64,000 bases of DNA, from contig JAHQWH010000155.1 in the NCBI GenBank assembly GCA_029856105.1, forward strand, positions 1-64,000. The letters run 5' to 3'. Made by a program: the position numbers and the translations under genes. Source of the stretch: Promethearchaeia archaeon. GTDB lineage: Archaea > Asgardarchaeota > Lokiarchaeia > Sigyniarchaeales > SOKP01. Each line of letters opens with the position of its first letter. Positions within the stretch are counted from its first letter, which is position 1. The notes under the pieces were generated by a model. The model searched no databases. It saw only the letters and a program-made list of their open reading frames with translations, and was not told the origin of the DNA. Below are positions 1-64,000 of the stretch, piece by piece.

Positions 1-2
1 TA

Positions 3-236
3 GCATGGATTAAGGGAATTGGCATAATCTCGGCGAGAAAAATAATAGAAAACGCAAATGAATTACTTCAGCTAGAGAAAAGCATCCAGAAAGTTTTAGA
101 TTCAATAAAAGAAAACTTTGTGAAAAACTGTCCAAAATGCAATGGTGCTATGGTGAGCAAATATATTATTCTTGGACCTGATAGGCGATTAAAAGCAAGA
201 CAGTGTACTATATGTAAATTTTATTTACCTGAATAA
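3..236 (+). CDS. 3' part of a gene truncated by the window edge: helix-hairpin-helix plus C-terminal Zn-ribbon protein
   Basis: Hand translation of frame +3 (not in ORF track): AWIKGIGIISARKII...CPKCNG...CTICKFYLPE*; IKGIG HhH motif and two CxxC pairs; stop TAA at 234-236. Confidence 0.7.
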   Translation, partial: AWIKGIGIISARKIIENANELLQLEKSIQKVLDSIKENFVKNCPKCNGAMVSKYIILGPDRRLKARQCTICKFYLPE

Positions 237-262
237 TCCTGTTTACTTAAAAAAGTCAAGGT

Positions 263-1222
263 TTACATTCCTAATCCAAATAGAAATACAAAAGCCATAA
301 GATAAAGGAATATAAAAAATACTCCAGATTTTTTGTCCATTTTTTTTCTGACTGCTACTACAACAATTACAATTAGACTAACAACGAGCGTATATAAAAC
401 CGTAGGTACTGCTAATTCTGCTGTAACTGCTTGAGGGAAGAGGACTTGGCCAATGCCTATAGATAAAGTAGAATCAACGATACAAGAACCAACTATATCT
501 CCAATTGCTATGGAATGATGACCGTGACGAAGGGCGTGTACATCAACGACGAGTTCTGGTAGCGATGTTCCTATTGAGAGGATAAAGAAACTGATGATAT
601 ATTCGTGAATACTTAGACGTTGCGATATAAAAATAACGGAATTTACGATGATATAGGAGCCAGCCGTGACGCCGACAAAACCAATTGCAGCAAACAAAAG
701 GAGAATTTTTTTACTCTTTGTTGGTTGCGTCGTTTCTATCAATTCTACTCTATGCAATATACTCTCTTTATTCGCGTTATATATTAACCAAAAATAAATT
801 ACAAGGCTGAAAACCATAAATAGCGCGTTCAAACGAGTAATGTATCCTTTCTCAACAATAGTAAAAATCAATAATAAAGACAGAACTTCGCAAGAACCTA
901 ATATTATTATGTCCTTTCTATTAACATGAAATGCACCACAAATTAGTGGTAGAAGTCCAAAAACTAAAGTGAGTTGCGTGAGATCTGAGCCAACAGAATC
1001 TCCTACATCAATATCTCCGTGACCTAAAGAACAGGAAATAATTGAATTAAAAATTTCAGAAATATCTGTTCCTATTGATACTAAAGTCACTCCAATTATT
1101 AACGGTGATATCCCTAAAGCTGTTGCAAGTAATGCTGAGTTTTTTACGGCAAAGCTACTAGAGAAGATTATAATAGCAACTCCCCCTATGAGAATAATAA
1201 ACGCTAAGATTATATCAATCAT
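263..1222 (-). CDS. Cation:Ca2+ antiporter (CaCA/YrbG family)
   Basis: Two alpha-repeats (SIGTDISE, SIGTSLPE; GDSVGS, GDIVGS), ~10 hydrophobic segments. Confidence 0.9.
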   Translation of the reverse strand: MIDIILAFIILIGGVAIIIFSSSFAVKNSALLATALGISPLIIGVTLVSIGTDISEIFNSIISCSLGHGDIDVGDSVGSDLTQLTLVFGLLPLICGAFHVNRKDIIILGSCEVLSLLLIFTIVEKGYITRLNALFMVFSLVIYFWLIYNANKESILHRVELIETTQPTKSKKILLLFAAIGFVGVTAGSYIIVNSVIFISQRLSIHEYIISFFILSIGTSLPELVVDVHALRHGHHSIAIGDIVGSCIVDSTLSIGIGQVLFPQAVTAELAVPTVLYTLVVSLIVIVVVAVRKKMDKKSGVFFIFLYLMAFVFLFGLGM

Positions 1223-1512
1223 TAAATTACATCCTCTATATAATATACTCAGTTGTATCGTAAATCCCTAAATAGAATTAATCGAGAAATATTAGCCAAG
1301 ATTATCTGTCTAACTTGAATTAGTGTCTTAAAACCTTTTTGAATAATTGAAATCGCTGCTTAATTTTCGAGATTAATTGAATAAATACTCAAATTATTTG
1401 TACAATTCATCTATTTAACTGTAAATTATAAATATTATCTTTTTTCTTGGTAAAAATAACTTTATTAAAAATTAACTTTAATTTCAGTAAAAATTTCTCG
1501 ATTTTATTTCTT

Positions 1513-2265
1513 TCATAGTCTTTGGATTAATTCTGACATTAATTCTCCTCCGCTACCTCTTAAAAATATATCAGCTATATCATCCATTGCGGTACGCTCT
1601 CGATTTACGAAGATTACTTTTGCCCCACTTTCTTTCGCGATGGAAGGTAAAAAACTTGCGGGGGATACAGTTAAAGAGCTTCCTACCATCAGAAAACAAT
1701 CACAAGACCTACAGGCGTTCATTGCTCTTTCTATCACGCTTGAGCGCAATGGTTCTCCAAATAGCACTACTTTTGGTTTTATATATCCACTACATTCACA
1801 AACTGGATATTTTAAGTTCTTAGTCTCAACTTCCTCAAAAAGAAATTCTTTTTTACACCTAATACATTCTAACTTTTCATAAGAACCATGTAATTCGTAA
1901 ATTGGTATATTATTATAAGTTCCACTTCCCGCACGTTGATGTAGTGCGTCTATATTTTGAGTGATTATTGCAATCATTTTCCCAAGTTTTTCCAGCTCAA
2001 CAACCGCATAATGAATTGGATTCGGCTTCGCATTAACTACAATATCTACTAATTCGTTGTGCATGGTCCAGAACTTGCTCGGGTCTTCCAGAAAGTAGTG
2101 GTAGCTCGCATAAATTGAAGGATCGTAGCGAGACCACAAGCCTCCCTCGCTTCTAAAATCTGCGATCCCCGATTCAGTTGAAGCTCCTGCTCCCGTAAAC
2201 ACAACGATTTTCTCGGAATTCCTTACGATTTCAGTGGCTTCAATTAAATTTTTTTCATCAATCAT
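1513..2265 (-). CDS. cobB: Sir2-family NAD-dependent protein deacylase
   Basis: GAGASTESGIADFR, TQNIDALHQRAG, ELHGS, Zn-binding Cys pairs, GSSLTVSPA. Confidence 0.95.
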   Translation of the reverse strand: MIDEKNLIEATEIVRNSEKIVVFTGAGASTESGIADFRSEGGLWSRYDPSIYASYHYFLEDPSKFWTMHNELVDIVVNAKPNPIHYAVVELEKLGKMIAIITQNIDALHQRAGSGTYNNIPIYELHGSYEKLECIRCKKEFLFEEVETKNLKYPVCECSGYIKPKVVLFGEPLRSSVIERAMNACRSCDCFLMVGSSLTVSPASFLPSIAKESGAKVIFVNRERTAMDDIADIFLRGSGGELMSELIQRL

Positions 2266-2283
2266 TAAATCATTATTAGTTAT

Positions 2284-2970
2284 CTAAAAGTTATAAAAAT
2301 TATTTTTATCTTTTAATTTGAAAGAACCAAACCGTTCTCTTCTTCTATTTCTTATAGCTAAACTTTGCCATTTCATATCATGCATAAAAAATTGAGTTTT
2401 ATGTAGTTTCAAAGCGTTATACACCTTAAATCTCAAATTCCCTATTCGTATTTTTACTAGATTTTCATCTTGAGCTTTTAAAGGATTATATAAAGCGTAT
2501 ACATAAAATTCCAGGCTTTTTAGATTCAGTTCTTCAGCTACTTTAACTGCAATTTCATAAGTTGCCTGATGATCTGGATGATTATTATTAGCACTGGGAA
2601 TTACAAATCTATCAGCATCTTCTAAAATATCTTTAATTTTATCAACCGCTTCTTCTATATACTTGCTTAATTCTTGATCAAAAAATTTCAAAAAGTGTCT
2701 ATTTTCCTTTTTAATTCCCAAAAACTCACCAGCAGCATCTGCCTCATCTAATCTCGTTTTAGCCAATTTATCTTCAGAGATTCTAGTAGCTTCACAATCT
2801 TCAAGATCACCAATGATTTTTGGTTTTCTATAACAAGCTCTACCATCCGTAAGCCAAATAATATGAACATTATGACCCTCATTAAGCCATGTCAGAATAG
2901 AGCCTCCTGCACCATAAGATTCATCATCAGGATGAGGTGCAAAAATAACTATCTTCAATATAAACTCCAA
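2284..2970 (-). CDS. PIG-L/LmbE family deacetylase
   Basis: APHPDDE and HPDH motifs. Confidence 0.9.
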   Translation of the reverse strand: MEFILKIVIFAPHPDDESYGAGGSILTWLNEGHNVHIIWLTDGRACYRKPKIIGDLEDCEATRISEDKLAKTRLDEADAAGEFLGIKKENRHFLKFFDQELSKYIEEAVDKIKDILEDADRFVIPSANNNHPDHQATYEIAVKVAEELNLKSLEFYVYALYNPLKAQDENLVKIRIGNLRFKVYNALKLHKTQFFMHDMKWQSLAIRNRRRERFGSFKLKDKNNFYNF

Positions 2971-3172
2971 ATTAAGTTTTAAATAGTACTTTGACTAAGA
3001 ATATAATTAAATTTGTAATAAAAGTTTTTAAAATTTCAACAATAGACAAGTACAAGAAAGTAAATTTCGAGGTTAATTAAACAATATTTAAAAATCTTTA
3101 AAGATATATTCAATAAACATTTTTTTTAAAAATTATTTTGAAGGGGATATTAAAAAATAGGAGAAATAAGAT

Positions 3173-4615
3173 ATGACAAAAGAATTAAAAGCTAGTAAAA
3201 AAAAGAAAAATGCAAACTCTAAAAAAATCATGGCTTCATATGGCTCCCGTGAATTACTTGCTCAATGGATTGTTGCTTCGTTCGGTTTCACGGTGTTCTT
3301 CTTTTATGAGAACGTTATAGGATTACCGACATTGATGGCGATGTGGGCTTTTGTGATTTATAGTATTTGGAATGCGATAAATGATCCTTTAGTTGGTTGG
3401 TTAATGGAAAAGATTCATATGCCATGGGAAAAAAAAGGATTGAAACGCTTTCCATGGATTATGATTGGTGTTATCCCTTGGTTAATTTCTTTTTTATTTA
3501 TATATTTAGTACCGACTGATTGGTATGGCTCAGCTTCAGTAGTTCAAGCGCACCAATTTCAAATTTTTGCGTGGTACGTCGTAACTTTATGTATTTATGA
3601 TACATGTTATACTCTATTTGATGTTAATGTAATATCTCTTTATCCTGACAAATTTAGCGAAGCAAAGGAGCGAAGAACTGTTCAAGGGTTTGGAACAATT
3701 TTAGGAATAACTGGACTTGTTCTCGCGTTTATTCTCCCATCGGTTTTATTCATTGATACTTTTGTAGCTGAAACTTATGTCCAAGCAGCAACATTCAGCA
3801 TCATAGTGGGGTTTGCTCTTTTTCTTCTCGTAATTCCAGGTGTAAGGGAAAATCAAAAACTTAAAGAACTATATGCAAAAAGAAAAGAAGCCGGAGAAGA
3901 ACAAGAGGTAGAACCATTCTTTAAGTCGACCGGACGGGTGCTTAGAGATCGAACATTTATGATGAAGGTAATTTTTTTTTTTGGATACCAAGTAGGTGCA
4001 GTAATGATTCAAACATCAGCATTATACATCTCCACATACATTTTAGGAATGTCAGATGAAGCTATTATATATCTTTTAGGATCTATGCTTTTAGGAGCAC
4101 TCGTTTCGACCCCATTATGGACATTTTTTGCTCATAAAATAGATGATAATAGAAAAATGAGCATAGTAGCAGGTATTCTTTTGTTTATTACATTCTTACC
4201 AATGATATTTATTTTGGAACTAATTCCTTGGATGATTGCTCTTTTTTTCTTTGGAATTGGAATTGGTGGCCACTGGTACATTGATCTACCAACAATGGGT
4301 GACGTTCTAGACGATATAGCCGTGAGGACAGGTAAAAGCCAGCAAGCGATATATTACGGTTTTCAATCGTTCTTTATTAAATTTGGTCAAACATTTATCT
4401 CAATATCAATAGCATTAAGTCATGTAATGACAGGTTATGTAGAAGGAGCGCCAACACAATCACCTTTAGCACTATTTGGGATAAGAATTCACACTGCAAT
4501 TGTTCCAGCTATTTTGGTTCTTATTACAGTACTTTTATTTTGGAAATTTTATAAATTAACTCCTGACAGAGTAGCTAAAAATAAGGAAAAATTAGCTGAA
4601 ATGGATCTTAGATAA
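3173..4615 (+). CDS. MFS transporter, GPH (MelB-like) glycoside symporter family
   Basis: WNAINDPLVG motif, KRFPWI, ~12 TM segments. Confidence 0.9.
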   Translation: MTKELKASKKKKNANSKKIMASYGSRELLAQWIVASFGFTVFFFYENVIGLPTLMAMWAFVIYSIWNAINDPLVGWLMEKIHMPWEKKGLKRFPWIMIGVIPWLISFLFIYLVPTDWYGSASVVQAHQFQIFAWYVVTLCIYDTCYTLFDVNVISLYPDKFSEAKERRTVQGFGTILGITGLVLAFILPSVLFIDTFVAETYVQAATFSIIVGFALFLLVIPGVRENQKLKELYAKRKEAGEEQEVEPFFKSTGRVLRDRTFMMKVIFFFGYQVGAVMIQTSALYISTYILGMSDEAIIYLLGSMLLGALVSTPLWTFFAHKIDDNRKMSIVAGILLFITFLPMIFILELIPWMIALFFFGIGIGGHWYIDLPTMGDVLDDIAVRTGKSQQAIYYGFQSFFIKFGQTFISISIALSHVMTGYVEGAPTQSPLALFGIRIHTAIVPAILVLITVLLFWKFYKLTPDRVAKNKEKLAEMDLR

Positions 4616-4620
4616 ATAAT

Positions 4621-4642
4621 TTCATTTTATTTTTTTTTTTTT
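4621..4642 (+). terminator. Oligo-T archaeal terminator candidate
   Basis: Long T run immediately after the stop of the GPH transporter. Confidence 0.45.
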
Positions 4643-4918
4643 CATTAATTATGATTGATTTAATATAAGAATAAAAGTAATAAATAAAATTAGGGAAATA
4701 TAAATATATAAAAAAGAACTACAACATTGATATTTACATATTTCACGCTTTAGGAAGAAAAATCATACGAGGAGAGACTGGTAAAAAACTCTTACTTTCT
4801 TCCAAAATAGCAAATTATTAATATTTCTAATTAATAGCTTTTAATTAATTCTATAACAATTTATGTAATATTTAGCAATTTCATAAAATTTCGATTCCCT
4901 AACAATTTATTTTAAGGT

Positions 4919-7513
4919 GTGATAAAAATTATTGAAATTATTGATAATGCAAGTGAGAGAATAAAAAGGATTAGAAGCAGATTCCTTGATGATGTTCCTA
5001 TAATTTCCATAGAGCGAGCTCAACTTTATACAGAAAAATGGAATGAAACTGAAAATAAGGGCTACCCTCTTGGTGTTAGAGTTGCTCTTTCAATGAAGAA
5101 TGTTCTTGAAAATATGACTATCTATATAGATCCTGATGATCGAATTGCAGGAAAATGGACAGAAAATTTTATCGGAATACCTATTGACATAGAACGTGGA
5201 ATATGGAACAATGTTTTTGAAGTTGAAATTGATGCAAAAACAATGAATAAGTATATGAAAGAAAGCAATAAGAACTATATGTCATATATGATAAATAAAA
5301 TTGGACCTGATGGTCTTCGTGAATTACTTGAAAATACTAAAAAAATTGGTGCTCCTATTACAACTCTTGGAACTGATACTCTTGATAAAAGAAAAATCAA
5401 TCCATATCAAATTCGAGAAGAAGATAAAAAAATTCTATTGGAAGAACTTATTCCTCATTGGAAAAATAAAACACTCTCTGATATTCTAGAGAAAGAGTAT
5501 GCTAATTCTGATGTATATACAGGTGAATCGTATGAATTTTTAACTCACCTACCTTTAAAAACAGCTCAAAATGATATAGTTATATCCCCCTGTGCGGTGA
5601 TTGCTGAATGGCAAGGCCATTTAGTTCTTGATTTTGAAACGGTCTTAAAAAAAGGACTCTTAAATATGCAGAAGGAAGTCCAGGATGAGATCGAAAAAAA
5701 TAAGGATTTAACCGATGAACAAAAAGATTTCTTAAGGTCTATTGAAATAACACTTGAGGCTGTATTGATTTTTTCGCGTAGATTGGCAGAAAAGGTAAAA
5801 GAAGAATTAAATAAGACTACCAATGTTGATCGAAAAAAGGTACTTTCAGATATGTATGAAACATGTAAAAGAATCCCAAATTTTCCTCCAACTACACTTC
5901 GTGAAGCAATACAAACGTTTTGGATTGTTAAATCAACTGTTGATTTAACCTTACCCTTTAATGTGCATGGTCCAGGTCGTTCAGATCAACTCTTTTATCC
6001 TTTTTACCAATCAGACATTGAAAAAGGTCTTATCACTCGAGAAGAAGCGCGTGAATTATTTGAAGAGTTAGTTCTGAATATAATGAGTCATAATATCCGT
6101 CCTTATTCTAACGCTGTGAGTGATTTTAGCCAGCGATTTGAAGGTTCAGAACCAGTGACAGTAGGGGGCTTAAATGAAGAGGGAGAAGATGCCACAAACG
6201 AACTCACTTATGTAATTTTAGAAGCAGCAGACAGATCAAAAGCCGCTCTTAATTTTGCGGTTCGTTTTCATGATAAAACTCCTGAAGAACTATATATGAA
6301 GGTTGCTGAAATCCAATACAATGGATATTCAAGTATATCTATATTAAATGATAATGTATGTATTGAAGCATTAAAGAAACGAGGAATTAGAGAAAAAGAT
6401 GCAAATGCTTATTCAATCACTGGATGTGTAGACATGTGCAGTCCAGGTAAAACAGGAGGAATTGGTTTTTCGGCTCTTTTACTGTGTAGAACTTTAGATA
6501 TGACTCTTCGAAATGGCAACTGCTTAACAATAGGGGGTTTAGTAAATGATGTAGGATTAAAGACAGGAAATCCAGATAACTTTAATACATTCGACGAATT
6601 TCTCGATGCTTTTTCCCAACAAATAAATTTTGTTATTAAGAAAATTGTAGAAGCCACTACTATACGTGATAAACTATTTGCCAATTCTTATCCAGCACCT
6701 TTCATATCTGCATTTATGCGAGGATGCTTTAAAAACAAAAAAGATGTAACTCAAGGAGGTGCTTTTTACGATGCGGAAGGAATTCTTATAATGAATAGTA
6801 TTGCAAATATGGTTGATTCATTATATGTAATAAAAAAACTCATCTTTGAGCAAAAAAAATTCAATTTTAAAGATTTGATACAAGCAATTGATAAAAATTT
6901 CACTGATAATTACCAATTAATCCATAAACTGATTTTGGACCTTGATGGAAAATGGGGGAATGGAAACCCAGAATGTGACGAACTTGCTCGAGAAGTTACC
7001 ACACGGATATTTGAAGAAACTTATAAGTATAAAACTTATAGAGGTGGAGTTTATGCTCCCTTTGTTATTTCAATGACTTCTCACACATATGATGGGCGAA
7101 TAGGTATCGCAACGCCAGATGGTAGACTTGCAGGAAAACCATTTGCAGCAAGCTGTAATCCATACAATGTTGAGAAAAATGGACCAACTGGCGTCATTCG
7201 ATCAGTAGCTGCTCTTGATTTTCAGCATGTTTGCGGTTGTGCAGTTAACATACGAATGCATCCGTCTGGGATTGGAAAAACAAGAGAAACTAGAAAAAAG
7301 TGGATTTCTCTTATAAAAACTTACTTTAGTTTAGGAGGTCAACAGCTTCAACCTACGGTTGTATCTACAGAAGTGTTAAAAGCAGCCCAGCAAAACCCAG
7401 TACCATATAGAAATATAGTTGTTAAAGTTGGAGGTTACTCCGCTTATTTCACTGACTTAGGAAAGGAAATTCAAGAGGAGATCATTTCTAGAACAGAACA
7501 TACTAGGGTTTAA
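4919..7513 (+). CDS. Glycyl radical enzyme (PFL2/glycerol-dehydratase-like superfamily), substrate unknown
   Basis: ISIERA N-terminal motif, GRSDQ, Cys loop TGCVD, ATPDGR, C-terminal Gly loop VKVGGYS, QEEIISRT; activase adjacent. Start may be ATT at 4928. Confidence 0.92.
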   Translation: MIKIIEIIDNASERIKRIRSRFLDDVPIISIERAQLYTEKWNETENKGYPLGVRVALSMKNVLENMTIYIDPDDRIAGKWTENFIGIPIDIERGIWNNVFEVEIDAKTMNKYMKESNKNYMSYMINKIGPDGLRELLENTKKIGAPITTLGTDTLDKRKINPYQIREEDKKILLEELIPHWKNKTLSDILEKEYANSDVYTGESYEFLTHLPLKTAQNDIVISPCAVIAEWQGHLVLDFETVLKKGLLNMQKEVQDEIEKNKDLTDEQKDFLRSIEITLEAVLIFSRRLAEKVKEELNKTTNVDRKKVLSDMYETCKRIPNFPPTTLREAIQTFWIVKSTVDLTLPFNVHGPGRSDQLFYPFYQSDIEKGLITREEARELFEELVLNIMSHNIRPYSNAVSDFSQRFEGSEPVTVGGLNEEGEDATNELTYVILEAADRSKAALNFAVRFHDKTPEELYMKVAEIQYNGYSSISILNDNVCIEALKKRGIREKDANAYSITGCVDMCSPGKTGGIGFSALLLCRTLDMTLRNGNCLTIGGLVNDVGLKTGNPDNFNTFDEFLDAFSQQINFVIKKIVEATTIRDKLFANSYPAPFISAFMRGCFKNKKDVTQGGAFYDAEGILIMNSIANMVDSLYVIKKLIFEQKKFNFKDLIQAIDKNFTDNYQLIHKLILDLDGKWGNGNPECDELAREVTTRIFEETYKYKTYRGGVYAPFVISMTSHTYDGRIGIATPDGRLAGKPFAASCNPYNVEKNGPTGVIRSVAALDFQHVCGCAVNIRMHPSGIGKTRETRKKWISLIKTYFSLGGQQLQPTVVSTEVLKAAQQNPVPYRNIVVKVGGYSAYFTDLGKEIQEEIISRTEHTRV

Positions 7514-7521
7514 ACATTTAA

Positions 7522-8430
7522 ATGAAAGGTATAGTATTTGACATTCAAAATTATGCAATATATGATGGACCTGGTATTAGAACTATAATTTTTTTGAAAG
7601 GATGCCCTCTAAAGTGTGAGTGGTGCCAAAATCCAGAATCACAAAAACTTAATCCTCAAATATCTTATTTTAAAGAGAAATGTCAACTATGTGAAATTTG
7701 CATTAATGCGTGCCCTAATAATGCCCTTCAGTTATTAAATGACGAAATTAAGAGAGATAAAACCCTCTGTACTACATGTGGAATTTGCTCTGAAATGTGC
7801 CCGAACCAAGTGATGGAGATTATCGGTAGGAATATCTCCGTCGAAGAACTAGTAGAAATTGTATTAAGGGATAAACCCTTTTACGATAATTCTGGTGGAG
7901 GTGTAACTATTTCCGGGGGAGAACCTACGATGCAAATAAATTTTCTTTTAGAACTACTTAAAGTATTAAAAAAACAAGGGATACACACTGCAATAGAAAC
8001 ATGTGGGTATTTTAATGAAGATTTAATCGGCGAATTAGTTAAATACATAGATTTATTTCTATTTGATATCAAATTGATTGATAATGAAAAGCATAAGGAA
8101 TTTACTGATGTATCTAATGAAAAGATTCTCACAAATTTCTCTAAAATTCTCTCTAAAGTAGGGAGTGAAAGAATCATTCCTCGCATCCCTTTAATCCCGG
8201 GAGTTAATACAGATGTAAGTACAATTCAACATATAATAACCTTTTTACATGAAATTAATTATTATGGTCAAATACATTTAATGCCTTATAACAAATTAAC
8301 AAAAACAAAGTATCAGAAAGTTGGAATGGGAGATTTATATAAGGATATGGGAGATTTAAACGATGAAAATTTAAATGAAATCACTAAGCTGTTTGAACAA
8401 CATTCCTATGATGTTATTATAAATCATTAA
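7522..8430 (+). CDS. Glycyl-radical activating enzyme (radical SAM with ferredoxin insertion)
   Basis: DGPGIRT, GCPLKCEWCQNPES, two CxxCxxCxxxC clusters, SGGEP. Confidence 0.95.
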   Translation: MKGIVFDIQNYAIYDGPGIRTIIFLKGCPLKCEWCQNPESQKLNPQISYFKEKCQLCEICINACPNNALQLLNDEIKRDKTLCTTCGICSEMCPNQVMEIIGRNISVEELVEIVLRDKPFYDNSGGGVTISGGEPTMQINFLLELLKVLKKQGIHTAIETCGYFNEDLIGELVKYIDLFLFDIKLIDNEKHKEFTDVSNEKILTNFSKILSKVGSERIIPRIPLIPGVNTDVSTIQHIITFLHEINYYGQIHLMPYNKLTKTKYQKVGMGDLYKDMGDLNDENLNEITKLFEQHSYDVIINH

Positions 8431-8460
8431 AATAAAAATAAATTAGTTTTTCTACTTCTT

Positions 8461-9507
8461 TTACCAACGCCAATAAATGTCTTCAGCGTGTCCTAACATC
8501 TTTTCAATACGAATCTTTTCTCCATTATCTAAAATTAAATCACCAGAATAAAAACCATGCATCAAAGATGAGTTAAGATAAATTAATCCAAAATTCATTT
8601 TTTCGCGATGTGATATGATAGGTTCCAAAACCATATTAAACCTATTATCGTTGCTCGTAAACTTCCAGGGCATTGTAGGATCTCTGTTTTTGTGATGAAA
8701 TATAACCTCATCAATTTTATGAGCTTTTCCATCGTAGAAAATGATGTTTTCCGTATGGGTTGCCCCTTCTTTACTACCGACTGAACCGAAACCATAGCCA
8801 ATGTTAAAAGCAACTGGTACTCCAGAGACAAGGCCGCAGCCAGAACCCCAGAGCCAATGCGTTTTATAAGGCCATATCCCGCGTCCCCAATCCATGAGGC
8901 CAAAAGATGTTTCAGGTTCAAAACCATATGATTTATCACCAATAGTAATAGAGCCTTCTGCAGGCATGTAGTTAATCTTATGGTTATAGTAAAACAACTT
9001 TGGGTCGTCATACCCAGTAACGACCACAGTATTATCCATTTTTTGGTCGTCATGGAGTGTAATTGAACCTTTTATCCCCTTATTTTGAAAGGAGGGGTCG
9101 TCAATAGTAAGAATTCGTTTATTGCCTTGTTTCGAGATAGTAGCGTTAAATTTTTTGGTTGGAAACTCAATCACGCTGTCTTCTAAAGAGTTTAAGGGAA
9201 GAACTTTAGATTTTGTAAAGAATTTAAACAAGCCTTTGCCATCTCTTTTAATGTTTTTAAAATCGAGCCATACATAACTCATTTGAGTCAAATACCCTAT
9301 ATCTCCTATAGTTAACTGAAATCCAAAGTCCTTGTTTAACACAGAAAAATGGTCCCATTCTTTTATTCTCGTCCAACCTTTACCTATTTTTTCCTTATTG
9401 TATTTTAATAAAGGTTTTCTTGCCCATCCGCGTTGAACAAGCGAACCATCGTCGTTAAATAGGTTTGAGGGTTCTATTATCTCATTTTGATTACCCATAT
9501 CTTTCAC
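8461..9507 (-). CDS. DUF2804-family protein
   Basis: KEWDHF, DWGRGIWP, FNIGYGFG, GHAE motifs. Confidence 0.75.
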   Translation of the reverse strand: MKDMGNQNEIIEPSNLFNDDGSLVQRGWARKPLLKYNKEKIGKGWTRIKEWDHFSVLNKDFGFQLTIGDIGYLTQMSYVWLDFKNIKRDGKGLFKFFTKSKVLPLNSLEDSVIEFPTKKFNATISKQGNKRILTIDDPSFQNKGIKGSITLHDDQKMDNTVVVTGYDDPKLFYYNHKINYMPAEGSITIGDKSYGFEPETSFGLMDWGRGIWPYKTHWLWGSGCGLVSGVPVAFNIGYGFGSVGSKEGATHTENIIFYDGKAHKIDEVIFHHKNRDPTMPWKFTSNDNRFNMVLEPIISHREKMNFGLIYLNSSLMHGFYSGDLILDNGEKIRIEKMLGHAEDIYWRW

Positions 9508-9620
9508 TTTAAATTTGTTTAAGAATATTAATATTTCGAGTTTCGAGAAAATAAAGTTTTTTGTTTGTGTGTTTTGTTTGTTTTTCCTACTGCTAAAAAT
9601 TGTAAAAAAATTATGTAATA

Positions 9621-11018
9621 TTATTCTATTTGCTGACAGATACGGTCTATTTTTTCGATTGTTCCGTCTACAATTTCGTCAGAGTGGAGAATACACATGT
9701 AAAATCTACTTCCAGCTACGGAAATTATTTCTTGATCCACTAAAGCGGCACCCATATATTCCATAAACTTTTTCCTTAACGGGAGTTGCCCTACCTGGTC
9801 AGAAATGTCAAAACTTAAACCAAAAAGGCACGAAGTATGAAAGTGAACTGTACCACCAAGATTATATGAAAACCACGGTAATTCATATTTAGCGAAAACT
9901 TCATTTAGTCCATTTGCTAATCGGGCTCCTGCCTTTCCAGCCTTTTCCGTTGCACCCGTTTCCTCAACTAACTTCATTGCATGATAAGCAGCGGCACATG
10001 TTAAAGGATTTGCTGCTATTGTCCCTCCACTATAAGCTCTTTTGCCACCACCTACTCCTGCTGCACAAAAGCGCATTATCTCTTCCTTTCCACCAATCGC
10101 GGCTGCAGAAGGATATCCATGTCCTACAATTTTCCCAAAAACAGACAAATCAGGAGTATAACCGTAATATGCTTGACCCCCACCCATATGCAACCTAAAA
10201 GCGCACACAACTTCGTCTGAAATCAATAATGCTCCATTTTCATGGCACAATTCTTCTATTTCTTTATTGAAACCAGGTCTTACGGGATTGGCTCCTGACT
10301 CGCCCCCCATAGGTTCGATGATTACGGCAGCTACTTTGCGCTTCTCCTTAAACATCTTGCGCAATACATCAATGTCGTTGGGAGGGCAGGAATCCATCCA
10401 TTTATATATAGATTTTGGAATCCCATGTGATTCTAATAATTTTGTACCGGGCACATGCATGTCGTAAACCAATTGATCTGACCATCCGTGATAACTGCCA
10501 CCTATTTTAATAACCCATTTACGATTTGTAGCAACTCTGGCAATCCTTATAGCAAGCATATCAGCTTCTGTTCCTGTTTGGAGCCATCTTATAACTTCAC
10601 AAGATGGAAAATGTTTCTGAAGTTCTTCAGCAGCAAGATATTCGTATTCGTTAGTTATTCCATGACATGGTCCAATATCCCTAATAACTTCGATAACCTT
10701 TTCCGTCAAAACCGGATGATTATGACCAAGGATAATTGGTCCTCCGTCCATTAAATAGTCAGTTAGAACGATATCATCAACAGTCTCCATGTAACAGTCA
10801 AAAACGCGCTTACTAGCTAAGGGAAAGGGATAATTAAAAGCGAGATTATGTTCAACCCCTCCGGGTATGATTTTCCTAGCTCTTTCAAAAGCCTCTTTAG
10901 ATTTCTTGTGATTTTTTTCGTATCTCTCAACGATTCCCTTCAATTCATCGGGTTTAAATTTGCTAATAGGCAAATCAACAATATTTTTAATTTTAGCTAT
11001 TTTTTCCTCATATTCCAT
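9621..11018 (-). CDS. Class III PLP aminotransferase (glutamate-1-semialdehyde aminomutase-like)
   Basis: IPGGV, GPIILGH, GTEA, GSYHG, ISDEV, FGK (PLP lysine), GGTIAANP. Confidence 0.88.
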   Translation of the reverse strand: MEYEEKIAKIKNIVDLPISKFKPDELKGIVERYEKNHKKSKEAFERARKIIPGGVEHNLAFNYPFPLASKRVFDCYMETVDDIVLTDYLMDGGPIILGHNHPVLTEKVIEVIRDIGPCHGITNEYEYLAAEELQKHFPSCEVIRWLQTGTEADMLAIRIARVATNRKWVIKIGGSYHGWSDQLVYDMHVPGTKLLESHGIPKSIYKWMDSCPPNDIDVLRKMFKEKRKVAAVIIEPMGGESGANPVRPGFNKEIEELCHENGALLISDEVVCAFRLHMGGGQAYYGYTPDLSVFGKIVGHGYPSAAAIGGKEEIMRFCAAGVGGGKRAYSGGTIAANPLTCAAAYHAMKLVEETGATEKAGKAGARLANGLNEVFAKYELPWFSYNLGGTVHFHTSCLFGLSFDISDQVGQLPLRKKFMEYMGAALVDQEIISVAGSRFYMCILHSDEIVDGTIEKIDRICQQIE

Positions 11019-11141
11019 AAAAGATCCCCAATAAAATTCTTTAAATTATTAACTGGTATAGTCAATTAAAAAGACTTAATTTAGAAAGGAAAGCCTTCCA
11101 TAAAAAAATCTTTATTTACTTTAAAAACATTTATATTTAAT

Positions 11142-12767
11142 ATGTCAGACTCAGAAAAAAAATACATACTTGCAATTGATCATGGTACAGGTGGACCTAA
11201 GACGGCCATAGTATCAACCCATGGAGAAGTAATTGATTGGGCATTTCAAGAAGTTCCCTTACACGTAGAAAAGGGAGGTGGAGTTGAGCAAGATCCAAAC
11301 GATTGGTGGAATGCCATTCTTAAGACAGCTAAACAAGTGATTGATAACGGAAAAGTCTCAGCTAATGACATAGTGGGTGTTTGTAATTCGAGTCAATGGA
11401 GTGGTACTGTGGCTCTAGATAAAGATGGAGATCATTTAATGAATTCTATAATATGGATGGACACTCGAGGCGCACCTTATATGAAGAAATTCCATAAAAG
11501 TTTAATCCAAGTAAGTGGATATTCTGTCCTTAAAATGAGAAAATTAGTTAAGGTTACAGGTGGAGGCGCAAGTTTATCCGGAAAGGATCCTCTTGCCCAT
11601 ATTTTATGGATAAAAGATTGCCGTCCAGAAATTTACGATAAAACTTTTATGTTTTTGGAACCCCACGATTATGTAAATTTAAAATTTACGGGCAAATTTG
11701 CTGCCTCTTACGCTTCCATTCACATGCATTTTTTAACAGACATTCGAGATATCAACGATATCAAGTATTACAATAAATTAATGAAAATGGTTAAAGTCGA
11801 CCCAAATAAATTCCCTACAGATTTAAGATGGTCTACAGAAGTTTTGGGACCAATTAGAGACGAAATTGCTGACGAACTTGGTTTAAAAAAAGGTATTAAA
11901 ATGATCATGGGCGCGCCAGATCTACAAACAGCAACTATTGGATCAGGAGCGGTTAGAGATTACGAAGGACACATTTACATAGGAACGTCTGACTGGTTGT
12001 TATGTCATGTACCATATAAAAAAACAGATATCTTTCATAATATGGCTAGCTTCCCATCAGCAATAAAAGGGCGGTATTTTGTAGCAAACGAACAAGAAAT
12101 AGCGGGTGGAGCTTTATCGTTTCTAAGAGATAAAATTCTATATCATAAGGATGAACTATTAAGAGAGGAACAAGTTCCAGATGTTTATAAAATATTCGAT
12201 CGAATTGTAGAAAAAGTTCCAGCAGGTTCTAATAATTTAATTTTTACGCCGTGGCTTATCGGAGAAAGAGCTCCCGTTGACGACCATGCCGTTCGTGGTG
12301 GGTTTTACAACTTATCGTTAGAGATGTCCCGAGAACATCTAATAAGAGCAATCTTTGAGGGTGTTGCTTATAACGTAAAGTGGCTTCTTCAATATGTTGA
12401 AAAATTCATCCAAAAATGGAAAATGAAAGAAAATCCGGGAATGACGAAAAAAGACGTTGTAATGCCCGAGCTTAACATAATTGGCGGTGGCGCGACTAGT
12501 AATATTTGGTGTCAGATTTTTGCCGATGTTCTTAATAGGACAATTAAACAAGTTAAAGACCCAATACAAGCAAATGCTCGTGGAGCCGCATTTATCGCGT
12601 CAGTTGGGTTGGGGTACCTTATTTGGGACCAAATCCCCGGACTAATCCAATATTCAAATGTCTTCAAACCAAATCCAGAGAACAGAGCTATATACGACAA
12701 GCTTTTTAGCGAATACACCAATATATATAAAATTATGAAAAAAACATATAAACGCTTAAACGAGTAA
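11142..12767 (+). CDS. FGGY carbohydrate kinase (xylulokinase-like)
   Basis: LAIDHGTGGPK, EQDP, IWMDTR, GERAP, IGGGA. Confidence 0.92.
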   Translation: MSDSEKKYILAIDHGTGGPKTAIVSTHGEVIDWAFQEVPLHVEKGGGVEQDPNDWWNAILKTAKQVIDNGKVSANDIVGVCNSSQWSGTVALDKDGDHLMNSIIWMDTRGAPYMKKFHKSLIQVSGYSVLKMRKLVKVTGGGASLSGKDPLAHILWIKDCRPEIYDKTFMFLEPHDYVNLKFTGKFAASYASIHMHFLTDIRDINDIKYYNKLMKMVKVDPNKFPTDLRWSTEVLGPIRDEIADELGLKKGIKMIMGAPDLQTATIGSGAVRDYEGHIYIGTSDWLLCHVPYKKTDIFHNMASFPSAIKGRYFVANEQEIAGGALSFLRDKILYHKDELLREEQVPDVYKIFDRIVEKVPAGSNNLIFTPWLIGERAPVDDHAVRGGFYNLSLEMSREHLIRAIFEGVAYNVKWLLQYVEKFIQKWKMKENPGMTKKDVVMPELNIIGGGATSNIWCQIFADVLNRTIKQVKDPIQANARGAAFIASVGLGYLIWDQIPGLIQYSNVFKPNPENRAIYDKLFSEYTNIYKIMKKTYKRLNE

Positions 12768-12789
12768 AATTAAAAAAATAATAAAAAAA

Positions 12790-14655
12790 TTAACCTTTTA
12801 TTTCTTTTCCGCTTTCCATTTTTGTTATATCTTTTTCTTGGAGTTCTCTTCTCTGTACTTTTCCTGTTATTGACACGGGAAGTTTTCGAGCGACCTCAAT
12901 TAGTCTTGGGCTCTTCCATTTCGCCATATTTTCCAAGCACCATTTCTTAATATCTTCAACTTCGATATTCTTTCCAACTTTGAACCCTTTCTTTAATACG
13001 ACCCATGCTTTCACCTTTTCACCAGAGCTTTCATCTGGCAATCCCGCTACAGCGACTTGATCTATCGCAGGATGGTGTCCCATTAAATCCTCGACTTCTT
13101 TTGGATATACAGAATGGCCAGAAACTTTAATTAGCGACTTCTTCCTATCTCTTATTTCACAGAAACCGTGCTCGTCCATAAATCCAATATCTCCCGTAAG
13201 TAGCCAGCGTTTTCCACCCCACATTTTAAGGTTATCTTCCTGTTCCTTTTGTTTTCCCAAATAACCCAGCATGACTTGAGGTCCTGCAACACAGATTTCA
13301 CCCGTATGTTCTACGCCAAAATTATTTCTTTCAAGAGTTCCATCGCAAATTGGTCCAGCTTCAAAATTATCGGAATCGAAAATAGCCCAATCGGTACCCG
13401 GGAGGGGTAATCCTAACTTTCCAGATTTATTTGGGCCCCAAAATGGTGCTACACTTACTACAGGAGATGTTTCGGTTAACCCATAACCAACTCGTATCGG
13501 GCAGAAGATTTCTTCGAAGGAAATGCGAATATTATCGTGTAGAGGTCCCGCTCCTTGCGTAGCATATTTTAGTTTTTTCGTAAAATCGTACTTCTTGTTA
13601 TACTCCTCAACGCCCATTTCATTTACATAATCAGTCAATCTCTTAAATAGCATTTCAACGCCAGTATACATAATACCTTGAGGGGCATCTAGTTTATTTA
13701 TTGCCTCGGATAAAACATCGTCTGAAGGGGGCTTTGGAAATAGAAGCATTTGCATTCCTAAAGATAAAGCGCCCGACATAACACATGTTAACCCAAAGCT
13801 ATGAAAGAAAGGTATACTGCCAATTGTTACCATACCTGGTTGGAGATTTGTCCACGGTTTAATCATATATAAGTTTGAGATGAGGTTAGCATGACTAAGC
13901 ATAGCAACTTTAGGTAACCCCGTTGTTCCACCAGTCATAAGATATACTGCGGGATCGGTCCATGGGTCTATATCTACGGTAAAATCTTTTGGTTCGGTTT
14001 CTTCGATTATTTGTTTCATCCAATAAATCTTATAATCTTCTGTTTCACTAGGAATTTTATCTTTTGCACTTGGAATTCCAAGTTGTTGTACAGTTTCCTC
14101 GTCAGCAGTGAAAAAATCGGTAAAATTCGAAGGTATTAAATACTTAACGCTAGTCTTTGGAAGGATAGTAGCAGGTCCAGCGATATATAACATATCCATT
14201 AGTACTAAAACTTTCGCCTTCGTCATAGTTAGAGCATGTAATAACTCCATAGGTTTATAAGTAGGATTGATTCCTTGTACAATTGCACCAATATATTGAC
14301 AACCCATATAGGCAACAACAAAATTTATGGAATTAGGAAGATCAATTGCTACGACATCTCCTTTTCTGATACCTAACGTATGGTAAAGGAACGTACCAAA
14401 TTTTTTTCCGTATTCGAATAATTTTCTTAGTTTAACTTTTTCCATGTAGGAACCATAAGCAAATACACAAATATCATTATCCCATATTCCAAAATCATCA
14501 GCAGACTTAATAAATCCCTTCCACAGCGGGGTTATATCAATACCATCCACGTCTTTAAGTTGTTTTGGAACGCCTTCAGGCCAATAATCCCCGAACCATA
14601 CTTTATTTTCGTCGACTAAAAATTCTTTATCATTTAAACTTGTCATTTTATCCAC
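12790..14655 (-). CDS. Long-chain fatty acid-CoA ligase (ANL family)
   Basis: TGGTTGLPK, GYGLTE, TGD, DRKK, GKVQRR. Confidence 0.93.
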   Translation of the reverse strand: MDKMTSLNDKEFLVDENKVWFGDYWPEGVPKQLKDVDGIDITPLWKGFIKSADDFGIWDNDICVFAYGSYMEKVKLRKLFEYGKKFGTFLYHTLGIRKGDVVAIDLPNSINFVVAYMGCQYIGAIVQGINPTYKPMELLHALTMTKAKVLVLMDMLYIAGPATILPKTSVKYLIPSNFTDFFTADEETVQQLGIPSAKDKIPSETEDYKIYWMKQIIEETEPKDFTVDIDPWTDPAVYLMTGGTTGLPKVAMLSHANLISNLYMIKPWTNLQPGMVTIGSIPFFHSFGLTCVMSGALSLGMQMLLFPKPPSDDVLSEAINKLDAPQGIMYTGVEMLFKRLTDYVNEMGVEEYNKKYDFTKKLKYATQGAGPLHDNIRISFEEIFCPIRVGYGLTETSPVVSVAPFWGPNKSGKLGLPLPGTDWAIFDSDNFEAGPICDGTLERNNFGVEHTGEICVAGPQVMLGYLGKQKEQEDNLKMWGGKRWLLTGDIGFMDEHGFCEIRDRKKSLIKVSGHSVYPKEVEDLMGHHPAIDQVAVAGLPDESSGEKVKAWVVLKKGFKVGKNIEVEDIKKWCLENMAKWKSPRLIEVARKLPVSITGKVQRRELQEKDITKMESGKEIKG

Positions 14656-14793
14656 TAATCTTTCAGTATCATATTTTATATTTAGATAATAGAAATTTTT
14701 CTATTATTATAATATCTTTGATATACTATTATATAATAATTTAACTTGATTTGGTTTAAGTTTCAATTTATTAATTGACAATTTTGAACATTT

Positions 14794-15651
14794 ATGGGAT
14801 TTAAAGAAAACTTTAAGGAAAAGTTAAGAGAAATACTGAGCGACGAAGAATTATCCGTACTTCCGCGGGGTTTCCAAACTATAGGTAGAGTAATAATAAT
14901 AAGATTAAATCCCGTATTGCTGGAGAAAAAAATCCTTATTGCAAAAAAGTATATGGAACTTTTACCGAGTACTAGATCCGTTTATTTAAACACGGGCAGA
15001 ATTAAAGGAAAATATAGAACGCCAGAAAATATTATATTTTTAGTGGGAGAAGATAATCCAATTGTGGAACATAAAGAACACGGAGTTATCTATAGATTCG
15101 ATTTTACTAAGATAATGTTTAGTATGGGAAATCTGAACGAAAGAAAATTTTTAGCAACATTAGTGAAAGAAAATGAAGTAATTGTTGACATGTTCGCGGG
15201 TATTGGATACTTTTCTTTGCCAATCGCGAAACATTCGAAGCCAAAAATAATATATAGTATAGAACTCAACCTTGAATCCTTTAAATTTTTAACTGAAAAT
15301 ATCAAAATTAATCATCTCGATGATATTATTGTCCCCATTAATGGCGATAGTAAGAAGGAAGTTATTAAATTGAGTAAATCTGGAGTGAGAGCTGACCGAG
15401 TGATTATGGGTGTTTTTCCAGCTCCAAAAGACTTTATTAAAGAGGCTTTAACTTTAACAAAGGAGATTGGAACAACCTTTCATTATGAAGGTGTCACTAC
15501 GAAAGAAAATTTCCTAAGTTTGTTCAATGAATTTAAAGAAATTGCGGAAACAAGTAATTATAAATGCAAGTTATTATCAAAAAGATTAGTAAAAAGTTAT
15601 GGTCCACATTTATACCATGTCGTTATCGATATCTTAGTAAATAAAGATTGA
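14794..15651 (+). CDS. Trm5/Taw2 (TYW2)-family SAM-dependent tRNA modification enzyme
   Basis: HKEHGVIYRFDFTKIMFSMGN.ER, DMFAGIGYF, ELN, KSYGP. Confidence 0.85.
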   Translation: MGFKENFKEKLREILSDEELSVLPRGFQTIGRVIIIRLNPVLLEKKILIAKKYMELLPSTRSVYLNTGRIKGKYRTPENIIFLVGEDNPIVEHKEHGVIYRFDFTKIMFSMGNLNERKFLATLVKENEVIVDMFAGIGYFSLPIAKHSKPKIIYSIELNLESFKFLTENIKINHLDDIIVPINGDSKKEVIKLSKSGVRADRVIMGVFPAPKDFIKEALTLTKEIGTTFHYEGVTTKENFLSLFNEFKEIAETSNYKCKLLSKRLVKSYGPHLYHVVIDILVNKD

Positions 15652-15657
15652 GACGCT

Positions 15658-17112
15658 TTATTCGTTTCTTCCTTCTTGATCTGTTATCAAGAGCGCTCTC
15701 TTTTTCATAGTTTCATTTATTTCTTTATAATCTTTTTCAGCCGTAAAGAAAAGTGGAACCCAAAAGCAAATAGAAATTAGTCCAAAAATTAGCGTGGACC
15801 AAAAAATCGTAGCAGAAAAACTACCTGTCATAGTAACCACGAAACCACCAATAACGGCGCCTGATGCGCGCCCTATAGTATCAATAAAGGAGCCCACCGC
15901 AATCATGGTACCTCGATTTTCGGGGAAATTTACATCAATAAGAGAACTATACCAGTTAGGACCAATACCCATTGTAAAAGCAAGCCCAAGACCTATAAAC
16001 ACGCAATAAATTAACCATAAAACCCAAAATGCGATGTCGTTGAGGATTAGAGCGCCAAAAAAGAAAGTTGAGCTTGTTACATTAGGCGACATAGCAAATG
16101 CGAATAGGAGAAATGGTAGAGTTAAAATTGAACAAATTACTGCCACCTTCACCCTACCAGAAAGATCTCCATTTTGAACTTTTTTATCTCCCCAATGTGC
16201 AAGTCCAAATTGACCTATAATTAATCCTAACAACACCGCAAACAATAATAATATAATAACTTTGATATCAACGACATTTACACCGATTTCAAGTTGAATA
16301 TAAGGAAATATATAAGCTACTAATAGTCCGGAAGCAATAACATCGAAAAAATTAAACATTAAAAAGAAGTTTGACTTTCTTTTAAAAACAAACTTTAAAT
16401 CTGAAAATTTAATTTTATATGAATAGCGCATGTCTTCGTCTGTTAAAACATTTTCTAAAGATTTCTCTTTTGCCGCTCTTTTAGGTTCTACGGTAATAAA
16501 AGAATTCAAAATAGTAAAAACAAGCGCAATAATTCCCAGGAAAAAGTACGGTAACCGCCATGTGTATAAAAAATCGGGATAATTTATTGTAATATAATTA
16601 ATCTTCTCAGGAATGGTTAACAAATTAATTGCTTCATAGTCAATCGCGTTAAACGCTAAAGCAATTGCTCCAGCAACGAGACTTCCAATAGATGATATTA
16701 AACCCCAGAAGGCGAAAGACTTTGAACGAGAATCTGATGAGATTATATCAGCTAAATAAGAAATTACAAGTGGAGTTGTTACGCTTACAGCAATAGCAGC
16801 AATAATTCTAGCAAGGATTAATTGCCAAAACTCTTCTACAAATATGTGTAATATCGCTGTTATTGACCATAAACACCCAGCAAAAATTAAAATCTTTTTT
16901 CTTTGTATCAAATCGGTCAAATAACCAAACATTAGTACCGAAACGCCATTAACGATCGTATAGACGCTAATGATAATCCCTATACTATCAAAATATATAC
17001 CTAAATCTGCAGCAATTAAAACTTCATTAGGAAGGAATAAAGCACTGTCCATCAAAATGATTAAGATTAAAGATAAAAAGAAAAATAACGAAATTATCTC
17101 CCGTTTCTTCAT
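15658..17112 (-). CDS. MFS transporter
   Basis: GYLTDLIQRK motif A, ARIIAA, ~12 TM segments. Confidence 0.88.
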   Translation of the reverse strand: MKKREIISLFFFLSLILIILMDSALFLPNEVLIAADLGIYFDSIGIIISVYTIVNGVSVLMFGYLTDLIQRKKILIFAGCLWSITAILHIFVEEFWQLILARIIAAIAVSVTTPLVISYLADIISSDSRSKSFAFWGLISSIGSLVAGAIALAFNAIDYEAINLLTIPEKINYITINYPDFLYTWRLPYFFLGIIALVFTILNSFITVEPKRAAKEKSLENVLTDEDMRYSYKIKFSDLKFVFKRKSNFFLMFNFFDVIASGLLVAYIFPYIQLEIGVNVVDIKVIILLLFAVLLGLIIGQFGLAHWGDKKVQNGDLSGRVKVAVICSILTLPFLLFAFAMSPNVTSSTFFFGALILNDIAFWVLWLIYCVFIGLGLAFTMGIGPNWYSSLIDVNFPENRGTMIAVGSFIDTIGRASGAVIGGFVVTMTGSFSATIFWSTLIFGLISICFWVPLFFTAEKDYKEINETMKKRALLITDQEGRNE

Positions 17113-17276
17113 ATTTAGCTCACATGTATTAAAATTATAAATTTAAATTTAATTCGTCGCAATCTTATAATAAGCTTTTCTTTTTTCTAAAGCGATATTT
17201 TTAAATTCACATCGATCAAAACTAATAATTACAGTATTTTTTTTTAGATTTTTATAATATAGATCGAAAAAAATGA

Positions 17277-18374
17277 TTGAAAATGTCTGAAGAAAAAATT
17301 GAAGTAGAACCAAAAAGAAAGGAACATTTACATAAGCGATATGAGTGGTTAGATCAGTTTCGAGGTTTAATAATAATTTTTCTCATTATTTCAGTAATCA
17401 CATGGCCGTTATCAGGTGATTTTGTAGGTTATATTACTCCAATAGGGCCTCCTCTCTTAAATCATGGATTTCAATATTACAAAGGATATCCCGCGATAAT
17501 CACAATTATAGATATTGGACAGCAAATTTTTATGTTTATACTAGGATATGTTGGCTTTATCGCATTTACCAGTAGAAGAGAGAAGAAAGGCGTTGGCGCT
17601 GCATGGAAGCATGGTCTGATAAGGGTTGCAGTTCTATATGCTTTGGCCTTTTTAGATGATGGATTAATAGGAGGTCTACTTTTTGGTGATGGTATCCCAT
17701 GGGATGAAGTATTATGGTATGGCACTTTAGCAAATTTAGCGATAGGAAGTTTTGCTGCTTATCTGTTTACATATTTAATTCCTAAGAACGCAGATAAAAG
17801 ATTATTTGTATGCATTGGAATAATGATTGTTCACGCAATACTATATGCAACTCCTATATTCGAGCATAAGGGACTTGGTGGAACCGGTACTCTTACTTTT
17901 CCTTTTAATGCGTTGAATCATGCAGCTATTGCTATTGCTGGGACTTGTTTCTCTCAATGGTATAAAATGGATTCTAGTGATCCTGATGTTGGGTTTAAAA
18001 AGAGAATATTGCCAGTAGCAACGATTTTTATAATTATATTCTATTGCTTGGATTGGATACAACCCGCAGAACACCATGACGCTACAACTTCCCTTGCTTT
18101 TCTCGCAATCGCAGCTTCTGGTTTTTTAATTGCAGTATTTTATGGGTTTGAGAAAATGAATTTTAAAGTACCGGTACTTTCCGAAATGGGAAAAAATATG
18201 CTACTTTTGTTTATTATAGCATTTGTTTTTGATGTATATGTCGGTCTTCTAGATAGAGATTTTCTTATAGCAAACCCTATACTCACTATGATTCTGGTTG
18301 GCGTTTTACCAATTGTTATAGAAGCAGGAATCGCAATGTTACTAGCAAGAAAAAACATTGTTGTAAAAATCTAA
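17277..18374 (+). CDS. HGSNAT/DUF1624-like polytopic membrane protein (putative transmembrane acyltransferase)
   Basis: WLDQFRG, NHG, ITIID...FMFILG, GKNML; ~10-11 TM segments. Confidence 0.65.
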   Translation: MKMSEEKIEVEPKRKEHLHKRYEWLDQFRGLIIIFLIISVITWPLSGDFVGYITPIGPPLLNHGFQYYKGYPAIITIIDIGQQIFMFILGYVGFIAFTSRREKKGVGAAWKHGLIRVAVLYALAFLDDGLIGGLLFGDGIPWDEVLWYGTLANLAIGSFAAYLFTYLIPKNADKRLFVCIGIMIVHAILYATPIFEHKGLGGTGTLTFPFNALNHAAIAIAGTCFSQWYKMDSSDPDVGFKKRILPVATIFIIIFYCLDWIQPAEHHDATTSLAFLAIAASGFLIAVFYGFEKMNFKVPVLSEMGKNMLLLFIIAFVFDVYVGLLDRDFLIANPILTMILVGVLPIVIEAGIAMLLARKNIVVKI

Positions 18375-18570
18375 TCTTTATTTAACTTTTTTTCTTTTAT
18401 TTTTTGAACAAATTAAACATTTTACATTTTTATAAAATGGAAATATTACTTGGTTTTATTATTCTCTTTAAGTGAGTAAAAAAATAATAATTATACTGTA
18501 AAATATATAAAAGTATAAATTTATTATATTTTTGAATAAAATTTAAAATTACTATAAAGAAGTATTTTTT

Positions 18571-19854
18571 ATGAAAAACACAAAAATTGGTTTAGACTAT
18601 AGTCATGGTGGTATGCTTACTTTAGAAGCTTCTAGCTATTCGGATTTCACTCAGTTCTTATTTGCATCTGCTTATAAATTAGGAAAGATCGAGGCTGGTT
18701 TTTACGCGTTAGAGAAAGCACGAATTTACGATGCAGTAATTATTTCTATACCTAAGAACATTAACTTAAAACCGGAAGAAATAGAAGTTTTAGAGGAATA
18801 CGTAAGAACTGGCGGAAGTTTACTTATTATTGGCTCCCGAGGTGGAGAATATTTAAATAGGACCAATATAAATGAATTAACAAAGAAATTTGGATTTGAA
18901 TTCCAAACAGATGAAGTTAATGATTCAGTGAATTACGTTAATTTGCAAAAAAGACCGTTATTAACAGATTTTAAACCGCATTATATCACCGAAAACATAA
19001 AAAAGATAGTTCTATCAAGCACTTGTTCGTTAGCAACCTTAGGCTTTGTAGAAGACGAAAAAAATATACAGGTTGAGGTGTTAGTAAGAGGCGGTTTAAA
19101 CTGCTGGAGGGGTAGGTTCGAAGAACAGAAATGGATTGAAGATGATAGTCCTAAGATTCCCTTGCTTGTTGCCGTTAATTACTACAAAGGTAAAGTCGTC
19201 GCTTTTGGGACGTTATCTATATTTTCGTCTCTTGGAAGAGAATACGGGTTTTCTGCTTTTGATAATGATATAATAATTGCAAACATATTAAGATGGCTGA
19301 CTTTAGACGTTAATTCCGAAGGACAAGTAATTACTATCGATTTACAAAAGGATTTATTCTTTTGGGCAGATTCTATTGTTAAAGAAAAAAGGTGGGAAAA
19401 TTTCTCTGATTTAGTTAATGTTAGTCTAAAACATTTTAAAGATAATTATAGTTCAATAATGAAGGAATTAAAAGAAATTCAAAAAGAAAGATATCAGAGA
19501 AAACAAGAGTATAAAGAAGCTGAAAAAGAAGAAGAAGAAGAAGAAGAAGAGGAAAAAGTTATAGATTTGATACCGAAAAGGAAGAAAGAAGATTTAGAAG
19601 ACATTATAAGCGCAATTGAAAGCGCTACAGGAGAGACATTTGATCGCTCGTTTGCGCCAGATGAGGAGGATGTTACCGAAGAAACTAATAAAAACGCACC
19701 AGAAGTTTTCTCTGAAGAATTACCAGACGATCTTAACAGTTTAACCGTGAAAGAATTGAAAAGTTATTGTAAAAAGCACGATATTAACCTCCCAGCTAAA
19801 GCTCGAAAAGCAGATATTATTAAAATTGTTAATTACGTTTTAGACGAAGATTAA
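18571..19854 (+). CDS. GATase-like/GIFT-like domain + putative ribbon-helix-helix + acidic linker + C-terminal SAP/Rho-N-like domain protein
   Basis: EEYVRTGGSLLI, HYITENI, GKVVAFG, DN..IANILRWL; VITIDL...ENFSDLVNVSL; LNSLTVKELKSYCKKHDI...RKADII. Confidence 0.65.
   Translation: MKNTKIGLDYSHGGMLTLEASSYSDFTQFLFASAYKLGKIEAGFYALEKARIYDAVIISIPKNINLKPEEIEVLEEYVRTGGSLLIIGSRGGEYLNRTNINELTKKFGFEFQTDEVNDSVNYVNLQKRPLLTDFKPHYITENIKKIVLSSTCSLATLGFVEDEKNIQVEVLVRGGLNCWRGRFEEQKWIEDDSPKIPLLVAVNYYKGKVVAFGTLSIFSSLGREYGFSAFDNDIIIANILRWLTLDVNSEGQVITIDLQKDLFFWADSIVKEKRWENFSDLVNVSLKHFKDNYSSIMKELKEIQKERYQRKQEYKEAEKEEEEEEEEEKVIDLIPKRKKEDLEDIISAIESATGETFDRSFAPDEEDVTEETNKNAPEVFSEELPDDLNSLTVKELKSYCKKHDINLPAKARKADIIKIVNYVLDED
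19528..19548 (+). repeat. (GAA)7 microsatellite encoding poly-Glu
   Basis: Seven perfect GAA units in frame within the acidic linker. Confidence 0.9.
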
Positions 19855-19939
19855 TCTTAACTTAACCTAAAAATAAAAATAAGATGCTTCTTTTTCAAAA
19901 TCATTGTAAACTATTTATAATTAACAAATAGGTTTTTTT

Positions 19940-21343
19940 TTGAATAGGTTTTTATTTGTTTTAGGCTCAAATTGGCAATTGTCTTTGGCTGAACTTGACA
20001 ATCTTTTAAAGAATTCGCAATTCAGAGGAAAAATAACCGACTATTCGGCAAACATCGCGATAGTTGAGTTTGAATCGCTGCAAAAGAGCAGGTATTACGT
20101 AAACGATTTAATGACAATTCAATATATTTTAGGAGGTTGCCAGAAAATTGCTGAAATCTACGATTTTATCGATATCCAAACTATAAATGACGGCTTTCCG
20201 AAAACAGTTGAGAAATTCAAAAAGATTGACTTTACTAGAAAGGGAATTTTGAAGGTTATAAACTTCACGCTCAATAAAATATTCCCAAGGATACAAAATG
20301 AAAGTATATTTTACGCAGTATCCATCTATCCAAACCTATTTGATGATGATTATTATTCTGATGTGTTGGTAAAACATTTTCTACCTTTTTTGAATAAATC
20401 CATTATGAGCTTGTTAAAAGAGAAGGGTGCTGAAAAATCTTTATATTATAAATACCCCGAAGAAAATATTAAAGCGGGTAATTTAAATCCAATTTTCCCC
20501 CATCACTTGATAAAATATGGCTTATTCAATAAAGATCGAGCAGAAATAATCTTTGGTTTTACAGAAGAAGGAGTGTATATCGCGCGTACTTTTACGGCTG
20601 ACGATCCGAATTTTAAAAAAAAAATTGACGAAGAAAGGCCATTTAAAGAGTTTAAAAGTAGCATTTCGCCAAAATTGGCTATTATTATGCTAAATTTTTT
20701 AAATTTATTTGAAGAAAGAGAAAATAACCTAATTCTTGATCCATTTGTGGGAAATGGTACTGTTCTTTTATTTGCATTAATAGAAGATTTTCAAATTTAC
20801 GGTTCTGATATTGATGGTACCAAAATTAAGAATACTTTGCGTAATTTAAATTGGTTATTAAATGAGCTTGAGGAACCAATTCCACTTTTGTTAAATGAAA
20901 GGGTTAAAAAAGCAGACGTTAAGAAATTGTCATCTTCTTTTAGCAAAGAATATTTTGATGGTATATGTACAGAACCAGAATTGGGCCCTTTTTACAAACA
21001 AAAACCCTACTACACAGAGGCCAAAGAGCTTATTGATTCAAAACTAAACTCGATTTACGAAGCTACTTTTAGAGAAGGTTATAAAGTTTTAAAACCTAAG
21101 TGTAGAATATGTATCGTATTACCGATCTTTAATACAATTGATGGCGGCGAAGTTCAATTAAAAATTGAAGAAATAGCTCGGAAGCACAACTTTGAACTAG
21201 TGCCAATGTTAGACCTAAATAGAATAGTAAATAAATCGAACCGGAAGCTTCAATTTAAGAAAGGGCAAGTTAGAGCTATAATCGATGCCAAAAAGAATCA
21301 AATAATAAAAAGAAAACTTTATGTTTTCGAAAAGATGAGCTGA
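19940..21343 (+). CDS. Trm11/TrmG10-like tRNA methyltransferase
   Basis: LSLAEL N-terminus, SISPKLAIIMLN, ILDPFVGNGT, GSDID, TEP.LG. Confidence 0.75.
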   Translation: MNRFLFVLGSNWQLSLAELDNLLKNSQFRGKITDYSANIAIVEFESLQKSRYYVNDLMTIQYILGGCQKIAEIYDFIDIQTINDGFPKTVEKFKKIDFTRKGILKVINFTLNKIFPRIQNESIFYAVSIYPNLFDDDYYSDVLVKHFLPFLNKSIMSLLKEKGAEKSLYYKYPEENIKAGNLNPIFPHHLIKYGLFNKDRAEIIFGFTEEGVYIARTFTADDPNFKKKIDEERPFKEFKSSISPKLAIIMLNFLNLFEERENNLILDPFVGNGTVLLFALIEDFQIYGSDIDGTKIKNTLRNLNWLLNELEEPIPLLLNERVKKADVKKLSSSFSKEYFDGICTEPELGPFYKQKPYYTEAKELIDSKLNSIYEATFREGYKVLKPKCRICIVLPIFNTIDGGEVQLKIEEIARKHNFELVPMLDLNRIVNKSNRKLQFKKGQVRAIIDAKKNQIIKRKLYVFEKMS

Positions 21344-21355
21344 TCCGGTTAAAAT

Positions 21356-22024
21356 ATGAATCACATCAAAATTTTAGACCAAATTGAACAAGCCTTAGAA
21401 GGAGAAGCTCACCTTGACGAGTTAGCTAGAAAAAAACAAGATCCATTTAAAATCTTAATATCTACGATATTATCTGCAAGATCTAGAGATTCAAATACTA
21501 GAGAAGCTACAAATAGTTTATTTATAAAATATAAAACTCCAAAAGAAATCGCAGAAGCGAGCGTAGAAGATTTAGAGATGTTGGTTTTTAAATCAGGCTT
21601 TTATAAGGTTAAAGCGGCTCGCATTAAAGAAGTTTCTCGAATAATAAAAGAAGATTATCAAGGAATTGTGCCAAAAGACTTTGAAGAGTTAGTTTCTCTA
21701 CCTGGAGTAGGTGCTAAAACAGCTAATTGCGTATTAGTATACGCCTTTAAGATTCCCGCAATACCAGTGGATGTTCACGTTCATAGAATCCCTAATAGAT
21801 TAGGTTGGATAAAAACAACTAAACCAGGGCAAACAGAAGAAGAATTAAAGAGAATTATTCCTCGAGAGCAATGGATTAGAGTGAATCGATTATTTGTGCG
21901 GTTTGGGCAAGAAATTTGCCTGCCAATTCGTCCCAAATGCGATATTTGCCCTTTAAACGACATTTGTTCTAAGGATTTTTCGATGGAAATAGCTATGAGA
22001 AATAAAAAAAAGAAAAAGAAATGA
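21356..22024 (+). CDS. nth: Endonuclease III (HhH-GPD glycosylase with 4Fe-4S)
   Basis: LISTILSA, LPGVGAKTA, PVDVHVHR, C-x6-C-x2-C-x5-C. Confidence 0.95.
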   Translation: MNHIKILDQIEQALEGEAHLDELARKKQDPFKILISTILSARSRDSNTREATNSLFIKYKTPKEIAEASVEDLEMLVFKSGFYKVKAARIKEVSRIIKEDYQGIVPKDFEELVSLPGVGAKTANCVLVYAFKIPAIPVDVHVHRIPNRLGWIKTTKPGQTEEELKRIIPREQWIRVNRLFVRFGQEICLPIRPKCDICPLNDICSKDFSMEIAMRNKKKKKK

Positions 22025-22026
22025 TT

Positions 22027-22605
22027 TTAATAAGTTTCAAAGGATTTTTTCTTCCTTTTAAGAGCATAGCCCGCTAAAAATCCTCCTAATAAGCCAAAAA
22101 TATGAGCAAAATAGTTGATTCCGGGCGAAAACGAGGAAAATACGAAATAAAACACATAAAATAAGCCTACAATTATTAAGGGAGTGTCCCTTTCCACGAT
22201 TGTTAACGATAAAGTAGCTCCAATCAACCCGAAAATTGCACCAGATGCGCCTAGGCTTATTACATTAAAAGGTAACAAAAATAATGAAAACACATTTCCA
22301 ATTAATCCTGAAATTAAGTATATCAATAAGAATTCGAATTTAGAAAAAGTGAGCTCGACATAGGTTCCAAAAAGCAAGAGTGCTATCATATTAGAGAAAA
22401 GGTGCATAGCGTCACCGTGTAAAAACATTGAAGTAAAAAGTCGCCAAATTTCAAGTTCGACAAAGACTTTATTATTGATTTGAACCAATTGATAAAATAA
22501 ATCCTCGAAAGCTAAAGAGAAAAAAATGTACAAAAGTACATTTGTAGAAATCAGAAATATTGTTATCCTAGCTTCCTTAAAATTTGATGCGTCTAAAACA
22601 TACAT
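22027..22605 (-). CDS. Rhomboid intramembrane serine protease
   Basis: WRLFTSMFLH, HLFSNM, GASG, AHIFG. Confidence 0.93.
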   Translation of the reverse strand: MYVLDASNFKEARITIFLISTNVLLYIFFSLAFEDLFYQLVQINNKVFVELEIWRLFTSMFLHGDAMHLFSNMIALLLFGTYVELTFSKFEFLLIYLISGLIGNVFSLFLLPFNVISLGASGAIFGLIGATLSLTIVERDTPLIIVGLFYVFYFVFSSFSPGINYFAHIFGLLGGFLAGYALKRKKKSFETY

Positions 22606-22704
22606 AACTTAATTATCCCAACAGATTTGACAATTAGTATTTTATAATATTTTAATATAAATAGATATAATAATTATAATATTTATCAATATTTTGTAGA
22701 CAAA

Positions 22705-23841
22705 ATGGAAAATCGTAAATTATTTCGTTCAAAAATACAGTTGTTATTTACGCTATATTTTAATGGCTATTTGAGAGATATTAGGCTATTTAAGGCATTT
22801 TTAGACGTTCCTCTAAAAGAATTTATACCAAAAGAAATACAGGATCAAGTTAGAATTTACAACGATGCCCCAGTTCTATTTTACTTCAATAAAGAGCGAC
22901 CAGATACACTTAGAACGATCTCTGCTCCCCATATGATTTCGATCATGTTACAAGAATTAATTTTGAATGTTAATGACGATTTACTTATTTTAGGAGCAAA
23001 GAGTGGATATATCGCTGCGTTAGCTCATAAATTAGCTCCAAATGGTAGAATTGTAATAATAGAAGCAAATCCAAAGATTGCAAATGTTACTTTAGAAAAT
23101 TTAAGAAAAGCTAATCTACTTGAGAAAGTTGAAGTTATCGTAGGAAACCCATTATTTGGATTTAATGAACGATATCCTTGGCAAAAAATCCTCGTAACTG
23201 GTGCTATAAAAGAAGATCGAATATCTACATTATTACAACAACTCGATCCGAACGAAGGCGTTTTGTTCGCTCCAATTGGCGAAGATTTGATTCAAACATA
23301 CACCCAAATAATTCGTTATGAGGAGAATTTTTATGGAAAGAAGCATTTACAAGTAAGGTTTACTCCACTAATGACTCAAGTTGAATTAGACGAATTAAAA
23401 TTGGATATTGATTATGAAGAATTGGATGTAACAATCAACCAATCAGAAGCAGATAATTTTATTGGCACTCCTTATACGAAAAATATGTCCGTTAACTATG
23501 AATCTAATATATTAGATGAAGTAAGGCTAGAACCTTATTCAAAAAGTCAATCTTACGATATAAAACCTGAGAATATCTTTTATGCTTTTCTACAGCATAA
23601 GGACCAAACAATCAATTCGGCAAATAATAAGGAAAACCTAGAATATTTAGAAAATATAATTAATTCTTTAGAACAAATAAAAACATATAATGACTTCATT
23701 AGAAAAGAAATTGAAAAAAGGAAATCTTCTGATTCCTCATTATTTGATAAAAAAATTAAAGTAATTGATAAATACCAACTTGAAGTCAATAGCATACAAA
23801 AAAGAATAAAGAAAGAGATAAATAAAATCCAAAAACAATAA
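22705..23841 (+). CDS. Protein-L-isoaspartate O-methyltransferase-like protein with C-terminal helical extension
   Basis: TISAPHM, LILGAKSGY, ILVTGA, LLQQL, APIG, VRFTPL; then ~150 aa charged tail. Confidence 0.75.
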   Translation: MENRKLFRSKIQLLFTLYFNGYLRDIRLFKAFLDVPLKEFIPKEIQDQVRIYNDAPVLFYFNKERPDTLRTISAPHMISIMLQELILNVNDDLLILGAKSGYIAALAHKLAPNGRIVIIEANPKIANVTLENLRKANLLEKVEVIVGNPLFGFNERYPWQKILVTGAIKEDRISTLLQQLDPNEGVLFAPIGEDLIQTYTQIIRYEENFYGKKHLQVRFTPLMTQVELDELKLDIDYEELDVTINQSEADNFIGTPYTKNMSVNYESNILDEVRLEPYSKSQSYDIKPENIFYAFLQHKDQTINSANNKENLEYLENIINSLEQIKTYNDFIRKEIEKRKSSDSSLFDKKIKVIDKYQLEVNSIQKRIKKEINKIQKQ

Positions 23842-23865
23842 GATTACATTAAAAACTGCTCATTA

Positions 23866-24948
23866 TTAGCAATTATATTTTCCATACTTTATTGCAGCAT
23901 TAACGAATGTTCTCACATTTTCTATTGGAATTTCTTTAAATATAACCGTACTAGGACCTATGATAAAGCGTCTATTTTCTTTCAAAGCGGTCATTAATTC
24001 TTTTACGTGAGATTCAATTTGATCTTGAGTTCCATATGGAAGTGTATAGGATACGTCCCCAAAACCGACTATTACAAAATCCGGATGGTGTTCATTTACA
24101 TAAAAAGGGTCACATCCTCCTTCAAACCCTTGTAATCCTTGGAATCCAGCTTTCTTAAAAGATGAGATTAATTCTGTGACATCTCCATCAGTATGAATTT
24201 GAGAAATCATACTGGCATCCGAAATAAGCGAATTTAATTCTTTGTAATAGGGCATAAAATCCGTTTCCCACCTTTTAGGTGAAATCATTGAACGATCTTT
24301 ATATGCAACATCGTCTAAAATAGTGATGACTTTACCTCTTTTTCCTGTTGCGTTTATTAAACCTCTCAGATTAGTTTGTGTAAAATGAGCGTAAAATTTA
24401 ATTAATTCTCTGTAAAGGGTTGTGTTCTTTTTGAAATGATAACTAAAATTTGACATACCCATACTTCTCCACACTCGATCGAAGATACCGTCTACAGTTA
24501 AAACAGGAAAAATGTAGGGTGATATCTTTTCATAACGAGTTATAGTCTTTTTAATTATTTCACTATTGTCTATTTCCTTTAGATTAGCACTGAGTTCATT
24601 TAAGAGGTCTAAATTATTTATGTATCCGCCTTCATAATACGAAGTTTTGCGTCTCGTTGATTGTCCATCTTCTTTTATTCTAACGATTTTTCCCGTCCCA
24701 TCGTACACTTTAACGCTTTTTATTTTAAAACTTAAGGGAAATGGGGCAAAAACAGAATCAAACTTTAAAGCAAAAGGAATGTCGAAATAGAGGTTATTAA
24801 ATAATCTCTCATTATGACTGTTTAATATTTTTTCTTTATTTTGCGTGATAAATTCTTCTCTAATGTATTGAACATGTGTAGGAACTCTATCTAGCTTTTT
24901 CCGCTCATTATCGTCGTAAACTGCTAAATAACGCTCGCACGAATTCAT
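23866..24948 (-). CDS. Uroporphyrinogen decarboxylase/MtaA-CmuA superfamily protein
   Basis: LDRVP, DDVAYK, HTDGD, GDVS..LPYGT, IPIENV. Confidence 0.8.
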   Translation of the reverse strand: MNSCERYLAVYDDNERKKLDRVPTHVQYIREEFITQNKEKILNSHNERLFNNLYFDIPFALKFDSVFAPFPLSFKIKSVKVYDGTGKIVRIKEDGQSTRRKTSYYEGGYINNLDLLNELSANLKEIDNSEIIKKTITRYEKISPYIFPVLTVDGIFDRVWRSMGMSNFSYHFKKNTTLYRELIKFYAHFTQTNLRGLINATGKRGKVITILDDVAYKDRSMISPKRWETDFMPYYKELNSLISDASMISQIHTDGDVTELISSFKKAGFQGLQGFEGGCDPFYVNEHHPDFVIVGFGDVSYTLPYGTQDQIESHVKELMTALKENRRFIIGPSTVIFKEIPIENVRTFVNAAIKYGKYNC

Positions 24949-25044
24949 ATACTTATAATAATGAAATTTTACTATAAAATTGTTATTTAATGATGATTCT
25001 GTTTTAAATAAAGAATAAAAAAATAGGTTAATAAAAAAGATTTT

Positions 25045-27150
25045 TTAAGTATATTTTTCTTTAAACTCCTTTAACTTTGCTAGTACTTCGTCTCTTAAAG
25101 AACCAACGACTAATTTATCTGTTTTGATATCTTTAGCAAACTGCATAAATTGATGTAAAACAAGCCCCGGGGGAAATTGGTCCCTCATATCTTCTATGAA
25201 AGCGCCTAAGACATTTCCGGTTATGGTTTGATCTATTTTCTTAAAAACATTTGAAAAAAGATCGTTAATAAGAGCACTTTTCCCTGTACTTATTGAAGTA
25301 ATAGAACCCTTAACAGTTTGAGCGGGAGCCCCTACTTGATTATCAGATGATTGAGTTAATTCAGAGCCCTCACGGCCTTGAACAATGATCTCTGGCTCAT
25401 ATCTTGGATAATCACCCTGTCCAGAACAAGTGTAATTAAGATTTAACGATTCATTTCCCTTCAATTCAGCAATCTTGACTTGCAATTCAGATTCTTCCCC
25501 AATTTTCACAACATTATAGTCATCGATGTTAATATTAGTTAAATTAAAACCTCTAGGGATTTTATCCTTGACAATAATATTTTCTAATTCTACATTTCCT
25601 TTATTTTGAATTCTAAGGCTAATGGAGAATTCTCCTTCAGACGTTCCAGGTTTTATGCTTTTAAGCGTTTTCAGTTTACGCTTAACGTATTTCACTTTGA
25701 TCTCTGGTTCCATATCTGGAGATTTAATAAATAAATTTCCTTCAACTGGGCTATTTATTTCTATATTTACAGGAGTTTTATAAAGCGTTTCTGTAGGTGG
25801 TCTTGGATTCCTTGCTTTAAGTGGGTATGAGACAATTAATTTGGCGCCTTGGATAAATTCGCTAGATAGATTGAAAAGTTCGATAATAATTTGGTGTTTT
25901 GAGTCTGGACTTTGGTCATTCGGTGCAAGCTCAAGTTTTTTAGTAAAATCAGTCCGAGAACTAATATCTATGTTTCCTAGCGTAACTTTAACTTGATTTA
26001 TTAATGGTGGTACAAAATCTTGGGGAATTTCATCAAGAATGTTAATTGCTCCTATAATTGAAGTACCATTATTAACAATTGTATTTTCTATTACCATGTC
26101 TGTATTCGCGTAGGCATCAACCTCGGGAGGGTTAATAGATTTATTTACATTAGCTCTTAAAACGGGGTAAACGGTGGACTCCTTATTGATTTCACCAACA
26201 ACTCTGGTAAGCACTACAAATAACGTTGTAAATTCGATCGAGGAACTTAATTCAGGAACGTCTTTAGATTCAACTTGAAAATCATAATCCCACGATTGTT
26301 CAGGATTAAGTAACCGATTAGGGGCTTGAGATACGACGTTTTCGGTTCCCGTAGTAATTTTTTGTAACACCTTAACGTTTTCTATTCTCACTTGAAACTC
26401 TGACTCGTTAATAAATTCAACACTACAATCCCACATTCCCGGTTGAGATCCTTCGTCTCTATCAATTCCAGACATCGAATCAGTGAGCCCTCGAACTTCT
26501 GGATTAAGCATTGTTAGTTTATAATTATTGATTAAGTAAGTAACATCTAAAGTTCCTAATGCTTTTACATCGTTATCTTTCAAATTTACCGCACAAGTTA
26601 ATTCTAACTCAGCTTTTTGTTGTCCATCTAACGAAACAATATCCCAACTCAAAAATCTTAATTCTGACTCTTCAATTATACCAGCAACACCGATATTAGG
26701 ATTAAGAATCTCAATTTCTTGGAAGAACGAGGGTATTTCTCTTTTCACTTTAATGTTTGAAATAGGTATGTCTAAGGGATTCGTTAGTACTAACTTCAAT
26801 TTGCATTTATTTTCTGTTTCAAACAGAAACGCGTTATTTACTTTATCTGAAATTGATGTAGTAGTATCGAAAATATCGACAACTTTAAGTGAAGGTTCTT
26901 TTAAATTTTGAACTTCGTATTCGCTTTTATGTTCTTGAGTAGGGTTTAAAATTCCCACATCCAATTCTCTCGAACTAATTGTTGTGTTAACAATTTCTTT
27001 TAAATCGCATCCTAAATTCCATAGCCGACTTTTCTGGGAAGGGTTCTTTATTAAAATTTTTCCGTTTCCTTTTATTTCTTTTTGGTTTAATTGCCCATCT
27101 AAAAGAGTTTTTTCATTTTCTGTAATATCAACGATTATTAAATCAGACAT
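25045..27150 (-). CDS. Hypothetical protein with repeated Ig-like beta-sandwich domains
   Basis: Recurrent N-x(5-6)-NI.V.(D/R).IP..F and L.P....Y/F patterns; no signal peptide or TM. Confidence 0.6.
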   Translation of the reverse strand: MSDLIIVDITENEKTLLDGQLNQKEIKGNGKILIKNPSQKSRLWNLGCDLKEIVNTTISSRELDVGILNPTQEHKSEYEVQNLKEPSLKVVDIFDTTTSISDKVNNAFLFETENKCKLKLVLTNPLDIPISNIKVKREIPSFFQEIEILNPNIGVAGIIEESELRFLSWDIVSLDGQQKAELELTCAVNLKDNDVKALGTLDVTYLINNYKLTMLNPEVRGLTDSMSGIDRDEGSQPGMWDCSVEFINESEFQVRIENVKVLQKITTGTENVVSQAPNRLLNPEQSWDYDFQVESKDVPELSSSIEFTTLFVVLTRVVGEINKESTVYPVLRANVNKSINPPEVDAYANTDMVIENTIVNNGTSIIGAINILDEIPQDFVPPLINQVKVTLGNIDISSRTDFTKKLELAPNDQSPDSKHQIIIELFNLSSEFIQGAKLIVSYPLKARNPRPPTETLYKTPVNIEINSPVEGNLFIKSPDMEPEIKVKYVKRKLKTLKSIKPGTSEGEFSISLRIQNKGNVELENIIVKDKIPRGFNLTNINIDDYNVVKIGEESELQVKIAELKGNESLNLNYTCSGQGDYPRYEPEIIVQGREGSELTQSSDNQVGAPAQTVKGSITSISTGKSALINDLFSNVFKKIDQTITGNVLGAFIEDMRDQFPPGLVLHQFMQFAKDIKTDKLVVGSLRDEVLAKLKEFKEKYT

Positions 27151-27276
27151 TTTCTCTGCTTCCTTACCTTTTATTGATTTATTGACAATTTTTTAACAAT
27201 AAAAAAATAAAGTTCAAAAATATAAATTTTAGGAAATAGAGAATTTTTTAATCAAAATTAGGATTATTTAATTAAG

Positions 27277-28131
27277 TTGAAAGATCAAAATAATTTTTAC
27301 TTTTGGCAGATTATCGCGCAATTTAACGATTTAATGAAATCTGCCATTGAAGGACCTAATTGTACAGATCCTCAAATTTGTAAAGGAGATTGTTGTTCTA
27401 TCAAAATTGATGTTCCAAAAATTCTAGCTGAGGAATATATTAAAAGAGGACATGCCAATAGGAGAGATTTCATTAGAAGCAACATATTTACTTTTCAGTT
27501 AAGGTTTAATGAAAAAACAGGAAAATGTTTTTTATTTGATAAAGAATTAAATGGATGTTTGATTCACAAATCTCGAATTAAACCACCCCAATGTTGGATT
27601 TATCCTACAGGATTCTCAAATCCAAATAATATTGAAATTAATTGTAAGAAAAGCTCTGGATGGAAAATAATTGATGTTGCGAAGGCAAAAGAAGCCGAAG
27701 AGCTTTTGCAAAAATACATTTTTCTATGTAATATTGAAGCTAAAAAAGAATTAAGATTAATTAGAGAGAGATTAGGTTATAAGGATAGTAGAAATTCAAA
27801 ATTAAAGTTTAAACTTTTAAAAGAAGAGCTTATGAGTATTGCTCCAAGTAACTTAGGAGGGTTTAAAGATTTATGGGAAAATTTCGGACTTTTACCTGCT
27901 GAAGGTTTGTCTTTACAAATGAAAAAATTTTGCTTTATTCACAATAGTAAATGCAATTTTCTCTCTGATAATTTCTTGAGTTGTAATAAAATCTGTGAAG
28001 TGGTAGCAAACAAATTAATCCAATTCCTACGACTTAATTTATATCCATACATTAAAAAAAATAGTTCGGATATCTGCGGCGATTATCCTTTATTTAAATT
28101 GTTCAACCACAGCAATTTATTCTCTGGTTAA
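27277..28131 (+). CDS. YkgJ/CxxCxxCC-type cysteine-cluster protein
   Basis: C..P..CKGDCC, CFLF, CLIH..RIKPPQCWIYP. Confidence 0.7.
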   Translation: MKDQNNFYFWQIIAQFNDLMKSAIEGPNCTDPQICKGDCCSIKIDVPKILAEEYIKRGHANRRDFIRSNIFTFQLRFNEKTGKCFLFDKELNGCLIHKSRIKPPQCWIYPTGFSNPNNIEINCKKSSGWKIIDVAKAKEAEELLQKYIFLCNIEAKKELRLIRERLGYKDSRNSKLKFKLLKEELMSIAPSNLGGFKDLWENFGLLPAEGLSLQMKKFCFIHNSKCNFLSDNFLSCNKICEVVANKLIQFLRLNLYPYIKKNSSDICGDYPLFKLFNHSNLFSG

Positions 28132-28313
28132 TAATGTTGCGTCATTAAGGATTTTTGTCGGATAGTAAAATAGTTATTAATCTTAATACATCTTGAATAT
28201 TCCGAAGATAATATCTATGTATTACTTATTTTTAAGATTATTATCTTTATCTGTTTAAATAAGATTTATATATTAGATAGGAAATATATTTAATTAAAAA
28301 TTAATGTGATTTA

Positions 28314-28682
28314 ATGTCATTTGGAGATAAAAAATTATCTGAACTTACCGAAAAGGTTTTTAGTGAGAAATATGAATTTGTTGATGGACCGCAAAAAATA
28401 AAAGGGCAATCCGGTAAATATTGGACGTTTAACGCGGTTATTAATAACGGGAAACATGGTAGATATGGAGTATTTATTCGAGATTGGAAAAGAGAAATAT
28501 CCATTACACAATTAAGACAACTACATAAAGCATGCGTTGATATCCCCGAGATAGAAGGGGGAATTATGATTTGTAATATTGCCACAGATTTTTCGCGTGA
28601 TTACAGTACTCAATTTGGAATTCAGCTTCTATCAAGAGGGCATTTGGTCTCCAAATTGAGGAATAGAGAATTCCAATTTTAA
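28314..28682 (+). CDS. Small Mrr/PD-(D/E)XK restriction-endonuclease-fold protein, catalytic motif degenerate
   Basis: IKGQSG..WTFN, GIMICN, FS..Y...FGIQLL pattern. Confidence 0.6.
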   Translation: MSFGDKKLSELTEKVFSEKYEFVDGPQKIKGQSGKYWTFNAVINNGKHGRYGVFIRDWKREISITQLRQLHKACVDIPEIEGGIMICNIATDFSRDYSTQFGIQLLSRGHLVSKLRNREFQF

Positions 28683-28785
28683 AAATTTTTATTTCTTTTT
28701 GGCACACACTCAAGAATTCACCATTCTTAAGAAAGTAAATTTATTTAATTCTCATTCTATTTACTTAAGTGTAATATATTAATTA

Positions 28786-29997
28786 ATGATTAAACCTACA
28801 AAGTGGAATATTGTGCTTACAAATAGAGTAAAAGGTGTTGATTATGCCATAAGAGAAATAGCTGCTGTTGCCCATGAAGTAGCTAAAAGTGGTAAAAAAG
28901 TTTATCATTTAAATATTGGAGATCCAGTTGCCTACGACTTTCCTACTCCAGAATTTATTTCAGATGCTTTATTTAAAGCTAGTCGCGAGGGTAAAAATAA
29001 TTATGTCAATTCACTAGGTGTTATTGAACTACGAGAAGAAATTAGTAGAATTCTTTATGAAAAACAAAACCTCAAAATTGGAATCGACGATATTCTGGTT
29101 ACTTCAGGAGTTACTGAAGGAATTTATTTTATTATAGCGAGCTTAATCGAAAATGGTAAAGAATTACTTATACCAGGTCCATCGTATCCATTATATATTA
29201 ATTATGCAAAATTTTTTGATGGAAAACCAGTTGAATATGCTCTTAACGAGGATGAGGATTGGGAGCCTGACATTGAAGATTTAAGGAAAAAAATTACAAC
29301 TAAAACTCAAGCAATATTAATATGCTCTCCAAATAATCCAACTGGGGCTATGTACGGAGAGAAAAAAATTAAAGAAATAATTAATTTAGCAGGAGAATAT
29401 GATTTACCTATTTTATCTGATGAAATTTACGATCAAATTACATATGATAAGCCGTATGTCTGTCCCGCCTCCTTAACCAAAGACGTCCCCATTATTGGCT
29501 TAAACGGTTTTTCAAAAACGCATTTAGTAACTGGGTGGAGGCTCGGATATCTTTATTACCATGATCCTGAAAACAAACTCGACGAATTAAAGAATGGCAT
29601 AGCAAAAATGGCGAGAGCGCGTCTATCTGCTAATTCTGTTGCTCAGTTCGCAGCAATAGATATTTTAAGAACTCCAAGCAATCACACCGTAGAAATGGTA
29701 CAGAAATTAAAAGAACGACGAGATTATTCGTACAATAGATTGCGAAAAATTGAGGGAATTAGTTGCGTTAAACCTAATGGTGCGTTTTACCTCTTCCCAA
29801 AATTAGATCTTAAAGAATTAGGAAAATGGAAAGACGATAAGGAGTTAGTAGTGGATTTACTTAAAGAGACTGGGGTCTGTATCGTTTATGGTTCTGGCTT
29901 TGGAGATTATGGAAAAGACCATATGCGAATAACTTTTTTACCAAAAGTAGAAATCCTTGATAAAGTATATAACCTAATTGAAGGATTCTTAAAGTAA
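28786..29997 (+). CDS. Class I/II PLP aminotransferase (alanine/aspartate aminotransferase-like)
   Basis: LNIGDP, SPNNPTG, SDEIY, GFSK..LVTGWRLG, GAFY. Confidence 0.93.
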   Translation: MIKPTKWNIVLTNRVKGVDYAIREIAAVAHEVAKSGKKVYHLNIGDPVAYDFPTPEFISDALFKASREGKNNYVNSLGVIELREEISRILYEKQNLKIGIDDILVTSGVTEGIYFIIASLIENGKELLIPGPSYPLYINYAKFFDGKPVEYALNEDEDWEPDIEDLRKKITTKTQAILICSPNNPTGAMYGEKKIKEIINLAGEYDLPILSDEIYDQITYDKPYVCPASLTKDVPIIGLNGFSKTHLVTGWRLGYLYYHDPENKLDELKNGIAKMARARLSANSVAQFAAIDILRTPSNHTVEMVQKLKERRDYSYNRLRKIEGISCVKPNGAFYLFPKLDLKELGKWKDDKELVVDLLKETGVCIVYGSGFGDYGKDHMRITFLPKVEILDKVYNLIEGFLK

Positions 29998-30235
29998 AGA
30001 TTTATTCTAACAAAATTTTTGATTTTTCAATATCTTTCATTAATTTCATATTAGCCACTTAACATTCGTTCTAAAAACTATTAAATTTTAAAAGTCCTTG
30101 AAGTTTAAAAATGGTGAAGGCTAATAATTTTAAAAGAACAAATAATCTCTTAGCCAAGGATTAATACAATTTTTTATTTATATTGATAGAATAATTAATA
30201 TATTAATTAAAAATGAAATGTAATGGTTTTATACT

Positions 30236-31984
30236 ATGATTATTAAAATCAATTCGTTAGAGAGTACAATTGAAATTTTTTATGAAAATTACATACATCT
30301 TCACGGCTTTTTAAAATTAAAAGCAAAAGATGAAAAAAATAACAAGGAATATATTATTATCGTTCAGATCCTTAATGAACAAACAATTTTGGATTATGTA
30401 TTAACGCGTCAAAAATTAAGAAACGTTAAAATGACAGAATATATTAAATCAGAATTAGAAATGGAATTGCAATATGTCATTCAAGGTCGTCCTATTATTT
30501 TTGTAGAAAAAGATAAAAAATCTAAAAAAGAAATTCCTCATGTAATAAATGTCTTTTTTGAAATTGAAGATTTAATGGAAAGTAAAGTACTCACACCTCA
30601 TTCCATGGAAATCCCAGAAGATCAGAGCGATGTTCACGAATACTTAAAACATATTTTCCCCCCCGATGGAATTTTTATGGGATATTTAGCATCTGAAAAA
30701 AAAGTGGAGGTATACTTTCCTTTTAAATATTTAATGTATCATTTTTTTATAGCTGGTGCTACAGGAATGGGAAAATCAAACTTAAACCAGGTGTTTATCG
30801 ATGGATTGCTCCAACATAATGCTCAAATAATACTTGGCGGCAAAGGAAATAGAATATCAATGCTAGCAATAGATATGCACGACGAATATGCTTTAGGTTG
30901 TATTAAATATGGTGTAAACGATATTTGCAAAGCTGTAAATTACAATAAAGAGTTAATAGGGTCGTGGTTTTACCTTTATCCAAATAAAGGAATACCGCCA
31001 ACAGAATTAAGAAGCGTTGCGGAGCCTTGTCTGATTAATTACCAAGAGATAAAGCCCGAAGATCTTTTTGCAACTGGTTCATTCAATGATTTACAAGTAG
31101 GAGCTATTTTTTCAGCTTATAGAAGCGATCAGGAAGATTATATTGAAAATCTATTGACAGACGGATATCGCCCTCCTGGCGGTCACGATGAAAAAACGAT
31201 GGCTGCAATAAGGAGAAGAATGCATTGGTTAGAATATTCGGAGATGTTTCAATCTAATGCTGCAAGCAAATTACCAGAAATCGTAAAAAAATTGGAAACA
31301 GGAGGAGTGATTGTTTTTAATGCGTCGATGATTTCAGATTTAGAACAATTTCTTTTTAACAGCGTTTTGGCCAGAACATTGTTTGATTTACGTAAATCGC
31401 TCAAATCTTCCTCAGATATAGCTACTTTGGAAAAAAAATTAGACCAAACATTACCTAAGAATTTTTATCAAAATTATAAAAATAATCTAAAGGACTTATA
31501 CGTTAAAACTGGAACAATTGTTAAAGATCCATCAGAAATGCCAATAATTATCTTTACAATTGAGGAAGCTCCTAGCATATTGCGCCCGGAAATGATGAGA
31601 TATAATAACGTATTTAAAGATATTTCACGTCAAGGAAGAAAGTTCAATTTGGGATTAGAAGTAATATCCCAACAGTATTCCCCCATAGATGATACTATTT
31701 TATCAAATATGAATACGGTAATTAACTTACCTTTAAGGTCTGAAAAAGAAAAAGCAGTAGCGGCTAAGACTTTAGGAGGGGGAATTCAACATAGCGATTT
31801 GGAATCATTAACTGGAACGAGAGGTATCGCGTTAATATCTGGAATTTGGCTAACTAACTTTCAAAAATTAAAAATACCTTTATACGATGAATACTTTGAG
31901 CGTCATTCGAAAAAGTTTTACGAAGATTTCTCGAAAAAAATAGCTTCTTTAGGGATATCTCCTCCCCCCACTTCGCTTTCATAA
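30236..31984 (+). CDS. herA: HerA helicase/ATPase
   Basis: GATGMGKS, IDMHDEY, IEEA, RQGRKF, ISQQ; first gene of the resection operon. Confidence 0.88.
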   Translation: MIIKINSLESTIEIFYENYIHLHGFLKLKAKDEKNNKEYIIIVQILNEQTILDYVLTRQKLRNVKMTEYIKSELEMELQYVIQGRPIIFVEKDKKSKKEIPHVINVFFEIEDLMESKVLTPHSMEIPEDQSDVHEYLKHIFPPDGIFMGYLASEKKVEVYFPFKYLMYHFFIAGATGMGKSNLNQVFIDGLLQHNAQIILGGKGNRISMLAIDMHDEYALGCIKYGVNDICKAVNYNKELIGSWFYLYPNKGIPPTELRSVAEPCLINYQEIKPEDLFATGSFNDLQVGAIFSAYRSDQEDYIENLLTDGYRPPGGHDEKTMAAIRRRMHWLEYSEMFQSNAASKLPEIVKKLETGGVIVFNASMISDLEQFLFNSVLARTLFDLRKSLKSSSDIATLEKKLDQTLPKNFYQNYKNNLKDLYVKTGTIVKDPSEMPIIIFTIEEAPSILRPEMMRYNNVFKDISRQGRKFNLGLEVISQQYSPIDDTILSNMNTVINLPLRSEKEKAVAAKTLGGGIQHSDLESLTGTRGIALISGIWLTNFQKLKIPLYDEYFERHSKKFYEDFSKKIASLGISPPPTSLS

Positions 31985-32015
31985 TAATATAATTAAAATT
32001 TTTAGGTGAATAATA

Positions 32016-33212
32016 ATTTCTTTTAATTTCGAATTAATCTCGTTAGAAAAATCTTTTGAAGAAAGACCAGAAATATCTATAGATGAAGATGTTAAAAAAT
32101 TTAAAGAATTCATTAAAGAAAGAAGAGCTAAATGGACTGAAGAAGAAAAGATCGAACTTGAAACAGACAAATTTGATAACGATGAGAGTTTAAGAAACAC
32201 AAATTCATTATTTAGTGAGATGAACCATCGACCATTAAAGGGTGAATTGTTCGATTATATAAATAACGATTGTAAAATAATTGGTTTTGATGAGAGTTCA
32301 AATACACTCAGTGGAACTTATGCTAGATTAGCTTCTTTCAAATTTGGAGAATGTCAAGTAACTTTTAAAGATGGAAAATATCACAAAGAAAAGATTATGT
32401 ATAAACCTATTACAACCTACATTGAAGATAACGAACATAAGCTTATTATATATAAGACTGTAATTGAAAATTTCGTAAAAACAATAAAACGGAATTTTTA
32501 CAAAAGTAATTTGAAAGATAAAGTTGATAAATTAGAAGAGTGGTACGAGTCGACATATAAAAAAAAGATTGAAGAGCATATCAGTGCACACTCTTACTAT
32601 TACCCAACAATGGGACATGTAGTAGATAGGATAAGAACTGCTGATGAAATTTTAAAATCTTTAGTTAGGATTAAAGAAGAAAGTAATTGGGGGAAAAATA
32701 AAAATGTTGTATTTCTTGGAGATGGCATTCAAATGTTTCGCCAACATATTTTTCCTCCTGTCGCATTCACGGAATTCTTTTATAGGTTCATTCAATCGTA
32801 TGAAATTAATTACTATAGTTTTTCGAAGACATGTCGCTTAAGGGATGCTCAAGGTAATTTTTTATTGCCAATATGGTCAGAGATATATGAGGATAACTTC
32901 TTAGTTGAATTACCGGATCTTTCTAAGTATACTAAAAGTAAAGCATATCTTACGAGGTTGCAAAAAGATAGCTCAGCTCTTAGATTTGATATCTGCGATG
33001 ATTTAGATACAAAAGACGCAAAGTATATTTTAAAGAATTTGATTCCATATTCTCCACAAGGGTATCCCCTTAGTTTGGTGGGGGCACACGAAGCAAGTAC
33101 TTTATTGGTGTCGGAATATAATAAGTTTGATGCGGCTTTCATGGAACTTCAATACGATAAAAAAACAAAAAAATACGCTCAAAAATGGAGACAAAAAGTA
33201 TTAGGAAAATAA
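32016..33212 (+). CDS. nurA: NurA 5'-3' nuclease; frame open from 32010, probable non-ATG start
   Basis: IGFDES, FLGDG, FSKT, GYPLSLVGAH; 70 in-frame codons upstream of the ATG at 32220, preceded by AGGTGA at 32004-32009. Confidence 0.8.
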   Translation: MSFNFELISLEKSFEERPEISIDEDVKKFKEFIKERRAKWTEEEKIELETDKFDNDESLRNTNSLFSEMNHRPLKGELFDYINNDCKIIGFDESSNTLSGTYARLASFKFGECQVTFKDGKYHKEKIMYKPITTYIEDNEHKLIIYKTVIENFVKTIKRNFYKSNLKDKVDKLEEWYESTYKKKIEEHISAHSYYYPTMGHVVDRIRTADEILKSLVRIKEESNWGKNKNVVFLGDGIQMFRQHIFPPVAFTEFFYRFIQSYEINYYSFSKTCRLRDAQGNFLLPIWSEIYEDNFLVELPDLSKYTKSKAYLTRLQKDSSALRFDICDDLDTKDAKYILKNLIPYSPQGYPLSLVGAHEASTLLVSEYNKFDAAFMELQYDKKTKKYAQKWRQKVLGK

Positions 33213-33251
33213 ATGTTTTTAATATAAATGATTTTAGGATAAGGGATTTAA

Positions 33252-34562
33252 ATGATTAAAATTGTACACATATCTGATTCTCATCTAGGTTATAGAACAA
33301 GAAGAGGTACAACAAATAAATGGGCAATACAAAATTATTCTAAACCTTACGAGCAAGAAATTTACGATTTGTTTCTAAAGGTTATGGAAGATATTTCTAA
33401 GATTAAAGATTTGGACTTTTTAATTCATTGTGGTGACATGTTCCACAATCCTTCTTTATTTAGCTCATATCCTCCACCAGAGCCCGCAAGAAGAACTTTT
33501 AAAGAGGGTTTAGAAATTTTTTTTAAAAACACTAAAAATCAAACCCCTTTCATTTATGTTGAAGGAAATCATGGAGTCTTTAGAGGTTATGAGTATACGC
33601 CGTTTGAATCCCATATACAAAAAGATGAATACCCAAATCTTCATTATTTTAAAGGTCAAGATTTAACTAATGCCATTAATAATAACCAACCTTTAAAGTT
33701 AGAATTTCCCTTAAAAGAAGTGAGATTTTACTTGTTCCCTTTTTTTGAATTTAAATATTTTGAGACATATGAAGCCGCATACGATAAATGGGTAGAACTA
33801 CAGCGACCAAATAAAAACGACGATTTTATTAATATTGCGGTTGCGCACGGTTCAATTGCCGACGGCACTTTACATAGAAAAGTCAATTCTGATGATTTTG
33901 GATATGATTATGTAGCTCTTGGGCATGAACACGGATTAAAAAAGGTTTCCAAGAATCACTATTATTCAGGAAGCTTGCTCCCAATGAATTTTAAAGAAGC
34001 TTACGAAAAACAAGGGTATCTAAATGTAGAAATAGATAAAAAAGCTAAAATCTTAAATATTGAAGAAATCTCTACAAGTGAGTTACTCAAAAGAACTTTT
34101 GAGATTATCCAAATTGACGCTAGCCCTCAACATACTTCCGCAGATTTAGAAGTTCTCATCAGAAATGAATTGAATCCGTTCATCTCTGCCGATGGATTTG
34201 ACCCCAAAACTGCTGCTAGGCTGAAATTCAATTTTAAAGGGGAAATAACATTCAAAAAAAATTGGCAAATTAACGATTTAATGACGAAAATCCGGAGCGA
34301 ATCTTTTTCTCAATCTGATAAGTTTAATATTCTTCAAATAATCTGGAAGATTTTCGATAGATCTGAGGATGCTGAGAACGACCTTAGCGCTGGCTTAATT
34401 CAGGATTATATATTAGAACACCCCGATGAAGAGTTTAAGGCTTTTGTTAAAGAAAAATTAACTGAGGATAAATCCCAGTTTGATGTAGACAAGCTAACTC
34501 AATTCGGAATGAAAGCTTTAAAAAAAGCGTTAAAATTCATGGAAAGAGAAAAAGAGGTGTAA
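33252..34562 (+). CDS. mre11: Mre11 nuclease
   Basis: HISDSHLG, GDMFH, GNH, AHG, ALGHEH, YSGS. Confidence 0.93.
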   Translation: MIKIVHISDSHLGYRTRRGTTNKWAIQNYSKPYEQEIYDLFLKVMEDISKIKDLDFLIHCGDMFHNPSLFSSYPPPEPARRTFKEGLEIFFKNTKNQTPFIYVEGNHGVFRGYEYTPFESHIQKDEYPNLHYFKGQDLTNAINNNQPLKLEFPLKEVRFYLFPFFEFKYFETYEAAYDKWVELQRPNKNDDFINIAVAHGSIADGTLHRKVNSDDFGYDYVALGHEHGLKKVSKNHYYSGSLLPMNFKEAYEKQGYLNVEIDKKAKILNIEEISTSELLKRTFEIIQIDASPQHTSADLEVLIRNELNPFISADGFDPKTAARLKFNFKGEITFKKNWQINDLMTKIRSESFSQSDKFNILQIIWKIFDRSEDAENDLSAGLIQDYILEHPDEEFKAFVKEKLTEDKSQFDVDKLTQFGMKALKKALKFMEREKEV

Positions 34563-34565
34563 AAA

Positions 34566-36659
34566 ATGTACATTACAAAGCTTACATTTAAGAATTTCAT
34601 GGGATATAAGCAATTGAGCCTTCCTAAAAGTATTGAGGAATTTCCTAAAGGGCTAATACTCGTTAGTGGTAAAAATTCCTACGGTAAATCGAGCATTTTC
34701 GAAGGAATTGTGTTTGCCTTCTTTGGACCTAAAATATTTAAAGGTCGAAATGCCGCTTCCTTTATTACTTATGGGGAATCTAAAGCGGAGCTTACAATAT
34801 TTTTTACTTTAGACAACAAAAAATATAATATTTTTCGTAGATGGGGCAGAACCGGAGCTACAACTACAAAATTGTTTGAATGGGACAAATCTACTTACCG
34901 CGAAATAAAGAATTTTAACATTGAAAAATTTTTTGAAATTTCTTCCGAGCAAGCTTTAAGTACTGTATTTGTAAGGCAAGGGGAAGTGGAAGAATTGGCA
35001 AATAAAAAAGGTGCCGATTTAAGGGAAATGATAATTGACCTTTTTAGGTTAGATCTCATAGATGATGCGCTAAATTTTCTGGATGTCGAATCTAAAAAGA
35101 AAAGATTTAGTAAGGAAAATTTAGAAAGGAACAAAGTCCCAATTGAGCGAATTGAAGAAGATATTAATCGCATTACTCTTGAAAATGCAAACTTTGAAAA
35201 GGTTGTTAAGGAAAAAAAGAAAAAAGAAGAAGAATATGGACAAAAAATTAAAAAATATCCCTCAGATGAATTAATTACTAATTTGGAAAAGCTGTACAGT
35301 CAAAAAAATGTTGTTAACGATAAGTTTCTTTCGTATAGAAAGGATTTTGAAGAAAAGATTAAAAGTACAAAATTACACATTGAGGATTTTAAACATTTAA
35401 AAAAAATCGTAGAAAAAATTGAGAATAGTCTAAAAGAAAAGAAAGAATTAACCCTAGAAAAAGAACTTATAGAGAAAAGAAGAGAAGCTACTATTAGGGG
35501 TCTAGGAAAAACAAAAGGAAAAATTGAAGATAGTAAAAGGAAAATAAAAAAAATGGAAGATAGCTTAAAATTTACAACAAGAGAAGGGGGATTAGAAAGC
35601 GCTCAATGCCCCACTTGCCAAAACGAATTAACAAAAGAGCATTTTGACCAGATGATACTGGAATTTAATAAGGATCTAAAGATAAATGATGAAAAAGTTA
35701 AATCTATTACAAAAATAATAGATAATTTTGATGTAGAAATTAATTCGTGTCAAAACAAGTTAGAAAAAAGTAATGAAAGTGTTATAAGAATACAAGGTTT
35801 AAAGGACGACTTTGAAAATTACCAGAGATATGAATCAGAACTAAGGAAAGTTCAAGAAGAATTAGACGGTTTCCTTACGAAATATAAGTCAAAATTCGCT
35901 GATACTAAACCAGAAAAAATTAAATTACTCTCTATAGAAAAAGAAAAGCTTTACATCGAATTGAATGCAATTACAGTGGATATTAAAGAAAAACAAAATA
36001 ATATTAAGAAAAATATCGATAGGATTGTAGATTTACGTAGTGAGATTAATCATATGAAGAAACTGGAAAAAAAAATTGGAGAATTTGAAATTGATATTGA
36101 TCACATTAGTAAAGCAAAAGAATTCGTAAGGAGGTTTGTAACTGAATATATGGTCGTGAAGCGATTAGTAAAAAATATCGCATCAACTACAAATAAATAT
36201 ATTAAAGATTTTACTTCAGGTCAATATAGCGATCTAACTATTGACTTGTTCGGTACAAAAAAGACGGGATTATCGCTAAAAATCATGGATAATTTCAATG
36301 GCGTTCCTGAGTCAATAGAAGTCCTCTCTGGAGGAGACAAAACCGCTTTGGGAATGGCCTTACGTTTAGCAATATCCGAATTAATGAGCAAAATTCGACC
36401 TACGAAGGAATCACCAAAGAAAAATCCAAAGATTGACATTTTACTTTTGGACGAACCTTTAGCTGCGCTCGATGAGACCAGAAGAGAGCGAATTCTTAAA
36501 CACCTAATAAAATCAAAAACATTTTCACAAATTTTCCTTATTACCCATACAGCTATCCCATCAGATTTCAATACACATAAAATTATAGTTAATAAAGATC
36601 ATTCTACGGGCATAAGCACTGCAAGATTCGAGGAAGAGACAGCTCAAATTCTTTATTAA
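34566..36659 (+). CDS. rad50: Rad50 SMC-like ATPase
   Basis: Walker A GKNSYGKS, Q-loop RQGE, CPTC Zn hook in coiled coil, LSGG, LDEP, ITH. Confidence 0.95.
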   Translation: MYITKLTFKNFMGYKQLSLPKSIEEFPKGLILVSGKNSYGKSSIFEGIVFAFFGPKIFKGRNAASFITYGESKAELTIFFTLDNKKYNIFRRWGRTGATTTKLFEWDKSTYREIKNFNIEKFFEISSEQALSTVFVRQGEVEELANKKGADLREMIIDLFRLDLIDDALNFLDVESKKKRFSKENLERNKVPIERIEEDINRITLENANFEKVVKEKKKKEEEYGQKIKKYPSDELITNLEKLYSQKNVVNDKFLSYRKDFEEKIKSTKLHIEDFKHLKKIVEKIENSLKEKKELTLEKELIEKRREATIRGLGKTKGKIEDSKRKIKKMEDSLKFTTREGGLESAQCPTCQNELTKEHFDQMILEFNKDLKINDEKVKSITKIIDNFDVEINSCQNKLEKSNESVIRIQGLKDDFENYQRYESELRKVQEELDGFLTKYKSKFADTKPEKIKLLSIEKEKLYIELNAITVDIKEKQNNIKKNIDRIVDLRSEINHMKKLEKKIGEFEIDIDHISKAKEFVRRFVTEYMVVKRLVKNIASTTNKYIKDFTSGQYSDLTIDLFGTKKTGLSLKIMDNFNGVPESIEVLSGGDKTALGMALRLAISELMSKIRPTKESPKKNPKIDILLLDEPLAALDETRRERILKHLIKSKTFSQIFLITHTAIPSDFNTHKIIVNKDHSTGISTARFEEETAQILY

Positions 36660-36783
36660 TCTCTAATTCCTATTATAAAGGAAAATAATCTAATATTAGT
36701 TAAAATCCTAATTTTTTAAATGCATTAACATGAACATCAAGGAATAATAAAAAAAGAAAAATGGAAATTTAATATGAATTTGT

Positions 36784-36972
36784 TTATAAATCTCGTGCCT
36801 TAACGGTTTTTCTTCCATTTGCTTTAGCACGCCGAATAGCGTTGTCAATTATCTTTATTATTATAGCATTAAATGTATCTCCATCAAGCACGCCTGAGCT
36901 TGTGTTACAATCCTTTGCTTTTATATACTCTCGAACTTTAGATTTTACATATAGGGGTTCTACCTTAGCCAT
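36784..36972 (-). CDS. Short histone-fold protein (face-to-face type-like)
   Basis: LYVKSKVREYIK...AIRRAKANGRKTVKARDL; RKTV..RD motif ending at the C-terminus. Confidence 0.85.
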   Translation of the reverse strand: MAKVEPLYVKSKVREYIKAKDCNTSSGVLDGDTFNAIIIKIIDNAIRRAKANGRKTVKARDL

Positions 36973-37305
36973 TTTTTTTCTTCCTCTTCTTATAATTCTT
37001 ATAAAGTATTAAAAAATCAGATTATAATTGATTTTTTATTAATATTAATTTTGCCATCTGAGTTTTTAAATGTTTTGTCATATCTTAATAATCTTCCAAA
37101 TAATTTTCTAAATACTACATTATTTGAACCACTATGGGACTTAAGAAATTAATCGTAAATGTGCTATTTTATTGATGTAGAGTAAAAAAAATGAAATCCT
37201 ATTAACAAATCAAAACATTACGATTGAACTAAGAGGGGTAAATTAAGAAAAAAAAGAGTGGTTTTTTGGTATTTTGTTTTAGCGAAGAGAAATTTATTTT
37301 TTTCT

Positions 37306-37629
37306 CTATTTTGGAGGAGCAAGCACGATTTCAATGCTTGATACGTTGTTAGTTTGCCCACTTTCGCCTTCGAGCTGCTCTGTACTGAGGGTAATTCCTT
37401 TATATTCAGTTCCTTTTAAGAATCTATTTCTTAAAATCTCACATACATCAACCGCATGAGAAATAGCTCTACCTCTGGCCTTAACTGTGCAATCCACTCC
37501 TTTATTAAGGATCATCATAGTGGCCATAACATAATTCATAGTGGGACGTCTGCCAACGAAAACGCTGTTTTCCTCTTTTCGGGGCATTCGTTTTTTTACA
37601 TCCTTTACTTCCGTATTTTCTTCAGGCAT
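37306..37629 (-). CDS. albA: Alba DNA/RNA-binding chromatin protein
   Basis: VFVGRRPTMNYV, KARGRAISHAVDV, NVSSIEIVL. Confidence 0.95.
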   Translation of the reverse strand: MPEENTEVKDVKKRMPRKEENSVFVGRRPTMNYVMATMMILNKGVDCTVKARGRAISHAVDVCEILRNRFLKGTEYKGITLSTEQLEGESGQTNNVSSIEIVLAPPK

Positions 37630-37896
37630 TTTTTTTTCACTATTTTGTTTTGTATTTTTTGTATACTGTATCGTTGTATCTCGTAATTTTTTTATTACGA
37701 TTTAAACTACATTTTTTAAAATATTTTTCTTCATAAAAATTTTATTATCTTACTAATAATGTGATTTAATATTCGATACTCAGATTTTCAACTCATTTAA
37801 AGGTATTTTAGCGATCTGCTTTTCTAAAACAATTTTCAAAAAGATTTAAAATATAGTTTTTAGATTAAAAAAAAAATCAAAATAAATTATAAAAAA

Positions 37897-38121
37897 TTAC
37901 AAACTTTCTAATTTTAGTCCAAGAAACATTAACCACCATGCGAGAAACATTAGTATCGTTCCTATAATGCCCCAGGTTTCCGTGTGATTATATGTCCCAA
38001 GAGCTAGAGGGGGTAGTAGATCTGGAGTTACAAAGAATAAATTAGTTAATACATAAAATCCCCCTGCGAATAGGAAGGACGATAAAATTACAGTAAATTT
38101 CGTTATTGGAGTCCAAGCCAT
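37897..38121 (-). CDS. Small 2-TM membrane protein, paralog A
   Basis: MAWTP..K.TVI; 44/74 aa identical to 38525-38749; SD-like AGGTGA upstream. Confidence 0.85.
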   Translation of the reverse strand: MAWTPITKFTVILSSFLFAGGFYVLTNLFFVTPDLLPPLALGTYNHTETWGIIGTILMFLAWWLMFLGLKLESL

Positions 38122-38222
38122 TTAATATCACCTAATTTATCAAAGTAAAATGTGTAATTAATATTTATTAATTATTCCTAAATAAAAGTTTAATTTTTTT
38201 AAACAAGAAGTTCATATTTGAT

Positions 38223-38406
38223 TTAATCTAGTTCATTTGTTTTTGAGGGTTGTTTCTTAAAATTTGCTTGGTTTTTATCAATAGTTTTCTTTTGATCTTC
38301 ATCTTCATCTTGAAAAATATCCTGAATTATGCTTATCAGGAAGAACACTGATATTTTGACGAGTAAAGGAATTAATAACCCAGACTCCGTCAAAAGAACC
38401 TTTATT
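38223..38406 (-). pseudogene. Duplicated 3' fragment of the signal peptidase gene
   Basis: Translates IKVLLTESGLLIPLLVKIS...QDEDEDQKK...KTNELD*, matching the C-terminus of 38852-39517; no ATG and no catalytic region. Confidence 0.85.
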
Positions 38407-38524
38407 GATACTCAGATTTTCAACTCATTTAAAGAAGTTTTAGCAATCTGCTTCTCTAAAATAATTTTTAAAAAGATTTAAAATATAGCTTTTAGATAAT
38501 TAAAAAAAAAAATAATATGATAAA

Positions 38525-38749
38525 TTACATACCTTTTAATCTTACTCCAAGAAACATTAGAAACCAAGCGAAAAAAACTAATCCCATTCCTATAATGCCC
38601 CAAGTTTCGTTGGAGCTGAAGGTTCCAAGAGCTAAAATGGGCAGTACACCTGTAAGTCCAAAGAATAATTCAGTTAATACAAACAATCCTCCCGCTAATA
38701 CGAGGAAGGAGAAAATTACGGTCCATTTTGTTGGTGGAGTCCAAGCCAT
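38525..38749 (-). CDS. Small 2-TM membrane protein, paralog B
   Basis: Paralog of 37897-38121, directly downstream of sec11. Confidence 0.85.
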   Translation of the reverse strand: MAWTPPTKWTVIFSFLVLAGGLFVLTELFFGLTGVLPILALGTFSSNETWGIIGMGLVFFAWFLMFLGVRLKGM

Positions 38750-38851
38750 TTAATATCAACTAATTTTTTAAAATAAATTGTGTAATTAATATTTACTAAT
38801 TATTGATATTTAAAAGTTTAATATTTATAAATTAAAAAGTAAATATTTGAT

Positions 38852-39517
38852 TTAATTTAATTTATTTGTTTTTTGGGGTTGCTTCTCAAAATCTTCTTGG
38901 TTTTTATCATTTTTTTTCTTTTGATCTTCATCTTCATCTTGATAAATATCCCGAATTATGCTTATTACGAGGAACGCTGATATTATGACAAGTAAAGGAA
39001 TTAATAACCCAGATTCTGTTAAAACAATCTTTACCCATCCAATATATGGTATTCCACCTATTACTACTCCTATTATTCGGGACTCTGGGACAGGTGCTTG
39101 ATCAGGTAGCGAGTTAGCGTCCCCTTTAGTCTGGAAATACCATGTATCCCCTACTAAATACTTGTCAACTACACGATGGACAATGGGTTCTTCAGGAGCA
39201 CCCGCCCATAATCCACGAGCGTCAAATACTATAACATCTCCATTTTTATCTTCAGCTGTACCATTTACTATATCCTCAGGATTGGCCCCCGCTACGAATA
39301 ATAAGTCTCCTTCGCGAATACTAGGCTCCATAGAGCCAGAAACTACGATAACTATAGGAGCCTCAGTATTAAGAGCAACTTGTAAACTAAAATAGAGTAA
39401 AAAGGAGCCGAAGAACGCAATACATATCATTACAACAGCAATAATTACTTTTTTGTGAGATATGGGCTTTTTTTCTTTTTCTTTTTTTTCTGAGTTCTTC
39501 AGATTATTCGTATTCAT
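38852..39517 (-). CDS. sec11: Signal peptidase I, archaeal/ER type
   Basis: VVSGSMEP, GDL, GDVIVF, IVHRV, TKGDAN, IPYIG. Confidence 0.95.
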   Translation of the reverse strand: MNTNNLKNSEKKEKEKKPISHKKVIIAVVMICIAFFGSFLLYFSLQVALNTEAPIVIVVSGSMEPSIREGDLLFVAGANPEDIVNGTAEDKNGDVIVFDARGLWAGAPEEPIVHRVVDKYLVGDTWYFQTKGDANSLPDQAPVPESRIIGVVIGGIPYIGWVKIVLTESGLLIPLLVIISAFLVISIIRDIYQDEDEDQKKKNDKNQEDFEKQPQKTNKLN

Positions 39518-39755
39518 TTTTTAAAAATCTCCTTTCTCTTGTCTAAATAAATAAAGAAGCGAATATATATTTTGTTCTAACATTTATATGAGATTCAAAA
39601 TATCGAATCGAGTTATTTGATATACTTTTTTAATCTTTTTTATCTAGAAATAATTCTAGAGATAGTATTTTATAGAATAGCATCTTAAAATATTTGTATT
39701 AAACTAATTAAAACATTAAACATCTTAAAAACTCATATGGTTGAGGCTTAACTAC

Positions 39756-40271
39756 ATGTTTTTAGAAGATCCGGTCTTAAAAGAATATATTGTTGATGAT
39801 ATTGTTAGAGAAGTTAATCAAAAAGGATTGAATATCGAAAAGATTTACGTAGAGAGTTTTATCGACAATTTTCTTGGCGAATACGAACGATTACCAAAAA
39901 GAAGTGAGATTAATCCTATTGTTTCAAGTTATATTAAAATGATCGAAGATAGCACACCAATAATTGAAATATCTCAAAATTCTGATGAATTTAATTCAAA
40001 GACAAATGTGATTGAACCAGTTGTAAAAAGTTTTATCCAGAAAAAAAACTTAATTAACTCAATTAAAAGTGAAGGGCTTTTCTGTCGCACAGGAGAAATG
40101 TTAGTTATTCCAAAACCAGAGGGGCGCAGATTATGTCCAATATGCGATAACGAAAACTGGTACAAAATCCATGAAACAATCGATCGAACGGATATTATTT
40201 GCGATTATCCTAAAATTTACGGAAAGAAATATACGTGTAGCGGTTGCGGAACTGTTTGGAAAGAGAAGTAA
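39756..40271 (+). CDS. Hypothetical protein with C-terminal Zn ribbon
   Basis: RRLCPIC...KIYGKKYTCSGCG; ATG at 39756 follows an SD-like GAGG. Confidence 0.7.
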   Translation: MFLEDPVLKEYIVDDIVREVNQKGLNIEKIYVESFIDNFLGEYERLPKRSEINPIVSSYIKMIEDSTPIIEISQNSDEFNSKTNVIEPVVKSFIQKKNLINSIKSEGLFCRTGEMLVIPKPEGRRLCPICDNENWYKIHETIDRTDIICDYPKIYGKKYTCSGCGTVWKEK

Positions 40272-40460
40272 ATTCTGCAAGATAAACGTTACAAGTCTTA
40301 ATGATTAAGATAAGTTGCGTTCCTTTCCCTCAATAAAGCGTTCAACTTTGAGGAAAATCTGATTATATTTCATAAGTTTTATAACTATAAATTTTAAATA
40401 GTTCAATGTTTAAAGTTAAACTAAAATAAAAAATTGAGTTTCTTTTATTAAAAATCAAGC

Positions 40461-41429
40461 GTGTTAATTATGGAAGCAGATTATGCGATAATTTATAATC
40501 CTGTTGCTGGAAAACCAGAACAGACTGAAAAAGATATAGAATATGCAAAAAAGTGTTTAGATGATTTAAACATTTCTTACAAGTTATTCAAAACAGAATT
40601 TGCAGGACATGCTATTAGTTTGGCTAACCAGTTAGCAAAAGAAGGGTATCGAGTCATTGGAGCTGGTGGAGATGGAACTTGCAATGAGGTTTTTCACGGT
40701 GTTATTAGCTCCAATTCAGGAGCTTTATGCGGGTTTATCCCAATGGGCTCTGGAAACGACATCCCTGCCGCAATTGGAATCACACCTGACATTAAAAGAG
40801 CGTGCGAAATTATAGCAGAAAATCATACTAGTAAATCAGATATTGGGTTTGCCAAAACGGACGAAGGAGTAGAGCGGTACTTTCTGGGCATTGGAAGTCA
40901 AGGATTTGACGCTGAAGTTGCGAGAAGATCAAATGAAAATAAAGAAAAAAATTATAATGCGATTATTCTAAAAACTTTATTCTCGTGGAAAAGTAGAGAG
41001 ATAAGGGTCACAATGGATAACGATACTTACGAAGGAATGGCAAACTTAGCAGCAGTAGGTAATGGAGGGGCTTATGGGGGCGGAATGTATGTATGTCAAA
41101 AAGCAAAAGTTGATGATGGGTTATTTGATATAAGCGTAGTAGATATTGGAAAATTTAAACTTCTTCTTCAATTTAAAAGGATGTATAACGCATCGCTTTT
41201 ACCCCATCCTAATATTTCTGAATATCAAAGCAAAAAAGTGAGAATTGAAATGAAAAATCCTGAAGATGAGCCTTACAACTGTCAAGTTGACGGCGAGGTT
41301 TTAGGACCCCTTCCAGTTACATATGAAAGTATTAAAGACGGCTATGAATTCATTCGTCCCAAAATTGACGAAGTCGCAGAAGCATTTAAAGAGAAGTATG
41401 GAAGATACTTCTATATATGTGAACATTAA
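40461..41429 (+). CDS. Diacylglycerol/lipid kinase (YegS/BmrU family)
   Basis: NPVAG, GGDGT, PMGSGND, GFDA, QVDGE. Confidence 0.92.
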   Translation: MLIMEADYAIIYNPVAGKPEQTEKDIEYAKKCLDDLNISYKLFKTEFAGHAISLANQLAKEGYRVIGAGGDGTCNEVFHGVISSNSGALCGFIPMGSGNDIPAAIGITPDIKRACEIIAENHTSKSDIGFAKTDEGVERYFLGIGSQGFDAEVARRSNENKEKNYNAIILKTLFSWKSREIRVTMDNDTYEGMANLAAVGNGGAYGGGMYVCQKAKVDDGLFDISVVDIGKFKLLLQFKRMYNASLLPHPNISEYQSKKVRIEMKNPEDEPYNCQVDGEVLGPLPVTYESIKDGYEFIRPKIDEVAEAFKEKYGRYFYICEH

Positions 41430-41446
41430 ATAATATTTTTTTTCTT

Positions 41447-42100
41447 TTGAGAATTAAATACATAAGTATTGATATGCCTGACTGGGACGATATATTCACA
41501 AAACGAGGTAAAGTCTTTACAAATCCACATCAAGATATGGAAAGGTTAACCAAAATCTTTAAAGAAAATGGCGTTCAACGAATTTTAGATTTAGGATGTG
41601 GAACTGGCCGGCATCTATTGTTTTTCTCAAAGAAAGAGTTTGATGTTTACGGTATCGATAAATCGCAAAAAGGTTTAGACATTGCTAAAAATTGGTTAGA
41701 CGAAGAAAAATTATCAGCAGAACTAACACATCAGAGAATTGATCAAAGATTTCCTTATGAGAATGATTTTTTTGATGTTGTTATCTCAATTCAAGTAATT
41801 CATCATAATTTAATGAAAAAAATACTCTTTTCCGTTAAAGAAATTGAGCGAGTCTTAAAACCAAAAGGATTTATTTTTATCACAGTTCCTTTTCCTCAAG
41901 CTTTTAACGTAAAAAACAGTAAGTGGAAATTGAAGAAAGTCGAAAAGAGAACATATATCCCTCAATCAGGTCCAGAGGAGGGGCTTCCTCATCATTTCTT
42001 TACAATAGCAGAACTAAAACGTGTTTTTAGCGCTTTTGAATTGTTAGAAATATATATTGACAAAACCAATCATCGCGCAATGTTAGGAAAAAAGAAATAA
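41447..42100 (+). CDS. Class I SAM-dependent methyltransferase
   Basis: ILDLGCGTGRH, FDVVIS, RVLKPKG; start possibly at the downstream ATG (MPDWD). Confidence 0.88.
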   Translation: MRIKYISIDMPDWDDIFTKRGKVFTNPHQDMERLTKIFKENGVQRILDLGCGTGRHLLFFSKKEFDVYGIDKSQKGLDIAKNWLDEEKLSAELTHQRIDQRFPYENDFFDVVISIQVIHHNLMKKILFSVKEIERVLKPKGFIFITVPFPQAFNVKNSKWKLKKVEKRTYIPQSGPEEGLPHHFFTIAELKRVFSAFELLEIYIDKTNHRAMLGKKK

Positions 42101-42114
42101 AATGTAATATTCGT

Positions 42115-43299
42115 TTAAACTGAATTTTTAGGTTTGATCAACCTTGAACGAACGATTAATAAAACAGATGCTATACCGATGATTGGTAAAAAAATCACAA
42201 TTAAAATCAATAAATCAGAATCAGGAAGGTTAAAATCGTCGTTCCACGGAAAATTTCCTTGAAATTGGTTGTTAACTTCTAAGTAATTATTACAAATAAA
42301 TTGCTCTACTGTTTTTCCCGTTACTTCGAGACTATAATTTGAAATATGAGATAAATTATCTTCGGTCGTGTGATGGTAAGGCCAAGCGGGGTTATCCCAA
42401 AAGTTAATGATTAAATCTGCTGAGGGAATTCCATAATTTACAAATGGCACGTGGTCATCAGTAATGGAATTGATTATTGGATCAGAAGGAAATTGGTAAG
42501 TATATCCTAATTCTCTACCAGTCTCAAATAATTCGTTCAATAACGAGGAGGTTGAGTGTTGTTCGTTAATAAATTTTAAATTTGCTCCTCCAACCATATC
42601 TAATAATATCATCGCATCAAAATGCTCTTCAGAAGAGTAATAGAAGTTTTCGATGTCTTGTACAAATTTTGTAGAACCTTCGCACCAGTCCCAACCTAAA
42701 ATTCCATGGCTATAATCATAACCTTGATCTTCCGCATCAAAAAACAAAAACCAAATTTGAACAGACAGATTTTGTCTTCTGTCACATAAAACTTTAGCAA
42801 GTTCTATTAAAACAGCGCTACCACTTGCACCATCGTTGGCTCCTGGAACGGGTGAGTTCTGATTTACGCTATCCTTTGTGGCTCTGGCCCTTGAGTCGTA
42901 ATGAGCGCTTAAAATCAAAATATGTGTATAGTTTTCGTTCATTTTAAACAACACATTTTGGCAGTCTACCGAGTGAATTGTAAAGTTATGCAGTGTGTAG
43001 TTGATCGAAGGATCGATTTCTTGAAATTTTGAGACGAAGTATTTCGCACAATCTTCCCTACCTTGAGTTCCCGGCGTTCTATAATGCGTTGTATTAATAT
43101 TTAACTGATCTTCTACATATGTATACGCATTATCACCGTTAAAATATAAATCAACATCTAAATTTGTGAATGTTTTACTATTCGATAAGAAAATAATTGA
43201 GATAGTAATCGGTATTACCACGATTAGCACAATCGATATAATTAAGATTATTTTGTGAGATTTTTTTATATGGATCCACCGATGATAAGATACATTCAA
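42115..43299 (-). CDS. M28-family peptidase, glutaminyl-cyclase-like, with N- and C-terminal membrane anchors
   Basis: AHYDSR, GANDGASG, FDAED, LLDMVG, DDHVPF, HHTTED. Confidence 0.85.
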   Translation of the reverse strand: MNVSYHRWIHIKKSHKIILIISIVLIVVIPITISIIFLSNSKTFTNLDVDLYFNGDNAYTYVEDQLNINTTHYRTPGTQGREDCAKYFVSKFQEIDPSINYTLHNFTIHSVDCQNVLFKMNENYTHILILSAHYDSRARATKDSVNQNSPVPGANDGASGSAVLIELAKVLCDRRQNLSVQIWFLFFDAEDQGYDYSHGILGWDWCEGSTKFVQDIENFYYSSEEHFDAMILLDMVGGANLKFINEQHSTSSLLNELFETGRELGYTYQFPSDPIINSITDDHVPFVNYGIPSADLIINFWDNPAWPYHHTTEDNLSHISNYSLEVTGKTVEQFICNNYLEVNNQFQGNFPWNDDFNLPDSDLLILIVIFLPIIGIASVLLIVRSRLIKPKNSV

Positions 43300-43351
43300 A
43301 TGACTTTATATTATTAATAAAAATTAAAAATAAAAAATATATTTATTTAGT

Positions 43352-43786
43352 TTAGAGTGGTTCAAAACCTAAATCTATTTTTGTTTCGCCTTTTATTTCC
43401 GTCTCCAAAAATGTAGATTTTACGGGCATACCTACGCTAATTGTTTCTGGTTTACTTTCATCCACACCTACTAATTGACCACTAACCATTGGTCCTTCGT
43501 CGAGCTTAATAACCGAGAAACAATAAGGTTTATTTCTACCATAACCTTTCTCTACAAAAAAAGGAGTACCTACAGTAATGCTTGTAAAGGCAGCAATTTT
43601 ACCTTTTCCTGACATCTCAACCCATTCCATATTAGTTGAATTACATTTCGTGCATAATCTTCTAACAGGAACATATTGCTCGCCACAATCTTTGCATTTT
43701 GAACCCATTAACTTTTTATTACGAATATAATCCAAATAACTTTCTATTGTAAAATCTTTATCTGCTTCTGTCATTTTTCTTTTCAC
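43352..43786 (-). CDS. DUF35 Zn-ribbon/OB-fold thiolase partner
   Basis: CKDCG..VP.R..CTKC, GKI..FT, VGMPV; adjacent to thiolase. Confidence 0.9.
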   Translation of the reverse strand: MKRKMTEADKDFTIESYLDYIRNKKLMGSKCKDCGEQYVPVRRLCTKCNSTNMEWVEMSGKGKIAAFTSITVGTPFFVEKGYGRNKPYCFSVIKLDEGPMVSGQLVGVDESKPETISVGMPVKSTFLETEIKGETKIDLGFEPL

Positions 43787-43788
43787 CT

Positions 43789-45048
43789 CTATTTTTCATA
43801 AATATGAACCACGCATGTACCACCAGATCCACCTAAATTATGTGTCATAGCTCTTTCAACATCAAATTTTACTTGTCTGTTTCTCTCAGCAATGCCTCGC
43901 ATCTGCTTAAAAGTTTCTACAGCATGAGCCGCCCCAGTAGCGCCTACTGGATGCCCTTTTGACTTAAGTCCCCCAGAAGTGTTAATTGGGAGCCTTCCAT
44001 CTAGTTTAGTTTCTCCATTTTTTATAGCTTCAACAGCTTTACCTTTCTCGTAAAATCCTAAATCCTCCATCGCGAGTATCTCTGCAATCGTGAAACAATC
44101 GTGTACCTCACAGATTTGAATATCTTTTGGTTTCAGACCGGACATTTCGTAGGCTTGCCTTGCTGCTTCTCTTGTAGCTATAAAACTCGTTAGACTATCT
44201 CTATCATGTAATGATAAGGCAGCACTTCCTTGACCAGTACCAGTTATCCAAATTGGAGTATCAGTAAATTTTTTTGCTACATCGCCAGCCACTAGAAATA
44301 GACATGCCGCACCATCTGTAATCAATGAACAATCAAATAATCTTAAAGGAGATGCTATGAATGGGTTCGAAGAACTTTTAAGAAAATCAAATTCATCTTT
44401 CCAATCGGGAACATCTCTACCTTGTTCTTTATATCTAACTATTTTACTAGCCATCATTTCTTTTATCGATTGTTGCATTTGAGCAAAGGGGTTCTCCTTC
44501 CCATTTTCATGGTTTTTTATTCCAACTCTCATCAAATCTTCCGCCGTAGTCCCATATTTATGGAAATGTGCCGAAGCAATTGCCGCATAAAGCCCTGGAA
44601 ATGTTGCCCCCGCGGGATATTCGAAAATAGAATCGGAAGCTGTGGCTAAAGTGTCGGTGACTAAAGTTGTTGATACTTCCGTCATACATTCTACCCCGCC
44701 TACTGCAATTACATCATGTACGCCTGAAGCAATAGCAATAACCGCTTGTCTTAAGGCAATGCCGCTACTAGCGCACGCACCTTCAAATCTAGGTGCAGGT
44801 TTTGGAGTTAGTCCGACCAAATTTGCCATCTGAGGACCTAAATGTCCTTGGTGGTTAAATAAATCTGAGGAATAATTACCGATATAGCACGCGTCAATAT
44901 CTTTCGGTTCAATACCATTATCTACTGTTTTGACAGCATTTAACCACGCTTCAACCCACATGTCGGGATTTCTTTGAAGTGGGAAATTTCTACCAAATTT
45001 ACACATCCCAGCACCAACAAGTGCGACTTTCCTTGCTAATTTTCCCAT
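43789..45048 (-). CDS. Thiolase (SCP-x/archaeal type)
   Basis: EGACASS, DGAA, EVHDCF, SGGLKSKGHPVGATG, HNLGG. Confidence 0.93.
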   Translation of the reverse strand: MGKLARKVALVGAGMCKFGRNFPLQRNPDMWVEAWLNAVKTVDNGIEPKDIDACYIGNYSSDLFNHQGHLGPQMANLVGLTPKPAPRFEGACASSGIALRQAVIAIASGVHDVIAVGGVECMTEVSTTLVTDTLATASDSIFEYPAGATFPGLYAAIASAHFHKYGTTAEDLMRVGIKNHENGKENPFAQMQQSIKEMMASKIVRYKEQGRDVPDWKDEFDFLKSSSNPFIASPLRLFDCSLITDGAACLFLVAGDVAKKFTDTPIWITGTGQGSAALSLHDRDSLTSFIATREAARQAYEMSGLKPKDIQICEVHDCFTIAEILAMEDLGFYEKGKAVEAIKNGETKLDGRLPINTSGGLKSKGHPVGATGAAHAVETFKQMRGIAERNRQVKFDVERAMTHNLGGSGGTCVVHIYEK

Positions 45049-45233
45049 TTTTTAAACCTCTAATTGATTTTTATATTAAATTTTAAATTTTTAAAACTAA
45101 TAGATTGAATTTTCGACTTATTTTATTTCTTATTCTTTGGTTTTTATCTAAATTCAATAAAATTATTATTGCATATAATTTTTTTTTATATTTTTAGTCA
45201 ATATTTTTAGCTACCATTTCATTAAATGAGATT

Positions 45234-45677
45234 ATGAATAATTCAAAATTAGAGCCAGTTAAATTTGATGATTATAAGGTAGGTGATTCTGCGAAATTCA
45301 CAAAAACGATCACTGAAGAAGATGTTATGAAATTTGCAGAAGTTTCTGGTGATTACAACCCTATACACGTGAATCCAGAATATGCAAAGACTCAAATGTT
45401 TGGTAAACAAGTCGCTCATGGAGTTATCAGCGTGGGTTTAATTTCAGCATCACTAGGCGTAGAATTATTTGGCCCAGGTATACTTTATGGTGAACAAACC
45501 GTTAGATTCATTAATCCCGTATTTTTTGGAGATGTTCTAACCGCTGTAGCAACAGTAAAGGAAAAATTTACCAAAAAAGACGGTAAGTTAAAGTTTATTC
45601 GATGTGATACTAAGGTTTATAATCAAAACGACGAAATTGTAACCGATGGTGAAGCTGTCGTTTTACTCTTGAATTAA
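45234..45677 (+). CDS. MaoC-family (R)-enoyl-CoA hydratase
   Basis: SGDYNPIH, VAHG, PVFFGD. Confidence 0.92.
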   Translation: MNNSKLEPVKFDDYKVGDSAKFTKTITEEDVMKFAEVSGDYNPIHVNPEYAKTQMFGKQVAHGVISVGLISASLGVELFGPGILYGEQTVRFINPVFFGDVLTAVATVKEKFTKKDGKLKFIRCDTKVYNQNDEIVTDGEAVVLLLN

Positions 45678-45790
45678 TTATCTTTTTATTATTATTAACT
45701 TAAGTGAAACATTTTAATCATCTTGTTTCATCTCTTTTTTTATTTTTTTAATGAATAAACACAAAAGTAAACAAGAACAAATTTAAATAT

Positions 45791-47014
45791 TTGAAGAATA
45801 TAACTTTATTAATAACTACAGTGGTTAAGAAAAGAGAACATAAAATGGAACATGAAGATAAAAATTATTGTAAAATAAAATGCAACCACTGTGGATATGT
45901 TTTTGTACCGCCTTATCAAGATGATTGTACCTGTAGAAATTGTAATCTTTTTTCGATAAAACTTTTTCGTTTTATATATGGGAAGAACAATTTTGTTAAT
46001 AAAGTAGAATCTAAAGAAGTTAAAAGCATATCGAGTAAAAATATTAAAGGAGCCGAAGAGAAAAAGATTTCAAAGATTGCTAAGAGCCTATATTTTTACG
46101 GAATTGTTTCAAAAGAGAGAATTCCTATATTTTATAACGATAAAAAATGGAAGTATTTTTTAGAGTTAACAAATAATTTAGATTATGTTTCTACGAGAAC
46201 TTTATCTGGAACGCTTGACAAAATGTTGATAATTATAGGAAACGAGGGCGAAGTAGAAGAAAATAAGTTAATCGCTCGTTTTTTTGAGAAAAATGGAGTC
46301 ATACACATTCTCATAGGAAATTTTTCAGATAAAGACAGCTATTGGATATTTAATCAGGTTTCAATGTTTTTCAACGATATAGTACAAAAGGATAAAATCA
46401 ATATTAAAAAATTGACGAAAAATGAAAAACGTGAGATTTCATTTAAAATGAATATATTCTTAAATAATATAGAAGAAGCAGTCGATTTAAAAGTTAAATT
46501 CGAGAAACCAAATTTTATTTATATAGATAATTGGCTCAGACTGCATTATTTTGGATTATCATCTGAATCGGTTGGTGTTATTTCACTTCTTTTAGATAAA
46601 GAGAATATTCTAAAATTTGGAGAGCAAAAACACTTTGAGCCTGATTCTGAAAACGATATTTCTCGATTAGTTAAAAAAATTATTGATTTTGGAGAATCAG
46701 TCTTAACTGCAAAAATTGAAGCGATTTTAGTAAGTATTCTTGCAAACATGAAAGGTTATCCAAGATGGATTTCAGTAAAATCAGGTTTCCAAAAATATCG
46801 TTTTTTTTCGATTAAAAAACTCGAAAATCAGTTCTATTTATATTGTATTACAGAAGGTAATATAGAAAATCTGGAATCGTTGGAATCATTTCTTTATATG
46901 TATTTAAAAGATGGAGTATCGAATAAATTTACCAGTTCACTAAAGATTTTTAATGAAATAAAAAATAAAATTCAAGGCATTATAGAAACTATTCCAGAAA
47001 GAAAGTTTTATTAA
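45791..47014 (+). CDS. Hypothetical protein, N-terminal Zn finger plus two alpha/beta domains
   Basis: CNHCG...CRNC; long open frame; likely start at MEHED. Confidence 0.6.
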   Translation: MKNITLLITTVVKKREHKMEHEDKNYCKIKCNHCGYVFVPPYQDDCTCRNCNLFSIKLFRFIYGKNNFVNKVESKEVKSISSKNIKGAEEKKISKIAKSLYFYGIVSKERIPIFYNDKKWKYFLELTNNLDYVSTRTLSGTLDKMLIIIGNEGEVEENKLIARFFEKNGVIHILIGNFSDKDSYWIFNQVSMFFNDIVQKDKINIKKLTKNEKREISFKMNIFLNNIEEAVDLKVKFEKPNFIYIDNWLRLHYFGLSSESVGVISLLLDKENILKFGEQKHFEPDSENDISRLVKKIIDFGESVLTAKIEAILVSILANMKGYPRWISVKSGFQKYRFFSIKKLENQFYLYCITEGNIENLESLESFLYMYLKDGVSNKFTSSLKIFNEIKNKIQGIIETIPERKFY

Positions 47015-47151
47015 AACTCATGCTTATATTTTTCTCTATTTCTAAAATTACTAGTTCTTTATTTTATACTCTTGCGCATCCTTTCTTGAAATTTTTCTTA
47101 TTTAAAAAAGAATTAGAAAAGAATAAAAAGTAGAACTCTCTACTTATTAAT

Positions 47152-47418
47152 ATGGCAAATGTAAAATTAAATAATAAAAGCCTATTAGAGAAATTACAAG
47201 CAAAAGTCACTCTAAAATTAGGAAAAAAAATCTCTCAACAAGAGATATTAGATAATAGTATTGAATTTGCGTATAACCGACTTGACGAATTCATTTCTGA
47301 AAAGATTGATCATCCTCCAATCACTGACGATTTAATTAAGAAGATAAAAGAAAATGCAATTGATGCGCCTTTAATGCATCCGGAAAAATCTGATGACGAA
47401 TTAATATACGGGTTATGA
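47152..47418 (+). CDS. Putative antitoxin (VapB-like)
   Basis: Small protein directly upstream of PIN gene, acidic DDELIYG C-terminus. Confidence 0.65.
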   Translation: MANVKLNNKSLLEKLQAKVTLKLGKKISQQEILDNSIEFAYNRLDEFISEKIDHPPITDDLIKKIKENAIDAPLMHPEKSDDELIYGL

Positions 47419-47449
47419 AAAAAGAATTAAGACATTTATAGGGTAAACA

Positions 47450-47866
47450 ATGACAATCATAATTGATTCAAATTATTTATTTGCTTTAAAATCGAAAAAA
47501 GATAGAAATCACAAAAGAGCATTTGAATTATTCAAAGAACTTAAAAAAGATTCTATAAAACCATTAATTACCAATAATTTAGTCGTAAGTGAAATCTTTA
47601 CTTTAACCAATTCAAGATATAAAGGAAATATTTATTATTTAGATAAATATTATGAATTAATTTGGGGGCAAGAAAATTTTTTCAAGATTATTCAATTAAA
47701 ATCTGAAGAATTTAAAGATGTTTATAAAATATTAAAAAAATATACAACTCCTAAACGGTTATTAAGTTTTGTGGATGCTTCTTTAATATTTTTATATAAA
47801 AAATTCAATGCTAAAGCAATTTTATCCTTTGATAATCATTTCGATGGGATTATTTTACGATTATAG
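47450..47866 (+). CDS. PIN-domain VapC-like ribonuclease
   Basis: IIIDSN, D..H, SE, LSFVDA, SFD.HFD. Confidence 0.9.
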   Translation: MTIIIDSNYLFALKSKKDRNHKRAFELFKELKKDSIKPLITNNLVVSEIFTLTNSRYKGNIYYLDKYYELIWGQENFFKIIQLKSEEFKDVYKILKKYTTPKRLLSFVDASLIFLYKKFNAKAILSFDNHFDGIILRL

Positions 47867-47887
47867 TTTTATATGTTCTTTCATATC

Positions 47888-48271
47888 TTAAAGATTTTGT
47901 AAAGCATTGGTATATCCTTCACTTTTTTTCGCCCAATCTATTAATCTAATACATGGGAATTCTTTACACTCATAACAAAATTCTAATTTCTTTTTAAATA
48001 CACAACAATCCCGAATCCAACACTCTTTTGTCCAACATTTTGTTAGATCCCCTCTACAAGTGCTACAATGGAAATCTGTGGTTTTTACATCGTCCCACAT
48101 GCCATCAAATCGTTTAACTAATTTTTTAGCAATTACGGGATTACTTGGAGCAAGATAAATGTCACATTCACCGCAATTCAGACCACATATAGCTATTAGT
48201 TTAAAAGTTTTATCAATTTTTTTACTATTCATAGTATTTATCACTTTCTGTGTATTATAAAAGAGAAACAT
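47888..48271 (-). CDS. DUF3795-family cysteine-rich protein
   Basis: CGLNCGEC, CSTCR, CWIRDCC, CYECKEFPC. Confidence 0.8.
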   Translation of the reverse strand: MFLFYNTQKVINTMNSKKIDKTFKLIAICGLNCGECDIYLAPSNPVIAKKLVKRFDGMWDDVKTTDFHCSTCRGDLTKCWTKECWIRDCCVFKKKLEFCYECKEFPCIRLIDWAKKSEGYTNALQNL

Positions 48272-48290
48272 TATGAAAAATTATTTTGAT

Positions 48291-49451
48291 TTATATCCTA
48301 TACCAATACGATTGAATTCTAATATTATCATTATCAATAATATCTATGTTAGCAGTCCATTTGTAAATTTTTAACCATAATTTTCCTGGAAATGGATGCC
48401 ATCCTTTAATTGGTTGAATGTTAAGTGAAATTATATCACCTACACGATTTATATAATATTCTCCTGCAAAAATTCCCTTTTTATCATCAATACAACAAGA
48501 GAATTTACCTTTAATTTTCATATTACTTTTTAGGGTAATTAAATTAGGAATTGCGGGAGAGAATTCAAAAGAAATCGTATGACCTACTTCATTCTTTCCA
48601 GAAATCTTTTCTATCTCGTAAAAACCTTCATTGTTAAAAATTTCATAAGTTAAATTTTCGTTAATTACATTTAAATTAGACGAATTTATAAGCATTGGAT
48701 TTAAGTTTCCACTAAAAGAATTATTCCAATTTCCAATAATCGGTTCTAAGGAGTAGTGTGCTGAATAAAAATTCATACCGTTCATTCGAACTGGCATTTC
48801 AACTGGTTTCCTTAAAAATCCATGAATTTTTATAATAATTTCAGTATCTTTTTTGATTACCATACCAAACTCGTTGAGATATACTATTGGAAAATACTGT
48901 GGCTTTTTACTAGCGGTAACGATTGGAGTTAACATCGCAGTTAATTCTCTTCCAGGCGTATTTTCCTTAATTTTTAATTCGATGTCTTTTTCTAACTTGT
49001 CTTTCAAAAATAGATAAGCATCTAAACCCATATCATCTGTTTGAAATCTAAAATCGATTACTTCAAGTTGGTTAAACGAAACATTTGTCCCCATGTCCTC
49101 GAATAATTTCTTCCTAAACTCGATAATTGCTTCATTTGTATAATAGATGTCCATCAAGTCATCTTTTCTATACATGATTACCATAGGCAATTTTTCACCA
49201 GCTATACGAAAAATCTGGAGTTCAATTGCATAGTAAATAGGGTCTTCTTCGAAATTAATTAGCATTAAACGATCTATATGATCAGTAGTTATGTTAAATG
49301 GTGAATAAATCATATTTTTAGGCGTAGATTCGTAAATTTTTAGCGAATTATTTTTTTTACCAAGGTATTTGTGGTGATCTATAACGATATCTTTTATCTT
49401 CACATTATTCCGCTTTAAAAATGTTGACAATAATCTCTTTATAACGCCCAT
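48291..49451 (-). CDS. Hypothetical protein
   Basis: 386-aa open frame co-oriented with cobO; no recognisable motif. Confidence 0.6.
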   Translation of the reverse strand: MGVIKRLLSTFLKRNNVKIKDIVIDHHKYLGKKNNSLKIYESTPKNMIYSPFNITTDHIDRLMLINFEEDPIYYAIELQIFRIAGEKLPMVIMYRKDDLMDIYYTNEAIIEFRKKLFEDMGTNVSFNQLEVIDFRFQTDDMGLDAYLFLKDKLEKDIELKIKENTPGRELTAMLTPIVTASKKPQYFPIVYLNEFGMVIKKDTEIIIKIHGFLRKPVEMPVRMNGMNFYSAHYSLEPIIGNWNNSFSGNLNPMLINSSNLNVINENLTYEIFNNEGFYEIEKISGKNEVGHTISFEFSPAIPNLITLKSNMKIKGKFSCCIDDKKGIFAGEYYINRVGDIISLNIQPIKGWHPFPGKLWLKIYKWTANIDIIDNDNIRIQSYWYRI

Positions 49452-49468
49452 TATTATTTCTTCTTTTC

Positions 49469-50037
49469 TTAATATTCAATACCAAGACGAGCTTTAATCC
49501 CTTTTGAAGAGTAGTAATGTTTAATCATTCTCATTTCAGTGAGTAAATCTGCACGCTCTTTAATTTTAGGATGCATCTTAGGTCCACCAGTTATAATTAA
49601 TTCAACTTTTTCAGGTTTATTATCAATCAATTTTAATACTTCGTCAAGTTTTACGATTCCATATTCGACAGCAACACCAATTTCGTCAAGAATAACGACA
49701 TCGTATTCGTCGCCCATAATCACCTTCTCTGCAAACTTCACGCCTTTTTTTCCTTCTTCAAAGTCAATTTCTCCAGGAGTTGCGATTAAATCTGGCGTTC
49801 CAAACTGTTTCAATTCGAAATTTGGAACCCCTTTTACAGCCGTAACTTCCCCATATTGAGGGTATCCTTTCATAAATTGAATCATATATACTTTATATCC
49901 ATGACCCGTAGCCCGAAAGCCTTGTCCTAAAGCCGCAGTGGTCTTGCCTATAGGCATTACTATTTTTTTATAGCAATTTTACCCCGACCAAAATAAACTT
50001 GTACAAGGCCAACATTTAATCTTTTTCTTTCGACCAT
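49469..50037 (-). CDS. cobO: Cob(I)alamin adenosyltransferase (CobO/BtuR); join of exons 50037-49979 and 49949-49469, 179 aa
   Basis: Exon 1 MVERKRLNVGLVQVYFGRG; spliced GRGKGKTTAALG; IQFMKG, VILDEI, LIITG, ADLLTEM...KH, GIEY. Confidence 0.88.
49950..49978 (-). other. Candidate 29-nt bulge-helix-bulge mRNA intron
   Basis: Insert AAUUGCUAUAAAAAAAUAGUAAUGCCUAU; GGGU/GCCU 4-bp helix, AAA and AUA bulges, 8-bp inner stem; removal restores frame and P-loop. Confidence 0.8.
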
Positions 50038-50222
50038 AATTATCAAGTTCCTTTAATTAATCTATAAAAATAAACTTGCACAAATCCTTAGTTTAATCTT
50101 TTTTAAATAATAAACAACCTTTTATTTTTTACATTAGAATATATTTTATACCATTAAGATATTCTTTAACTAGTTGTTTTGATAATTTTCAATATTAAGA
50201 TTAATGTAAAAAAATTAAGGGA

Positions 50223-51353
50223 ATGATTATGAGTTTAAACAACGAAAACATAGACCTGTATCGAAAATTACAGGAGCATCTTGATAAAATGCCATTAGGC
50301 TTTCCTTCAACAAAATCAGGATCTGATATTAAGTTATTAAAACGTCTATTCGCGCCCCAAGAAGCTAAAATTGCTACATTTTTAAAGTTTGGATGGGAGA
50401 GAGACCTTGAACCTTTATATACCATTTACGAACGTGCGAAAGAGACTGGAATCTCAAAAGAAGAATTAGAACAAGCTTTAGATAAAATGGTTCAAAAAGG
50501 ACTTCTTATGTTTAAAAGGAAGGCAGAAGAGAAATATTACGGTAATGCTTTACTCATGATTGGAATGTTTGAGTTCCAAGTAAACAAGCTCACAAAGGAA
50601 TTTATAGAAGATTTTCACGATTATTTTGGTAAAAAATGGCTTGCGGAAACTATAAAAGTGAAGGGTGCTCAATTACGGGTAATTCCAGTTGAGCAAAGTA
50701 TAGAATCCGGTCATAATGTTAGTACTTACGATGATGTCATAAAGCTTCTTGATACAACCGATGGACCATACATGGTAACTAATTGTCTTTGCAGGCAAAT
50801 AAAGGACATCTTAGAACAACCTTGTAAAGCGACTTCTAGGAGAGAATTATGTTTAGCTTTTGGATTTGCAGCAGAACTATATATAGAACAAGGATGGGGG
50901 CGTTCTATAAGTAAAGATGAAGTTCTTGAAATTCTACGAAAAAATGAGGAAGAAGGATTAGTGCTTCAACCTGACAACTCACAAAATTTAACAGTTATTT
51001 GTAGCTGCTGTAGTTGCTGTTGTGAAGGCTTATCAAAAATTAAATTATTACCAAATCCCGGAGATTTTACAATAACTAACTTTTACGCTGATGTGGAACC
51101 TGATCTATGCTCAGGTTGTGGAACTTGCGTTGAGATTTGCCCAATGGAGGCAATAACGCTCATTGATGATATATCCTCGATCGAGCGGAAACGTTGTATA
51201 GGATGTGGAAATTGTGTTATTAAATGTCCCTCTGAAGCAATTAAACTCCATAAAAGAAAAAGACAATTTATTCCATATCCGACAATGGATGATTTATTCG
51301 ATAAAATAATGGAAAGAAAAGTAAAACTTAAAGAAAAAGCTTTAGAAAGATAA
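50223..51353 (+). CDS. 4Fe-4S dicluster protein with N-terminal helical/HTH-like region
   Basis: CLCR, ICSCCSCCC, two CxxCxxCxxxCP motifs. Confidence 0.85.
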   Translation: MIMSLNNENIDLYRKLQEHLDKMPLGFPSTKSGSDIKLLKRLFAPQEAKIATFLKFGWERDLEPLYTIYERAKETGISKEELEQALDKMVQKGLLMFKRKAEEKYYGNALLMIGMFEFQVNKLTKEFIEDFHDYFGKKWLAETIKVKGAQLRVIPVEQSIESGHNVSTYDDVIKLLDTTDGPYMVTNCLCRQIKDILEQPCKATSRRELCLAFGFAAELYIEQGWGRSISKDEVLEILRKNEEEGLVLQPDNSQNLTVICSCCSCCCEGLSKIKLLPNPGDFTITNFYADVEPDLCSGCGTCVEICPMEAITLIDDISSIERKRCIGCGNCVIKCPSEAIKLHKRKRQFIPYPTMDDLFDKIMERKVKLKEKALER

Positions 51354-51414
51354 GTAATTTTATATAAAATAAAATTTCTATGTTTTCTTAAAAATATTTA
51401 AGTTCAATTATTTT

Positions 51415-51978
51415 TTATTTCTTTTTTAATATTATGTAAAGAGAATCATCATCATGTGTTTCTTTATATGTTTTAATCTCTACTATTTCATAATCATTTT
51501 CAACTAAATTTATTAAAGATTCTTTAGAATAATATACAAAAAGCAAATCTCCATATCTCTCCTCTTTATCTCCCCTCCATAATGAATGGAAAAGAATTCC
51601 ATTTTCATTAAGCAAATCTTTTTGTTTTTTTAACGATGTTTTAAATTCACTTTTAGTAAGATGTTGAAGAACTTTATTGGAATATATACAATCAAAACTT
51701 CTATTTGTATCTAATTCTCTAGCATCTAATACAAAAACATCTGCATCTTCATGCTTTTTCTTATATAAATCGACAAAGAGAGATGAAATATCTGTTCCAG
51801 TTTCTTTAAAAATTTCGCTTAGAATATCTAAATCTTTTCCCTCTCCCATTCCTAGCTCTAACACTGTTGATCCCGCAGGGAGATGAGTTTTTAAAATTTC
51901 AATTAATTCTTTCCCTTCATAACCCTCAGACATCTTGATATATTCCCTTATATTTTTTTCGTCATCCCAATATCCCAC
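51415..51978 (-). CDS. Class I SAM-dependent methyltransferase
   Basis: VLELGMGEG, FDCIYSNKVL.HL. Confidence 0.85.
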   Translation of the reverse strand: MGYWDDEKNIREYIKMSEGYEGKELIEILKTHLPAGSTVLELGMGEGKDLDILSEIFKETGTDISSLFVDLYKKKHEDADVFVLDARELDTNRSFDCIYSNKVLQHLTKSEFKTSLKKQKDLLNENGILFHSLWRGDKEERYGDLLFVYYSKESLINLVENDYEIVEIKTYKETHDDDSLYIILKKK

Positions 51979-52108
51979 AAAAAATCATCCCTTTGAACAA
52001 ATAATAATCTAATACATATTAAAAATATAATTCTTAAATATGAGAATAAATGTTTAAAAACAGTTAAGTTCAATTATAGTATGTATTTGTATTAAATTTT
52101 AATGTGAT

Positions 52109-53254
52109 ATTAATATATATTCAAAACCAAAAAAAATAGGTCCAATAGAGATTAAAAATCGATTTGTAAGATCGGCTACATTTGAAGGAATGGCAACTGA
52201 AGATGGTTATGTTACTGATCAGCACATCGAACTTTATAAAACTTTAGCTAAAGGAGGAGTAGGTTTAATAATTACGGGTTATGCATATGTTCAAGAGAGT
52301 GGTAAAGCATTCGAAAAACAAACTGGAGTTAGTAGAGATGATTATATACCGGGTTTAAGTAGAATTGCTGAAACAGTTCATAAAAATGGAGATAATTGCA
52401 AAGTTGCTTTACAAATTGCACATTGTGGACATCAATCTCGTTATCTTGAAAATACAATAGCCCCTTCTGCTCAGGAGGAAAAGTTAACCAGAAAGATACC
52501 GCGCGAAATGACTAGAGAAGAAATAAGAGATACTATTGATGCTTTCTCCCAAGCGATCAGAAGAGCAAAAGAAGCTGGTTTCGACGCTGTGCAGTTACAT
52601 GGAGCTCATGGATATATCATAACTCAATTTCTTTCTCCTTATATAAACAAAAGAACGGATGATTATGGGGGAAGCATAGAGAATAGAACTAGGTTCCTTG
52701 AAGAAATTTACAATAAAAGTGTTGAGTTGGTTGGAAAGGAATTTCCAATCTTTATAAAAATGAATGGTGTTGATTTTATAGAGGGAGGAACTACTATAAG
52801 TGAATCTACTGAGGTTGCTAAAAGGTTAGAAAATATAGGGTATGCCGCAATTGAAGTCAGTGCAGGAATATGGGAAGTTGCAAAATTAAAAAAGAAAGAT
52901 CTTGGTTGGAAATCAACATTTTTACCAGAAAGTCGAATCTTTATTGGAACGATGAATGAACCTGCTTATAATCTAGCTTATGCAAAAGAATTCAAGAAAG
53001 TTCTTGATATACCCGTTATTCTAATTGGAGGTATTAACTCCCTCGATCTAGTAGAACAAATATTATCTAATGAAAGTGCTGACTTCGTGTCATTTTCTAG
53101 ACCCTTAATCCGAGAACCAGATCTTCCTAATAGATGGATGAAAGGTATTGGAAACCAAAAAGTAGATTGTATATTCTGCAATGGTTGTTTAGCTACGACA
53201 GTTACTCCAGGCTTACGATGTGCTAAATTACATGAGTCTAGTGCAGGTAATTAA
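52109..53254 (+). CDS. NADH:flavin oxidoreductase (Old Yellow Enzyme family); true start upstream of the ATG at 52190
   Basis: In-frame KIGPIEIKNRFVRSATFEG before M52190; QIAH, HGAHGY, FLSP..NKRTDDYGGS, SRPLIREPDL. Confidence 0.88.
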   Translation: MNIYSKPKKIGPIEIKNRFVRSATFEGMATEDGYVTDQHIELYKTLAKGGVGLIITGYAYVQESGKAFEKQTGVSRDDYIPGLSRIAETVHKNGDNCKVALQIAHCGHQSRYLENTIAPSAQEEKLTRKIPREMTREEIRDTIDAFSQAIRRAKEAGFDAVQLHGAHGYIITQFLSPYINKRTDDYGGSIENRTRFLEEIYNKSVELVGKEFPIFIKMNGVDFIEGGTTISESTEVAKRLENIGYAAIEVSAGIWEVAKLKKKDLGWKSTFLPESRIFIGTMNEPAYNLAYAKEFKKVLDIPVILIGGINSLDLVEQILSNESADFVSFSRPLIREPDLPNRWMKGIGNQKVDCIFCNGCLATTVTPGLRCAKLHESSAGN

Positions 53255-53283
53255 TTAAAATCCGTAAAAATGGTAGAAGAAAT

Positions 53284-54051
53284 ATGAGTAAATACGAAAA
53301 AACAGATGAGAAACTAAACAAATATCTTCGGTTAGCTACTTTCCCCGTTGCCGTAAAATTACTACAGAATCCCGAAGAATTAAATGGTATTAAATTTTTA
53401 AAAAAAACCGAAAAAAAAATTGCGCTTTGTCAAATATTCAGTTATGCGAGGTATTACGGATGGACAATGGGGTGTGTAAAGGAGGATAATTTATGTCCAC
53501 TAGCCGAAATAAGTCTCGGATTTGAAAAATCAAATAAACTTTTCGAAGAGGGTGCTTTTTTTGTAGGAAGATACAATGAGACAAAAGAAGCGGCTAAGAA
53601 AACCACTGCTACAATGCCTAAATTACCATTTGGCCAATATTCTGCGGTTGTTTCTGGCGCTTTAAGTCGCGTTGATTTTGATCCCGATTTGATTCTAATT
53701 TGGGGGAATTCTGCCCAGATTATGAGAATAATCCAGGGATCTTTGTGGAAAAAAGGAGGGAGGGTTTCAATGTCAACTTTTTGTGATGGAGTTTGTGCAG
53801 ATACTATTTCAAATGCCATTCTTACGGGTGAACTACAAGTTGCATTTCCATGTCTTGGCGATCGCCGTTTTGGTATGGCAACTGATACGGATTTAATTGC
53901 CTCAATACCTATGGGAATTGTTGAAGAAATAATAGAAGGTATGGAAAAAACCCACAGAGCCGGAACTAGATACCCTGTACCTTTTCAATTATCTACTCCT
54001 GAATTTTTTGTAAAACTAAAAAAACAATTAGATAAAGCTAAGAAAAACTAA
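53284..54051 (+). CDS. DUF169-family protein
   Basis: PVAVK, LCQ...AR, CP, C.G.C, PCLGDR. Confidence 0.8.
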   Translation: MSKYEKTDEKLNKYLRLATFPVAVKLLQNPEELNGIKFLKKTEKKIALCQIFSYARYYGWTMGCVKEDNLCPLAEISLGFEKSNKLFEEGAFFVGRYNETKEAAKKTTATMPKLPFGQYSAVVSGALSRVDFDPDLILIWGNSAQIMRIIQGSLWKKGGRVSMSTFCDGVCADTISNAILTGELQVAFPCLGDRRFGMATDTDLIASIPMGIVEEIIEGMEKTHRAGTRYPVPFQLSTPEFFVKLKKQLDKAKKN

Positions 54052-54156
54052 AAAAGAAATCAATTTTGCAAAAATCAGATATAAATTATAAGATTTTTAA
54101 CTGAACATTTATTTATCCTAAATATTATATAAAATTCTTATAAAAATTAGATTATT

Positions 54157-54897
54157 ATGACAATTCAAGCCCTTGATATTACTAATGGTATTGTTCTCAT
54201 AATTTTTTGCGCTCTTAATATTTATGTAGGTACTAGAATATCTTTGAAATATTTTAAATATAAACAGAGAGAATTATTATTGGTTGGCTTAGTATGGATA
54301 TTTTTGACTTGTCCATGGTATCCTGCGTCTATCTCATTTATATTATACCTTTTAACTGGAAATTCTTTAACGAATATTCCTTATTTTATAATCGGAAATA
54401 TTTTTATACCGATAGCGGTCATTTTTTGGATGATTACCTTAAAATATTTTATATTTAAAGAGAGAAAGAAGTTAATAATGATATTGTCAGGTGTTTATGG
54501 ATTAATTTTTTATATAATATTTTTTCTTCTATTAGGTATTAATCCTAATCTGATAGGTCAATTGAAAGGATTAACTGATGTTCAATATGGCATGTTTATT
54601 GTGGTTTATGTTCTTTCAATCTTAATAATATTAATGGGGACTGGATTTTTATTTACTCGAGAATCATTAAAGTCAGAAGATCTCGAAATTCGATTAAAAG
54701 GTAAACTAATATTTATTGCTTTTATCCTATTTACTATAGGTAGTGGTTTAGATACTTCAATTCCGTTAAATTTTGTGACTCTTCCGATAATTCGAGGGTT
54801 TGAGATAGCAAGTGCTATAGTATTTTACTTTGGCTTTTTTTTACCGAAATGGTTTAAGAATTTTATAAAAAAAGAAGGATCTCTAAAAGAAGATTAA
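54157..54897 (+). CDS. Seven-TM membrane protein of unknown function
   Basis: Seven hydrophobic segments, RLKGK loop, YFGFFLPKW end. Confidence 0.7.
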   Translation: MTIQALDITNGIVLIIFCALNIYVGTRISLKYFKYKQRELLLVGLVWIFLTCPWYPASISFILYLLTGNSLTNIPYFIIGNIFIPIAVIFWMITLKYFIFKERKKLIMILSGVYGLIFYIIFFLLLGINPNLIGQLKGLTDVQYGMFIVVYVLSILIILMGTGFLFTRESLKSEDLEIRLKGKLIFIAFILFTIGSGLDTSIPLNFVTLPIIRGFEIASAIVFYFGFFLPKWFKNFIKKEGSLKED

Positions 54898-55042
54898 TTA
54901 TTTAACTATCTATTTTTAATATGATTCGGGGTATTTTTTTTTACATTTATTATTAAAATAGATTTTTATTAGGAGTATTTTTAATTTAAGAAAAATTGTT
55001 CCTAAATATTGTATTAATCTCTAAAATTCAATATTCTATGAA

Positions 55043-55918
55043 GTGAGGAGATCAAAAATTCGAAAAAGTAAATTAATAACCTTAGATGATGCAATTTCTA
55101 CTTACGTTCAAGATGGTGATCTAGTTGGTTTTGGGGGACTTTCGTTTTGGAGAAAACCGATAGAAGCATGTAGAGAGATAATTAGACAAGACAAAAAGGA
55201 CTTATCTCTTTGCACTTTTGTTGGAGGGATCGAAATTGATATGCTTGTAGCTGCAGGTTGTGCGTCTCAAGTGAGAGCCTGTTTCGTAGGAATGGAAATT
55301 TTTGGTATGGCTCCAAATTATAGGAAAGCTGTTGAGTCCGGATCAATAAAGATTTCTGAAGAAAGCGAAGCTTCTATTGCTTTAGGATTAAGAGCATCCT
55401 ATTTGAAAGTGCCTTTCATGCCTTTAAAAGGTATTATAGGAACTGATATGCCAAAAGTAAGGAATGATATTAAACAATTTAAAGATCCCTTGGGCTCAGA
55501 TACAGAGTTAATGGCATTGCCCAAAATAGATTTGGATGTGGCTATCTTACACGTTCCTTATGCAGATGAATATGGAAATGGAAATATTGCTGGAGCTGTT
55601 TGGATGGATGACGATATGGCAAAAACCGCTAAAAAAACGATTATAATAACGGAAAAATTAGTCGAAACAGAGGATATTAGGTATTTACCAGGGAAAGCGC
55701 AATTACCAATGCAAACAACAACCGCGGTAGTTAAGATCCCTTACGGGGCACACCCTACAAGTTGTTATCCCTTCTATACATTCGATCCTCTTCACATTCA
55801 AGCATATTTAAAAGCAGATTTTAAAAATTATAAAGAGAAATTTATTTCTGGAAAAAATTCCGTTCAGTATTTAGAGGAAGCTGGAGGAGTTCAAACTATT
55901 TTAAATATATTATTATAG
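55043..55918 (+). CDS. CoA-transferase alpha subunit (glutaconate CoA-transferase-like)
   Basis: DGDLVGFGG, REIIRQ, PFMP, DEYGN, PYGAHPTS; start may be ATT at 55058. Confidence 0.9.
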   Translation: MRRSKIRKSKLITLDDAISTYVQDGDLVGFGGLSFWRKPIEACREIIRQDKKDLSLCTFVGGIEIDMLVAAGCASQVRACFVGMEIFGMAPNYRKAVESGSIKISEESEASIALGLRASYLKVPFMPLKGIIGTDMPKVRNDIKQFKDPLGSDTELMALPKIDLDVAILHVPYADEYGNGNIAGAVWMDDDMAKTAKKTIIITEKLVETEDIRYLPGKAQLPMQTTTAVVKIPYGAHPTSCYPFYTFDPLHIQAYLKADFKNYKEKFISGKNSVQYLEEAGGVQTILNILL

Positions 55919-55929
55919 GAGGTAAAAGT

Positions 55930-56814
55930 ATGACTGAATTTTCAAAAGAGTATACTATAGATGAATTAATGACAGTTTTAATGGCGAGAGAAGTCAGAAA
56001 TGATGATGTTATGATCGTAGGGGTGGCAACACCCATGGTCTGGGCAGCTTTTACTCTAGCAAAATTAACACATGCCCCTGATGCAATTTATCATTATATT
56101 ATGGGAAATACTTTTGTTATAGAACCACGACAGGTTTCTCTTCTTTATTTAGAAATGAATACAGCACGAGCGTATAGATTCCAAAATTCTGTTGAATGTA
56201 CCTTGGAGTCACTTCCTTCCGAAAAATTGACGACCATAGAATTTTTTCGACCCGCTCAAATAGACCAATTTGGAAATTCTAATAATGTATGTATAGGAGA
56301 TTGGAAAAGTCCGAAAATAAGGCTACCTGGGGCCGCAGGAATTTTAGATTTTAGTATGTTCTACAAAAGAGGATCTTTTTTATATACACCCCGACACGAT
56401 TCAAGAACTTTTGTTTCAACAGAAAGGCTCTTCTTCATCTCCGGAGTAGGATTCCCTGAAGGAAAACCATCGATATGTGGAGGATCTGGTCCTCAATGCG
56501 TCATAACTAATCTAGCATATTTAGATTTTGATGGAAAAAGCAAAAGAATGAGGTTGGCATCAATTCATCCAGGTGTCGTTATAGATACCGTTAAAGACTC
56601 AACAGGATTTGATTTGATTATTCCGAATGATTTAAAAGAAACAAAACCTCCTACCGTTAAAGAAATAGACCTATTAAGAGAGAATGTTGATCCTTTAAAG
56701 ATAAGAAAATTAGAAGTTCTTTCAGGCAATGAACGAGAAGAGCTATTAGATGAAATAATTCAAAAAGAATTAGCAAAGGAAAATAAGTTTCCAAAACTGT
56801 TAAAATGTAATTAA
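55930..56814 (+). CDS. CoA-transferase beta subunit
   Basis: AQIDQFGNSN, RLPGAAG, ITNL, HPGV, TGFDL. Confidence 0.9.
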   Translation: MTEFSKEYTIDELMTVLMAREVRNDDVMIVGVATPMVWAAFTLAKLTHAPDAIYHYIMGNTFVIEPRQVSLLYLEMNTARAYRFQNSVECTLESLPSEKLTTIEFFRPAQIDQFGNSNNVCIGDWKSPKIRLPGAAGILDFSMFYKRGSFLYTPRHDSRTFVSTERLFFISGVGFPEGKPSICGGSGPQCVITNLAYLDFDGKSKRMRLASIHPGVVIDTVKDSTGFDLIIPNDLKETKPPTVKEIDLLRENVDPLKIRKLEVLSGNEREELLDEIIQKELAKENKFPKLLKCN

Positions 56815-56836
56815 TAAGTATTAATGTGAATTTCTT

Positions 56837-57625
56837 ATGGATGAAAAAAATCAAAAAAATCAAACTATAGAGCTAATTAAGAATAGAAGAACGATTCGCA
56901 CATATGATCCAAAACCACTAACTCAAGATGAGATTGATGCAATCGTTCAAGGCGCAATGAGGGCTCCTACAGCCGGAAATCTGATGATGTATTCGATTAT
57001 TCAAGTAAGTGATCAAAAATTAAAAGATAAATTAGTAAAAACTTGCGATAATCAACCCCTTATAGCTAAAGCGCCGTTGGTCCTATTGTTTTTAGCGGAC
57101 ATGCAAAGATGGTGGGATTTCTTTAGAGTTAGCAATGTCAAGGAAAAATGCAATGAAATAGGTAGGGAGTTCCAAACGCCTCAAGAGTCTGATTTACTTC
57201 TCGCTTGTTGCGATGCATTAATTGCTGCCCAAAATTCTGTAATTACCGCTGAAGCTTTAGATATTGGTTCGTGCTATATTGGAGATATAATGGAGAACTA
57301 TGAAATTCACCGTGAGATGTTTAACCTTCCCAAATGGGTGTTTCCTATAACTTTGTTATGTTATGGACGCCCCAAAGGAGATAAAAACAAAATTCCTCTT
57401 TTAACACGCTTTCCTAAAAAATATATCCAGTTTACAAACCAGTATTCAAGGTTATCTATGAATGATTTCAACAATATGCTTGAAAATGACCCGAGAAAAA
57501 TAGTAGTTAAAGAAGCAGAAAATATGGGACAACAGCTATATCTTGGTAAACTAGGAGCAGAATTTACGGTGGAAATGCGTCGTTCTGTTAAGGTTGCACT
57601 CAAAGAATGGCTTAGAAAAGACTAG
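56837..57625 (+). CDS. Nitroreductase (NfsA-like)
   Basis: RRTIRTY, APTAGN, DALIAAQN, GSCYIG. Confidence 0.9.
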   Translation: MDEKNQKNQTIELIKNRRTIRTYDPKPLTQDEIDAIVQGAMRAPTAGNLMMYSIIQVSDQKLKDKLVKTCDNQPLIAKAPLVLLFLADMQRWWDFFRVSNVKEKCNEIGREFQTPQESDLLLACCDALIAAQNSVITAEALDIGSCYIGDIMENYEIHREMFNLPKWVFPITLLCYGRPKGDKNKIPLLTRFPKKYIQFTNQYSRLSMNDFNNMLENDPRKIVVKEAENMGQQLYLGKLGAEFTVEMRRSVKVALKEWLRKD

Positions 57626-57663
57626 GAATTAATAATTAATGAAAAAAAAATTATGAGACTAAA

Positions 57664-59163
57664 CTAAATAATATCATCCCAAGCAGCTCGTTCTTTATCG
57701 AGAAATTTTTCAGCTACTTTAAATTCCTTACCTATTAGCATTGTCGATCTTTTCTCAATATCGTAAGCGGGCCATTTAGGAATGCCATCGTGGTTAGGAT
57801 TTCCAGTACGAGCAAATGCAATCCAAGCATCCATTATTTTGTTGCTAATGGCTTCAGTTTCAGGATTATTACCGGCAAAATCCGCCATACCAGGAACATC
57901 AAGCGAATTAAAAACGAATGGTATTTCGAGAGCGTGACAAGCTCCTAATTTTCCATCGAATACGGGGGATGACCAAGTAAACAAGTAATTGTATGTATTA
58001 ACCTGATGCGTACTCTGCGCTTCAAGCAATTTAATCGTTGAAATGCGAAAAATATAATCGGTCATAAGAGCGTTCATTATCTCTTTAGGTTCTGTGGAAA
58101 ATTCACTTTCCCTCGCTTTTCTGTAAGTATCGATCATTACTTTGCTCTTATTCATATCAATGCCTAATCTGCTTAAAAATCCGACTAGGAGTTTTTCCCC
58201 CCCAGCATCACTCATTTTGCTTATTTCCGGACTAAGAGCTGTAAACAACTTAGCCTCATCCAAATTAGTGCCTATCATAAATTCAATATTCCCAAAATTA
58301 CCGTTTTGAAATGCTTTTAACGGATGTATGGGTAGTGTATCACCATCAATTAAAGGTCGAAAAGCAAGGAGATTGGTAGGGTCTTCTGCAAGAAGCTTGT
58401 TTTGTGCTTCAATAATTTTTTCGGGAGATATTTCACGCAAAGCATTAAGATCTCCTTTTTGAATTCCTAACATACGCATTAATCGTTTTGTAGGTTTCTT
58501 GGTTACCTTTGGATCAATAGCAGGGGCACTTTGAGCAATAACACGGCGAAAAAGTCCTTTAGTAGCTGGCATTGCGGGTAACGTAACAACTGCATAACCT
58601 CCAGCAGATTCACCAAAAATCGTAACATTAGAGGGATCACCACCAAATAATTCGATATTCTCCTGGACCCATTCTAGAGCTAAAATTTGATCAAGTTGTC
58701 CTACATTGGCAGTAACATCAGGAAGATATAGATAACCTAAAGCGCCTAACCGATAATTAATAGTAACCACTACAATATCCCCACGCTGTGCTAAGGTTGA
58801 ACCATTATACATAGGGTCGATCCCGCCTCCCATAATAAAAGCACCACCATGTATCCAGAACATTACTGGGCGTTTGTTATTATCTGCGGCGGGCGTCCAA
58901 ATATTAAGAGTTAAACAATCCTCACTTTCGGGTTTAAGTTTGCCAGTAAGTTCTTCGAGCTGAGTATATCCTTGAAAAGCACAATGTCCATATTTGGTAG
59001 TATCAAGCACATCATCCCAATTTCTTTTTGCAATGGGAGGAGTGAATCGTAGATCGCCTATAGGAGGCTCTCCATAAGGAATTCCTTTAAATATATCTAA
59101 TCCTTTTTCCTTATAACCTTGGATTTTACCAGATTTAGTTTTAATAACAACCATTTTATTCAT
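57664..59163 (-). CDS. Carboxylesterase type B (para-nitrobenzyl esterase-like)
   Basis: FKGIPY, SEDCLTLNIW, HGGAF, GESAG, NLDE, CHALE. Confidence 0.95.
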   Translation of the reverse strand: MNKMVVIKTKSGKIQGYKEKGLDIFKGIPYGEPPIGDLRFTPPIAKRNWDDVLDTTKYGHCAFQGYTQLEELTGKLKPESEDCLTLNIWTPAADNNKRPVMFWIHGGAFIMGGGIDPMYNGSTLAQRGDIVVVTINYRLGALGYLYLPDVTANVGQLDQILALEWVQENIELFGGDPSNVTIFGESAGGYAVVTLPAMPATKGLFRRVIAQSAPAIDPKVTKKPTKRLMRMLGIQKGDLNALREISPEKIIEAQNKLLAEDPTNLLAFRPLIDGDTLPIHPLKAFQNGNFGNIEFMIGTNLDEAKLFTALSPEISKMSDAGGEKLLVGFLSRLGIDMNKSKVMIDTYRKARESEFSTEPKEIMNALMTDYIFRISTIKLLEAQSTHQVNTYNYLFTWSSPVFDGKLGACHALEIPFVFNSLDVPGMADFAGNNPETEAISNKIMDAWIAFARTGNPNHDGIPKWPAYDIEKRSTMLIGKEFKVAEKFLDKERAAWDDII

Positions 59164-59282
59164 AATCTTTCATTATTTTTATTATAATTATTTTATATTA
59201 GTTGAAAAATAATAAAAATATGTTTTTTATGAAGTATCTTTTCTTAGAAGAAAAAAAAATCTTGAATTAACTAAGACTATTT

Positions 59283-60023
59283 TTAGCTAAAATTTCTGTT
59301 AGGAAATAATTCGATTTTACGTCCTTTATGTTTAAATAAAATCAAATCTTTTTTTTTTAATTTATCAATGTGATACTTCACTGTACTTCGATTTAAATGT
59401 AGTTGAAGAGCAATTGCACTGGAATTAATTCCAGGGTTCTTTTCAATTAAATCCAATACTTTTAAGGAAGTTTTAGATTTTCCAATAAGTAATCGGGAAT
59501 ATTGATTTTGATCTTTGGTCATCTTTATAGGAAAAAAAACGCTAAACTGTCCTACTTTTTCCTTTTTTATAATTCCATATTGCATTAACACATATAGATG
59601 CCATTGTAATTGTCCTTTTTGCAAATTACATTGGCGAAGGAGCTCATTATTATGAATCCCTGGTTCTTGAAGAATACTGGTGATTATTTTTTTGCGATTT
59701 TCATTTTCAAAGATATCGTTGTAAGATAAGATGTGGTGTCCTTTAGTTGAAAAATCTTTTCCTTTGAAATACATCTTATATTCTTTAACTGTTAACGAAA
59801 GAAAAACCGATATTAAACCTAAAATCAGAACAGAAATAAATGCTATAAATGCCCATTTGATGGTATTATCTTCTGAGAAGAAATTTTCTTCAATTATTGA
59901 TATATATATCTGATAATCAACGAACGATAGAAGAATAATGAGTAATAGTACAAATCCTAATTTAAAATAAAAAGATATTTTGGTATGTTTAAATTTTTTA
60001 TCAAAATTACTCATAGTTTTCAA
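59283..60023 (-). CDS. Membrane-anchored double winged-HTH regulator
   Basis: Two N-terminal TM segments, then NENRKKI...PGI...LQWHL and NPGI...TVKYH. Confidence 0.75.
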   Translation of the reverse strand: MKTMSNFDKKFKHTKISFYFKLGFVLLLIILLSFVDYQIYISIIEENFFSEDNTIKWAFIAFISVLILGLISVFLSLTVKEYKMYFKGKDFSTKGHHILSYNDIFENENRKKIITSILQEPGIHNNELLRQCNLQKGQLQWHLYVLMQYGIIKKEKVGQFSVFFPIKMTKDQNQYSRLLIGKSKTSLKVLDLIEKNPGINSSAIALQLHLNRSTVKYHIDKLKKKDLILFKHKGRKIELFPNRNFS

Positions 60024-60064
60024 ATTTTCCCTTGATTACATATATGTAAAATTTACCGCTAGTT

Positions 60065-60661
60065 TTATGAACTTATCCTTTTTAGTTTATCTTTTTTTTT
60101 AAGTTTCAAAAAAGGAATCATAAAAGCCACCGTATTTTTGTATTCTAAATAATCTCCTTTATATTTCGATTTTAAGTATAAATCTTCAATTCCAGCTAAC
60201 AGAAGATAAGTTAACGCTTCAATAATCCAAATAGATACAACCCACGTTAACTCGTTACTTAATTCATGTATAAATGGAAAGACTGGACTTGTATTTAAGC
60301 ATATCATAGTAAGTCCAAAAGTCATAATAATTATTCCAAGATATTGTGGATGCCTTACATACTTATATGGTCCCTTTTGAATTAATCCCTTCCAATGAGT
60401 TAATTGATAAACTAAAGAAATTAAAAAGATCACCCCGCCTAACAAAGCTACATAAGTCCCAGGGTATCCAAAAAAGAATTTAAAATCAAATAAAAGAATA
60501 TCAGGATAGCTCAAAAAATTAATGAAATAAGAGATCAAAGGCAAACTCATTATTCCGAACCATATAGATGCACACGGGACAAACTGGAAAAATGGGATCA
60601 TCACAGCTGAAGAGTTTAATGCAATAGCTTTTATTTTATCAAAATACCGATTTAAATTCAT
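60065..60661 (-). CDS. PEMT/ICMT-family membrane methyltransferase
   Basis: GPYKYVRHPQYLG, ED..L..KY...Y..Y. Confidence 0.8.
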   Translation of the reverse strand: MNLNRYFDKIKAIALNSSAVMIPFFQFVPCASIWFGIMSLPLISYFINFLSYPDILLFDFKFFFGYPGTYVALLGGVIFLISLVYQLTHWKGLIQKGPYKYVRHPQYLGIIIMTFGLTMICLNTSPVFPFIHELSNELTWVVSIWIIEALTYLLLAGIEDLYLKSKYKGDYLEYKNTVAFMIPFLKLKKKDKLKRISS

Positions 60662-60779
60662 TTTATTTCTTCTTTTTTTATTATGTTTTTTTATAATTCT
60701 ATAACTAAAAAATTAGAAGAAATTTAGTTAAAAAAGGTTTGAGGTGCACTTTTTAAACATTTCTATAAATAAAAAAGAT

Positions 60780-61757
60780 TTAACTATTTTTTTTTATTTC
60801 TAAGGTTATTTTATCAAAAATTTTATGAATAGAGCTATAAATATTGAATTTACCGTCTTCCAAAGCGTTTTTTACAATATTAGTTACTTCGTTTTCGTCT
60901 ACAAAATTTTCCATGATAAGCTTTTCAACTTTAGAAAAAAGAAGTTCCTTAATTTTGTAAGAAAATCGATTTTTTTTCTTTTCGTTGATATTTCCTGAAA
61001 GTTCAACATGTTCTTTATGATCCCAAATACTTTGGAGAAGTTCGTCGATACCCTCGCCACTGATTGCATCAGTCAATACAACTGGGGGCCGATACCCGCT
61101 CTGAAATATCGTATCGTCAAGCATCATTTCAATTTGTACGGCTATGTCTTCTCCTCCTAAATCTTTTTTGTTAACATCGTAAATATCTCCTATTTCAATA
61201 ATCCCTGCTTTTTGCATTTGAATAACGTCTCCATAACCAGGAACTAAAATTACAACAACAGTATATACTAAATTGTACACATCGAATTCAGCTTGTCCGA
61301 CGCCAACAGTTTCAATAATGATTATATCCATGCCAAAAGCTTCGTATAGCATGCTAATATCAAAAACTGCTCTTGAAATTCCTCCTTGATACCCTCTCGA
61401 TGCAAGACTACGCATGAAAACGTTAGGGTGTAAGCAGATATTAGTCATTCTAACCCTATCCCCTAAAAAAGCACCTCCACTAAAAGGAGACGTTGGATCT
61501 ACAGAAATAATACCTACAGTTTTTCCTTCGTCTAACATTTTTTGAGCTATTGCCCCGGTTAAAGTGCTCTTTCCAACGCCAGGAGAACCTGTAAGTCCAA
61601 TAATATAAGAGTCGTGATTTATATTTTCAAAATGCTTGAAAATCTTAGAAGCCTTCTCAGGTTCGTTTTCAACAATTGTTATTAATCTAGCTAAAGCAAT
61701 TTTATCTTTCTTTTTAACTCTGTTAACTAAAGATTCTATAATGTCGTCATTCGTCAA
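60780..61757 (-). CDS. meaB: MeaB/ArgK G-protein chaperone of B12-dependent mutases
   Basis: TGSPGVGKST, VDPTSPFSGGAFLGDRVRM, ETVGVGQ, NKKD. Confidence 0.95.
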   Translation of the reverse strand: MTNDDIIESLVNRVKKKDKIALARLITIVENEPEKASKIFKHFENINHDSYIIGLTGSPGVGKSTLTGAIAQKMLDEGKTVGIISVDPTSPFSGGAFLGDRVRMTNICLHPNVFMRSLASRGYQGGISRAVFDISMLYEAFGMDIIIIETVGVGQAEFDVYNLVYTVVVILVPGYGDVIQMQKAGIIEIGDIYDVNKKDLGGEDIAVQIEMMLDDTIFQSGYRPPVVLTDAISGEGIDELLQSIWDHKEHVELSGNINEKKKNRFSYKIKELLFSKVEKLIMENFVDENEVTNIVKNALEDGKFNIYSSIHKIFDKITLEIKKNS

Positions 61758-61826
61758 TAAAATACATCCTCAGATAAATTTTTGATATGAAATATTAATT
61801 AGATAAAAAAATTAAACATGTTTATT

Positions 61827-62225
61827 TTATTTTTTGAGATGAGTTCTAATAAACTCAACAATGTCAGAAGTCATGCTTCCTGGGCCATAAATGTTAGCTA
61901 CACCCATCTCTTTTAATTTTGTAAAATCTTGAGCGGGAATAACTCCTCCTACTAAGACGAGAATGTCGTTGAGCACTCCTTTTTCCTTTAAAAGATCAAT
62001 TACTTGTTTTGTATATGCGAAATGAGCCCCACTGTGTATGGATAAACCAAGAACATCGACATCCTCTTGAATTGCTGCTTCTACGATCTGTTTTGCATTC
62101 TGAAAACCTCCAAAAATGAGTTCCATGCCAGCATCTCTTAAGGCTCTTGATACTACGATCCCGCCCCTCCAATGACCATCAATTCCTGGTTTAGACATTA
62201 ATACTCTAATCTTTTTCTCACTCAT
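61827..62225 (-). CDS. Acyl-CoA mutase small (cobalamin-binding) subunit
   Basis: KPGIDGHWRG (DxHxxG), LGLS, GGVIP; start taken at ATG 62225 to avoid overlap with the large subunit. Confidence 0.92.
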   Translation of the reverse strand: MSEKKIRVLMSKPGIDGHWRGGIVVSRALRDAGMELIFGGFQNAKQIVEAAIQEDVDVLGLSIHSGAHFAYTKQVIDLLKEKGVLNDILVLVGGVIPAQDFTKLKEMGVANIYGPGSMTSDIVEFIRTHLKK

Positions 62226-62239
62226 ATTTAACACCTTAA

Positions 62240-63925
62240 TTAAATTGCTAACGGAGGTTCCCAAATACCCCATATTTCTCTGTAAATATCACATATTTCA
62301 CCTATTGTTGCCCCTTCTTTTGTAGCTTCCATTATTATAGGCATCACATTTTCTTCTTTTTCGCAGACACTTCTTAGTTTGTCTAAAATCCTCTCTAACT
62401 TGGCGTTGTCTCTCCGTGCTTTTAACTTGTTAATCCGAGCAACTTCAATATCTATGGCTTTTTGCGATGTTCTAAAGACATCTGTGACTGTGTCGTATGG
62501 AACTTGATATTTATTGATACCTAACATGATTTCTTCCCCTTTTTCAATGCGTACCCTTCTCTTATGGAACGCGTCTCTCATTTCTTTGTAGAGCCAACCC
62601 GTAGATAAAGCTTTATCTATGGAACCAACCTTTTGAATTTTGTCCATATATTTCCATACTCTTTCTTCAACCTCATCAGTTAACCACTCCACATAATAAC
62701 TCCCTGCTAATGGATCTATTGTGTTAGTTATTCTAGTTTCATCTGCGATTACTTGTTGAGTTCTTAACGCAACTAATGCCGCTTCTTCTGAAGGCAGGCA
62801 TATAGCTTCGTCGTAGGAATTTGTATGGAGCGATTGACAGCCACCTATGTTAGCTTCTAAGCCTTGAATTGCTGTACGAACGATATTAATCAGAGGTAAT
62901 TGCGCCGTTAAAGAGCTTCCAGCGGTCTGGACATGAAAGCGGAAGCCAAAATTCTTTGGGTCTTTTGCTTCATATTTATCTTTCATCAATTTATACCATA
63001 TTCTTCTCGCTGCTCGATATTTAGCTATCTCTTCAAAAAAATCCTTGTGTGCAGCTAAATGAAAGGCTAATCTACCCACAAAATCATCAATCTTCCATCC
63101 CCGCTCAATTAAATTATCAATATGGGAACAAGCACTTGCAAATACGAACCCAAGCTCCTGAACGGCATCTATGCCCCCTTCGCGGTAATTATAACCCGTG
63201 AAATTAATTGGATGCCATTTAGGAACATTCTTTTGAGCTACTGTCCATTCAATAAAATCACATGCTATTCGTAATAAGTGGTTTGGTGGAGAGTTTTTAT
63301 AAGGGATATAGCCAACTGTCATCGTTAGAATATCATTTTGTGTCGTACCCATTAAATCTTTTATGTCATATCCGCGCATTTTTGCCATGTTAAAATACAT
63401 TGCACACACAGGAGCACAAGTAAAGGGTTCAACAACTAAAGCTACGCTAATTTTATCTATGGGTATGTCTTCTGTAAGCGCAAAAAGGCTGTCAATGCAG
63501 TAAAGCGGAACACCAGATGTACCAACCTCTGGTGCAGCATCGGAGTTTGTAGGGTCAATTCCGTTAAAAGTAAGCGCATCAACGGCAGCACTGAACCCTG
63601 TTTCACCATTCTCGTACAAATATTTCCATCGTAGATTAGTCTCTTCTGGAGTTCCATGGCCTGAGAATAACCTCATAGTCCATAATTTTCCGCGATACAT
63701 GGTAGGATAAACTCCTCTTGTATAAGGTTCTTGTCCAGGAAAGTTAATTTTATCTAAATAATCTCCTTTTACATCTAATGGAGTGTACAGCTTTTTTATT
63801 GGAATCTCAGAGTCGGTTACGAATTTGACATCGCGTTCTTTTGACTCTTTTATTTTTTCTTCCCATTTTTCTTTTTCTAATCTAATTTTTTCTAAATAAT
63901 CTTTATCAAACATATTTAAAATCAC
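62240..63925 (-). CDS. Acyl-CoA mutase large subunit (methylmalonyl-CoA mutase family)
   Basis: PGQEPYTRGVYPTMYRG, QNDIL, FFEEIAKYRAARR, QSLHTNSYDEA, DPLAGSYYVE. Confidence 0.93.
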   Translation of the reverse strand: MILNMFDKDYLEKIRLEKEKWEEKIKESKERDVKFVTDSEIPIKKLYTPLDVKGDYLDKINFPGQEPYTRGVYPTMYRGKLWTMRLFSGHGTPEETNLRWKYLYENGETGFSAAVDALTFNGIDPTNSDAAPEVGTSGVPLYCIDSLFALTEDIPIDKISVALVVEPFTCAPVCAMYFNMAKMRGYDIKDLMGTTQNDILTMTVGYIPYKNSPPNHLLRIACDFIEWTVAQKNVPKWHPINFTGYNYREGGIDAVQELGFVFASACSHIDNLIERGWKIDDFVGRLAFHLAAHKDFFEEIAKYRAARRIWYKLMKDKYEAKDPKNFGFRFHVQTAGSSLTAQLPLINIVRTAIQGLEANIGGCQSLHTNSYDEAICLPSEEAALVALRTQQVIADETRITNTIDPLAGSYYVEWLTDEVEERVWKYMDKIQKVGSIDKALSTGWLYKEMRDAFHKRRVRIEKGEEIMLGINKYQVPYDTVTDVFRTSQKAIDIEVARINKLKARRDNAKLERILDKLRSVCEKEENVMPIIMEATKEGATIGEICDIYREIWGIWEPPLAI

Positions 63926-64000
63926 GTTTTATTTAGCTATGTAATGTTAAACTTTCATTCAATTTAAAATTTGAAAAAAATCAGTAGAAGAAGCAATTTT

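What the first reader, a model, noticed from the sequence alone, without database searches (positions are those of the whole stretch)
49940..49990. Candidate bulge-helix-bulge intron inside a protein-coding gene (cobO P-loop)
Seen in sequence: on the minus strand, ATG 50037 gives MVERKRLNVGLVQVYFGRGK, then IAIKK and two stops (TAG TAA). The rest of CobO (GKTTAALG...) resumes in another frame, so a 29-nt insert splits the CobO signature G-x-G-K-G-K-T-T. The RNA reads UGGUC-G-GGGU-AAA-AUUGCUAU-A6-AUAGUAAU-GCCU-AUA-GGCAA-GACCA. That gives an 8-bp inner stem (one G-U), a 4-bp central helix GGGU/GCCU, and 3-nt AAA and AUA segments on opposite strands. The outer exon-exon pairing (UGGUC/GACCA) is imperfect, so this is a relaxed BHB/BHL form. 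Established knowledge: the archaeal tRNA splicing endonuclease EndA cuts after the second base of each 3-nt bulge, RtcB ligates, and crenarchaeal cbf5 mRNA introns are removed this way. Applying that rule removes 49978-49950 and gives GGT AA|A GGC AAG ACC = GKGKT, a clean 179-aa protein. Inference: a genuine non-spliceosomal mRNA intron in a metabolic gene of a probable Asgard archaeon. I know of no description for this gene, but could not search.
Basis: partly seen in the sequence, partly recalled or inferred. Interest (0 to 1): 0.95.

Follow-up and report, generated by a model that had tools for sequence, protein, structure and literature searches.

The report
tRNA-type mini-intron splitting Asgard cobO
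The only vitamin-B12 adenosyltransferase gene (cobO) found in this Loki-type Asgard archaeon is broken in its ATP-binding loop by a 29-base hairpin shaped like an archaeal tRNA intron, and comparison with about 60 related genes indicates it is cut out of the mRNA at the predicted bases, which the papers I could search report inside a coding sequence only for cbf5.

Summary
Observation confirmed; interpretation supported by comparison, not yet by RNA. On the minus strand, 29 nt (49978-49950) split the cobO P-loop codons GRGK|GKTT. Inserts of 29, 30 or 33 nt sit at exactly this site in 19 fetched species of three genera. All examined carry stops or shift the frame. 47 other orthologues examined lack the insert precisely. 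The hairpin stem shows compensatory changes in 5 of 8 pairs. The 4-bp central helix, part exon and part intron, stays paired in 98% of cells. Two relatives have AAT before the insert, and only the tRNA-endonuclease cut rule restores the invariant Lys. Both exons are under strong purifying selection (dN/dS 0.06). The genome has an alpha/beta EndA pair with the Lys/Arg loop that permits relaxed motifs, plus RtcB. In a sister genus a LAGLIDADG gene sits beside intron-bearing cobO only, and one relative carries this window's exon 1 plus intron on a foreign exon 2, so the intron looks mobile. This scan has already reported this cobO intron in other genomes and similar introns in other genes of this genome.

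The parts
49979..50037 (-). Exon 1 of cobO. It runs from ATG 50037 to the second A of the Lys codon (59 nt) and encodes MVERKRLNVGLVQVYFGRG plus two bases of K.
   Evidence: The peptide RKRLxxGLVQVYFGRGK is conserved in intron-bearing and intron-less orthologues. The 20-aa N-terminus is identical in the joined 179-aa protein P0134, where residues 10-20 fill Pfam profile positions 3-13.
49981..49984 (-). Exon strand (GGGU) of the 4-bp central helix H.
   Evidence: It pairs with 49955-49952. The helix is paired in 98.3% of cells over 15 distinct sequences, and three pairs switch between G-C and G-U or between U-G and C-G.
49978..49980 (-). 5' three-base bulge AAA. The predicted cut lies between 49979 and 49978.
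   Evidence: The bulge is AAA in 17 of 19 intron-bearing genes and AAU in 2 (L048, L050). In those two, only a cut after the second base restores Lys.
49950..49978 (-). The 29-nt intron by the BHB cut rule. It contains TAG and TAA in the exon-1 frame.
   Evidence: Inserts of 29, 30 or 33 nt sit at the same site in 19 fetched species, with precise absence in 47 other orthologues examined.
49956..49977 (-). Intron hairpin h': 8-bp stem (49977-49970 with 49963-49956) and A6 loop (49969-49964).
   Evidence: 95% of cells are paired and 5 of 8 pairs show changes on both sides. No shuffle reached the covariation score (0 of 500), and slid controls pair at 29-57%.
49952..49955 (-). Intron strand (GCCU) of the central helix H.
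   Evidence: Variants GCUU, GUCU and GCCC keep 3-4 pairs with the exon strand.
49949..49951 (-). 3' three-base segment AUA. The predicted cut lies between 49950 and 49949, so A 49949 becomes the third base of the Lys codon.
   Evidence: Across 19 sequences the middle base varies freely (U, C, A, G), but the last base is only A (17) or G (2), as expected for the third base of a Lys codon. No conserved outer helix closes this segment.
49469..49949 (-). Exon 2 of cobO. It begins with the third base of Lys and continues as GKTTAALG... to stop TAA 49471-49469.
   Evidence: PF02572 profile positions 14-172, E 1.7e-47. dN/dS is 0.06 among intron-bearing genes.

Best explanation
The 29 nt at 49978-49950 are an archaeal endonuclease-type (bulge-helix-bulge family) intron inside the cobO coding sequence. 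In the pre-mRNA, the exon bases GGGU pair with the intron bases GCCU to form the 4-bp central helix. The intron hairpin supplies the inner helix. The heterotetramer-type splicing endonuclease EndA cuts after the second base of AAA and after the second base of AUA. RtcB then joins the halves to give GGU-AAA-GGC, which restores the P-loop GRGKGKTT and a 179-aa adenosyltransferase. The 3' site has no conserved outer helix, so this is the relaxed HBh'/BHL form. The following are shown here: the anatomy, its conservation and covariation, the exact junction by comparison, selection on both exons, and presence of the enzymes. Cleavage and ligation themselves are inferred, since no RNA data were available. 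At the DNA level the intron probably arose once within the family. It was later lost precisely several times and moved between lineages, probably with help from a neighbouring LAGLIDADG endonuclease gene that this genome no longer has.
For: (1) Site and precision. 13 of 33 congeneric loci carry a 29- or 30-nt insert at exactly this site, and 20 have GGN-AAR|GGN-AAR with nothing between. Six more intron-bearing loci occur in two other genera, at 29, 30 and 33 nt. 20 intron-less loci of the sister genus and 7 metagenome contigs are also precise.
(2) The insert is not coding. Its length ignores the frame, and the 30-nt versions in this genus carry TAG or TAA in frame (read).
(3) RNA structure. 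The inner stem is 95% paired with compensatory changes in 5 of 8 pairs. The central helix is 98.3% paired. 0 of 500 shuffles reach the covariation score, and slid registers pair at 29-57% (the 13-sequence set is).
(4) Cut positions. L048 and L050 read GGT-AAT before the insert and AGA at its end. Only cuts after the second base of each bulge give AAA (Lys), while cuts after the third base would give Asn in the invariant GxGKGKT. The last base of the 3' segment is A or G in 19 of 19 sequences, while the middle base is free.
(5) The gene is alive. Median dN/dS is 0.060 in 53 intron-bearing pairs against 0.075 in intron-less pairs, and the exon-1 peptide is conserved. cobO is single-copy, and no PduO-type adenosyltransferase was found in this 92%-complete genome.
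(6) Machinery. There are two EndA paralogues. One has the catalytic Tyr, His and Lys, and its best solved match is the catalytic subunit of the Aeropyrum pernix heterotetramer (3p1z_B, E 3e-34). It aligns SKPR with EKPR, the K44/R46 of the Crenarchaea-specific loop that confers cleavage of relaxed BHL motifs (PMC3241643). The other paralogue has no His at the aligned catalytic position (read by eye). RtcB is present. PMC5829648 reports the (alpha-beta)2 type with this loop for Asgard.
(7) Context. 14 of the 20 tRNA genes that aragorn finds carry introns. A second protein gene (C10:60290-60319) carries a textbook hBHBh' 30-nt insert, z -3.5.
Against: There is no RNA evidence. The 3' cut site lacks a conserved flanking helix. 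In this window the BHB-like fold is 4.3 kcal/mol above the minimum-energy fold, and in L011 and L012 about 8 kcal/mol above it. The central helix has two G-U pairs. Covariation counts come from related sequences and overstate the number of independent events.
Confidence: 0.85

Rival explanations
1. The insert is bypassed or circumvented at translation. Either the ribosome hops over it, as in phage T4 gene 60 or the yeast mitochondrial byp elements, or translation restarts at ATG 49957 to make a 162-aa CobO without exon 1.
For: The insert is short, has a hairpin and has stops soon after its start, as bypass elements do. An NTG (ATG, GTG or TTG) lies at the same place near the 3' end of the insert in the congeneric intron-bearing genes (read), and gene callers use it, which explains the 162-aa database entries.
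Against: There are no matching take-off and landing codons that keep the P-loop. AAA has no Lys codon to land on, because the 3' segment is AUA, ACA, AGA and so on. A GGU to GGC hop would delete two P-loop residues. The covarying 4-bp helix between exon and intron and the 3-base spacing are not features of bypass. A restart product would lack beta-strand 1 and half the P-loop, yet the exon-1 peptide stays conserved in all intron-bearing genes. NTG is expected by chance, since three of the four possible bases give a start codon.
Confidence: 0.05
2. cobO is a pseudogene or a decaying gene in the insert-bearing lineages, and the insert is a neutral hairpin insertion.
For: The reading frame is broken, and annotation pipelines call only a truncated protein.
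Against: 19 insert-bearing genes in three genera have no other stop or frameshift. dN/dS is 0.06, equal to that of intron-less genes, and exon 1 is conserved. cobO is the only corrinoid adenosyltransferase found in the genome. The exon half of the helix and the purine at the junction are constrained.
Confidence: 0.03
3. The insert is removed from RNA, but by something other than EndA and RtcB, or it is excised at the DNA level in a subpopulation.
For: No enzyme assay links EndA to this substrate. The 3' site is not a canonical bulge. Joined forms exist in public assemblies (P0134 and P0005, 95-96% identical to intron-bearing relatives), and these could be DNA.
Against: 29 nt is far too small for a group I or group II intron, and no Rfam family matches. 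The geometry is that of the EndA substrate: a 4-bp helix, 3-base bulges and cuts after the second base. The organism's EndA alpha subunit has the loop residues that allow relaxed motifs (PMC3241643). The metagenome contigs with joined forms that I could fetch are from other species, at most 92.9% identical.
Confidence: 0.05
4. The insert is an assembly or sequencing artefact.
For: None beyond the fact that this is a metagenome-assembled genome (238 contigs).
Against: The same-site insert occurs in 19 independent assemblies with lineage-specific variants.
Confidence: 0.01

Closest known systems
BHB intron in the cbf5 (pseudouridine synthase) pre-mRNA of Desulfurococcales and Sulfolobales (Watanabe 2002; Yoshinari 2006; Yokobori 2009, PMC2738675)
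   Same: It is a short endonuclease-type intron inside a protein-coding sequence. It often has a relaxed cleavage motif and interrupts a codon block essential for activity, so it must be removed. The host has a hetero-oligomeric EndA. The distribution is patchy and is explained by one gain and secondary precise losses.
   Different: The gene differs (cobO P-loop) and so does the phylum (Asgard/Promethearchaeota rather than Crenarchaeota). Splicing is shown by RT-PCR for cbf5, but here it is only inferred. Here there are signs of lateral movement and an adjacent LAGLIDADG gene in relatives.
Non-canonical tRNA introns with relaxed HBh'/BHL motifs, cut by (alpha-beta)2 or epsilon2 EndA (Marck and Grosjean 2003 as cited in PMC5829648; PMC3241643)
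   Same: The central 4-bp helix, the well-formed bulge next to the intron helix, the second site in a loop-like context, the cut positions and the dependence on the Lys/Arg loop of the alpha subunit are all the same.
   Different: The exon part of the motif is made of codons, not of tRNA structure, so the motif is constrained by synonymous-site choice (NGG-GGY).
Archaeal rRNA introns carrying LAGLIDADG homing endonuclease genes (for example I-DmoI; from my own knowledge), and 'collaborative homing' of an endonuclease-less intron with a free-standing endonuclease gene in cyanophage psbA (Zeng, Bonocora and Shub 2009; from my own knowledge, not read here)
   Same: In three relatives a LAGLIDADG gene lies next to the intron-bearing allele and in none of 20 intron-less alleles of that genus. 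One relative carries a mosaic exon 1 plus intron tract.
   Different: The endonuclease gene lies outside the 30-nt intron. No cleavage specificity is known. This window's genome has no such gene next to cobO.
Translational bypass elements (T4 gene 60; byps of Magnusiomyces mitochondria; from my own knowledge)
   Same: These are short, hairpin-containing, stop-containing inserts inside coding sequence.
   Different: Here there is no matching take-off and landing codon pair, and the exon-intron helix with covariation fits EndA, not the ribosome.

Membership tests
Archaeal endonuclease-type (BHB/BHL) intron | A 4-bp central helix formed across the exon-intron borders | tested here: met
   GGGU/GCCU at 49984-49981 with 49955-49952. 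It is paired in 98.3% of cells over 15 distinct sequences, with one-sided G-C to G-U switches in three pairs.
Archaeal endonuclease-type (BHB/BHL) intron | Two 3-nt bulges on opposite strands, each flanked by helices (strict hBHBh') | tested here: not met
   The 5' bulge AAA is flanked by H and the intron hairpin. The 3' segment AUA has no conserved outer helix, with the two candidate helices at 85% and 82% pairing and no covariation. The motif therefore fails the strict form and fits the relaxed HBh'/BHL form described in PMC5829648.
Archaeal endonuclease-type (BHB/BHL) intron | Relaxed form: H plus one proper bulge plus h' | tested here: met
   The inner stem has 8 bp, is 95% paired and shows compensatory change in 5 of 8 pairs.
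Archaeal endonuclease-type (BHB/BHL) intron | Cuts after the second base of each bulge give the functional product | tested here: met
   This rule gives GRGKGKTT in 19 of 19 sequences. In L048 and L050 (AAT...AGA), only this rule gives Lys.
Archaeal endonuclease-type (BHB/BHL) intron | The host encodes EndA able to cut relaxed motifs, plus the RtcB ligase | tested here: met
   There are two EndA paralogues. The alpha-like one has KPR aligned to K44/R46 of A. pernix EndA (PMC3241643). RtcB matches at E 9e-168.
Archaeal endonuclease-type (BHB/BHL) intron | The intron is actually excised and the exons ligated in RNA | not testable with these tools
Programmed translational bypass | Matching take-off and landing codons that preserve the protein | tested here: not met
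   Read. AAA has no Lys landing codon, and a GGU to GGC hop would delete two P-loop residues.
Homing-endonuclease-mobilised intron | An endonuclease gene is associated with the intron-bearing allele | tested here: inconclusive
   There is none next to cobO in this window or in 13 intron-bearing loci of this genus. A LAGLIDADG_3 gene is directly upstream in L048, L049 and L050 of the sister genus and in 0 of 20 intron-less loci there.
CobA/CobO/BtuR ATP:corrinoid adenosyltransferase (PF02572) | A full-length profile match including the P-loop | tested here: met
   Exon 2 alone covers profile positions 14-172. The joined homologue P0134, which has the same 20-aa N-terminus, covers positions 3-172 at 186.5 bits.

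The most novel reading that the evidence does not exclude
The cobO mini-intron is a mobile genetic element that spreads at the DNA level together with a free-standing LAGLIDADG endonuclease gene. In this reading the enzyme would cut the conserved, uninterrupted P-loop coding site. Repair would copy the endonuclease gene, exon 1 and the intron into the recipient, and the intron would protect its carrier by breaking the target. Such a route would explain how tRNA-type introns colonise protein genes in the closest archaeal relatives of eukaryotes. This window would then hold a descendant that has lost the endonuclease gene.
Probability: 0.35. Interest if true: 0.88.

Novelty: new member of a known kind. 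Interest (0 to 1): 0.75.

Why it matters
In the papers I could search, splicing of a protein-coding sequence by the archaeal tRNA-splicing machinery is documented only for cbf5 of some Crenarchaeota. A second gene in Asgard archaea, one of several such genes in the same genome, would show that protein genes in the lineage closest to eukaryotes can be split and depend on RNA splicing for expression. It also has a practical consequence. Gene callers annotate these genes as N-terminally truncated proteins (the 162-aa database entries), so metabolic reconstructions and protein family alignments for Asgard genomes are systematically wrong at such sites. The patchy distribution, the precise losses, the mosaic allele and the neighbouring LAGLIDADG gene in relatives make the origin and spread of such introns directly testable.

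Tried and rejected

(2) An exact-pattern scan of JGI metagenome contigs for the spliced junction found 7 contigs of 2-23 kb. All are genomic DNA of intron-less relatives, at most 92.9% identical in exon 2 to any intron-bearing gene. They are not transcripts.

(3) The joined 179-aa and 184-aa proteins P0134 and P0005, from Logan assemblies, are 152/159 and 153/159 identical to the exon 2 of intron-bearing relatives. Whether they come from spliced RNA or from intron-less strains could not be resolved.

(4) I ran my own genome-wide scan for strict BHB motifs whose removal joins open frames. It gave 5,866 motif hits. 182 passed the ORF filter, against 186-201 with the cut shifted by 1-2 nt, and stricter stems also showed no excess. 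This ORF-only test therefore cannot count introns in a 32% G+C genome, and I make no census claim from it. One hit in this window (about 44642-44690, plus strand) is antisense to an intact thiolase gene and is a false positive.

(6) Rfam gave no credible family; the only hit is a plant microRNA model far below its threshold.

(7) Repeat or mobile-copy test: the intron sequence is unique in the genome.

(8) Upstream neighbours of cobO in this genus are ordinary genes (Fe-S protein, DUF169, hydrolase, flavin oxidoreductase and others). None is an endonuclease cassette.

Full report
WHAT IS THERE. On the minus strand, an ORF starting at ATG 50037 encodes MVERKRLNVGLVQVYFGRGK and then runs into IAIKK, TAG and TAA. 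The rest of an ATP:corrinoid adenosyltransferase (GKTTAALG...) continues in another frame to the stop at 49469-49471. That second part matches Pfam PF02572 from profile position 14 to the end (E 1.7e-47). A joined homologue with the identical 20-residue N-terminus (P0134) matches from position 3. The 29 nt between GGT-AA and A-GGC therefore split the signature GRGK|GKTT. Removing 49978-49950 gives a 179-codon frame. Taken alone the fold is unremarkable (z -1.55), and the minimum-energy structure does not use the central helix. The BHB-like fold costs 4.3 kcal/mol more here and is the optimum in only two relatives. The argument has to be comparative.

COMPARISON WITHIN THE GENUS. The genome is a 3.66-Mb, 32% G+C, 92%-complete assembly. 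Public sources name identical or near-identical proteins as coming from Promethearchaeota / Lokiarchaeota. Of 42 congeneric genomes, 35 have cobO. In the 33 loci fetched, 13 carry an insert at exactly this site. Seven have 29 nt and six have 30 nt. Twenty read GGN-AAR directly followed by GGN-AAR. The 30-nt versions would be in frame, but each has TAG or TAA in frame. Length therefore ignores the frame and the insert cannot be translated. On the 13 sequences, the proposed pairs are standard in 97.5% of cells against 28-61% in slid registers.

COMPARISON ACROSS THE FAMILY. An order-wide search (151 genomes) pointed to six more broken genes in two other genera. Fetching them showed same-site inserts of 29, 30 and 33 nt. 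On 15 distinct sequences, the intron hairpin is paired in 95% of cells and has compensatory changes in 5 of its 8 pairs. The central helix, whose 5' strand is exon (Arg-Gly codons NGG-GGY) and whose 3' strand is intron, is paired in 98.3% of cells with G-C to G-U switches. No shuffle of 500 reaches the covariation score. These sequences are related, so the counts overstate independent events, but the slid-register control keeps relatedness and still falls to 29-57% pairing.

THE SPLICE SITES. The tRNA-endonuclease rule places a cut after the second base of each 3-base bulge. It predicts that the third base of the 5' bulge is intron and that the last base of the 3' segment supplies the third base of the Lys codon. 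Both predictions hold. The last base of the 3' segment is A in 17 sequences and G in 2, never a pyrimidine, while its neighbour is U, C, A or G. L048 and L050 read GGT-AAT before the insert and AGA at its end. Under the rule this gives AA+A, which is Lys, whereas any model that keeps the first three bases would put Asn into the invariant GxGKGKT. I regard this as the strongest single piece of evidence for the exact junction.

THE GENE IS FUNCTIONAL. Median dN/dS of exon 2 is 0.060 in 53 intron-bearing pairs and 0.075 in 135 intron-less pairs. The exon-1 peptide RKRLxxGLVQVYFGRGK is conserved in all of them. cobO is single-copy, and no PduO-type adenosyltransferase was found in this 92%-complete genome. 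A pseudogene reading is untenable, and so is a restart at Met 49957, which would discard a conserved beta-strand and half the P-loop.

THE MACHINERY. The genome encodes two EndA paralogues of about 200 aa. One keeps the catalytic Tyr, His and Lys, and its best solved relative is the catalytic subunit of the Aeropyrum pernix heterotetramer (3p1z_B, E 3e-34). In that alignment, SKPR of the Asgard protein lies on EKPR, the K44/R46 of the Crenarchaea-specific loop. PMC3241643 shows that this loop, and Lys44 in particular, is what allows cleavage of relaxed bulge-helix-loop motifs. PMC5829648 reports the (alpha-beta)2 type with this loop for Asgard archaea. The second paralogue has no His at the corresponding place (read by eye), as expected of a structural beta subunit. 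RtcB is present. This matters because the 3' site is not a clean bulge. The motif is the relaxed HBh'/BHL form, the same situation described for the cbf5 intron (PMC2738675).

CONTEXT IN THIS GENOME. aragorn finds only 20 tRNA genes, and 14 of them have introns. This agrees with a recent preprint on heavily interrupted Asgard tRNA genes (10.64898/2026.10.13.758758). My own ORF-based scan for further mRNA introns had no power, since hits equalled shifted-cut controls. One hit that I followed is convincing. At C10:60290-60319 a 30-nt insert with a 7-bp outer helix, GGUG/CAUC, bulges AAA and UUU and a 10-bp hairpin (z -3.5) separates a 283-codon frame from a 116-codon frame. The two frames carry DUF2229 and a weak HGD-D match (E 0.0035, below Pfam's cut-off) respectively. 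Earlier reports of this scan describe this cobO intron in other genomes and similar introns in other genes of this genome. I used them as leads only.

HISTORY AND MOBILITY. On an exon-2 tree the intron is confined to a crown clade of 29 of 40 rows and needs 7 changes. The simplest history is one gain and about six precise losses. Examples are L040 nested in the 29-nt clade, L010 beside L011 and L012, and L009 beside L006. Following a lead from earlier notes, I looked for an endonuclease gene. None lies next to cobO in this window or in any locus of this genus. In the sister genus, however, a 351-440-aa LAGLIDADG_3 protein gene is divergently oriented directly upstream of intron-bearing cobO in L048, L049 and L050, and is found in none of 20 intron-less loci of that genus. 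In addition, L047 of the sister genus carries a 33-nt intron whose stem, central-helix strand and 3' segment are identical to this window's. Its last 51 exon-1 bases are 49/51 identical to the window, whereas its exon 2 is only 71% identical position by position (339 of 477) or 75% after gapped alignment. By contrast, its exon 2 is 86% identical to that of its congener L049, whose intron is only 64% identical. This mosaic indicates that exon 1 plus intron moved between genera. Endonuclease-assisted homing is a reasonable inference, but no cleavage specificity is known and the association rests on two to three related loci.

WHAT IS KNOWN. Full-text searches found no report of endonuclease-type introns in Asgard protein genes. 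The papers found treat cbf5 as the case of pre-mRNA splicing in Archaea (PMC2738675; PMC5829648, references 22-24). The library does not include most subscription journals, so this absence is not proof. I file the feature as a new member of a known kind. It has the same mechanism class as cbf5, in a new gene and a new phylum, and it comes with an unusually rich comparative record.

LIMITS. The joined proteins P0134 and P0005 in public assemblies may be spliced transcripts or intron-less strains. Organism names for PDB entries 3p1z and 3ajv, and the psbA, T4 gene 60 and I-DmoI comparisons, rest on my own knowledge or on the cited paper's text, not on a test here.

Noticed in passing
G000 contig C10:60290-60319 (locus L044:991-1020; duplicated on contig C26): This is a second protein-gene mini-intron. 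It is a 30-nt insert with a textbook hBHBh' motif: a 7-bp outer helix CAUUGGC/GCCAAUG, GGUG/CAUC, bulges AAA and UUU, and a 10-bp hairpin (z -3.5). It lies between a 283-codon frame with DUF2229 and a 116-codon frame with a weak HGD-D match (E 0.0035, below Pfam's cut-off).
   Followed up: partly
L048:1525-2844 (-), L050:1568-2842 (-), L049:3916-4968 (+): LAGLIDADG_3-domain genes (351-440 aa, 78-94% identical to each other) lie divergently and directly upstream of intron-bearing cobO in three genomes of the sister genus. They are absent from 20 intron-less loci of that genus and from all loci of this genus.
   Followed up: partly
L047:3446-3517 (-) compared with window 49930-50030: This is a mosaic allele. 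A sister-genus cobO has a 33-nt intron with this window's stem and 3' end, and an exon-1 tail 49/51 identical to the window, on an exon 2 that is only 71-75% identical. This points to lateral transfer or gene conversion of exon 1 plus intron.
   Followed up: partly
G000 contig C10:55532-58657 (L071:33-3158, +): A 1041-aa open frame has as its only Pfam hits a LAGLIDADG_3/LAGLIDADG_1 domain at residues 685-765, 27-28% identical to the cobO-linked endonucleases of relatives. It ends about 0.8 kb upstream of the other intron-bearing gene. Whether it is an intein host or a large free-standing endonuclease was not resolved.
   Followed up: partly
L004, L007, L008, L025, L026, L028, L034-L039 (cobO 5' ends): Many orthologues, with or without the intron, have no ATG, GTG or TTG upstream of the conserved RKRL. 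The frame opens TAA-TGY-ATC-ATT-AGA just after a GAGGT motif, which suggests initiation at ATC or ATT.
   Followed up: no
window 50063-50070 (minus strand): A TATA-like TTTTTATA lies about 30 nt upstream of ATG 50037, so the cobO mRNA may be leaderless or nearly so. This is an inference from the sequence only.
   Followed up: no
window 48291-49451 (-): A 386-aa ORF starts 17 nt after the cobO stop. It matches no Pfam family, yet a 383-396-aa frame follows cobO in most loci of the genus. It is a conserved unknown partner gene.
   Followed up: no
L023:107-1253 (-): The Fe-S protein gene that neighbours cobO (about 380 aa elsewhere) is split into 155-aa and 236-aa frames in this relative. This could be a frameshift or another insert; I did not examine it.
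   Followed up: no
whole genome G000: aragorn detects only 20 tRNA genes in a 92%-complete genome, and 14 of them have introns. Many tRNA genes are probably too interrupted to be recognised.
   Followed up: no
window 44642-44690 (+): A BHB-like motif with a 13-bp stem lies antisense to an intact 419-aa thiolase gene. It is a chance match from my scan, not an intron.
   Followed up: yes
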